A stretch of DNA of 41,860 nt, taken from a virus. Taxonomy: Duplodnaviria; Caudoviricetes. Under the pieces are notes generated by a model that saw only the letters and a list, made by a program, of their open reading frames with translations, did not search any database and was not told where the DNA came from. Each line of letters begins with the position of its first letter. Position 1 is the first letter of the stretch. The stretch is taken from IMG/VR virus record IMGVR_UViG_3300037458_000317, positions 1 through 41,860 of that record; one strand, written 5' to 3'. A program made the position numbers and the translations under genes. Below are positions 1 through 41,860 of this stretch, one piece after another.

Positions 1-198
1 GCCTGTACCGCCATTGCTGATAAACATACCGCTAAAATTAATTTGTTCATTTTCCCACTCCTTCAATCGAACACTCAAAAACCACCTGTTCCAATTCCTT
101 CATCCGCTCAAGCACCTTTCGTGCTTGCTGGCGTTTCTTTAAAGCCACCTTCGCGGCTTTGTCGCGCTTTACGGCTTTACTACCTATGAGTTGCATGT
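1..198. repeat. Terminal direct repeat, copy 1 (circular assembly overlap)
   Basis: Identical to 41663-41860 except T87 vs C41749. Confidence 0.97.
47..196 (-). CDS. Small basic hypothetical protein, 49 aa (MQLIGSKAVKRDK...)
   Basis: Read by hand; AAGGA RBS upstream; stop overlaps the next ATG (ATGA); lies downstream of the promoter at 226-268. Confidence 0.7.
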   Translation of the reverse strand: MQLIGSKAVKRDKAAKVALKKRQQARKVLERMKELEQVVFECSIEGVGK

Positions 199-225
199 TT
201 CGTCCTTGTCTTACCCAGTGCGTTA

Positions 226-268
226 ACTATACGCCGTCTTGCTGGTGAAAATGTTGATTTAGATCACA
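226..268 (-). promoter_or_regulatory. CRP-like site with -10 at class II spacing
   Basis: TGTGA-TCTAAA-TCAAC at 268-253; TATAGT at 231-226 starts 29.5 bp from the site centre. Confidence 0.65.
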
Positions 269-272
269 ACTA

Positions 273-662
273 TTACGCTACTGCGTAACGGATCATTATT
301 CCTCTTTTTGGATGTGATATTTCAACTGTTTTCAGGATGCCATCTGCTGTCATTTTTTTAACCATCTGCGCTACGTCCAGTCTTGTGTATGTCTTGTTTT
401 TTGCTCGCTGACATATTGTAGAGATTGGCTTGTCAACTCCATTCAATGAATTGATGATTCTACGCATTAGCTCGTCTGGATCTTTTTGTCTTGATTGTTC
501 TGTTTTTTCTTTTATCCCAATTGATACAGAGAACTCAATACCCTTTACCACTTGGGAAAGTATCACTGAGTTTTTAGCGCAAAACGCATCAAGCTCGTGA
601 CTTACCATGCTTGATCCATCATCGAAAAACTCAACCCTCAAAAAACCAATGCTGTTAGCCAT
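273..662 (-). CDS. Protein whose C-terminal part is paralogous to the primase-helicase C-terminal (winged-helix-like) domain
   Basis: ISTICQRAKNKTYTRLDVAQMVKK...EISHPKRGI matches the end of 1236..3545; likely start MANSIG at 662 (ORF track starts at 725). Confidence 0.8.
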   Translation of the reverse strand: MANSIGFLRVEFFDDGSSMVSHELDAFCAKNSVILSQVVKGIEFSVSIGIKEKTEQSRQKDPDELMRRIINSLNGVDKPISTICQRAKNKTYTRLDVAQMVKKMTADGILKTVEISHPKRGIMIRYAVA

Positions 663-725
663 TTTAAGTCTCAGTTTGTGTATGATTTTCGTTTGAATTA
701 TTATGTATACTTCATAATGTGTCAA

Positions 726-1235
726 ATATTTTTATTAAAATCATTATTCTTATTTATTTGTTTACATGACATTTTTTACGTGTCATCATGTGTGAGCAAA
801 TAGAGGTTTATAGAGGTTTACCTCTTAATATAAAAAAGATTAATAGTTCTTATATAGAGAGAGAAATAAAAAAGCCCTTCTCTGTTCTGGCTGATTTCCA
901 GAATTTTGAAGGGCTTTCTTGTTTTTGGATTTAGAGTTATTGAATTTAAACTCTGAAAAATCATTTTTGCCGTTTTTCGTGTTTTTTCGAATCAGGCTTT
1001 CATTTATCCATAATTCTAAATCCAAAGATAAATGCATGATTTATATAGTGTTTTAGGATTATCCATTTTTTGCAGTTTAAATCCAAAACTGAAAAACAAC
1101 CAGGCGGACACGAAAAACACAAACAAATCACAACCAAGTATTATGGTGCAGCATTGGAAAATTTGCATCTTTTTTTTTATGGTAAATAAAAAGCGCCACA
1201 CAATAGCGGCGCTTTTAGCTTTGAATTATGGATTT
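726..1235. other. Putative replication origin
   Basis: Largest non-coding stretch, very AT-rich, next to the primase; (C/T)TAAATCC(A/T)AA repeats and tandem TAGAGGTTTA. Confidence 0.6.
1187..1216 (-). terminator. Probable intrinsic terminator after the primase
   Basis: AAAAGCGCC...GGCGCTTTT inverted repeat with A/T tails. Confidence 0.55.
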
Positions 1236-3545
1236 CTAAATCCTAAAAGACGTATATCTTGTGGTGATCCCACGCTTAGGATGTGAAACCTCCAGCGTTT
1301 GCAGATCGCCGACTTCCACCAGCTTTTTCACCATCTGAGAAACATCTTCTTTGGTGTACCGCTTATTGCTGGCTCGCTGCATGATGGTGGATATCGCTTC
1401 CCCGGCCTCATTCGCGCAAGCGTCTTTAATGCGACTCACTAAAACATCAGACAATGCGTCCTGTCGCTCGCTCGATTCCAGTTGGTTGCGGCGCGCCAGT
1501 TCGACTTTACTATCAATGTCTCTGCGTATCATGGCGTAAGCCCACCGGACGTGCTCAGCTGTGCGTACACGCTCTGGGCAGGCTAATATCAGCGACACCT
1601 TGGCGCATAGCTCATAACCACGGCGCACAACCGCCTCAAAGCCGCTGGTGCCTTTATGGTGCTCTGCGTACTCGTAGATCCACTTCTTCACCTGCTTTAG
1701 CATCTGCCATGCTTCATCAGTGGTGCTGATCTCAATCCGGTCTCCGTTATGCTCAAGCCGATCTGGTTTTTCGTCGGAGCAGTAACCTGGATGGTAAAGC
1801 TGCTTAAGCGTGGCTGCCATGTATGGATCGAGTTTTTGCTTTTTGAACTCGTCTTTTTCTTGCGGGTTTGTTTCGTGCTCACGAACCAACAGCGACCGAC
1901 CCACAAAACCGTTTGTCGCCTGCTCGTAGGTTATCAGCTTGTCGAATGTAACGGGCGTAGTGAAGCCAATCATGGAAAGCATTGGGTTTTTTAGTCCATC
2001 ATCCAGCGTATCGAGCTGCTCAACGAGCTTATCTGCACGCTCTTGGAATTTGCCTTCTGGATCTTCATTGTCGGCCACTTTCCCCTTGGCGTGTGACAGC
2101 TGCTTTTGTAGTTCGCTGCGGATGTCTTCTTTTAAATCGCCACTGATTAACAGGTAGCCGTTTGCCTTACCGTAGGCAGACATTAGCAGGCCGATCACGC
2201 CTTCCAGATAGGACGCACCAGACTTGGCAGAGTTGGATATTTTAGACAGCAAGATCCCAACTTCATCGACAATATAAAAAGCGCACTGGTGGCGGATCAA
2301 GTTGCGGGTGATTTCCTGCTCTGATTTTATATTGCCATGCACGGCTGCGGTGACGCCTGCGGCCCTGTGCAGGTCAATCATTGCGGTTTGAATTACTTCT
2401 TTACCCGTTGCGCTGGCTGCAATGCCGAACGTGAACATGTTGGCCGTGACGCCGTCCTTGTCATCTGTATAGCGCAACCCGCAAATGTTCCCGATGGTTT
2501 GCAGTGCTGCTGCCGTTGCCAGGTGTTCACGTGGAAATCTGCATTGCGCATTGATCCACTGCGTGACCTTGCCGACGAATCCCGGCGGCCGCAACAAGTC
2601 TACCGTATCAATGGCGAACGGGTGGCCTGTAGCGTCATCGTCTTGCTGTTGTGCTTCGGCGTGTGGAAGCTCGAACGTTACCGAACGGCGGTATCCGCCT
2701 TTTTCTGCAAGGTGGATCAGAGTCCCGATAGTGACTGGGTTCATTGTCTTTCCGAACGATTGCCAGTGCTGATCGATGGATGCGGGGCCGTTGTACTTTT
2801 CACCTCCACTGCTCCAAGCGTTCCATGTTGCCATACCTGCACCGCTGGTGGCGTGATGAATTGCCATGCCTACCTTGATCCAATCGTCATAAGAACAATC
2901 TGGATCGCAGTGTTTTAGCATATCCGCTATTTCTTGATCGGTGATGTCGAGCGATTCGCCATTCATGGCTACACGATAGTGATCTGGCTTTTTCAGGAGC
3001 TTCAGCAGTGGCTCAGGAATTGGTGTTAAGTCGCACGGATTGCCTTTCTGTTTTTCGTATGTAGCACCTGATTTATGGATAGATCCGCAACCGCACACGA
3101 ATCCTGACACTTTAAAATCTATACCTTTGTAGTCAGATAGGTGGCTCAGCAGTGAGATCGGCGGTTCGTTTTTGAAGTAGATATGCAGCCCACCGCCGCC
3201 TGTCTCTACGACAAAGTTAGACATCTCGGCGTAGTCGATTCCGGTATCTTTGCAAAGCCGTTCATACGACTCAAAACCTCCATTGCGCTTGTCGATGTCG
3301 ATTACCAGATGGTCGTCTACACAAACACCAAATCCGGTATCGAACTGACCCATCTCGTCCATCGTCTCGATCTGCTCGTCTGACCAGTGCGGGACTTGCT
3401 GCCAGTTTTGAATGCGTGGGTGTTTTCCGATAGCTGCGCACTCAGGATCGCCACAGCCGCATGACCATTGTGGAGTGATCTCCCACAGAGGGAAGATGCG
3501 GAAACCGGCTTCTAGGTAGTCATAAATATAGTTAGATGCTGACAT
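1236..3545 (-). CDS. Bifunctional Prim-Pol primase with PriCT-2 and helicase-like domain
   Basis: GKHP, VIDIDKRNGG, TGGGGLHIYF, GSIHKSG; YDDWIKVGMAIH (PriCT-2); ASATGKE and IVDEVG. Confidence 0.9.
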   Translation of the reverse strand: MSASNYIYDYLEAGFRIFPLWEITPQWSCGCGDPECAAIGKHPRIQNWQQVPHWSDEQIETMDEMGQFDTGFGVCVDDHLVIDIDKRNGGFESYERLCKDTGIDYAEMSNFVVETGGGGLHIYFKNEPPISLLSHLSDYKGIDFKVSGFVCGCGSIHKSGATYEKQKGNPCDLTPIPEPLLKLLKKPDHYRVAMNGESLDITDQEIADMLKHCDPDCSYDDWIKVGMAIHHATSGAGMATWNAWSSGGEKYNGPASIDQHWQSFGKTMNPVTIGTLIHLAEKGGYRRSVTFELPHAEAQQQDDDATGHPFAIDTVDLLRPPGFVGKVTQWINAQCRFPREHLATAAALQTIGNICGLRYTDDKDGVTANMFTFGIAASATGKEVIQTAMIDLHRAAGVTAAVHGNIKSEQEITRNLIRHQCAFYIVDEVGILLSKISNSAKSGASYLEGVIGLLMSAYGKANGYLLISGDLKEDIRSELQKQLSHAKGKVADNEDPEGKFQERADKLVEQLDTLDDGLKNPMLSMIGFTTPVTFDKLITYEQATNGFVGRSLLVREHETNPQEKDEFKKQKLDPYMAATLKQLYHPGYCSDEKPDRLEHNGDRIEISTTDEAWQMLKQVKKWIYEYAEHHKGTSGFEAVVRRGYELCAKVSLILACPERVRTAEHVRWAYAMIRRDIDSKVELARRNQLESSERQDALSDVLVSRIKDACANEAGEAISTIMQRASNKRYTKEDVSQMVKKLVEVGDLQTLEVSHPKRGITTRYTSFRI

Positions 3546-3727
3546 TACTGCGCGTCCTTGTTCTGTGACTCAAGCCATGCTGAAACTTTTTGCACTGTGC
3601 TGTATTTTGGTTCTGTACCGCCGTTCATCATGCGATACAAGGCGTTGTAATGCACTCCGCACTGCGCTGCAACAGCCTTTAGGTTCATGGGAATGAGGCG
3701 CTGTTTAATCTGCTCTAGTGTCATCAT
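3545..3727 (-). CDS. Cro-like HTH transcriptional regulator
   Basis: NLKAVAAQCGVHYNALYRMMNG..PKYSTV HTH pattern, 60 aa. Confidence 0.85.
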   Translation of the reverse strand: MMTLEQIKQRLIPMNLKAVAAQCGVHYNALYRMMNGGTEPKYSTVQKVSAWLESQNKDAQ

Positions 3728-3758
3728 TTTTTAATGTCCTGTTGTTTTTTTTGCGTTC

Positions 3759-3800
3759 GATGTTGACACTATAAAACTTGTGGCGTACATTTGCAACATC
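3759..3800. promoter_or_regulatory. Overlapping divergent sigma70 promoters flanked by an inverted repeat
   Basis: + TTGACA(3763)-17-TACATT; - TTGCAA(3796)-17-TATAGT; GATGTTG...CAACATC at the ends. Confidence 0.8.
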
Positions 3801-3825
3801 AAAACGAAACAACCGGAGCAAGCAA

Positions 3826-4503
3826 ATGGGAATAGGCGTTGTGTTGATGGGCAAAAGCGGGACTGGCAAGACCACCAGCCTGCGCAATATTAACCCTGAT
3901 AAAGCATTGCTGATCCAAGTAACCCGCAAGGCGTTACCGTTTAAATCAGCAAACTGGAAACCGTGGGACGGCAAGACAAAAACAGGAACGGTTGCGGTTA
4001 CTGACAAGGCTAACAACATCGTTGCAGCCATTCAGCGGGCAAGCGATAACGGCAAGGAAATAGTTATTGTTGATGATTTTCAGTACCTAATGGCTAACGA
4101 ATTTATGTCTCGCAGTTCTGAGCGCGGCTATGACAAGTTCACCGACATCGCCCGCCACGCTTGGGATGTTATGCAGGCTGCGATCAATGCGCCAGAGCAT
4201 ATCCGAGTTTATATCCTAACGCACACAGAGACGGATGATTACGGCCTGAACGCCAAGATCAAAACGATTGGAAAAATGCTGGATGAAAAGATCTGCCTGG
4301 AGGGTCTATTCACTATCGTTTTGAAGACCATTAAAAATGATGACGGCTATTTTTTCGCAACTCAAAATGATGGTACTGATACAGTGAAATCACCGATCGA
4401 TATGTTCAACTCAGAATTAATTGTGAACGATGTCGCAGAAATCGACCACACGATCTGCGAATATTACGGAATCAAGGAAGCAAAACAGGAGCAAGCAGAA
4501 TGA
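3826..4503 (+). CDS. Sak4-like AAA ATPase / ssDNA-annealing protein
   Basis: GKSGTGKT Walker A, IVVDDFQY, KTIGKMLDEK; GGAG RBS before ATG 3826. Confidence 0.88.
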   Translation: MGIGVVLMGKSGTGKTTSLRNINPDKALLIQVTRKALPFKSANWKPWDGKTKTGTVAVTDKANNIVAAIQRASDNGKEIVIVDDFQYLMANEFMSRSSERGYDKFTDIARHAWDVMQAAINAPEHIRVYILTHTETDDYGLNAKIKTIGKMLDEKICLEGLFTIVLKTIKNDDGYFFATQNDGTDTVKSPIDMFNSELIVNDVAEIDHTICEYYGIKEAKQEQAE

Positions 4504-4976
4504 AACTATACGAAATCACCGAACAACTACGCCAGTTGATGGCAATGGATGACGTTCCGCCAGAGCAGTTACAGGACACGCTCGACATGGTAAATGATGA
4601 GTTTGAAGCGAAAGCAGAAAACATCGCTATGTTGATCAGAGAGATGGTGCTTGATGCGGAAGGATACAAAGCAGAAATCGACCGATTATCAGATCGTAAA
4701 AAATCGATCGACAACAAAGTCGAGTCATTGAAAGATTACTTGCGCGTAAACATGCAAGCGGCTGACATGACGAAAATCAAAGGAAAGCTGTTTACTATTT
4801 CATTAGGCGCACCGACTGAAACGGTTTATGTGGCCGATGAAAAGTTATTGCCTGACAATTTGGTTTATATCAAGCGTGAACCGAACAAAACGGAAATAAA
4901 AGCGCAACTTAAATCAGGTGCCGATTTGGAAGGGTGCGCACTGGTGCAAGGTAAGGCACGGTTAACGATTAAGTAA
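4500..4976 (+). CDS. Siphovirus Gp157-family protein
   Basis: MKLYEI, EIDRL..RKK, LKDYL, PNKTEIKAQLKSG; between Sak4 and SSB. Confidence 0.85.
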   Translation: MKLYEITEQLRQLMAMDDVPPEQLQDTLDMVNDEFEAKAENIAMLIREMVLDAEGYKAEIDRLSDRKKSIDNKVESLKDYLRVNMQAADMTKIKGKLFTISLGAPTETVYVADEKLLPDNLVYIKREPNKTEIKAQLKSGADLEGCALVQGKARLTIK

Positions 4977-5027
4977 CTCTATTTTTTTTGCAAATCTACA
5001 TTAATTTTAATTTAAGGAAATAAATAA

Positions 5028-5606
5028 ATGGCCTCTTTCTGGACTAAATCAACCGGCGAAACAGTAAGCAAAACAACCGCAACTGCTGACTATCAAGCGC
5101 AAACAGACCTGCCACCAATTGCCGATAAAACAGTGGTACGAGCAGCAATCACGCAGATAAAATGGGACATGTTCACCAAGGATTCACCGGACGGGAAAAC
5201 CAAAAACGGTGAGCGTTACATTAACGCCCGCTGGGATGTTATTGACGGCGAATACGCAAAGCGCGTGATCTTCCAGAAAATCAAAGTAGGTTCAGAAGGA
5301 GAAAAGACACGCGATAACGCGCTGGATATGCTGGCTGCAATTGACATGAACGCCAGCGGCGGAAAGATGATGACGCTTGGACGTGAGCCGTCCGACATGG
5401 AGCTGATGAGTATTCTGTCTAGCAAGCCAATGCACATCCGCTTGCGTGTTTGGACTAGCCAGGATAAGACGCAATCAGGAAACTGGATCGACTCCGTATC
5501 AAGCGCAAAAGGCGGCAAGAAGCCAGCATCTAACGCATCGACTGCGCCTATCGTTGCAGAACCATCGCCAACCGTACCGGAAGAAGATGAAGAATTAGAC
5601 TTCTAG
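5028..5606 (+). CDS. Single-stranded DNA-binding protein (DUF669-like)
   Basis: WDVIDGEYAKRVIFQ; acidic C-terminus EEDEELDF. Confidence 0.8.
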   Translation: MASFWTKSTGETVSKTTATADYQAQTDLPPIADKTVVRAAITQIKWDMFTKDSPDGKTKNGERYINARWDVIDGEYAKRVIFQKIKVGSEGEKTRDNALDMLAAIDMNASGGKMMTLGREPSDMELMSILSSKPMHIRLRVWTSQDKTQSGNWIDSVSSAKGGKKPASNASTAPIVAEPSPTVPEEDEELDF

Positions 5607-5629
5607 GAAACTGAAAATACAATAATAAC

Positions 5630-5652
5630 AAAGCCCCTGTGTGGGGCTTTTT
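5630..5652 (+). terminator. Intrinsic terminator
   Basis: AAGCCCC-TGTGT-GGGGCTTTTT. Confidence 0.85.
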
Positions 5653-5667
5653 AATCGGAGTAAGCCG

Positions 5668-6495
5668 ATGGAATGCCTACGCGCAAGATGGTATGAACAC
5701 CGTAGTGTGAACGATTCAGAGCGTTTAAAGCAGATCAACGAGTTAAGCGCATGGCTTAAAAAGTACATGCTCGCGCATGTTGCTAAGTCGCATAAGATAT
5801 TCAAAGCAGGCGCTGAACTTGTTGGTTATAAGCCGATCGATGGGATAGTGAAGCATAACGACACGTTTATGTTGTTATCTGTGCAGCCGGAAGAAAAGAT
5901 AAACCACGGCGAGATATCGCGCATGATGCAGTTATCAGGCCAGCTATCCAAGCAAGGCAATGTGCTGCATGAATGCCTGTGTTTTTATCTAAAAGGCAGT
6001 GAGATCGTCAGTGAGATCGTGCCATACGATCAGTTTGCAGGGTTTCAAGAAGAAGACCATTTCAAGATAGTAGCTGGCGATGACCTGCCAGAAATTGACG
6101 CATGTAAAAATGAGTGCGCCGACTGCATCCATGCCGATCTGTGCAATGGCAACAACCTGCCTGCGGTGAATTGTGGATCATGCTGCAACGCTGGATCACC
6201 AGCCTGCGGATTATGCGCAAAAGAAAATATGCACATATTCCACCCTAATTTTTTAACAAATTCATGCTTTGAAATCGTCAATGTTGACGCCGAAAACATG
6301 GTCATTGAGTACGACAGTTTTTATTCAGTGAATAACAAGCTTCTGCGACTTAAAGACAAAAACAAGCCTTGTTTGACATCGCATGAGCTGAAATTAACAT
6401 GGGCAAATGATATGAAGCTGGACGATCCATTCATTAAGTTGATGACGCGATTCAACGGCACAATAGACAGTTTGAGCAAGGATGCAGATCAATGA
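5668..6495 (+). CDS. Divergent Cas4-like/PD-(D/E)XK exonuclease-family protein
   Basis: CxRxxWY, IDGIV, CxxCxxxxxC and VNCGSC; GGAG RBS before ATG 5668; position between SSB and helicase. Confidence 0.6.
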   Translation: MECLRARWYEHRSVNDSERLKQINELSAWLKKYMLAHVAKSHKIFKAGAELVGYKPIDGIVKHNDTFMLLSVQPEEKINHGEISRMMQLSGQLSKQGNVLHECLCFYLKGSEIVSEIVPYDQFAGFQEEDHFKIVAGDDLPEIDACKNECADCIHADLCNGNNLPAVNCGSCCNAGSPACGLCAKENMHIFHPNFLTNSCFEIVNVDAENMVIEYDSFYSVNNKLLRLKDKNKPCLTSHELKLTWANDMKLDDPFIKLMTRFNGTIDSLSKDADQ

Positions 6496-8330
6496 AGTTA
6501 ACACCTAGATGGTATCAACAGGAAGCACACGACGCGGCGATAGCGTGGGTTAGAAAGTGTTACGATCCATGTTTACTTGAATGTCCAACCGGTTCCGGTA
6601 AGTCGATCATTGTCGCCATGATAGCCAAGACGATCCATGATATGAGCGGTAAAAAAATTCTGTGCCTTGCGCCAAGCTCTGAGCTGGTCATGCAGAACCG
6701 TGAAAAATATTTACTGATGGGTGAACCTGCATCCGTATTCTCTGCGAGCGCTGGCCGAAAGGAAACAAAAAACTTTGTCGTTTTTGGATCTCCACTAACG
6801 GTTGCCAATAATTTAAACAAGTTCGGCAGCCAGTACGCTGCTGTTATCATTGATGAAGCGCATGGGCTATCACCGACATTGCTAAACATCATCAACCACA
6901 TGCGCTCGCAGAATCCGAAACTGCGCATAATCGGGTTATCAGCTACACCGTACCGCCTTAATACCGGCTACATTTATCAGCACCACTATAAAACAGGCGC
7001 ACTGACCGAAGATGAAGCTGTCGATCCTTTTTTTACGGCGCTGGTTTACACCATTGATGCACGCATGTTGATCGCAGAAGGCTATTTGAGTCAGCCGATT
7101 TTTAGCGGTAATTTAGAAAATTACGACACGAGCGGACTGACGCTAAACCGCCTAGGGCAATTTAGCAGCGATAGCGTAGATCGTGCGTTTGTCGGGCAAG
7201 GGCGCAAGACTAGCAGAATTATTGCTGATGTCGTAGATCGGTCTGCGGATAAGAAAGGAGTAATGATATTTGCGGCTACCGTGCAGCACGCAAAAGAGAT
7301 TATGGAATCGTTGCCCGTTGAGTTATCAGCGCTAGTCACTGGCGATACGAAAAAAGACGAACGGGCGCGAATAATCGATCGATTCAAAAAGCAGCAGATA
7401 AAATACATCGTCAATGTCGCCGTGCTCACAACTGGCTTTGATGCCCCGCACGTTGACCATATTGCCATCTTGCGTGCCACTGAGTCTGTGGCGTTGTTGC
7501 AGCAGATTATAGGCCGTGGATTGCGCGTTACCGACACGAAAAAAGAATGCTTGATAAGCGACTACGCACAAAACATCGAGCGCCACTGCCCACATGGTGA
7601 CGTGTTCGATCCAGATATTAAGGCGTCACGAAAACATGAATCAGCGCCGATAAACGTGCCGTGCCCTATTTGCTCCAACGTGAACGCATTTGCACTACGC
7701 AAAAATGATGATGGTTTTGAGATCGACGCCGAAGGGTTTTTCATTGATGCAGCTGGAAACAGGATCGAGACAGTAGTAGAAGGCGTGTTCATGCCAGCGC
7801 ATTACGGGCGGCGATGCCAAGGTTTCAAGGTATCGAAAGGCCATGCCGAGCAATGCAGTTATAAGTGGGCGTTTAAAACCTGTGAATCCTGCGGCCATGA
7901 AAACGACATCGCGGCGCGATATTGCGGGAAGTGTAAAGCTGAGCTTGTTGACCCAAATGAACGCCTGTTATTAGAAGCCATAAAACTAGAGAAAGATCCT
8001 TACCGTGTGCGTATGGCTAACGTGCAGATGTGGCGGTTTAAGCGTTGGCCCGGTAAAGATGGAAAGCCGGACAGCTTGCGTGTCGAGTACATGATCGACG
8101 AAAAACCATCGACACTGTTGGAGTGGTATCACCCTGAAAGCGCTAATACCTGGCTATTTAACCGCTGGCAGTCTTTCTGTGTGAAATCGTTTGGCGAGGC
8201 CTTGCCAGACTTGCAGTCTGCGCTAGATATGCAGCACGATGCAGCACAGCCAGAAAAGATCGCATTCAAGAAAAAAGCGAACAGCAAATATTTTGATATT
8301 GTCGGATTAGAATGGAGCAAAGAAGAATGA
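6492..8330 (+). CDS. SF2 (RadD/YejH-like) DNA helicase with C-terminal zinc motifs
   Basis: PTGSGKS, DEAH, SATP, LTTGFDAP, QIIGRGLR, several CxxC. Confidence 0.93.
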   Translation: MKLTPRWYQQEAHDAAIAWVRKCYDPCLLECPTGSGKSIIVAMIAKTIHDMSGKKILCLAPSSELVMQNREKYLLMGEPASVFSASAGRKETKNFVVFGSPLTVANNLNKFGSQYAAVIIDEAHGLSPTLLNIINHMRSQNPKLRIIGLSATPYRLNTGYIYQHHYKTGALTEDEAVDPFFTALVYTIDARMLIAEGYLSQPIFSGNLENYDTSGLTLNRLGQFSSDSVDRAFVGQGRKTSRIIADVVDRSADKKGVMIFAATVQHAKEIMESLPVELSALVTGDTKKDERARIIDRFKKQQIKYIVNVAVLTTGFDAPHVDHIAILRATESVALLQQIIGRGLRVTDTKKECLISDYAQNIERHCPHGDVFDPDIKASRKHESAPINVPCPICSNVNAFALRKNDDGFEIDAEGFFIDAAGNRIETVVEGVFMPAHYGRRCQGFKVSKGHAEQCSYKWAFKTCESCGHENDIAARYCGKCKAELVDPNERLLLEAIKLEKDPYRVRMANVQMWRFKRWPGKDGKPDSLRVEYMIDEKPSTLLEWYHPESANTWLFNRWQSFCVKSFGEALPDLQSALDMQHDAAQPEKIAFKKKANSKYFDIVGLEWSKEE

Positions 8331-8758
8331 AATTTCCAGATGGGTTAAAAGTTTACGGCGATCAATTATTCCGTGGCGAATGCCCAACAGAAACAAGCGA
8401 GCAGGTAGCATTTTTTGCAGAACTAAAACGAAAATATCCGCACCTGCACGCCATTGCTATCCACCCTAAAAATGAAGGGAAACGCATGAAAGGCCAGTTT
8501 CAGCAGCTGGCAAAGGATAAAGCTATGGGCCTGAATGTCGGATCTGCTGACATTATTATTCCGGCTTCACCCGCGTTTGTTTGTGAGTTGAAACGAAAAG
8601 ACCACACACAAAGCAAGTTTCAGCCTGGACAAGTTGAGTACCTTGAAAACTGCCAGAAGCTCGGAGCGTTTGTGTGTGTTGCCCTTGGTTATCAGGCGGC
8701 AATGCAGGCAATTGATTATTATTGCGATCTGCATCAAAGAAATAACCGCCAGCGCTGA
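8327..8758 (+). CDS. VRR-NUC family endonuclease
   Basis: HPKNEG, GSADIII, CELKR, QVEYL..G.FVCV; ATGA overlap with helicase. Confidence 0.88.
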   Translation: MKFPDGLKVYGDQLFRGECPTETSEQVAFFAELKRKYPHLHAIAIHPKNEGKRMKGQFQQLAKDKAMGLNVGSADIIIPASPAFVCELKRKDHTQSKFQPGQVEYLENCQKLGAFVCVALGYQAAMQAIDYYCDLHQRNNRQR

Positions 8759-8795
8759 TATTATTAAGGTGCTGGAATTAATTGGAGTGCTATAT

Positions 8796-9026
8796 ATGCG
8801 TGTTACGGCAAGGCTTGAGAATTGGTGTGTTGACAACAAATCATGGTGCCTTATAGGGGAAATATATCGAGATACCGAAAATAGAGGGTGGGCTGACGGA
8901 ACAAGAATAAAAACATCAAAAATGCAACCAATGTCCATGCAGCAATCAACGCCAAAAGAGGGGGTAGTTATTTTAACAATGAATAACTCATATCTTTTAG
9001 GAAAGAAGTTGGAGAACAATAAATGA
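8796..9026 (+). CDS. Hypothetical protein (MRVTARLENW...)
   Basis: GGAG RBS; GEIYRD...GWADGTRIKTS phage-type motif. Confidence 0.75.
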   Translation: MRVTARLENWCVDNKSWCLIGEIYRDTENRGWADGTRIKTSKMQPMSMQQSTPKEGVVILTMNNSYLLGKKLENNK

Positions 9027-9205
9027 CAAAACCATTCTAAACGGAAGACTTTAGCGACATCAAAACACAGCCAATGGAAAAGCTAATCAAGCTGAGAGAT
9101 CGCCGTAAACAGAACTGGATGGAAATGCAGAAAGCGGCTATTGAGGAATACGGTTTGCTTGATGAAGTGGAAAAGGAAATTGATCGAAGACTTGGGTTAT
9201 TATGA
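9023..9205 (+). pseudogene. 60-codon gene with in-frame TAA at codon 6
   Basis: GGAGA RBS and ATGA coupling; reads MTKPF*TEDFSDIKTQPMEKLIKLRD...RRLGLL. Confidence 0.65.
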
Positions 9206-9208
9206 TTT

Positions 9209-9253
9209 TTCGAAGCACTTATAAGTGCTTCGAAGCCTGCATAAAGGCTTCGA
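9209..9253. repeat. 26-bp perfect palindrome with overlapping 9-bp-stem hairpin
   Basis: TTCGAAGCACTTATAAGTGCTTCGAA (9209-9234); TCGAAGCCT-6-AGGCTTCGA (9230-9253). Confidence 0.9.
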
Positions 9254-9259
9254 TCACGC

Positions 9260-9285
9260 AAAAAATAGCCCTCATTGAGAGGGCT
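9260..9285 (-). terminator. Intrinsic terminator
   Basis: AGCCCTC-5-GAGGGCT followed by ATTTTTT on the minus strand. Confidence 0.8.
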
Positions 9286-9347
9286 TTAAAACAAGGAGTA
9301 AGCAAATGAAAAACAACCGGAGTGAAACAAGGAGAACAACATGAACT
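9260..9347 (-). ncRNA. Candidate ~88-nt small RNA with three anti-SD (CUCC) modules
   Basis: Own promoter and terminator, no credible ORF, 9-12 nt complementarity to many phage RBSs. Confidence 0.65.
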
Positions 9348-9353
9348 GAATTA

Positions 9354-9382
9354 ATGTTAGTCCTTGTTTTGGTTTGCGTCAA
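9354..9382 (-). promoter_or_regulatory. Sigma70 promoter immediately after the endolysin stop
   Basis: TTGACG(9382-9377)-17-TAACAT(9359-9354). Confidence 0.75.
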
Positions 9383-9832
9383 CTACAGTAAACGAGATTC
9401 AGAGATCCGGCGCTTGGTTAGGCCGGATAAAACTTTTCCGCCGCCCTTGTTCCACTTTAAAATTTCTTTCTTTGCGCCTTCCCAATCGTTAGCTAGTATC
9501 TTTTTTCTCAGCGTTGAGTTTTTCAGAGCTTTAATTCCTAGGTTAAACGCAAAGTCAGTGATAGCTCCCGCCTTTCGTCCGTCATCGATGTTTGTGCATA
9601 GTTTAATCACAGCCGGAAAGTAAACGGCTTCAAGCATCCAATCGAGCAGATCGAGTGCGCGATCTTTGGTTATCGGCGGATCTGTTAGTTGAACTCTGAC
9701 GCCATTTTCATAAACCGTAGCACCAACACCAATGGTCGCCACGCCTGCAGGGCATAGGTACGGCTTTAAATATAACCCCTCATACAGCAAGCACAAATTT
9801 CGTGCTGTCACTATCGCTGCGTTGATATCCAT
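9383..9832 (-). CDS. Endolysin, GH24 lysozyme
   Basis: YEGLYLKPYLCPAGVATIGVG, DFAFNLG, STLRKK, GLTKRR. Confidence 0.93.
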   Translation of the reverse strand: MDINAAIVTARNLCLLYEGLYLKPYLCPAGVATIGVGATVYENGVRVQLTDPPITKDRALDLLDWMLEAVYFPAVIKLCTNIDDGRKAGAITDFAFNLGIKALKNSTLRKKILANDWEGAKKEILKWNKGGGKVLSGLTKRRISESRLL

Positions 9833-10305
9833 TATTTACCACGCTTACCCAATGTGCGATCCGCAAAGAAAAACCCTAATACTGAGCTGATCAAGTCCAT
9901 GAAAAACGCTGTAACAACTAACCCACCCTGGTAGAATGCAAATCCTAGCATGGCAAGACATAGCGTTGCAGTTAATGGGCGGATCATCTTGTTCCACGCG
10001 TCAACCCATGCGATACCACTTGGTTGTTCAGCCGCTTTGAATGCATCATAAAAACCTTGTGCGTCGATATTGGCAAGATCTGCAACTGATTTAACTTGCA
10101 CCTCTTTGATCTGCAAATCAGCTTGCACTCGAAGCGCCTCCATGTTTCTCGAGTGCTCCTTGTCGTCCAGTTCGCCTTGCAAGCGCATCATCTCGATCTG
10201 CTGATTGTGCTCTTGTTTCTTTTCGATGAATGACGAAATCTCACCCCAGATCATGCGAAAAACCGACCCGCCCAAGAATGAAAACAATGCTGAAAACATA
10301 GCCAT
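9832..10305 (-). CDS. Membrane protein, putative 3-TM holin-like
   Basis: N-terminal hydrophobic segment, coiled coil, IRP plus two TM helices, FFFADRTL ending; coupled to endolysin. Confidence 0.65.
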   Translation of the reverse strand: MAMFSALFSFLGGSVFRMIWGEISSFIEKKQEHNQQIEMMRLQGELDDKEHSRNMEALRVQADLQIKEVQVKSVADLANIDAQGFYDAFKAAEQPSGIAWVDAWNKMIRPLTATLCLAMLGFAFYQGGLVVTAFFMDLISSVLGFFFADRTLGKRGK

Positions 10306-10356
10306 ACTCCAGATTAAAATTTAGTCATCAGTAGTATAGCGCCAAATCGCAGGCAC

Positions 10357-10378
10357 AAAAAAGCCGCACCAGGCGGCT
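10357..10378 (-). terminator. Intrinsic terminator
   Basis: AAGCCGC-ACCAG-GCGGCTT with A-run on the left. Confidence 0.75.
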
Positions 10379-10383
10379 TATCG

Positions 10384-10803
10384 TTACGCTGCAAAACACC
10401 GCATCAGTTTTAATGCCCTGGTAACTGGCGTATCCGGTATAACCAGGATGTTATTTTTAACGACTCGCACTCTTCGCTCCGCCCGTGTCGCTTTAACGCC
10501 ATTTCTCCGGATGTGAAAGCGGATGGTATCCGGAACGACGCCAAACTCTTCAGCGATATTACGTACCGCTTCCCCGTTTTTAACCCGCTGGATAGCGTCC
10601 GCTATCTGGGATTCTGATAATTTGCATGCGCCATTAACTGCACGCTCTTTAATCAGCGATCTGACGTCATCACGGCCAGTCTCACGCATTTTACGCGTGA
10701 TCGTATGACGAGATACATTATAGCGGTTTGCGATCTCTTGCAGCGTTGTGCCGGCGATGTAATCGTTAATGTCTTGCTCGGTTAAATCAACTCGTTTTTT
10801 CAT
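10384..10803 (-). CDS. Tandem HTH DNA-binding protein
   Basis: TLQEIANRYNVSRHTI and AVRNIAEEFGVVPDTI. Confidence 0.8.
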   Translation of the reverse strand: MKKRVDLTEQDINDYIAGTTLQEIANRYNVSRHTITRKMRETGRDDVRSLIKERAVNGACKLSESQIADAIQRVKNGEAVRNIAEEFGVVPDTIRFHIRRNGVKATRAERRVRVVKNNILVIPDTPVTRALKLMRCFAA

Positions 10804-10831
10804 TGTTTTACTCCTTGCTTTCAGTTTCTAA

Positions 10832-10901
10832 ATAATACCTAAAACGATAACGCGTTTTATTGATTTAGATCACAGTTTTGTTAGCGGTGATGAATGATAA
10901 T
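10832..10901. promoter_or_regulatory. CRP-like site centred between divergent -10 elements
   Basis: ATTGA-TTTAGA-TCACA at 10859-10874; TATTAT (-) at 10837 and GATAAT (+) at 10896, each 29.5 bp from the centre. Confidence 0.65.
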
Positions 10902-10933
10902 TGTCTCATTGAAACTGAAAAGGAGTAAGCAGA

Positions 10934-11248
10934 ATGAAAAAAGAATACGATGTATACGACCACGCACAGCACATTTACGAAACTCGGCTAGATGATTTTT
11001 TTAATTATCTGGCAACGCAAGCAGATCTCTATGAGTCGCTGTGGTGCATGTTTGACGATGCGAAAGAGTACAAGCACTGCCAGCAAGTTGGGGTTTTCAT
11101 CAAGCGTAACCAGTGGAAACAACATGTTTTCCGCATGTTGGATGCTGGCAATGCCCACGCCTGGTTATTGCTGACAGAGTGCGCTAAATCAGAACGCGAG
11201 TCGTCAGAGTGGGATCATGCAGCGAGTAAAGCCGATGATTTGCGTTAA
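10934..11248 (+). CDS. Hypothetical protein
   Basis: Strong AAGGAG RBS; first gene of the plus-strand cassette. Confidence 0.85.
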   Translation: MKKEYDVYDHAQHIYETRLDDFFNYLATQADLYESLWCMFDDAKEYKHCQQVGVFIKRNQWKQHVFRMLDAGNAHAWLLLTECAKSERESSEWDHAASKADDLR

Positions 11249-11693
11249 ACAGATCGCTGATTCCTATATTAATAGGCGAGAAATAAGTGACGATGACGCG
11301 CGAAACTTTGTAAAAATGATTGAGCACGGAATTAGCATTGATTGCGTGATTGAGATTATAGTTGGCCTTAGAGGAACAAACGTAAGCGACAGGAAGTCAG
11401 ATAGTTACAGATCCATGGTTGTAAAAAAGCTAATTAGAAATGAAATCGTCCGTCAATCTGCTTTATTTTGTGCTTTGCTAGGAGTGAAACGAATTATGCT
11501 TGCTGAATTTAACGACGCCGAGTTTGATGAACTAAAAAGCGCCGAGCTGTGGCTACAGCTTCACGGTTACTCGAAGTTATCGCGCCACCAGTATCGTGAC
11601 TGCATTCAAGCTTGGATCAAGAAAGAATTGGTAGCAAAGGTTCAATCGCTACCGTCCGGGAAATTTTTAGTGCAGGAGTTTAAGATTGTATGA
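11217..11693 (+). CDS. Hypothetical protein (start uncertain)
   Basis: 158-aa ORF overlapping both neighbours. Confidence 0.75.
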   Translation: MQRVKPMICVKQIADSYINRREISDDDARNFVKMIEHGISIDCVIEIIVGLRGTNVSDRKSDSYRSMVVKKLIRNEIVRQSALFCALLGVKRIMLAEFNDAEFDELKSAELWLQLHGYSKLSRHQYRDCIQAWIKKELVAKVQSLPSGKFLVQEFKIV

Positions 11694-12022
11694 ACGAAGA
11701 AATGCGGAAAGAGTTTGAAGAGTGGATTATAAAATCAAACGCGACAGGACGAGTTCCAAATTTCATCATGAAAAGTGAAAATGGAACTTATATTGACCCA
11801 CAAACATCGGATTTATGGCAAGCGTGGCAAGTTTTGTGGCAAGCATGGCAAGCATCACGCCAAGCTATGAAGCCAATTGAGTTTCCAGCTGAAATTGAAC
11901 TTGATTTGATTGGTGATCAAGTCGCTCCAACGCATCAAAATTCATATGCGGAATGGTATAACGACGCATTAAGCGATTTGTTATTAAAAATAACAGAGCT
12001 TGGTTATAAGGTAGAAGTATGA
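11690..12022 (+). CDS. Hypothetical protein with WQAWQA motif
   Basis: MRKEFEEW...WQAWQASR small phage protein pattern; ATGA coupling. Confidence 0.85.
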   Translation: MNEEMRKEFEEWIIKSNATGRVPNFIMKSENGTYIDPQTSDLWQAWQVLWQAWQASRQAMKPIEFPAEIELDLIGDQVAPTHQNSYAEWYNDALSDLLLKITELGYKVEV

Positions 12023-12237
12023 TTGTCGAAAACAAAAACGGTGACCGCTTCAGTCTGTTCCGCAGTCTAGATCTGCAAAAGCGCGTGATCCTGGTGATTG
12101 GGAAATTATCCCCTGTTGAGCCTGTAAAACAGATCGCGATTGCGTCAGGGTTTGATCCAGATCTGTGGCACGTGCATGGCTCAGCAGCAGTTAAAATCGA
12201 TGATGTACTAAATTACTACGAGTTAACAAAAGTGTGA
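12019..12237 (+). CDS. Hypothetical protein
   Basis: ATGA coupling, 72 aa. Confidence 0.75.
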   Translation: MIVENKNGDRFSLFRSLDLQKRVILVIGKLSPVEPVKQIAIASGFDPDLWHVHGSAAVKIDDVLNYYELTKV

Positions 12238-12274
12238 TTTATATCAAGTATTGTAATTACAGAAGTGTTATTAT
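12233..12274 (+). promoter_or_regulatory. CRP-like site, palindromic operator and extended -10
   Basis: TGTGA-TTTATA-TCAAG (12233-12248); TGTAATTACA (12252-12261); TG-T-TATTAT (12266-12274). Confidence 0.6.
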
Positions 12275-12324
12275 TACTTCATCGAAACGAAACAACAAAT
12301 CAACAAGCAAATGGAGTAAACAAA

Positions 12325-12519
12325 ATGAAAACATTAGAAATCGGTAAAGATTATTCAGGTATTTTCGGAATCCCAGTTGGCTGTAAAATGATTTATAACG
12401 GCGGAAACTCTTGGACTGGCGTTAAACCTGACGGGAGCGAAAAAATGATGGAATCAGAAAAACAAACAAAATCAGCCATTGAGTACATTAATCGTCAATC
12501 ATTTTCTGTTTCACCATAA
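12325..12519 (+). CDS. Hypothetical protein (MKTLEIG...)
   Basis: GGAG RBS before ATG 12325. Confidence 0.8.
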   Translation: MKTLEIGKDYSGIFGIPVGCKMIYNGGNSWTGVKPDGSEKMMESEKQTKSAIEYINRQSFSVSP

Positions 12520-12570
12520 TCAACAATATACCCCGTCCGCAGAAATGCGGGCAAACAAGGAATAAACAAA

Positions 12571-12762
12571 ATGATCACTGGAAAATTAGTTGATGCAGCA
12601 GGAAAGCCACGCGACCAATTTATCACTGGTTACGCGACAATTAACGAGGCTTATCTTGCACTGCAAGAGTCTTGGCCTGCTAAGCGTCTAAGCGTTAGCA
12701 ATGCGCTGGTGTTAGCAGATCAAACCGGTTGCAGATTGATATTACAGGAGCGTAAGGCATGA
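12571..12762 (+). CDS. Hypothetical protein
   Basis: AAGGA RBS; coupled to next gene. Confidence 0.78.
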   Translation: MITGKLVDAAGKPRDQFITGYATINEAYLALQESWPAKRLSVSNALVLADQTGCRLILQERKA

Positions 12763-13007
12763 ATTTCACATATGAAGAACTTTCAAGGCTAAAATTTGCA
12801 GCACAGAAATTGCTCGAAGCTGTTCACCAGATAGAAGCGGTTAATATAACAACTGGAGGCAACGATATTTTAGTGCCTGAGTCTTTTCTCGAGGCGTTGC
12901 TTGATGATGTTGATTCATCAGCAAAAACAATCATGCAGGTTACTGCGATTAGTGGTGATGACAATGAGAAATATGTGGCCGTTAGCGTTGATCGTGTTGG
13001 TGATTGA
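12759..13007 (+). CDS. Hypothetical protein
   Basis: ATGA coupling, 82 aa. Confidence 0.75.
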   Translation: MNFTYEELSRLKFAAQKLLEAVHQIEAVNITTGGNDILVPESFLEALLDDVDSSAKTIMQVTAISGDDNEKYVAVSVDRVGD

Positions 13008-13043
13008 TGGTGTTTTAGGTTTCATGTTGTATGTTGTCAGTTA

Positions 13044-13064
13044 AAAGCCCCATTACGGGGCTTT
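13044..13064. terminator. Bidirectional terminator between convergent units
   Basis: AAAGCCCC-ATTAC-GGGGCTTT. Confidence 0.8.
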
Positions 13065-13355
13065 ATTTCCTTCTGATTCTGTCTTTCGCTTAACCCATGC
13101 TTGACCCAACGCCCTGACATACTGGCTACCAAACGCCCCTACCGTCCCGCCAATAAACAGATCCCAACCATCATACCCTAGCGCTTTGACGCCAGATCCG
13201 ATAGTGAACGTAATAGCCCCGCAGAGTAACGCCTCTACTGCAATTCGGAAGAATTTATCCTCCTCTTTGTCGCGTACAATTCGCAACACGGCCATAATTA
13301 TCGACATAAAAACCCCCCAAAGTGAACTATCTACCTCTTTCAGCCAGTTGATCAT
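13053..13355 (-). CDS. Lambda-family holin
   Basis: MAVLRI, EALLCGA, FIGG.VG..G, three TM segments, basic C-terminus. Confidence 0.85.
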   Translation of the reverse strand: MINWLKEVDSSLWGVFMSIIMAVLRIVRDKEEDKFFRIAVEALLCGAITFTIGSGVKALGYDGWDLFIGGTVGAFGSQYVRALGQAWVKRKTESEGNKAP

Positions 13356-13403
13356 GTCCGTAACCTCTCAAGCAAAATTTTTGTTATATTATCATAGCTT
13401 TAC

Positions 13404-16211
13404 TTAATCCGGCGCGCTTGCGTTGTCATATGCATACACCGCGTCCGTGTAGTTAACTGCTTCCACTGCAATATCAAATCGTCCAGACGGAGCAACCTTC
13501 GTCACTATTGCTGGATACCCATACTCAGTCGATGTACCGAATAGCAAGTGTGGCGGTTCTTGTGTGCCGTTAATAACAGGTAATGGCTCGGATCCGATGG
13601 TTGCCAGTAGGTAAAAATCACTTACTTTAGTGCATGGAAATGGCCCGGCAATTTGTCCGTTAGCCTTTCGCCATGAAACAACGTGTGCCGCGCCATCTTT
13701 CCATGTGAAGATTTCAGAAGATTGGATCAGTGCTTTGTCGGCACCTTGCGCCTGAATACTCAACATGATCGCAGATTGAGCATAGCTTGGGATATCATCG
13801 CCTAAAATCGCAGTGGAGAAATATTCAGAATTTAGTGCATCCATTTCTGTGCTGAATGCGTATTTCTTGCGGCGATACGCCTGAATGCAACGCTGTCGCA
13901 TCCCTAGCTGATAGGCTTTATCGCGTGTCGTCACGCCATCAATAGTGATTTCATCCAGTTTGAATCCAGTATCAGTTGGCAGTAAGCATAAAACCGTTGC
14001 TTCTTCCCATGTCTCCTCGTCAACGTACGTCACGCGAATACCGTCCGACTCTTCCGGTGTGACGACTGAGAAGCTAGTTTTTAATATCTTGGTCATGTTT
14101 TGCGGCGTGTACATGTGCGCTGCTGACATATCACGCGGCTCGTCGCGCACTGGCTTGATCTTGCCTTGGCTTACCGTCATCTCAGCAAAGCCGACATTAA
14201 GCGCGGTATTGATTGCATCACGCACAACAACGTTGCTGTCGTAGATATACTTAAATGTGTCGCCACGTGCTTTCCAGATCGCATCAAGTCGGATCAATTC
14301 TGCAATGTCGATCTGCGAGTCGTCATATCCAACCGAATGCGCGATATAACGCACCACTGGCGCAATGTCATTGGTCGTATAAAGTGCAGTTGTGAACGCG
14401 CCATCTTGCACGATTTGTAGCTTGCGCTGCGGGATGACGTTGATTTTGTTTTCAGTCTGTGCAGCGATGGTATCCGAGCCGGTTAGCGTTAACGCCAATG
14501 TCGTTATGCCAGCGTAACTTGTTGGCGATGGAAGCAGCGATTTAAGCCCAAACCAGTTGATCGTATCCATCGAGTTTGTCGCGGTATCCTCTGCGCCGAT
14601 GCGACGGACGCGCATCTCATAACGCCCGCTTGTCACTGAGATCTGATTTGTCCATCCGAGCTGGTCACGCGATGCACCTGCGATTGTGATCGCGCCATCG
14701 GTTATTGCCTCACTGCCGATAAGTCGATACTGATATTCTATCGTCCGGCTTCTTCCTTCTATCTCCCCGCTACCTGCGTCGATTATCCCAAATCCGTTCG
14801 GCGCTGTAATGTCCCACTCGATCAGCGTTGTCGCTTCGCCAAGTGGGCAAACAGGAAACCAGCCTAGCCAGCCACCAACCACGGATGATGCGTCTAGCTC
14901 GATGACTGCGTTTGAAATTGTTCCTTCGTTTTGGAAACCGATCCACGTTGTATCAGCGGTTGTGTTATCAAGCAAAAGACGGGTGAATGAGAAGCCTTTT
15001 AACACCTCAGTGGTGTCTACCGTCTCAGTAATAAACGCGTTGATCTCGTACAGTTGGCCTTCTTTTTGGATGTCACCAGTAAATGATCCGGCCGTCAAAT
15101 TGGTGGCTGCAAACCAACCAGTGAGTGAAACGTTATCAATGATCCGTGTTTCCCATTTGTCTAGCGTCATTGAGTCTGGCGCAGGATCGACACCCGCGGT
15201 GTACGTTACTATTTTATAAGTACCGTTATTTGCTGATGCGCCTGAAATTATAATTGTGTCATTGACAGCAAGTGATAATTTACTGAATTCTCCAGTGACA
15301 GGATCGCGAACACCTGAACCTGCAGCCGTCACAGTAAACGGAATGTTTGGTGTGGTAATTTTTACTTTGCTGCCAACTTCCCAATCCGCGGGTGGTGAGC
15401 CGCTACCAATTGGTATTGTGATCTGCTCACCGGATATAACATACTGCGATCCGCTCATGTACCTCGTACCGTAAGCGCCAGCCTCAAGGCGCAACCCAGA
15501 CGATGAATCGGTATAGCCAACTTCAGGCGCGTTATACCAGCAGCGGTGCGCCTGATGCCATGAGATATTAACACCAGGATCAAACAAGTTGTAATTTAAA
15601 AACCCGTCAAACGTTTCGAAATTCGTCTCACCGATGAACATTCTTTCAATCGGTAAATCGTAGTAACCAACCCCAACCGACAAAAGCACATCCATCGATT
15701 GCTCTTTGAGCCCTGAAAACCATTTCCTTGGCTGATTGAGATAGTCAGGATATCGGATATGTGTACCGAATAACTCTGGAACAACACCGAATAATTTCGG
15801 CTGATTCGCCGATGCTGATGCCGATGTGATCTCGCTGCCTTGCGTGCCGTAGTTGTTCGATCCACCAGCTCCGCGCCGCATTGTCATTGAGTACACAAGT
15901 GAGGCAGCTGAAATCGTAGCTGATGCGACAGTGATCCATGTCGCTATGGTCCAGCTTGCAGGATCTTGCGGCATGGCCCGCCACTCAACAAGATCTCTCG
16001 ACTTGATACGCGTAATAGGCCAATATCTTTGATCGACCAAAACGCCGTTAATCAGCACGGTGAACGGCTGCCAGCTTGAAAGCGGATCGAACCCGTTGAC
16101 GTTATCAATAATCCAATCGAGCAGCTTTCCTTCTGCCGAAACAATTTCAGATGCTTTTTCATCAAATGCAGATCGGTATATTGCGATTTTGCCCACGGTT
16201 ATTCCTTGCAA
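13404..16211 (-). CDS. Tail tip / host-specificity (gpJ-like hub) protein
   Basis: 935 aa; VPELFG..IRYPDY, VRDE, YTPQNM, EAVNY; follows the NlpC/P60 gene. Confidence 0.85.
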   Translation of the reverse strand: MQGITVGKIAIYRSAFDEKASEIVSAEGKLLDWIIDNVNGFDPLSSWQPFTVLINGVLVDQRYWPITRIKSRDLVEWRAMPQDPASWTIATWITVASATISAASLVYSMTMRRGAGGSNNYGTQGSEITSASASANQPKLFGVVPELFGTHIRYPDYLNQPRKWFSGLKEQSMDVLLSVGVGYYDLPIERMFIGETNFETFDGFLNYNLFDPGVNISWHQAHRCWYNAPEVGYTDSSSGLRLEAGAYGTRYMSGSQYVISGEQITIPIGSGSPPADWEVGSKVKITTPNIPFTVTAAGSGVRDPVTGEFSKLSLAVNDTIIISGASANNGTYKIVTYTAGVDPAPDSMTLDKWETRIIDNVSLTGWFAATNLTAGSFTGDIQKEGQLYEINAFITETVDTTEVLKGFSFTRLLLDNTTADTTWIGFQNEGTISNAVIELDASSVVGGWLGWFPVCPLGEATTLIEWDITAPNGFGIIDAGSGEIEGRSRTIEYQYRLIGSEAITDGAITIAGASRDQLGWTNQISVTSGRYEMRVRRIGAEDTATNSMDTINWFGLKSLLPSPTSYAGITTLALTLTGSDTIAAQTENKINVIPQRKLQIVQDGAFTTALYTTNDIAPVVRYIAHSVGYDDSQIDIAELIRLDAIWKARGDTFKYIYDSNVVVRDAINTALNVGFAEMTVSQGKIKPVRDEPRDMSAAHMYTPQNMTKILKTSFSVVTPEESDGIRVTYVDEETWEEATVLCLLPTDTGFKLDEITIDGVTTRDKAYQLGMRQRCIQAYRRKKYAFSTEMDALNSEYFSTAILGDDIPSYAQSAIMLSIQAQGADKALIQSSEIFTWKDGAAHVVSWRKANGQIAGPFPCTKVSDFYLLATIGSEPLPVINGTQEPPHLLFGTSTEYGYPAIVTKVAPSGRFDIAVEAVNYTDAVYAYDNASAPD

Positions 16212-16213
16212 AA

Positions 16214-16615
16214 TTATTTGTCAATATAATACCGCACTTTTGTGTAACTGGCTTCAAAACGCTCAACCGGCACAATCCGAAACCCTGTTTTTGCGCCTAT
16301 TTCCGCGATACAAAGCCGCCCGTCAATCTCGACAACGATCCCAACGTGGACGCACAACGACACGCGATAGCAAGCGGCGATAGCGCCAATCTGCAGATCA
16401 TACTCTTTTAGGTGTCCCGATATCGTCTCTTTTGCGGCCTTGCTCAATGCACGTTTATCGTCTGCATTTATCCCGCCGTAAAGCGGTAATAACGGTAAAC
16501 CGAACAATTCAACACGCAAACGCCTTACCAACGACCAGCAATTGAAAAAAGGCGGCTCTGAGGCCGCCAGCGGATGGTATTTAGCGTGATCGCGATACCA
16601 GGTTAAGTTATTCAA
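16214..16615 (-). CDS. NlpC/P60-like tail assembly protein
   Basis: NCWSLVR...HVGIVV. Confidence 0.85.
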   Translation of the reverse strand: MNNLTWYRDHAKYHPLAASEPPFFNCWSLVRRLRVELFGLPLLPLYGGINADDKRALSKAAKETISGHLKEYDLQIGAIAACYRVSLCVHVGIVVEIDGRLCIAEIGAKTGFRIVPVERFEASYTKVRYYIDK

Positions 16616-17096
16616 AGTATTTCAACCCCGGTGCAAATTCAGGCGTATATCGGAAGCGAGGCCAACCGACATTCAGCAAGTCAAAGTAACCAGCTTCAAT
16701 GCCAACCGTGACGCCTTCTGAAGATCCACCGCGTAACGTCATCTTGATCGGGACGGTTGCAGGTGCTGATAAGTCATCGGCGTAAAACTCACGATAAATT
16801 ACCGATGTTGGCTTTCCAGATTCAAGACATGCATCGATAAAACGTTGCGCCTCTCCGGTGACATTGCAGATCTGAAATTGCAGCGTCTGCTGCCCTGTTG
16901 CGTCCTTATTCGGTAACGACACTTCCCACGCTGACTGTATGAAAGTGACAGTTTCAGCAAGCTCAGTGGTTGCCGTTACGTCATTAAAAGATTGAGCAAG
17001 CCGGATCACTCCGGCAGCTTCGTTTTTGAATTCAAGCGTAGGAATTAAAACTTCCGCGCTTGGAGCAGATGCATATACAATGTTTAGAGTAGTCAT
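16608..17096 (-). CDS. Minor tail protein (DUF1833-like)
   Basis: YASAP, YREF..DLSAP, WPRFRYTPEFAPGL. Confidence 0.82.
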   Translation of the reverse strand: MTTLNIVYASAPSAEVLIPTLEFKNEAAGVIRLAQSFNDVTATTELAETVTFIQSAWEVSLPNKDATGQQTLQFQICNVTGEAQRFIDACLESGKPTSVIYREFYADDLSAPATVPIKMTLRGGSSEGVTVGIEAGYFDLLNVGWPRFRYTPEFAPGLKYFE

Positions 17097-17239
17097 ATTT
17101 ACGCCTTTTTGCACTCTTTTCTGTTTACCGACCTAGCCAGCGGCGAGTATGTGGTCACGACAGTATTAGATAAAAAGCCAATAGTGATTCAGATGCAATA
17201 ATCAAATGGCAAGGTAAATAAGTTAAGCAATACTCAGAA

Positions 17240-17265
17240 GAAAAAGCCCCGTGATGGGGCTTTTT
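17240..17265 (-). terminator. Intrinsic terminator after the tailspike
   Basis: AAAAAGCCCC-GTGAT-GGGGCTTTTT. Confidence 0.85.
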
Positions 17266-17266
17266 A

Positions 17267-19207
17267 TTATATTATTGAATTTGTTACTGTTGTTATAGTG
17301 CCAGTACCTGAATCGTTCAGAATACCAACAACTAAAGATCTACCTCGATTACCAGTGACAACATTATTTGTGCATCCAGTTGCAACCTCAACCCCGTAAA
17401 TAGCCTCTCCATATATTAAATTATTTAAAATTAAACATCTGCTTGTAGCAGCACTTAATTTAATCCCATGATAAGACGAACTACCATAAGAAGCATCACG
17501 GATCTCATTGTTGCATACATGACATGTAGTACAATTAGTTAACTCTATCCCATGTCGAATTGTTCTATATGTTTTATTTCCAGAAACTGAACCGAGTAAC
17601 AACCCTGATATAAAAATACCATAAGAGCTTTCGATATGATTGTTATCAATTGTTGTCATGTTATTAACGGATGTCGCTTCGGTTAAACTAACAAAAATTG
17701 AATATGTGGTGCAGTTTTTGATGTAGTTATCGGATATCGTAATACCTTTGAAAATCATATTCGGATAATCTGGAGTGTTGTAAAATCTTACCCCAACATT
17801 ACATGCATCAATCGAGTTATGAGTTATTTTATGGCCTGAGCATGACCGGTCACCGATAAATACACCATCCCAACATCCAAAAACTCTATTGAATTGAACG
17901 GAGCAATCCTGACATTGTTGCATGTCAATACCATTATTACCAAACTCAGTAACAATATTATGCATAACCTGCAAGGCGCTTTGATTCTGGCATGAGATGC
18001 CTTGCGAGTCAGCCTCAGCTAGTCCGTTATTTCCTCTGATGTAATTGTTCGTGATAACATTCAATTGAACAGCAGCATTTAACAACTCTTCTCTGACATA
18101 GATCCCCCATCGACATTGAGTCATATAGTTGTTATCAAAAGTACATCTGCTTGCCGCGTTTGAGTAAATAGAGCATCGGAAATTACCTACAGTGCTCGCT
18201 CCATTACCGCAATCTGTGATTATGTTATCTTTAATAATTACATCGCTGGCATTATTGACTACGGCAGACTGACCTGTATTTTTAATCTCACAATTAATTA
18301 CAGATGAACCGGCAGCTGCGGCATCAATAATAATACCAAGGCTTAAATCTATGTCATTACCATTAAGATCAATTCTATCAATCACATGTCCATAACTATA
18401 TATACGCGTCATTGTAATTGCTGACGTAGTAGTAAGTTTACCGTTGAAAAACCGTCTTTTACACGCACCGTTATAAATAACAGTTGACGCAATGTTATAT
18501 GTTAAGCCAAGTAGATCAACATCGTTTGATAGTGTGGCTGCGAAACATGAATTTAATGATAAAGAATCGTTTGTGAGTCCATCCCCAATCGCGCCAAACA
18601 TTAATGGGTTAATAATGTCTGCGTTAACACGCAACCAAACTGCGCCACCTGATGTTTTTATAATTGTTCCATTATTGTCTGTGTATGCGCTTCCGTTTGT
18701 AATCGCTCTGAATTCTCCTCCGCCTAGCCCAGTTCCAGCTGTATGTTGTTTTAGTGTAATTAATTGCCCGTCATAACCTGGTTCTATTGCTCTTAATGCT
18801 ATAATATCAGGGCAAATACCTATAAGTTTCTGTCCATCGTAGGCATTTAACTCACCCCTCAACGTCAAATCTGTCCTATCAACCCACGCGCCAGCGCCAA
18901 TTCCGCCAGATGTTGCTGGCGTTGCGCCGGCAGCTACGACTTTCGGAAACGTGCCTGCCCACGAATACTCGTGCCCGTTATATTCCAGCGTTTGACGCAT
19001 ATTTGTCAGCGTATAGCCTGTTGCAACATCACCAACTCGATAAAACGACCCTTTAGCAAGTCGGCCTTCAAAGCTGTCACGAGTTACTCCAAATCTGTCA
19101 ACCCACGTTGCCGCGGTTGTGCCAAGTGCTGTGTCAAAATTCTCAGCGTTGTCTGACAGGTCTCTTGCGTCAGTTGAGCCGATTGGATTACCAGTGTTAA
19201 ATGCCAT
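17267..19207 (-). CDS. Tailspike with parallel beta-helix (putative depolymerase)
   Basis: NTGNPIGSTDARDLSDNA anchor, YSWAG.FPK..GAWV domain, MFGAIGDG..ND, Asn/Ile-rich helix repeats. Confidence 0.9.
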   Translation of the reverse strand: MAFNTGNPIGSTDARDLSDNAENFDTALGTTAATWVDRFGVTRDSFEGRLAKGSFYRVGDVATGYTLTNMRQTLEYNGHEYSWAGTFPKVVAAGATPATSGGIGAGAWVDRTDLTLRGELNAYDGQKLIGICPDIIALRAIEPGYDGQLITLKQHTAGTGLGGGEFRAITNGSAYTDNNGTIIKTSGGAVWLRVNADIINPLMFGAIGDGLTNDSLSLNSCFAATLSNDVDLLGLTYNIASTVIYNGACKRRFFNGKLTTTSAITMTRIYSYGHVIDRIDLNGNDIDLSLGIIIDAAAAGSSVINCEIKNTGQSAVVNNASDVIIKDNIITDCGNGASTVGNFRCSIYSNAASRCTFDNNYMTQCRWGIYVREELLNAAVQLNVITNNYIRGNNGLAEADSQGISCQNQSALQVMHNIVTEFGNNGIDMQQCQDCSVQFNRVFGCWDGVFIGDRSCSGHKITHNSIDACNVGVRFYNTPDYPNMIFKGITISDNYIKNCTTYSIFVSLTEATSVNNMTTIDNNHIESSYGIFISGLLLGSVSGNKTYRTIRHGIELTNCTTCHVCNNEIRDASYGSSSYHGIKLSAATSRCLILNNLIYGEAIYGVEVATGCTNNVVTGNRGRSLVVGILNDSGTGTITTVTNSII

Positions 19208-19253
19208 CTATTAAATTCCTGTTATTAATAGTCTAAACCTATTGTAGCGCCAT

Positions 19254-19712
19254 TTAAGCTGCAGGCCATAAATCATTTAATGCAACATCAATAATTGACG
19301 AATCAAAGACATACTGAGGAGAATAAACCCATGACGCGCCAAGCGTGTTTCGCTCTTTGATCTCAATAGTCGCAGACACAGTCCATTTGTCATATGCAAT
19401 CAAAACAGGTCCTTCGTAAATACCGGTAAATCGGCATTCGTAATTGCCGGTAAACATCGGAGTCTTGAGCGGCAGAAAAAACCAGTCTGCACCGTCAGCG
19501 ATGGAATATCTGAAAAACGCTTCAAATAGTTGCGCCTGCTGCTCAGTTAAAAACCACTGTACAGCCACACTCGACGGAACGGACGTGTAAACTCTGCGCT
19601 GTCTTGCACGTCCAGACACCATCTGTGTGCGTTGTAGTGGGCTAACATGTTGGATTGCATAGCCGGATTGCTCCGGCAGTGGTAGTTGTTCAGGCCACGA
19701 TACTAATGACAT
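19254..19712 (-). CDS. Distal/minor tail protein
   Basis: WPEQLPLP, RTQMVSGRARQRR, GADWF; directly after the tape measure. Confidence 0.82.
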   Translation of the reverse strand: MSLVSWPEQLPLPEQSGYAIQHVSPLQRTQMVSGRARQRRVYTSVPSSVAVQWFLTEQQAQLFEAFFRYSIADGADWFFLPLKTPMFTGNYECRFTGIYEGPVLIAYDKWTVSATIEIKERNTLGASWVYSPQYVFDSSIIDVALNDLWPAA

Positions 19713-19715
19713 TTG

Positions 19716-22265
19716 TTATGCCCCCACTCTTGATAGGCCGTATGTTCTTTCTAGCACTTGCGCCATGCTTCCCTCGCTGCGAATATCGGCAACAAAAACA
19801 TTGATCTGCACTGACCCGTCATCGCTTGTTGATTGCTGCGTAGTTCCTTGCTGGCTTGTGTCGCTGGTTTCTTGCAGTGATACGTTAACTGTGACATTGC
19901 TTGAACCACCAACAGATACACCTTTGCCGCCAGATTTCGTGTGGTCAATAACCGTCTCTTGCGGGTGCATCATCGCCCAGAAACCACCCTTGCCATCCAA
20001 CCCACCAGAGCGCGAACCGTTACCGGTATATCCGCCACCGTCAAAACTCGGTGAAGCTACTGACATTATATCTGAAACAAGGCTTCCGGTGGCCGCCACT
20101 ACACCTGCTGCATAAATTGCCCCATTCGGCCAGCCTGCTTCCCATGCAGATGCAATACCGGTTTTAATGGCAAGAATGGCGCGTTGAATGCTAAACGCCT
20201 TCTGCACTGCGAACATGGTCTGATAAGCTGCTGACTGCTCGCCGACCATTTTTCGTAGGCTATCTGCGGCACTGGTAGCCATTGATTCGCCAGCCTGCAG
20301 TTGCAAGTTCATCATCGCTTCCTGTGCTGCTTTGTTGTTTTCTTCCTTTTTCTTCTCCAACGCTGCGATCTGCGAGTCATAAAACGCTGCGTTCTCAACC
20401 TCGGACGCTCTAAACCGCTTATAATCATCTATCCGCTGGCTATAAGCATCGTTCATCGCGGTTGTTTGCGTTTGAAGCTGCGCGATCTGGTTCTGCTCGT
20501 TAGTCTGCGATCCAGCGTCAAACGTTGGCAAATTAGCAAACGTTTGCTCTTGCAGTTTTTTGTCGATGCCAGCAACTACTATTTGCTGTTTTGGGCCTGT
20601 TAACTGCGTTTGCGCTTGCTGTTTTAGTTTCAACAATGCAGCCGATGAGCCGTTTAGATACTCAGCCCACTGGTCATCATTCAGTTTTTGCAGTCGGCGG
20701 TTTGCTTCATCGACTATCGCCTGTTTACCGAATTGATATTCGGACTCTTTTACCAATCCTTGTGAGTGGAATGATTCAAGTTTTAACAGTTGATCTGTTT
20801 GCCAGTTTTGGATCTGCTGCGCTTCTGTGGCGTTGAAGCGTGAAACCTCAGTGAGATATTCGGTAGCGTTTTTCTGCATTGTCGCCAGCTTGCTGGCTGC
20901 CGCGTCAGTTCCTTTCCCTGTTGCGGTTGCTGCTGATGTTGTTTTTCCGCCAGTTATCGGCGCCGATGACAGCGCGATCTTGTTTGCTTCTGCTCGTTTT
21001 TCAAATGCAGCACGAACCTCATCGGCCTTCTTTTTCATCTCATTTGATGCGCTAATGGCTGCTGTTCGCTCCGCCATGAAGCCGTCAATTGTGGCATCTC
21101 GCGCTTTGTTTATTCCATTTATTTTCTGCTGCACATAACTATCAATCTGCTCACCGTCACCCCAGTTTCTAGGATCAAGATAGAATGCGATCTGCTCACC
21201 ATAAACGGCTGCTTTATCAACTAAAGACGCCAGCTCAACAACAATAACCTGTATCGCTGCCTTTACGTTGGCAGGAAATTGCCAGAACGCGTCGGATAGG
21301 AACTGCGCCGAGTCTCTCCCGTCTGCATCAACCGCTTTAAGACCAGCATCGAAAATATCAACAATGGAGCGCATAACTTCGGTAACGTCAGATCCGGCTG
21401 TTTTCCACTGCACTGCAAACGATTCCGCGTATTTTCCAATCTGGCCGGAAGCAAACGCATTGGTTAGATCTAAGAATGACGCCGCCACGTCGTCAATTGC
21501 TGCTGAAATTACAGAAGTAGAACTGGTGGCGTCGTTAACTGCATTAACAAGCTGTGAGAAGTTATTTGATAGCGCCTGCGTTGCTTGCCCGACTGTGCGG
21601 GGCATTTTTGATGCCATTTCGTCAGCTCTTGCGCTGCCAGACAAAAGAGCATTGGCAAAGTCTTGTGCTGACAACTTACCAGCCAGCATTTGGTTGCGCA
21701 GCTCCCCCATTGAGATACCCATTGATTTCGCAACCTCTTGCGCGATCATTGGTGTATTTTCAACGATGGAGTTAAATTCTTCTGCTCTGACAATGCCCCC
21801 AGCCATCGATTGCGATAACTGCATCATTGCATTAGACATTGCTTCAGGTGACGCGCCGGAAACGATACCGAGTTTGTTGATGGTGTCAGTTAATTGCAGT
21901 ATCTGACCTTGCGTAGCGCCCATTGATTGCAATGATGACGCCATTCTAGTGTATAACTCTGAAACTGCGCCGATTGATGATCCAGAAGCATTAGCGATAC
22001 TGTTTAACTGTGACATCACCGCAGTGGCTTCGGTTGCGCTTTTTGTGTAGAGATTTATCTTTGCATTAAGCATCGTCATCTTGTCGGCGATCTTGATGAT
22101 CTCACCAACTGATGCTGCGCCAACGAAGGCCAGCATTGTTTTTGTGGCAGTCTTTACTGTGTCGTCTACTTTTTGCGCTGCGGACGAAAAAGAGGCGAGA
22201 TCCTTCTCGCCAGACTTGAGTTTGCGCGTATCAATTTCAATGCCAAGCTGTGCAATGTCCGCCAT
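19716..22265 (-). CDS. Tail tape measure protein
   Basis: QLSQSMAGGIVRAEEFNSI domain, FDGGGYTG, HPQETV; 849 aa. Confidence 0.95.
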   Translation of the reverse strand: MADIAQLGIEIDTRKLKSGEKDLASFSSAAQKVDDTVKTATKTMLAFVGAASVGEIIKIADKMTMLNAKINLYTKSATEATAVMSQLNSIANASGSSIGAVSELYTRMASSLQSMGATQGQILQLTDTINKLGIVSGASPEAMSNAMMQLSQSMAGGIVRAEEFNSIVENTPMIAQEVAKSMGISMGELRNQMLAGKLSAQDFANALLSGSARADEMASKMPRTVGQATQALSNNFSQLVNAVNDATSSTSVISAAIDDVAASFLDLTNAFASGQIGKYAESFAVQWKTAGSDVTEVMRSIVDIFDAGLKAVDADGRDSAQFLSDAFWQFPANVKAAIQVIVVELASLVDKAAVYGEQIAFYLDPRNWGDGEQIDSYVQQKINGINKARDATIDGFMAERTAAISASNEMKKKADEVRAAFEKRAEANKIALSSAPITGGKTTSAATATGKGTDAAASKLATMQKNATEYLTEVSRFNATEAQQIQNWQTDQLLKLESFHSQGLVKESEYQFGKQAIVDEANRRLQKLNDDQWAEYLNGSSAALLKLKQQAQTQLTGPKQQIVVAGIDKKLQEQTFANLPTFDAGSQTNEQNQIAQLQTQTTAMNDAYSQRIDDYKRFRASEVENAAFYDSQIAALEKKKEENNKAAQEAMMNLQLQAGESMATSAADSLRKMVGEQSAAYQTMFAVQKAFSIQRAILAIKTGIASAWEAGWPNGAIYAAGVVAATGSLVSDIMSVASPSFDGGGYTGNGSRSGGLDGKGGFWAMMHPQETVIDHTKSGGKGVSVGGSSNVTVNVSLQETSDTSQQGTTQQSTSDDGSVQINVFVADIRSEGSMAQVLERTYGLSRVGA

Positions 22266-22275
22266 GCGTCACCTC

Positions 22276-22695
22276 TTAAATTTTGAATTGTGCCCTGATT
22301 TTCTTTTCAATATCGTCAGGGTTTACTTTTATCTCTGCTTCAAGTGGCGATCTACACGATGCTACTTTAGACATTGCCCGCCAGCTTACATAGGTCTCAG
22401 ACAGTGAACGGATTATCTCTAATTCATAGCCTGAAAAATCAACCTCAATTGCATCGCGCCACGCTTTGATCTCTTGCCAGGTTAAAGGACTGAACCCGTA
22501 TTCTAAGCTCTGGCAAACGCCCAACTGATAAAGCGCATCAATGTATAGCCTTGTGCCTTTGATCTCTGGCGTCTTTCTTTTATCAGCTTTAACAAGTGCG
22601 CTTTTTCGCCGTGATGCTTTCCATTTGTCAGGCGTAGTATCTAACCACGCCTGATGAGCTATGTAGAGCCGCCAGCTTTCTACGCACTCGGCAAA
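22276..22695 (-). CDS. Tail assembly chaperone C-terminal extension (gpT-like, -1 frame)
   Basis: Open from the slippery site A_AAT_TTT (22701-22695) to 22276; contains PLTWQEI.AW. Confidence 0.8.
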   Translation of the reverse strand, partial: FAECVESWRLYIAHQAWLDTTPDKWKASRRKSALVKADKRKTPEIKGTRLYIDALYQLGVCQSLEYGFSPLTWQEIKAWRDAIEVDFSGYELEIIRSLSETYVSWRAMSKVASCRSPLEAEIKVNPDDIEKKIRAQFKI

Positions 22696-23069
22696 AAATT
22701 TGCGCGATCACCTACGAAGCGGTCGATCTGCTCTCTCAACCACGAGTATTTAGTCAGCATCATCACAGCATTTTCATAGCTGAATTTGATCTCAGTTTCA
22801 CCCTCGAAAATGCCAGTCCAGCCTAGGATGCACTTGGCGATCATGCTGATGTTGTCGGCATCTGCATCATATGTTTTTAGATCTTCCGCTGTACGCTCCA
22901 TTGATGCGACAGATCGCTGTTTTGCGAGATTACGGAAAGTCTTTGAGTCAGTGCCGATCACAGTCACTGTAGCGCCTAACGCTTCACCTGTAAGCGGGTT
23001 TTTAACCTGCATCACTGCGCCCGCTTCCGCCTTGGTTGCAAAGTCTAATTTTGTAAAGTCGAAACTCAT
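22680..23069 (-). CDS. Tail assembly chaperone (gpG-like)
   Basis: GTDSK.FR, WLREQIDRFVGDRANF; between tail tube and tape measure. Confidence 0.88.
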   Translation of the reverse strand: MSFDFTKLDFATKAEAGAVMQVKNPLTGEALGATVTVIGTDSKTFRNLAKQRSVASMERTAEDLKTYDADADNISMIAKCILGWTGIFEGETEIKFSYENAVMMLTKYSWLREQIDRFVGDRANFLPSA

Positions 23070-23080
23070 AAATCACCTAT

Positions 23081-23146
23081 CTGTCAGTAAAATTATTCTG
23101 CCAGTATTGAAAGAACCTGCGAGCCGCTGACAGGCCAACCCGCAGG
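23081..23146 (-). terminator. Terminator-like hairpin with potential pseudoknot
   Basis: 11-bp stem (23146-23116) then TTCTTT; loop CTGTCAG is complementary to downstream CTGACAG. Confidence 0.6.
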
Positions 23147-23163
23147 CTATCCGCTAGGATTTG

Positions 23164-23613
23164 TTAAACAGCGTCGTAAACGCGTGTTTTGTTAATAGCT
23201 ACTGATGTCTCAGCACCAACTACATCATCGGCAGCACCGAAAACGATGTCGAACTTGGTAACCAAGCCTGAGTAGTAAATGATATCGCCAGATTTCAGCA
23301 GAATTTTAAAATGGTAATTGCTATCAGACAGCAGCGCTGACTGCATAACTACCTGGCCAGCGTCGACAGAATCAAAACCCAAGGTTAAATCCTGTGAGCC
23401 ATTGTCCCGCGTACCTTTCAGTTTTTGCAGGTTACGGTCGCCGATTGGGTTGTGTTCTGTGATCGCATATTCAGATGCCAGCGTGCCCAAATCGGTGATC
23501 TCACCTACTTCTGCATATGTCAGTGCTGCATAGCCTGCGGCATCGTAAGTAGCCGGTGCGGTTGCGGTTGTTGATACGTAAAACTTGTTACCGGCATTAG
23601 TTGCAACGGTCAT
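23164..23613 (-). CDS. Major tail tube protein
   Basis: PATYDAAGY, VGEITDLG, KLKGTRDNG, DAGQ. Confidence 0.88.
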   Translation of the reverse strand: MTVATNAGNKFYVSTTATAPATYDAAGYAALTYAEVGEITDLGTLASEYAITEHNPIGDRNLQKLKGTRDNGSQDLTLGFDSVDAGQVVMQSALLSDSNYHFKILLKSGDIIYYSGLVTKFDIVFGAADDVVGAETSVAINKTRVYDAV

Positions 23614-23705
23614 TTTGAGCGTCCTCTTTTAGTTGTCATGACGCCACAATGATAGCATAAAACTATTGATGTGTAGTTATTGAAAGGTTTTAACGATTGG
23701 ATTGT

Positions 23706-24092
23706 TTACAGTGACTTGATTGCAGCATTAATCGCACGATTAAACTCCAATACCGTACCGCGCACCATGCTATCAAGCGTTTCGAGTTTTTGAATATAAG
23801 GCAGGTTATTCGACAAAATCCACCGATGCCCGTACATCTCCGATATTGCTTTGTTGCAATGGCTTAATGCAAATGGTATTGCCGAATGACCGCCACCCGC
23901 AAACTCGAAAACCTTTTCTTCTGCTGCATTGATTTCAGCGTGCCAATTCCCGCGCGCCCGACCAGTATCAACGCGGGTACGCGATATGACTTCGTTAGTC
24001 ATTTGCAGCGCGACGGCACGTGTTACTTTCTCAGCGTCTCCGCCTACTTTTTTGACCCACTTGTCGAGATTTCGCAGTTGGTAGATGGTCAT
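23706..24092 (-). CDS. HK97 gp10-like tail completion protein
   Basis: VDTGRARGNW, SNNLPYI..LE. Confidence 0.85.
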   Translation of the reverse strand: MTIYQLRNLDKWVKKVGGDAEKVTRAVALQMTNEVISRTRVDTGRARGNWHAEINAAEEKVFEFAGGGHSAIPFALSHCNKAISEMYGHRWILSNNLPYIQKLETLDSMVRGTVLEFNRAINAAIKSL

Positions 24093-24108
24093 TTTTTAAC
24101 CCTCTTAA

Positions 24109-24136
24109 TTGACAGTCAAAAAATAAACCTCATAAT
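24109..24136 (+). promoter_or_regulatory. Sigma70 promoter for the rha-like gene
   Basis: TTGACA-16-CATAAT. Confidence 0.7.
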
Positions 24137-24172
24137 AGAGAGTGCAAACATAACTATCATGAGGTTTTTATT

Positions 24173-24670
24173 ATGAATGATTTAGTATCAGTTAGTAATG
24201 GTAAGGTTGTTGTGACGTCAAAGCAAGTGGCGGATGCTTTCGGGAAGATCCACCGGCATATCCTGCGCGACATTCGAGATCTAATATCTGAATCTGGAGA
24301 GTTTGGACAGTCCAGTTTTGGGCTGTCGTCATATAAGTCATTGCAAAACAAAGAGTTGCCTTGTTACGAAATGACACGAGACGGGTTCTCACTTCTAACG
24401 ATGGGCTTTACTGGTAAGCAAGCCATTGAATGGAAAATAAAATACATCAACGCCTTTAATAAAATGGAAGCAGAGACCCTATCTAACCGAACGAAAGAGA
24501 TCTCAGTCATGGACGAGCTTAACAAGGCTTATTTATTGATGGAGTCAGACAAAGAGAAAGCGAGTGTTTTCGGTAGTGGATTAAATGAGTGGAAGCAAAT
24601 ACGAAAAGAGCACATGGAAAGAGTGAATAAACTACAGGAAGACGTGCAAATGTTGCTGAACTTCAAGTAA
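24173..24670 (+). CDS. rha: Rha-family phage regulatory protein
   Basis: TSKQVADAFGKIHRHILRDI, MTRDGFSLLTMGFTGKQA, YINAFNKME. Confidence 0.92.
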   Translation: MNDLVSVSNGKVVVTSKQVADAFGKIHRHILRDIRDLISESGEFGQSSFGLSSYKSLQNKELPCYEMTRDGFSLLTMGFTGKQAIEWKIKYINAFNKMEAETLSNRTKEISVMDELNKAYLLMESDKEKASVFGSGLNEWKQIRKEHMERVNKLQEDVQMLLNFK

Positions 24671-24690
24671 AAAAAGGCGCACGGATGCGC

Positions 24691-25074
24691 CTATGCCAAG
24701 GCCCGATAGTAAATAGACATCCTGATAACAGAATAAGCGCCTTCGTTGTCAATTTTAACCAAGTTACAGCGCGTCACCTCAAAACCGGAATACATCCCGC
24801 GCTTGAAATGCTCACTCAATGATTCCGCTGTGGTCATTTCTGTAGATCCGCTATTTGCAGGAGTCAAGATCTCAATCTGGTAGAAGCCATGGTAATCGGT
24901 TACGCCGCCATATTCAATCGCCAAGTGATTCGGCTCAGCAGAATAGAACCCCTCTCGCAGATACTGCACGCCAGTTGGCGAATACGGCTGATTCAGATAA
25001 GCAATAGGCGGTTTATTCGCCAGTGTGTTTAAGTGGGCGCGCATGGCCTTGTAGATGGTTTGGTTCACGCTCAA
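24691..25074 (-). CDS. Tail terminator protein
   Basis: IAYLN..Y.P, GFYQI, HFKRG; position. Confidence 0.75.
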   Translation of the reverse strand: MSVNQTIYKAMRAHLNTLANKPPIAYLNQPYSPTGVQYLREGFYSAEPNHLAIEYGGVTDYHGFYQIEILTPANSGSTEMTTAESLSEHFKRGMYSGFEVTRCNLVKIDNEGAYSVIRMSIYYRALA

Positions 25075-25436
25075 GCCCTCAATTGCACATAGTAAATAAC
25101 ATCAACGCCGCTTTCTCGAATTGGCTCACAGTTCATCACGCGATAGTTTTTCGAGTCAAGCAAGCACAGCCAGCCGACAGCAGGACGCAATGCACCTGCG
25201 CTGCAAATCAGCTTAATGTCGCCGCGCAAGATGTTGGTTCCGTCAATTTCAGCATTGGAGTAGCTTTCAGGATAGCCGTAAGCGGTTTGCGTTCCGTTCG
25301 TTCCGCCCGAAATCAAATCGCCAGTGTCGTTGTCGTAAATCGGATCTACTGCATAGCTAAAAACAACCTGCTCGCCTGACTCTTGCAGCATCTCTATCGC
25401 GGAGGTAATGTCCGCTTGTGCGTCTGCTATGCTCAT
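25071..25436 (-). CDS. Head closure / stopper protein
   Basis: EIDGTNILRGD, YYVQLR; position. Confidence 0.78.
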   Translation of the reverse strand: MSIADAQADITSAIEMLQESGEQVVFSYAVDPIYDNDTGDLISGGTNGTQTAYGYPESYSNAEIDGTNILRGDIKLICSAGALRPAVGWLCLLDSKNYRVMNCEPIRESGVDVIYYVQLRA

Positions 25437-25858
25437 GCCCTACTCACCTTAAACTGCGTTGAACCATACCCATTCTGCACATATCCGCGCAACAGCATGG
25501 ATAATTTCGGATACATGATGCTTTGCGGCCCAGATTCCGCGTATTTCGTCGTTAACGGGCCGACTGTTTTTTCAATCACGTTTTTACCGATTGATGCAGT
25601 TAAATCGCCACCTTTCATGTAAACCAGCGCCGCTTCGAGTTGCGCCTGCACAATCTTGTCCGGCACAACCGTGTCGCCGTCTCTAGGCCATTCCAGCGTT
25701 TGCAATGGATCTGTTTTCTCGCCGATAAACGGCTGCAACTCAAGCCAGTCAAGTGCCAGTTGCAGATTAACCGCACTGTCACCGCTTAAAACATAACCGC
25801 GCGCGATTGCATAAGCCGATAGCGCATCATCCGTTGTGTAACCCACTGTCACTGTCAT
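25433..25858 (-). CDS. Head-tail adaptor protein
   Basis: QTLEWPR, VPDKIVQAQLEAA, VGPLTTKY. Confidence 0.82.
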   Translation of the reverse strand: MTVTVGYTTDDALSAYAIARGYVLSGDSAVNLQLALDWLELQPFIGEKTDPLQTLEWPRDGDTVVPDKIVQAQLEAALVYMKGGDLTASIGKNVIEKTVGPLTTKYAESGPQSIMYPKLSMLLRGYVQNGYGSTQFKVSRA

Positions 25859-25879
25859 TTGCCGCCCTCCGTTGTTTTA

Positions 25880-26098
25880 TTAATTGTACGCTATGTCATC
25901 TGGATGCACAAAATGCACGCCGCATTTTACATAATCGACAATCACGTCATGCAAAACATCATTGATCGATACCGATATTTCATCTTGCCAGTGTATGTAA
26001 TTTTTTACGCCGGTTGCAGATAGCGCATCACATGCAGCAACGATCAACGCGCCGCCGTCTAACGTGCACATTTTATCAGGATCTAATTCGACAAACAT
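25880..26098 (-). CDS. Hypothetical protein
   Basis: 72-aa ORF in operon orientation. Confidence 0.6.
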   Translation of the reverse strand: MFVELDPDKMCTLDGGALIVAACDALSATGVKNYIHWQDEISVSINDVLHDVIVDYVKCGVHFVHPDDIAYN

Positions 26099-26155
26099 TT
26101 TTATTATCCCGTGATTTTCAGCAAAAAATAACCTGCCGAAGCGGGTAGTTAATTG

Positions 26156-26503
26156 TTAAAACTCAAGTAGCGATGCACTGAGACCCGTACCGCCAGTGAT
26201 AGCGATGACGCCAACCAGGTAGGCTCGGATCGTATCGAGTGGGATCGCCACTTCCGCGCCCGCTGCGATCGCGCCAACGGAATAGCCAGTGCTGACATCA
26301 ACGGAGCCGATACCCTGAACAGGATAAGTTGTTGCGCCTGCGCCGTCGATAACTGGCGTTAACGATCCGGCTGTACCGTTGCGCAAGATCAATATTTGCC
26401 CTTGACCAGCTTTATATGTAAACGTGTCAGATGCAGTCATTGTTGTCACTGTCACGGCTCGCTTTCCTGCGCCCTGCATTGATGTAGCCACAATTGTCGC
26501 CAT
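26156..26503 (-). CDS. Putative virion structural/decoration protein
   Basis: G/T/A-rich beta composition; GAGG RBS. Confidence 0.7.
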   Translation of the reverse strand: MATIVATSMQGAGKRAVTVTTMTASDTFTYKAGQGQILILRNGTAGSLTPVIDGAGATTYPVQGIGSVDVSTGYSVGAIAAGAEVAIPLDTIRAYLVGVIAITGGTGLSASLLEF

Positions 26504-26515
26504 TTTAGTTGTCCT

Positions 26516-26767
26516 CTATTGCCAAATTTTTACCGGAGGCTTTCCGGCACGATCCCATTCGATAGCATTGTAGCAGTGTTTTTCGCCGAAAACTTTATCT
26601 AGCAGCTTTTCTGCACGCAAAGCCCATCTTTTATTTAGCGTCGCAGCATAGCCGACTTCGCCGGATACTGTGTGATCTGGCCTGCCAAATATAACTGCCG
26701 AGCCCAATTGATCAAGCGAAAGTACAGCACAGTAAAGGCGATTAACGATAAGTTTTAACAGAGTCAT
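26516..26767 (-). CDS. Conserved phage hypothetical protein
   Basis: LDQL....GRPDHTVS...HC pattern; ATGA coupling. Confidence 0.75.
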   Translation of the reverse strand: MTLLKLIVNRLYCAVLSLDQLGSAVIFGRPDHTVSGEVGYAATLNKRWALRAEKLLDKVFGEKHCYNAIEWDRAGKPPVKIWQ

Positions 26768-27186
26768 AATCTTACAAGCCTCAACGTTTTTAATGTGCAG
26801 AACGGATCATGATCGATAAACACCTGCACTTTCGTCATATCAATGCCAGTAAATACTCCATCATTAAAGGCAGGGAAAACAACAAACTCTTTAACTTCAT
26901 CTGGCAGCGCTGAAAAGTAATCAAGTATCTGTGATACAGCTTTTGTGCTTGCTACAGCATACCGCTCAGCACCGTAGCTTATTACTTTTTCAATGCTTGA
27001 TGTTGGATTTCCATCTTCATCAACACCTTCAACATCATTGTCGGTTATAATTTCGACGGCAAAATCAGCTTGCTTAAATGTCTCTGCATCAGCATCTGAC
27101 GTACCTAGCATCAGTGCAAGTTGATTGGCCTGCTGCATCAACTCAGCAGGCACAACTACGATTAAATCATGCGTCCAATCACTCAT
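26764..27186 (-). CDS. Hypothetical protein, possibly partner/chaperone of the fibre protein
   Basis: AGGAG RBS directly after the 765-aa gene. Confidence 0.78.
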   Translation of the reverse strand: MSDWTHDLIVVVPAELMQQANQLALMLGTSDADAETFKQADFAVEIITDNDVEGVDEDGNPTSSIEKVISYGAERYAVASTKAVSQILDYFSALPDEVKEFVVFPAFNDGVFTGIDMTKVQVFIDHDPFCTLKTLRLVRL

Positions 27187-27198
27187 CTAATATACTCC

Positions 27199-29496
27199 TT
27201 ATGCATCATCTGAACCCCACTCTGAAACCGGATACGAGGCGGAACGAAAGCCAACATTGTCGAACGAGTTGGTCCGTGCGTCGGCACAATTGGAGGCCCA
27301 CACCCCGGCATTCGAACCGAGGTTCCAGGTCGCGCCAGAGCGCAAGCAAAGTTCATTGCGGATGTATTGGTAAAAATAATCCTGACCAAACAGATTGCTG
27401 CCGGACGTGGACATCCCAGCTGCAATCGGAATACCCAGTGAGCGTAAGACTGCGTTATTGCCAGTTAAGTCCGGACTCAGCGCCTGATTGGCGCTGTTAC
27501 CCAGTTTTTGTGCAAAGCCGTTACTGGAGTAGGTTGTAGCAAATGCAGGCGTAAACGCATCCATATTGGCAGCCACACCGACACTGCCGAAATGGTCAGT
27601 GGATAAGCTATTGCCGCCGGTGAAGTTAGCCATCTGCGCTGACTCTTTAGCGACATAGAATGTACCGTAAGTTGCTGAGCCGCCAGATGTATAGGCGGTA
27701 AATGCGGTACCATCGACACCATTGAGCGTGATGGTGTTGGCATCAACTACGGTCGCAATGTAAATCTTGTCGTTGAGTTGCGTCATACCCGCAATGCTGG
27801 TAATCAACACCTCTTTACCTGTGGTCATACCGTGCGCGGTAATGGTCAACGCAACTGGGTTGGTTTGTGTCGCAGCGGTGATGGTTTTACTGGTTGCAAT
27901 ACAGGTGACGCCCTGCGAGACTTCCCACATCAGTCCGTTCAGGTCCGCGATGCCGCACGCCTGCCCGTTGTGCGTGGTTTTCGAAAATGGCACGCCTGAG
28001 CCTGTTTTGCCACAGTTGCTGTATCCATCTGAGGTGTAAGTTACGGCAGTGTCGTTGGTGTCTTTTAGTGCATTGTTGTTGCAGCCTTTGGGGAAATTAC
28101 TGACCCCTGTTGCGTCATACCATGCACAGTTGGTTGTTGCTGTTGCCGCCTGTCCATGTGCTAATGACAGAAGGGCAAGAGCAGCATAGATAAAGCGGGA
28201 TGCGACGAAGAAATTCGCACCACGGGTTTTTGCCGCCTGCCAGCATCCGCCGTACGTATTTGATGGCGCGCCAGTCAGCTCGGAAATCGGATTATGGTTT
28301 GCGGCGGTTGAAAGTGGATTGCCGTTTTTAATGGATGACGCGATACCACCATTATTGCTGCACATGTACTTATCTATAAACAGCACTGGTTTATGTTGGT
28401 TTCCATCAATAAACATGCGGTTTATTGCATATCCAGCTGCATTTGCAATTGCTTCTGATGCAAAGTAATTTCTAGGTTTGATATCAACTGAGTTGACTCC
28501 ATACTGTGCATAAGTCGGGTTATCAATATGTCCATAGCGCTCCCAGAATTGCGGAATGCAGACCTGAACAGAGCCATCAGAATATTGATAGTTGCCGTAA
28601 TTGTCATCTCCAGTTAACTCTGTATAACCAGATGGCGCGCGTGACACACGACCAACACCAAAAAATGCTTCGCCAGGTACGCCGATGGAATCAACAGCAG
28701 TGATAGGGTCGTAAATCGGCACGTTAACTTTTCTGCCCAGATATTTCTCACACTGCTGCCGTTGTGTATCATTTAAAGCAGACTTGACAACGATCAACCC
28801 AAACAAGTTCATCTTCATAAACATGCTGTTTGTTGTGCTGATCGAAGCCCCTATCGTCGTGTTGTTTAACGTCAACGATCCTGATCGCGTGTAATTATCA
28901 TAACCAGACAACACACCTTCTTTATAGATGTTGATGTTTTGCCCGTTATCGATGATTGATCTAACGGTTTTAGTGCGCAGCCCAGATGTTGTGCCGTTTG
29001 TATCTTTTACTGTCGTGCCAGCATCATTAATAATCAAAGCATCGATCCCATCGCTCGCCACTCTGCGCGATGGGATGTACTGCTGCGTTGCGACAGTGCT
29101 ATTGCGCTCTGAGATCAAAGCAGCGTTTGTTGTTTGATTCTGTGAATCAATAGCGGCGACGATTGAGCAGGCGCCACCGGCGTAAAGACCAAGATATGGA
29201 ATATTTAGGTAGTCATCAATGCCATCAAATGACAGCGCGTATAAGCCGTTGATTTGCACAAGAGTAGGGCGAGCCGCAGTGATTGGCTGCGTAGCGTGGT
29301 TGCCGTTTCCCGAAATATCTAAAACCTTACCGACCGGTTGGCCGGCGGCAGTGACTGGGATCGTGCCTGCTGCGTCTTGGTAGAGCGTTGATAGGTCTTG
29401 GATGTTATAAATAAGACCGTTATTTGCAGCTACTATCGATCTCGCTGATGCGCGATTATTAAACGGGGCCTGTTCGAGATTATAAAATCTGCTCAT
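27199..29496 (-). CDS. Multidomain fibre-like protein: LamG/ConA-like domain plus Mtd/FGE-type C-type lectin domain with an inserted beta domain
   Basis: DISGNGNHATQ, FDGIDDYL; IDKYMCS, GIADLNGLMWE, SGATWNLGSNAGVW...NVGFRSA. Confidence 0.85.
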   Translation of the reverse strand: MSRFYNLEQAPFNNRASARSIVAANNGLIYNIQDLSTLYQDAAGTIPVTAAGQPVGKVLDISGNGNHATQPITAARPTLVQINGLYALSFDGIDDYLNIPYLGLYAGGACSIVAAIDSQNQTTNAALISERNSTVATQQYIPSRRVASDGIDALIINDAGTTVKDTNGTTSGLRTKTVRSIIDNGQNINIYKEGVLSGYDNYTRSGSLTLNNTTIGASISTTNSMFMKMNLFGLIVVKSALNDTQRQQCEKYLGRKVNVPIYDPITAVDSIGVPGEAFFGVGRVSRAPSGYTELTGDDNYGNYQYSDGSVQVCIPQFWERYGHIDNPTYAQYGVNSVDIKPRNYFASEAIANAAGYAINRMFIDGNQHKPVLFIDKYMCSNNGGIASSIKNGNPLSTAANHNPISELTGAPSNTYGGCWQAAKTRGANFFVASRFIYAALALLSLAHGQAATATTNCAWYDATGVSNFPKGCNNNALKDTNDTAVTYTSDGYSNCGKTGSGVPFSKTTHNGQACGIADLNGLMWEVSQGVTCIATSKTITAATQTNPVALTITAHGMTTGKEVLITSIAGMTQLNDKIYIATVVDANTITLNGVDGTAFTAYTSGGSATYGTFYVAKESAQMANFTGGNSLSTDHFGSVGVAANMDAFTPAFATTYSSNGFAQKLGNSANQALSPDLTGNNAVLRSLGIPIAAGMSTSGSNLFGQDYFYQYIRNELCLRSGATWNLGSNAGVWASNCADARTNSFDNVGFRSASYPVSEWGSDDA

Positions 29497-29500
29497 TGCA

Positions 29501-29746
29501 TCACTCCGTGTAAGTGATCAAGCCGGTAATTTTTCGAGTTTTAGCGTATAAAGATTCACCAGCTGATAACTCCCACCAGCGGGATACATCTCGACGCAAA
29601 ACATGGCCGCGAAATGTTGCCGCCGGCAACGATGTTGCAGCTGCATATTCAACAATATCACCAGTGGTGTTTTCTAAAAACCCGTACGCAACAGCAGAAA
29701 CTAGCGTGTAGCCCGTTGGATTAAGTTGCAGATTCTTTGTCGTCAT
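29501..29746 (-). CDS. Hypothetical (probably structural) protein
   Basis: AGGAG RBS; tight operon packing. Confidence 0.75.
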   Translation of the reverse strand: MTTKNLQLNPTGYTLVSAVAYGFLENTTGDIVEYAAATSLPAATFRGHVLRRDVSRWWELSAGESLYAKTRKITGLITYTE

Positions 29747-29755
29747 GATCAGCTC

Positions 29756-30343
29756 CTATCGCTGTTCCCATATGATTTCTGTGTGACCGCTAGTAGCTTC
29801 GTTAGTCACAATTGGATTGTAGACGTACCACAAAACTGTTCCGGCTGGCCACCCGATGCGGATTTCAGATGCGGAGTATTCAGCCGCTTTTTGAGCTGTT
29901 GCGCCCGATGTAACGAGCGCAGATCCAGCAATTGGCTTGCTCGTTGCGCTAAAAATGGCAGTACCAATTGCACGCTGAAAAGTAATTTCTGGCGCAGGAT
30001 GCGTTTCATAAATATCAGAGACAATCCGATTCATGAATTTCACATTACCCGTTGCCACAAGAGTTCCGGTAAATGTCACGCCGACATCTTCATAAACTAA
30101 CAACTCGCGTCCGCCAGTCCAGATCTCGTTCGAACGGTTAAACAAAATCGAATCTCGACCAACGGTGACTTTATACACAAGTTGTTGAGTTGACGGAACG
30201 CTGAGAAATTGATCAAAAAACCCGAATTGAAAATTCTTCTCGAATGACGTCTGCTGTGGATCGACAGCAATACGGCGAATAGACTCTCGATCATCAGTGA
30301 GTATGTCAGACGGTAATCCGGTTAAGCTAAAGCTTTTGCTCAT
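29756..30343 (-). CDS. Hypothetical (probably structural) protein
   Basis: 195 aa, beta-rich, follows the capsid genes. Confidence 0.8.
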   Translation of the reverse strand: MSKSFSLTGLPSDILTDDRESIRRIAVDPQQTSFEKNFQFGFFDQFLSVPSTQQLVYKVTVGRDSILFNRSNEIWTGGRELLVYEDVGVTFTGTLVATGNVKFMNRIVSDIYETHPAPEITFQRAIGTAIFSATSKPIAGSALVTSGATAQKAAEYSASEIRIGWPAGTVLWYVYNPIVTNEATSGHTEIIWEQR

Positions 30344-30376
30344 GATGATTACTCGCGATCGATCATATCGACATCA

Positions 30377-30613
30377 TCAATCTGCATTGACTTCTGGCTC
30401 GCCAGATTCTGAAAGTACCGATGCCTCCGCACTTTCTGCAACCTCAGAAACTCCGTGTTTATCAGTCTTTGCACGCGTTCTTTTTCGCTCGGATTGTCCT
30501 GCAACTCGTTGTTCTGATTGTTGTCTTGCGGCATATTGTCGCCCCCGTAATTCTGCTTGCTGCTCTAGCGTCAGAATGACGCCACCTTCAAAACCATCAT
30601 TATTCAGCGCCAT
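30377..30613 (-). CDS. Hypothetical protein after the major capsid gene
   Basis: GGGTGA RBS, 78 aa. Confidence 0.7.
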   Translation of the reverse strand: MALNNDGFEGGVILTLEQQAELRGRQYAARQQSEQRVAGQSERKRTRAKTDKHGVSEVAESAEASVLSESGEPEVNAD

Positions 30614-30624
30614 TTTTCACCCAT

Positions 30625-30647
30625 AAAAAAGCCCCATCACTGGGGCT
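30625..30647 (-). terminator. Intrinsic terminator after the capsid gene
   Basis: AGCCCC...GGGGCT with 6-A run on the left. Confidence 0.85.
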
Positions 30648-30665
30648 AATCTTAACACGCAATTA

Positions 30666-31679
30666 TCAGTTATGCACAAAGAATGCAAGCTTGATATTTT
30701 CGCGATTGAAAACGCGTTCCCAGTTTGCAGCTAGCGCCACCTCTGCTACGGTTGGCGACAGGCCAGCTACACTGGACTCAGTCCATTTATAACCCTCTGG
30801 GTGGATGATCCACTGTTTACGTTCCACCAGTGTTTCAACGCCTGCACCGTTGCCGGCCAGCTCATCGTATTCGGTAGCAACTGGACGAGCGGGTAAGGCC
30901 ATACCGTAACCGATAGCGCCTGCACCATACAGCACAGAAACGTAACGCGAGCCTGAAGTGGTACCGGCGATGACGGGCAGTTTTTTGTCTACGAAGACGC
31001 GCTTGCCGTTGTACGTTGGGATCAAGATGCCGGTTTCAGTGTCCTGAATGAAATCAATTTCCTGATTTTTACGCATCTGCGCCATAGTGTGAGGATGCAC
31101 GCCAAGCATAGCCAGTTGGTCGTCTGACTCACCCATGGTTGCAATCGCATCAACAAAACCGCCGAAGTTAAACAGGTTTGCAGATGTCGCGTTTGCGCCA
31201 TCTTGCGTGGAGATATCAAACGTCATGTCGCCGGAGTTAGCAGCGATGTTATCCAGATAAATACCAAGCACTGTTTTTTGGATGCGGTCTGCAAAACGCT
31301 GATCCCAGTATGCCGCAGTGCGAGTTGCGATTTGGCGCATTGGGTCTTCTGTGCCCATCACGGCACCGACCAGGTTTGCAGTCTGCCAAGCCTTGTTAAG
31401 ATGCGCACGACGAGCGACCATTTTGCCGGTGGTGATTTTATCCGGAGTTGCGTACACAGCTGGGTCGTCGCTGGAGATATTTTCACTGGTTGCATCCAGA
31501 TCTTTCCAGTATGGGACTGTTGTAATGTCGCCATCTCCGGTTGCTCGCTGCTGCAATTGGGTGTTAGTTACTGCAACGCCTGACGCAATAAACGCGTTTT
31601 TGTCTGTGCGGGTTTCCTGCACATAGGACATATAAACATCTGGATCAAACTGCACATCAGATAAGCGTACGGTGCTCAT
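30666..31679 (-). CDS. Major capsid protein
   Basis: VRLSDV, VPYWKDL, EDPMRQIA, IIHPEGY, AANWERV; follows scaffold; strongly biased codons. Confidence 0.92.
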   Translation of the reverse strand: MSTVRLSDVQFDPDVYMSYVQETRTDKNAFIASGVAVTNTQLQQRATGDGDITTVPYWKDLDATSENISSDDPAVYATPDKITTGKMVARRAHLNKAWQTANLVGAVMGTEDPMRQIATRTAAYWDQRFADRIQKTVLGIYLDNIAANSGDMTFDISTQDGANATSANLFNFGGFVDAIATMGESDDQLAMLGVHPHTMAQMRKNQEIDFIQDTETGILIPTYNGKRVFVDKKLPVIAGTTSGSRYVSVLYGAGAIGYGMALPARPVATEYDELAGNGAGVETLVERKQWIIHPEGYKWTESSVAGLSPTVAEVALAANWERVFNRENIKLAFFVHN

Positions 31680-31689
31680 AAGTTAACCT

Positions 31690-32349
31690 CTAAAGTCTAA
31701 GTAGTTTTTTAAAGGCTTCTGGGTCTCGCTTTTTAAACTCGACGCGTTCAGCCTGTGTCATTTCAGATAGTTTTTTTGCGCCACCGACGCCTTTACTTCC
31801 AGCAGACCCACCGCCGGACGCTCCGCTACTCTTGACAAGTCGCGGATATTGCTTAGCTAATGTTTCACGTAACGTTTCTTCATCAACCGGCACCCCGCCG
31901 ATCTCAAATTTTTCTTTGCCGTTTTCGATGTCAATATAATCACGCGCTTCACGCATTAACAGTTTGATTGATGCGTCATCAACGCCAATCGACGATGCTA
32001 CGCGCAACGCTGCATTATTGATCTTTTCTTTCTTGGTGGTCAGCTTTTCTGCTTCCCACTCATCCTTTAGTCGTGCGCGCTCTGTCTTTTCGCGCTCGTA
32101 CAGCTCTTTGAATTCATTCTTTTCTCGCAGTCGCTCTTCTTCAGCTTCTACTTTCTCGCGCTCAAGCTGTTCGGCTCGCGCCTTGGCTGCTTTACGCTCT
32201 TCACGTTCACGCTGTAACGCGCCTTTCAGCTCATCGGCTGGATCAATACCTGATACATCTAGGCGGAATTTTTCGCCGTGTGGTTTATACAGCGATTTAA
32301 CGGATTCTTCCAACCCGTCCAGTGAGTCAATCTCAAAAACTAAAGCCAT
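31690..32349 (-). CDS. Capsid scaffolding protein
   Basis: LKGALQREREERK coiled coil, SGGGSAG linker, LSEMTQAERV tail. Confidence 0.88.
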   Translation of the reverse strand: MALVFEIDSLDGLEESVKSLYKPHGEKFRLDVSGIDPADELKGALQREREERKAAKARAEQLEREKVEAEEERLREKNEFKELYEREKTERARLKDEWEAEKLTTKKEKINNAALRVASSIGVDDASIKLLMREARDYIDIENGKEKFEIGGVPVDEETLRETLAKQYPRLVKSSGASGGGSAGSKGVGGAKKLSEMTQAERVEFKKRDPEAFKKLLRL

Positions 32350-32465
32350 TTGATACCCCGTATCATAGATAAACTGGCACCGCCAGCGCTGTGAGTATAA
32401 TAGCCCAAACCTATTGATAATGGAAAGTTTAATTGATAAATACTATTGACATTGAGCAGATAAAG

Positions 32466-32486
32466 AAAAACCCGCCGGAGCGGGTT
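32466..32486 (-). terminator. Intrinsic terminator
   Basis: AACCCGC-CGGA-GCGGGTT with A-run. Confidence 0.8.
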
Positions 32487-32763
32487 AGTTTGTATGTTCG
32501 CTTTCAACGAGTTTTATCAGTTTATTGATGTACGCTAACGGCAAGGCTTGCGTAGATGCACCATAAGCGATCTTTTTAGATCTAATTCCTTTGAACCTTT
32601 TAAACATCTCAATACAGGCGCGTCGCACAGCTGTGTTAGGTTTTTCCATGTTCATTTCAGCTGTCAATAAACAGGTGGTTAGCATCTCGCGGAACTCTTC
32701 CGATTCGATGCGTTGCATTTCCGTTGTACCTTCTGGGTAACTGATTGGCGAGGATAGGTTCAT
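32485..32763 (-). CDS. Hypothetical protein
   Basis: TAAGGAG RBS, 92 aa. Confidence 0.78.
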   Translation of the reverse strand: MNLSSPISYPEGTTEMQRIESEEFREMLTTCLLTAEMNMEKPNTAVRRACIEMFKRFKGIRSKKIAYGASTQALPLAYINKLIKLVESEHTN

Positions 32764-32775
32764 CTTTGCTGCTCC

Positions 32776-33822
32776 TTATAATGTAATGCTATCAAGCGTT
32801 TTCAGATAGCTCAGATCTATCTCTGCCCCATTTCCATCAACAAAATCAGCGCCTGAAATCTTGCCGGCTTTCCACGCCTCGTATTTGTAGTGGCCGCCTG
32901 AGAACTTATAGAAAAACTCCTCTTGGAATTTCACTGATTGATTTTTCAGGAACTGGTCGAAAGTGGTATCTACATCAATTTTCTCAACGCCATTATCTCC
33001 ACGTGATGATTTTAATCCTTTGATACCCGGCACGGCATAGCGCGGATCAACAACCCCAACCCTGACACTGCGACAGCTGAAATGTAACGGTGGCTGTGGA
33101 CCTTCGCCTATTTTGTAGATCTCATTTTTAGATCCAAGCCCATAGCATGTGGCGCTAGTGCGAGAGTCTAGCGTCACGATTAATCGCTCACCAATCAGGA
33201 CGTCAGAGTTAGCTTCGTTAACAGCTCGCCGCGCCTCACTTCCTGCAAGATTAAACGCCGTCCTAACAATCGTCCTTGCATCTCGCTTATTAACACCGTC
33301 AGCAATGCGCATGATGTCGCGCACCACTTGATCCAAGCTTTTACCTTCGATGATTCCGGCGCGGATACGATTTTCTATCGTCTTTGGTTTACTTCCAAGC
33401 GTTTCCACCATCTCGCTGATCGTCAGTCGTTGAACTTTCTTACCGCTGATCAACTCAGACTTTGCAGCAGTGACTGCCGCCCCCACCTGCTCAACCGCCG
33501 GCAGGGTTAATTCTGTTGTCACAGCATTACCCAGCATCCGATATTGAAAGTCTGTTTCGTACTCCGCGAAGTCGTTCAACTCAAGGTTTAACTGCTTGCC
33601 AAACTCCGCATTAGCCTCATCGAACAGCGCCTGAATATCAGCAGACAAAGCGGTTAAGCGGTGCATTTGAAAGTCAGTTGGGTTCTCAGACAGTCGCGCC
33701 TTTACGTCCTTTTGCAGTTGCTCAAGAATAGGTTTCAGCTTGTTGAAAGCGCCACCTGATAGCCGTTGCAACATGATTTGGTGACGGGTTGAAGCGTCGA
33801 TCAGGTATTCATTGGCGCTCAT
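32776..33822 (-). CDS. Head morphogenesis protein (SPP1 gp7/MuF-like)
   Basis: ARTIVRT, TLDSRTS.TC, PPLHFSCRS. Confidence 0.9.
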   Translation of the reverse strand: MSANEYLIDASTRHQIMLQRLSGGAFNKLKPILEQLQKDVKARLSENPTDFQMHRLTALSADIQALFDEANAEFGKQLNLELNDFAEYETDFQYRMLGNAVTTELTLPAVEQVGAAVTAAKSELISGKKVQRLTISEMVETLGSKPKTIENRIRAGIIEGKSLDQVVRDIMRIADGVNKRDARTIVRTAFNLAGSEARRAVNEANSDVLIGERLIVTLDSRTSATCYGLGSKNEIYKIGEGPQPPLHFSCRSVRVGVVDPRYAVPGIKGLKSSRGDNGVEKIDVDTTFDQFLKNQSVKFQEEFFYKFSGGHYKYEAWKAGKISGADFVDGNGAEIDLSYLKTLDSITL

Positions 33823-34160
33823 TTGTTTAAATTCCTTTTTTCAGCCTCTTGTTTATGTCGATCTTTTAGTTCAATTGAATATTTGTTTTTCTGATAAGCA
33901 AACATTCTACCATCCGCAAAATATCCTTTTTCAAGTGTAAAATCAGGCTTATCACAATCAAAAAGCGTTCCGTCAGGCGTAAATCCAACAGCGTTCTCAA
34001 CCCAATCTATAGCCATCCATCCGGTTTCTGGTTTTTCTTTTACTTTCTTCCCGCCAAGTGCCTCGGCAATGATTCTTTCATCAAATGGATCGCAACTTCT
34101 TTCAAAATACTCACACATAAAAAACGGAGGTGGTGTTTTTTCGTCTGTTCTATAGCTCAT
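33819..34160 (-). CDS. Hypothetical protein
   Basis: ATGA coupled on both sides. Confidence 0.8.
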   Translation of the reverse strand: MSYRTDEKTPPPFFMCEYFERSCDPFDERIIAEALGGKKVKEKPETGWMAIDWVENAVGFTPDGTLFDCDKPDFTLEKGYFADGRMFAYQKNKYSIELKDRHKQEAEKRNLNK

Positions 34161-34507
34161 TTGTTCTGCTCCGGCGAGGACGGTAACTCAAACCAAGAAA
34201 CAAAATTCTGCGGCCACCTTCTGATAACATAGTCTTGAACTATTGTTTTCTTGCCTTGCCCGTCATAATTCCCGCCTTCGTATTTTTTAAGGCAAGTAGC
34301 AGCTACCTGGTATGGTTTGCTGTGTTCTTCCGGCAACCGATCACTAACCGGAATCCATTCCGGCACAGTCTGCGCTTTGGTGGCTTTCTGCAACCTTTCG
34401 ATTATTTTTGATTGTTGGTGCGCCATGTCTGCCAAGGTTTCTTTTTCAAAACCAAGAAGCCAGTTTATTTTTTTCTGGTCGGCGTTTAACTCTTCTCGCT
34501 GTGTCAT
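34157..34507 (-). CDS. DUF551-like protein
   Basis: EWIPVSDRLPE...W.ELP..P; AAGGAG RBS before ATG 34507. Confidence 0.78.
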   Translation of the reverse strand: MTQREELNADQKKINWLLGFEKETLADMAHQQSKIIERLQKATKAQTVPEWIPVSDRLPEEHSKPYQVAATCLKKYEGGNYDGQGKKTIVQDYVIRRWPQNFVSWFELPSSPEQNK

Positions 34508-34511
34508 TGTC

Positions 34512-35030
34512 TTACTCCTTAACCGGCACAGGAAGTTCGCCGGATAGTAGTGCGTCATAGATACTGGTTAGTGTGCTGGTGTATTCAAGGTTTTTTAAAG
34601 TTTTAGCGGCTTTAGCACACCACTCTTCCCGCAACCGCGCCGCTTTTTCTTCTGGTGCTTCGATTGGTTTGCATTCATCAATATCAAAACCGCAATAACT
34701 ATCTCCAACTACCGCAAGAATGGTGTTGTTAAGAATTCGGACACACTCCCACACATAACCTCTCGCTTTAAACTCAGCTCCAACCTCCGGCAACCGCCCA
34801 GCTTCCTGGTCTTCCACTGTCCAGCGCTTAGGCTCTGCGATGATGCGGCGCATGGCCACTATAACAGTACCATCTGGTATTTTACCTCTAGCGCTAAGTT
34901 CCGACAGTTCATCCAGAGTTACAAAGTTTTGGCCCAACAAGTCATGCCACAGCCTCACCTCAACAAACTTGTTAAGTTGATCCTTAAACTTATCTTGATC
35001 TCCGAGTAACGCTTCATATTTAATTTCCAT
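34512..35030 (-). CDS. Hypothetical protein
   Basis: AAGGAG RBS; WT..DQ.AGRLPEVG motif. Confidence 0.82.
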   Translation of the reverse strand: MEIKYEALLGDQDKFKDQLNKFVEVRLWHDLLGQNFVTLDELSELSARGKIPDGTVIVAMRRIIAEPKRWTVEDQEAGRLPEVGAEFKARGYVWECVRILNNTILAVVGDSYCGFDIDECKPIEAPEEKAARLREEWCAKAAKTLKNLEYTSTLTSIYDALLSGELPVPVKE

Positions 35031-35108
35031 TTTGCTTCTCCTTGTTTATCATTTTCTTGACGTCAGGAATATGCTCTCACAAATTCACTGGTTAAAAGTT
35101 TATTTCTG

Positions 35109-35387
35109 TCAAACTTCAATACCTTTCATTGCGCACTTCACGCAAACGCCATTCCAGCCAATAAACTCTGATTCTGGCGTGAAGTCTTTGAATGTTTCGC
35201 CGCAATGCTGGCAAGTGAAGCCGCTCGTTTCTTTATCATAAAGCGCACTAATTGCCGCCTCGATCGCTGCCTTCTTGCTGCCGTGAATGCCTGCTAGATA
35301 ATCGAGCTTTTGCAGGATTTCTTCCGTCGTGTAGACGATGGGTAGGCGCGGTGTATTGCGCCTTTTTTCGTAGGATTTAGTTGTCAT
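35109..35387 (-). CDS. Putative ribbon-helix-helix regulator with C-terminal zinc ribbon
   Basis: RLPIVY, LDYLA..GSKKAAIEAAI; CQHC and CVKC. Confidence 0.65.
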   Translation of the reverse strand: MTTKSYEKRRNTPRLPIVYTTEEILQKLDYLAGIHGSKKAAIEAAISALYDKETSGFTCQHCGETFKDFTPESEFIGWNGVCVKCAMKGIEV

Positions 35388-35413
35388 TCTTGCAGCTCCT
35401 TATTGACAAGCTG

Positions 35414-35614
35414 TTATCTTTCTTGCCATTTATCAAATCCGTGCTTAACTGCAACCTGCTCGTATCCGTAATCAGTTAGCTCAGCGACCTCTAATTTACC
35501 GCCAGCGGCAATACCAAATTCTTTTGTTGCCAGCGCTTTTGCGCCACTTAATGTTTTAGCGTTAGTTTTCTGCCAGTGACTGCTTGTGTTACTGCCGATG
35601 TAGAATGCTTTCAT
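35414..35614 (-). CDS. Hypothetical protein
   Basis: GGAG RBS; first gene after the promoter at 35661-35689. Confidence 0.8.
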   Translation of the reverse strand: MKAFYIGSNTSSHWQKTNAKTLSGAKALATKEFGIAAGGKLEVAELTDYGYEQVAVKHGFDKWQER

Positions 35615-35660
35615 TTTATTTGCTCCGGTTGTTTATTTGCTGCCTTGTTTGTATGTGTTA

Positions 35661-35689
35661 ATAATAGTACTTACAGATTGTAATTACAA
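35661..35689 (-). promoter_or_regulatory. Sigma70 promoter with a palindrome over the -35
   Basis: TTGTAA-17-TATTAT; TTGTAATTACAA at 35678-35689. Confidence 0.75.
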
Positions 35690-35700
35690 GTGATATTTAT

Positions 35701-35723
35701 AAAAAAGCCGCAATAAATGCGGC
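35701..35723 (-). terminator. Intrinsic terminator after the portal gene
   Basis: GCCGC-7-GCGGC with 6-A run on the left. Confidence 0.75.
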
Positions 35724-35735
35724 CTGTGTCACGAA

Positions 35736-37151
35736 TTAAATGGTATCAGTCTCAATATCGGCGTCAATGACATCGTCAGTACGACTTGGATCTAGCTTAA
35801 TGCGGCCAGTTCGCAGCATGTATCGCATATCCTTGACAGCAATGGCCCCGCTATCCTTGATCGTGACAATTGCTCCAGCCTCTTGAGCTGATAGAGTAGT
35901 GTCGTAGTAGTCACGATTCATCGTGTAACTGACTAATTCCGAATCAATAGCCTTGTACTCAGCGCAAGCCTTTAGTGCTGCATTGACAACTGAATCCCAC
36001 AGAGACACAACCATGTCGAGCGCGGACGTCTGCGAGCTGGCATTAATGCGCGCCTCTTCTGCCGTCTTCTCTCCGCCCTCAGTCATGAGTTTTGCGCCCA
36101 TTGATTCCATTTGCTTTTGCAGGTCGTCAAGGGCTTTATTTAAGCTGCTTGATTCAGGCGCGCTAGTGGTTTCAAAACCGCCGCTCTCGCCTAGGAAGTG
36201 ACCTTTCGTTGCTCCGACTTTGATGCCGTCAGGGTTTGCGGTCTGGAACTGCTCCCAACTCATTGACGTGCGAATACCTAGCGTTTGCTGTCCGTGAGTG
36301 TGTAAATTCTCCCGGTAATCTGCCGATACCTGGTAATGAGCCAGGTTGACAACAGCAATATCCATCAGCGGAATTTGATCTAAATCAGCAACAAAAAATG
36401 GAATGTAATTAAATGGAATCCCAACGCCCCTGGCCGTGCTGGATGGCTTTTTAGGGATGTACTCTTGCGTTAAAGCCTTGCCAGCTTCATCATAAAGCGC
36501 CTGGGTGTAGACGTAATCTCCGAACGCACCGCCGAAAATCTCACTTGCTTCACCTGGTGACCGCAACCGCAAGACTCGATAGGTTTTTTTCAACTCATGG
36601 CTAAACTCATCGATCGGCACTTTCGCGTATTCAACTAGCTTGACCATCGTTAGCATTTCACGCCCGAAAATAAGCTCATGCGACCAGTTGTCTAATGCCT
36701 CCGCTGTGTATTCAGCCGCATAAGGCATTAAGTTTAATCGCGCTTCTTGCTCTGCTGTCATGCCATCTTCAACCGATGGATAGTCAACCAGGATACAATG
36801 CCGCCCAGCCTGTAAAAGATTACTAACGCCGGATTTATTCACGCGCTCGATGCCATTGCCTGCGCCGTCAAAGTTATCAACAAGTGGCAATAGCGCATCA
36901 GGAAGCTCATACGATGCTGGCTTACGGAATCCAGCGCCTACCATATCTCGCAGCGTCTTGTTAGTAACGCCAAAGAAGTACGCCCGCTTCAAATACGCTT
37001 CATAACGCTCCGGTTCTTCTTTAGCAAAAGCAGCAGGCAGGTAGATCTCGCCTTTATCCTTCACCGTCATTTCATCTGAGCACATATCACGCACAAATCG
37101 AACGCGCCGGATCTTCTGCTCGTACTCTGGATGAACGCTTGTAATTGGCAT
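35736..37151 (-). CDS. Portal protein (DUF4055-like)
   Basis: YLPA, YEAYLKRAYF, ILVDYP, NLAHYQVSADY, KTAEEA; follows TerL. Confidence 0.92.
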   Translation of the reverse strand: MPITSVHPEYEQKIRRVRFVRDMCSDEMTVKDKGEIYLPAAFAKEEPERYEAYLKRAYFFGVTNKTLRDMVGAGFRKPASYELPDALLPLVDNFDGAGNGIERVNKSGVSNLLQAGRHCILVDYPSVEDGMTAEQEARLNLMPYAAEYTAEALDNWSHELIFGREMLTMVKLVEYAKVPIDEFSHELKKTYRVLRLRSPGEASEIFGGAFGDYVYTQALYDEAGKALTQEYIPKKPSSTARGVGIPFNYIPFFVADLDQIPLMDIAVVNLAHYQVSADYRENLHTHGQQTLGIRTSMSWEQFQTANPDGIKVGATKGHFLGESGGFETTSAPESSSLNKALDDLQKQMESMGAKLMTEGGEKTAEEARINASSQTSALDMVVSLWDSVVNAALKACAEYKAIDSELVSYTMNRDYYDTTLSAQEAGAIVTIKDSGAIAVKDMRYMLRTGRIKLDPSRTDDVIDADIETDTI

Positions 37152-37162
37152 GATTTATTTCC

Positions 37163-38396
37163 TTACCATGAGAATTTTATTTTGACGTCTGATATTGGTT
37201 TGCGAATTGGGAATTCAGAATGAACCAAATACCCTAATGCATCCGTAATGTGGTCTAAGCCTGAATCCTTATCTGGTGCGCCCGTCTTCTCTTTGTAAAC
37301 AAGGCCATCGAGTGATTTTATCATATCCTTGCATTTCTTAGACACAAACAACCTGCGCTGACCATTTGCATTCTGTAGCATGGCCTGAACCTCGTTTATA
37401 CGGTCAGCAACAGGGGGATGCGCGCGCGGAGCGATCACGTTAAACCCGTTTTGCTCAAGGATAGCAAAATCAGTAACCCCGCCTGCTGCGCTCGTCTTTC
37501 TCGCCCTACCCGATGGATCTGGATAAACCCTAATTTTGTGCTTCGGATATCTTCTTTTTATCTCTGCGCTCAGCTCTGTTGTGTTTGAGTTTGGCAGTAT
37601 GATTTCATCCAGCAAAAACAACTGATCGGCAGATTTAACCCCAACAATAGCCGACATTGGGTTAACGTTAAAGTCGATCCCAATATACAAATCAGGGAAA
37701 TCATTGATGTCTAGGTCTGACTCGGCAACGTTTTGCATCCTGTCAAAGTTACTGTAGACGCGATTCGACAACGTTTCAAAGCTGGCTAAATACTCCTGAT
37801 TGAACGTCTTGATCGGCAGCTCGCGCTTTGCGGCCTCAATCTCTTCATCCGTAACGTTTCCGCCGTCTGCTGTTGTGAACTGAAACGCCTCCCAGTTTGG
37901 ATCTTCTCCGCTTAGAGCGTAATCGTATCTTTCCTTAAACCAGTTCCACCCTGACGGCGATGATATAAAAAGAACTGGCGCCTGTTGATCAGATGTGGAT
38001 GGCCTGACAACCTCTGTCCAAACCTCTTGCGCCATGAATGCCGCCTCATCAATCACGGCTCCAGCTAGACTAACACCGCGCAAACTGTCCCTGTTCTCTG
38101 CTCCTTTTAACTGGATAATGGAACCATTATCAAACTCGACAAACAACTCAGATTCGTTTTTATTTGAAAAATGATCGCCACCTAGCTCTTTTAATTTTCG
38201 CCATGCGATCGATTTTGCCATCACATAAGATGGGGCTATGTAGTAATAAATGCCTTTCTTAGTGCATGCCTGAGCCAATAACCACGCCAATGCTACATAT
38301 GTCTTTCCGAAATCGGCGGCCTGTTACGGCAATACGGAATCGAGCTCCGCTCCTCCATATCTTTGATTGAGCTTTTGTTAGTTTTATCTCACTCAC
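37163..38396 (-). CDS. terL: Terminase large subunit (~410 aa) needing a +1 frame correction at 38312-38308
   Basis: GTG at 38396 with GGAGA RBS gives ...AVTGRRF; +1 frame continues GKTYVALAW; VIDEAA, ISSPSG, GIDFNVNP, DHITDALGY. Confidence 0.9.
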
Positions 38397-39228
38397 TTGA
38401 ATATCTCCATTTATGGCCGCAACATCTGGTTCCTTTTGTCGCGGCAGCCTGTACTGCTCCACTTGTGACCCCGTGCGCTTGTCCGGCTATTACACATGAC
38501 TCATAACTAGTAATAACGGACATATCATCCGATAGTTTTTCAACTCTCTTTTTTGCTCCGTTGTTCTTTCTTGATGACAGATCTTTTGGTTTCTTGCCGA
38601 TCAAATAATCTTCTCTATACATCCACTGAAACCCATTGTGAGATTTTCTTTTTCCGTTGCATGAGAGTGATATTTTTGAGTCTTGAGATCCAGTTTTCCT
38701 GCATGCCTCGTTTACAGATATAAACTCATTCAAATAAACACCACTCATAGAGAACTGAACAACAGGCCTATGATCTCCGCAAGCTCCTTTTGCCCACCCT
38801 GTGTTTTCATGTTCTCTATTTCTTCCTGCCTCCCATGCGTGCTCCATGTTTTCAGCAAAAGTGACCAGTCTAATGTTATCTTTCGTGTAGCCAATATAAT
38901 CATTGAGTCGGTCAATGCTCGGTGACATCATCACATCATAACCAGACGCCACATAACCATCATAAATGTCGTCAAAATCAGGATGATTCATTATGTAGTC
39001 ACGCAACCACTCGCGATCATAATCAGGCTGAGACATCCCCCTCTGTTTAGATCTGTGGTTGAGCTTGTGCCACAACCTTGTTATCACGCCTTCTTTGCTT
39101 CGATTCCATTTTATGGTCATCTTGTAAGCGCAAGATTTGCAGTAACGCCTTAACCCATCATCATTCCTTGCGTCCCTTGGGAATTCCGACTTGCTTTTTT
39201 CGCTTCCGCACTTTGGGCATACCTTCAT
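38389..39228 (-). mobile_element. Free-standing homing endonuclease gene (zinc finger, HNH-like core, NUMOD1-like repeats)
   Basis: CPKC/CKSC, PSIDRLND..GYTKDNIRLVT..EN, VVQFSMSG..LNEF.SV.EA..GFQW; between terS and terL. Confidence 0.85.
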
Positions 39229-39257
39229 ATGATCATCCGGTTGTGAGTAACAGAATA

Positions 39258-39286
39258 ATTATACTAGTATTATGTGGACGGGTCTA
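39258..39286 (-). promoter_or_regulatory. Promoter for the endonuclease gene
   Basis: TAGACC-17-TATAAT. Confidence 0.6.
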
Positions 39287-39578
39287 CGATTATCACTAAA
39301 GGATCTTTATTTGTTTCAACCTGACCGCTATGCTCGATTGCTTTGCGCTTAGGTGCAACGTACTGCGCTAATTCTTTGTATGAGTCTTTAGCTAACACCA
39401 GATCGCCGGAATCGTGCGCCTCTTTTGCAATCATAGCCAACCCCTCAATAGGGTGTTTGCAACCAGTTGCAAGAATCATGTCCAGCAGCTCTTGCTTGTC
39501 CTTGTTTGGAGTTCCTTTTGGTCTACCGCCTGATTTTGGATAACCTTTAGGTCTGCCCATCTTTTTCGGTTCTGTCAT
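39270..39578 (-). CDS. terS: Terminase small subunit
   Basis: SGGRPKGTPNK, ELAQYVAPKRKAIE; upstream of TerL. Confidence 0.85.
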   Translation of the reverse strand: MTEPKKMGRPKGYPKSGGRPKGTPNKDKQELLDMILATGCKHPIEGLAMIAKEAHDSGDLVLAKDSYKELAQYVAPKRKAIEHSGQVETNKDPLVIIVDPST

Positions 39579-39637
39579 AATTTCTGTCTTCTAATTCTTT
39601 GGAAAGTCAACATAATTCTATCACGCCAGATAAAAAT

Positions 39638-39660
39638 AAACCCGCATTAAGCGGGTTTTT
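39638..39660. terminator. Intrinsic terminator after phoH
   Basis: AAACCCGC-ATTAA-GCGGGTTT. Confidence 0.8.
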
Positions 39661-39674
39661 GTGTTTCAAAACGG

Positions 39675-40451
39675 CTATTGATAGTTATCCGCTGCTTCGA
39701 GTTGTGAGAAATATTTCTCTGATGCGATGATGAACTCCCGCACAATGTCAGATCTCACGATGTCATCTTGATCGTACCGCACAATTGCAACGCTCGGCAT
39801 GATGTCGAAAATATCCATGATATCGTACCAACACGTGACGTCTTTACGGCTAGTCAGCATGTCCTGCTTATCGTCGCCACACATGATCATCTTGGAGTTT
39901 TCGCCCATGCGAGTGACCAGCATTGATATCTCACCAAGATTCATGTTCTGGATCTCGTCAGCCACAATCCGGCAATTATCGAAAGTATGACCCTGCAAAA
40001 AGCTGCTGCACGTTGCCACCAATTTGCCTGACTTTGTTAGCAGCTCAAACGCATCGCCACTCCCGAACATATCATTGACTAACGACTGTGCCACCGCTAC
40101 AAACGGTGCAAACTTTTCAGCAATTTGACCCGGTAGAAAACCTGTCTCTCTCGCTGAAACCACGTTGCGCAAAAACATCACTCGCTCACAGTCGCCCGCC
40201 ACCAGGTCGCGTAATGCCAACTGCAATCCCCATGCTGTTTTCCCTGTACCTGCGCTTCCCGCCTGCACGATGATGGATTGCGGTTTCTCGTCGTAAAGCT
40301 CTTTTGTGAGCGCCTGTTTTTCTGTGAGCGGTTGCCACTGTGTGAAGGATTGATAAAGCGATTTATCTTGGTGAGGCTTTGTTGCGAGTCTGACCACCTT
40401 GTCATCGTTGCGTGATTGCTTTGCCTTTCTGTTTGCGTGTCGTTCGTTCAT
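39675..40451 (-). CDS. phoH: PhoH-family ATPase
   Basis: GSAGTGKT, GFLPG, DEIQNM, TRMGENSK, GDDKQ, IVRSDIV. Confidence 0.92.
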   Translation of the reverse strand: MNERHANRKAKQSRNDDKVVRLATKPHQDKSLYQSFTQWQPLTEKQALTKELYDEKPQSIIVQAGSAGTGKTAWGLQLALRDLVAGDCERVMFLRNVVSARETGFLPGQIAEKFAPFVAVAQSLVNDMFGSGDAFELLTKSGKLVATCSSFLQGHTFDNCRIVADEIQNMNLGEISMLVTRMGENSKMIMCGDDKQDMLTSRKDVTCWYDIMDIFDIMPSVAIVRYDQDDIVRSDIVREFIIASEKYFSQLEAADNYQ

Positions 40452-40516
40452 CGTGCACCCCGTGCATGGGAAATGAAGAGGAACCAAGCGCCTCACGGCG
40501 AGTTGATAAGCTTACA

Positions 40517-41071
40517 TTACGACTTGTTACGTTCAAACTCAATCAACATATCAATGCAATGCTTCGCCTTTTCTAAGTCTTCGATGCCGTTCTTGTCGCG
40601 GAATCGAGTTACATACTTGATGATCGTATGCTGCAATGGGTCGAGCTTGTTTTCCATGCTGTATCGCATCGGCTGGATAGCGAGTTTCGTGTAGTGGTAC
40701 CCGCCCACTTGCGTGTCTGTTGCTTTGGTGTCTTGCTGAATCGGTTTAGTTTCTTCTGTGTGCGATTCTTGGTATGTTGGTAGTGTGGTTGTATTGGATA
40801 CTGCGTTGTTGCGCTCATTCCATCGTTTTACAAACTCGTCGCGGGTGACGATTGTTTTATGTTGACAGCGACTTATCTCGCTTGTTGTGAGGATGTTTAC
40901 AAACCCGCTCGCATCTTCATCGATAACATATTTCTCATATCGAGGCAGATCTGTAAAAGCATACACCTCACCCGTGTCCACTTGTGCAGCAAAAAGCAAA
41001 TTTTCAGGCCAATCATCTGGCGTGATGTTGTCTAACAAAATATCGATCAGTTCGCGTTTTTTCTTGGTCAT
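40517..41071 (-). CDS. DUF3310 (SaV / T7 gp1.7-like) domain protein
   Basis: QVGGYHY...IQP...IIKYVTR..KNGIEDLEKA. Confidence 0.88.
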   Translation of the reverse strand: MTKKKRELIDILLDNITPDDWPENLLFAAQVDTGEVYAFTDLPRYEKYVIDEDASGFVNILTTSEISRCQHKTIVTRDEFVKRWNERNNAVSNTTTLPTYQESHTEETKPIQQDTKATDTQVGGYHYTKLAIQPMRYSMENKLDPLQHTIIKYVTRFRDKNGIEDLEKAKHCIDMLIEFERNKS

Positions 41072-41313
41072 TTTGCTTGCTCCAATTTTTCCAATAGTGC
41101 ATCAGCTTGCGATATTGCGTGTCCTGCTAACTGCTCGTATGTGTATCTGTCATTTGCGTTTGACAAAATACCCTGCATTGCAGCCATTGCGAAAATTTCT
41201 CGCTTAGTTAATCCACTTGTCAGTGGCGTGTTTGCAAATGCAACATCTTACACATGGAACGGATGACCATTACAATTCACCAGTGGTTTTGCTGGCATAT
41301 CTGCATTTTTCAT
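41068..41313 (-). pseudogene. Conserved small phage protein with in-frame TAA at codon 22
   Basis: MKNADMPAKP...HV*DVAF...GLTKREIFAMAAMQGILS...ADALLEKLEQAK; AAGGAG RBS; ATGA coupling at the end. Confidence 0.75.
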
Positions 41314-41386
41314 TTTGTTTGCTCCTTGTCATGTTTAATTTTGTCTACTTCGCTTTTGAACCATTGTTTGAATGAATCGTTCATTT

Positions 41387-41712
41387 TTATTTTCTCGATA
41401 AGCTAAATCCGAACGTCCACAGCTCCAACCCTGCGAGATCTGGCATCGATGGATCGACAATCATGATCTTTTTAAGCTGACTATCCGGCCAATTCATCGT
41501 TTTAATGACCTTCACCGGTTTTGCGGTGAAGTGACATTTCTTTTCATTCATGATCACCAGTGTTCCGGCGTCTTTGTCTCCTGACTTAAAAGCATTCTCC
41601 ACTCGCTGTGCTGCAAAGATATCATCACAGTAAAGCTGTTTTTCTTCAGTGTTTCTGCGCTCGCCTGTACCGCCATTGCTGATAAACATACCGCTAAAAT
41701 TAATTTGTTCAT
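41387..41712 (-). pseudogene. Putative exported protein split by a frameshift near 41640
   Basis: Signal peptide MNKLILAVCLSAMAVQASA in one frame; body QLYCDDIFAAQRV... in the -1 frame. Confidence 0.6.
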
Positions 41713-41860
41713 TTTCCCACTCCTTCAATCGAACACTCAAAAACCACCCGTTCCAATTCCTTCATCCGCTCAAGCACCTTTCGTGCTTGCTGGCGTTTCT
41801 TTAAAGCCACCTTCGCGGCTTTGTCGCGCTTTACGGCTTTACTACCTATGAGTTGCATGT
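41663..41860. repeat. Terminal direct repeat, copy 2
   Basis: Matches 1-198. Confidence 0.97.

Follow-up and report, generated by a model that had tools for sequence, protein, structure and literature searches.

A conserved minus-strand cassette of a tailed phage is predicted to encode a small RNA complementary to ribosome-binding sites of the phage's own early genes

Positions 9260-9382 of the virus record IMGVR_UViG_3300037458_000317 hold, on the minus strand, a compact, conserved cassette that is very likely a non-coding RNA gene, with a small RNA (sRNA) likely made from its own sigma70-type promoter. Comparison of the cassette with phage gene starts suggests that this sRNA probably, though by no means certainly, acts in trans to mask the ribosome-binding sites (RBSs) of the phage's own early genes. 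The window, meaning the entire 41,860-nt stretch analyzed here, is the whole virus record, with an estimated completeness of 93%. Its gene set (61 proteins scanned) is that of a tailed phage and includes a primase, Sak4, a Gam-like protein, SSB, a helicase, head and tail genes, and an endolysin. No integrase was found among these 61 proteins or in the scanned part of the relative G001, the best capsid match is 40% identical, and no cultured phage record gave a DNA match to the cassette region. Two other features of the window were recorded along the way. A Rha-like gene (24173-24670, plus strand) is inverted within the tail operon and has a strong sigma70-like promoter (11/12) and an RBS without a match to the element. 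A 765-aa probable virion protein (27199-29496, minus strand) gives patchy PHROG matches, has a GGAG-type RBS, and is absent from G001 by tblastn.

The original prediction described a minus-strand promoter of the form TTGACG-17-TAACAT, an RNA of about 88 nt, a terminal hairpin, and a run of six uridines, and all of these lie where it placed them. The −35 hexamer TTGACG (9377-9382) is directly 3' of the stop codon of the endolysin gene (9383-9832, minus strand) and is found in 21 of 21 copies of the cassette. It is followed by a 17-nt promoter spacer (9360-9376), which contains AAAACAAGGA (9370-9361), a stretch complementary to the anti-RBS modules of the cassette body, and by the −10 hexamer TAACAT (9354-9359), in which variation among relatives is confined to positions 3-4. 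The predicted RNA is 88 nt long, with a predicted start at 9347. Its variable 5' part (9311-9347) carries two anti-RBS modules that are the complements of AAACAAGGAGAA and AAACAACCGGAG. The conserved 3' seed (9289-9310), of which 18 nt are invariant (n = 21), is complementary to the consensus start region of the early genes (RBS, spacer, and start codon) and is predicted to be unpaired. An intrinsic-terminator-like hairpin and U tract (9260-9285) complete the cassette, with an invariant 7-bp stem (9285-9267), a variable loop, and six uridines (9265-9260). In the window, the cassette lies between the endolysin gene and a convergent small gene.

The body of the cassette is rich in pyrimidines (U 55%, C 22%, G 15%) and folds less than its own shuffles (z = +1.62), with a predicted unpaired probability of 0.83-0.94 for the seed across all alleles. 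Promoter and terminator consensus matches taken alone are not above chance in the window (6 versus 6.3 and 5 versus 4.4 in shuffles); the presence in the cassette of a promoter and an intrinsic terminator with a U tail is judged by sequence and conservation alone. The RNA-labelled data comprised four runs as assembled contigs only, and one metatranscriptome contig (9268-9384) covers the element; assembled contigs do not show strand or ends, and this one includes the promoter and so is silent on a short RNA. Two adjoining hairpins with the common arm TCGAAG, one of them a perfect palindrome, are found at 9209-9252, between the plus-strand gene and the terminator, and such hairpins were not seen downstream of the relatives' cassettes.

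Twenty-one distinct copies of the cassette, including that of the window, were gathered by an endolysin search, a pattern of core plus terminator, and a promoter-only pattern. Pattern matches in which the rest of the cassette was absent were dropped by eye as chance matches (2 of 10 and 10 of 16 for core plus terminator; 2 of 8 for promoter only). A profile search of 104 further phage loci gave no new copy. The 21 copies come from close relatives and are not independent events. Homology starts exactly at the −35 hexamer whatever the upstream gene, which is the endolysin in 4 copies and another gene in the remaining 17 (a 57-aa gene in 14 and a third gene in 3). The carriers encode three unrelated replication modules: primase/Sak4 in the window, RecET with O-like, DnaC-like, and DnaB-like proteins in G001, and a DNA polymerase module in L019. 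L037, L019, and the window (1236-8758), with their similar tail and portal genes, likewise have three unrelated replication-recombination modules.

Conservation within the cassette is uneven. The −10 hexamer occurs as TAACAT in 15 copies, TACGAT in 2, TACCAT in 2, TAAGAT in 1, and TACTAT in 1, so that T-A-x-x-A-T is always kept. The 5' part occurs as three types, represented by 17, 3, and 1 copies, and contains short duplications, and the 18-nt core adjoining the terminator is identical in 21/21 copies. Most searches used the core, yet all nine copies from the promoter-only pattern keep it, so its invariance is not just a matter of ascertainment. No compensatory change was found in the terminator stem across copies, and no open reading frame is conserved on either strand among 20 alleles. 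An invariant core and stem, combined with a changing loop, 5' part, and neighbors and with no kept frame, fit a selected non-coding element rather than a scar. The complete phage G023, whose Sak4 is 67% identical, has no cassette homologue and no analogous peak of complementarity (best window 5/73 starts); G018, G019, and G024 are fragments, and the comparison with complete phages is the one with G023.

The RBS complements listed in the original prediction are each present at the place and length it gave. Matches of 12 nt occur at 3807, 35623-35634, 35036-35047, and 10920, the last with 9 nt more across one extra base; matches of 10 nt occur at 34511 and 10808, and of 9 nt at 5657, 9011, and 39236. 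A further 12-nt match, at 1090, falls outside the called gene starts. The predicted targets on the plus strand are the gene of the Sak4-like annealing protein (ATG 3826; 3807-3828), which is the first gene behind a sigma70-like promoter, and a 104-aa gene (ATG 10934; 10920-10941). Those on the minus strand are an HTH DNA-binding protein (ATG 10803; 10796-10817), with a match of 9-13 nt in 6/6 distinct relative starts, a 172-aa gene (ATG 35030; 35028-35047), with at least 9 nt in 5/5 distinct relative starts, a 66-aa gene (ATG 35614; 35612-35634), and a 116-aa gene (ATG 34507; 34505-34520). Predicted weaker targets, both on the plus strand, are a 275-aa gene of the replication cluster (ATG 5668; 5657-5670) and a 63-aa gene (ATG 12571; 12553-12573) with 10-14 nt in 4/6 distinct relative starts. 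The complementarity covers the Shine-Dalgarno (SD) sequence and spacer and often the start codon as well. Several of the top targets are directly behind sigma70-like sites, and the targets are called early because of their gene family and these upstream sites.

Two observations concern the start regions themselves. The match at 9011 precedes a 60-codon gene (9023-9205, plus strand) that is conserved in relatives; codon 6 is an in-frame TAA here and GAA in 4/4 relatives checked, and the gene is either broken or restarts at a later ATG. A similar ATCGAAAC/ATTGAAAC/ATCAAAAC motif directly after their own −10 site opens several predicted early leaders (3790-3825, 10905-10933, and 12290-12324).

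The matches are concentrated at one class of gene starts. Fifty-two starts were curated, with genes of no known function counted as non-structural and ten ORFs with uncertain starts, including terminase and HNH, left out. Of the 33 non-structural starts, 11 have a perfect complementary run of at least 9 nt, as against none of the 19 structural starts (Fisher p = 0.004); at two of the 11 (3727 and 12325), the run is beside the SD sequence and not on it. A comparison with shuffled controls bears out the enrichment: none of the shuffles in three sets of 400 reaches the observed 11 of 52 starts (maxima of 7, 8, and 10), although two of the sets keep the anti-SD cores fixed. GGAG is present at 21/33 non-structural versus 3/19 structural starts, and its absence from the capsid, scaffold, tail tube, and chaperone genes agrees with the earlier claim that these use different RBSs. 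In relatives, 21/82 non-structural versus 2/70 structural orthologous starts carry a match to the one majority allele chosen as representative. A sliding-window scan ranks the element first both in the window (11/49 starts versus 6 for the next best) and in G001 (8/53 versus 6). The unrelated recombinases Sak4 of the window and RecT of G001 both have a 12-nt match at their starts.

Several results do not favor targeting of the phage's own genes. The variable 5' part shows no co-variation with the RBSs of each phage (p = 0.67), although such co-variation in related phages had been suggested as a check; the core is uninformative in this respect because it is invariant. Among 188 starts from the majority allele's own phages, the variable part of that allele reaches at least 9 nt at 4, fewer than that of the window allele on the same set (22). 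Allele-specific co-variation had looked promising on Sak4 starts from contigs not linked to a cassette and was rejected when it failed across all starts. Even a single typical early RBS, taken in antisense, finds matches at 6-7 other starts, so the enrichment is partly a matter of RBS similarity among early genes. A run of at least 9 nt is absent from 22/33 non-structural starts, including those of SSB, the helicase, Rha, and the primase, and the structural Ad1 start is predicted to pair well with the core (−22.7 kcal/mol). The claim of an sRNA gene directed at the non-structural RBS class is supported by conservation, the lack of an ORF, class enrichment, and the genome-wide scan, and is not supported by co-variation of the variable modules.

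The mechanism that we favor can be outlined as follows. The sRNA would be transcribed from the start of infection and build up, as in the case of T4 RegB. Once accumulated, it would pair with the SD-to-start region and block translation of a subset of early genes, thereby limiting early expression to a pulse. Late genes, having GAGG, GGGG, or AGGU-type sites, would be spared, and most structural genes would stay free. Transcription, repression, and their timing are what we infer from this arrangement, as is assistance by Hfq, which the host genus encodes (3/3 Tolumonas-genus genomes, with two Hfq-family matches in each). In a fuller model, which we put forward tentatively, a single RNA repressor reading the class barcode of early-gene RBSs might run the lytic early-to-late switch, with a promoter that doubles as an anti-seed muting a read-through form.

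The host of the window phage is likely Tolumonas, an assignment made because of CRISPR spacers and Tolumonas-titled MAGs that contain the element. Of seven element matches in genome collections, four come from MAGs with the title Tolumonas sp. The single-contig genome G009, from the Tolumonas genus, has 91 CRISPR spacers, and 9 of them match the window when up to 5 mismatches are allowed; a CC flank accompanies 7 of the 9 matches, and reversed spacers give none. Several other spacers of this array (G009:C1:1497986-1501559, L072), which we take to be of type I-F, match relatives of the window phage. On this spacer record, the G009 lineage is a host lineage repeatedly attacked by the window-phage group. 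Three MAG contigs labelled Sunxiuqinia also carry the cassette and are probably misbinned phage contigs. Tolumonas-genus genomes (L075-L081) were also seen to encode CsrB, and two of five have a second, weaker CsrB-like RNA a few kilobases away.

The sRNA could instead act mainly on host RNAs such as metQ, glpK, and the CsrB repeats, or titrate Hfq, with the matches to the phage's own genes a by-product of shared strong RBSs. Consistent with this possibility, a 13-nt match between the core and the metQ start is present in 8/11 genus genomes, and one of 14 nt between the 5' module of the window allele and the glpK start in 3/11. The variable part of the majority allele has nine 7-mer matches in host CsrB, a number reached by 53 of 5000 shuffles, and its UCAUCCU module is a 7-9-nt complement of the CsrB repeat. 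However, the window allele has no 7-nt match in 5/5 full CsrB copies, and the core has none in the one copy tested. Scoring covered about 0.82 Mb of the 3.47-Mb host genome, in which 689 starts were called; a run of 9 nt was reached at 22 of these and one of 12 nt at just 2, as compared to 4 of 71 phage starts at 12 nt with the same caller. The difference holds when only GGAG-type RBSs are considered (9/24 phage versus 11/214 host starts with at least 9 nt; p = 2e-5), and predicted pairing of the core is stronger at the phage's non-structural starts than at host starts (p = 5e-8). The host mRNA matches foreseen in the original prediction thus exist and are few, and the body is U/C-rich rather than G/U-rich like the seed to which it had been likened. 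A mainly host-directed role is possible but unlikely.

The same pairing could serve another purpose, either exclusion of superinfecting related phages or a quiet carrier state, rather than the phage's own lytic timing. Under the masking model, a related phage arriving later would be hit by this RNA as well. Exclusion would be in keeping with the pairing of the window allele's variable part with relatives' starts (22/188 at 9 nt or more) and with the absent allele-specific co-variation, which fits broad, group-wide targets, and exclusion by RNA has precedent in accounts of STnc6030 and c4 (PMC12197685). However, a lytic carrier of the RNA must itself express the same RBS class, and the lack of an integrase among the genes scanned in the window and, in part, in G001 also speaks against this alternative. 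We consider either purpose rather improbable as the main one.

The promoter spacer, similar in sequence to an early RBS, shows complementarity to the cassette body, which raises the question of what becomes of a longer transcript. In the masking model, read-through from the lysis genes would include the transcribed spacer, which would fold over part of the body, and this long form would perhaps be less active. The UCC motifs have a predicted unpaired probability of 0.84 in the short RNA, which drops to 0.57 in the long form and is 0.72 when the spacer is shuffled. In 17/21 alleles, the native long form is more stable than its spacer-shuffled controls, of which no more than 2 of 30 equal it. 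Spacer-body folding counts as one observation and not 21 because the alleles are related. The pairing may mute the read-through RNA, serve as a late-processing substrate, or be left over from an origin by inverted duplication. It could also mean that the cassette is the structured 3' UTR and terminator of the lysis transcript, with the apparent promoter being the 5' arm of a hairpin and the trans-acting RNA absent or late-processed, as might be expected from homology that begins right at the upstream stop codon. However, variation of the −10 hexamer is confined to tolerant positions, the L020 and L227 alleles weaken the spacer arm and still keep the core, and mirroring of early RBSs is not something that a plain 3' UTR requires. 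These data make a purely 3' UTR role quite doubtful.

Still poorer is the fit of a recombination scar, of leftover plus-strand RBS cassettes, or of a plus-strand GGA-rich decoy for CsrA or ribosomes. The plus strand does read as an RBS and ATG with several GGA motifs, and the ease with which a single antisense RBS matches 6-7 other starts is compatible with collapsed RBS modules. Against these readings, the core is invariant while the loop, the 5' part, and both neighbors change, which disfavors the scar offered as an alternative in the original prediction. On the plus strand, the ORF varies in length between 5 and 47 codons, and L020 has lost its ATG. The element also does not resemble a CsrB/RsmZ-type CsrA sponge: the GGA motifs of its plus strand are in a region without folding, no promoter or terminator bounding it on that strand was found by the scan, the U tract belongs to the minus strand, and there is no Rfam match. 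We regard this group of explanations as very improbable. A small hydrophobic peptide or an endolysin stop read-through tail, suggested by an endolysin frame that in the window stays open for 36 codons past the stop and has a hydrophobic end, is hardly credible and was rejected, as no frame is kept across 20 alleles (11 to 100 codons, shifted, with 16/20 having a different upstream gene in another frame).

Masking of the phage's own early RBSs by a trans-acting sRNA is the reading that we compare with known systems. Rfam gave no match at gathering score in the window and six sub-threshold matches around the element (E 1.3-9.2). A phage sRNA repressing its own early genes as a class was not found described in the open literature searched, a body that leaves most subscription papers outside it. 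GcvB and RsaE are bacterial multi-target anti-SD sRNAs. Another is 6C (PMC6486639). The predicted RNA resembles all three in presenting single-stranded, pyrimidine-rich seeds to SD or C/A-rich elements shared by many mRNAs; in contrast, those RNAs are chromosomal and aimed at host regulons, and the element has no Rfam match to any of them, including the GcvB model.

Among RNAs of phages and satellites, the c4 antisense RNA of P1 and P7 pairs near a phage-mRNA RBS, blocks translation, and has an immunity role between related phages (PMC12197685; PMC8198154). The cassette would likewise provide a phage RNA with predicted pairing near phage RBSs. However, c4 is structured, acts on one operon (icd-ant), belongs to temperate phages, and has an Rfam family, whereas the predicted cassette RNA is open and has many dispersed predicted targets. 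The Rfam C4 covariance model does not match the element, whose neighbors are an endolysin and a convergent small gene rather than icd-ant. SviR of the PLE satellite is a trans-acting, multi-target sRNA that pairs through separate seeds near phage start regions (10.1101/2022.04.08.487710), as is predicted here, but SviR is encoded by a satellite, and its targets are another virus and satellite transcripts rather than, as proposed here, an early gene class of the encoding phage. A 2024 review describes the role of non-coding RNA in lytic phages as still to be elucidated (PMC10884466).

A functional parallel to class-wide control is found in T4, in which the RegB endoribonuclease and the RegA repressor inactivate a class of early mRNAs through a GGAG-containing, A-rich initiation region and late mRNAs escape (PMC3014915). 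Both cases would involve one phage factor, an early class read by GGAG-type start regions, and late escape; RegB and RegA are proteins that cut or bind RNA, whereas the cassette encodes no protein and would act by base pairing. Closest among published arrangements are the start-associated sequences (SAS) of Cluster K mycobacteriophages, an extended RBS signature found only at non-structural genes as a near-exact 13-bp repeat (PMC3203893). In four genomes, one copy of SAS has the opposite orientation and is not tied to a gene start, and that report leaves open whether an RNA or a protein binds it (PMC3203893). The cassette phage has both features, an extended non-structural RBS signature and one reversed copy. 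It differs in that the sequences are unrelated, the signature is looser, and the reversed copy is in a promoter-to-terminator cassette with several modules; for SAS, an element of actinobacterial phages, no RNA gene is known to have been described (PMC3203893). If the masking model is true, a class-wide repressor reading an RBS barcode would add a new level to temporal control and offer a compact means of silencing the translation of one gene class. It would also provide a testable explanation for start-associated sequences, including the reversed SAS copy of Cluster K, unexplained since 2011, and because the likely host genus is identified, reporter tests are feasible without isolating the phage.
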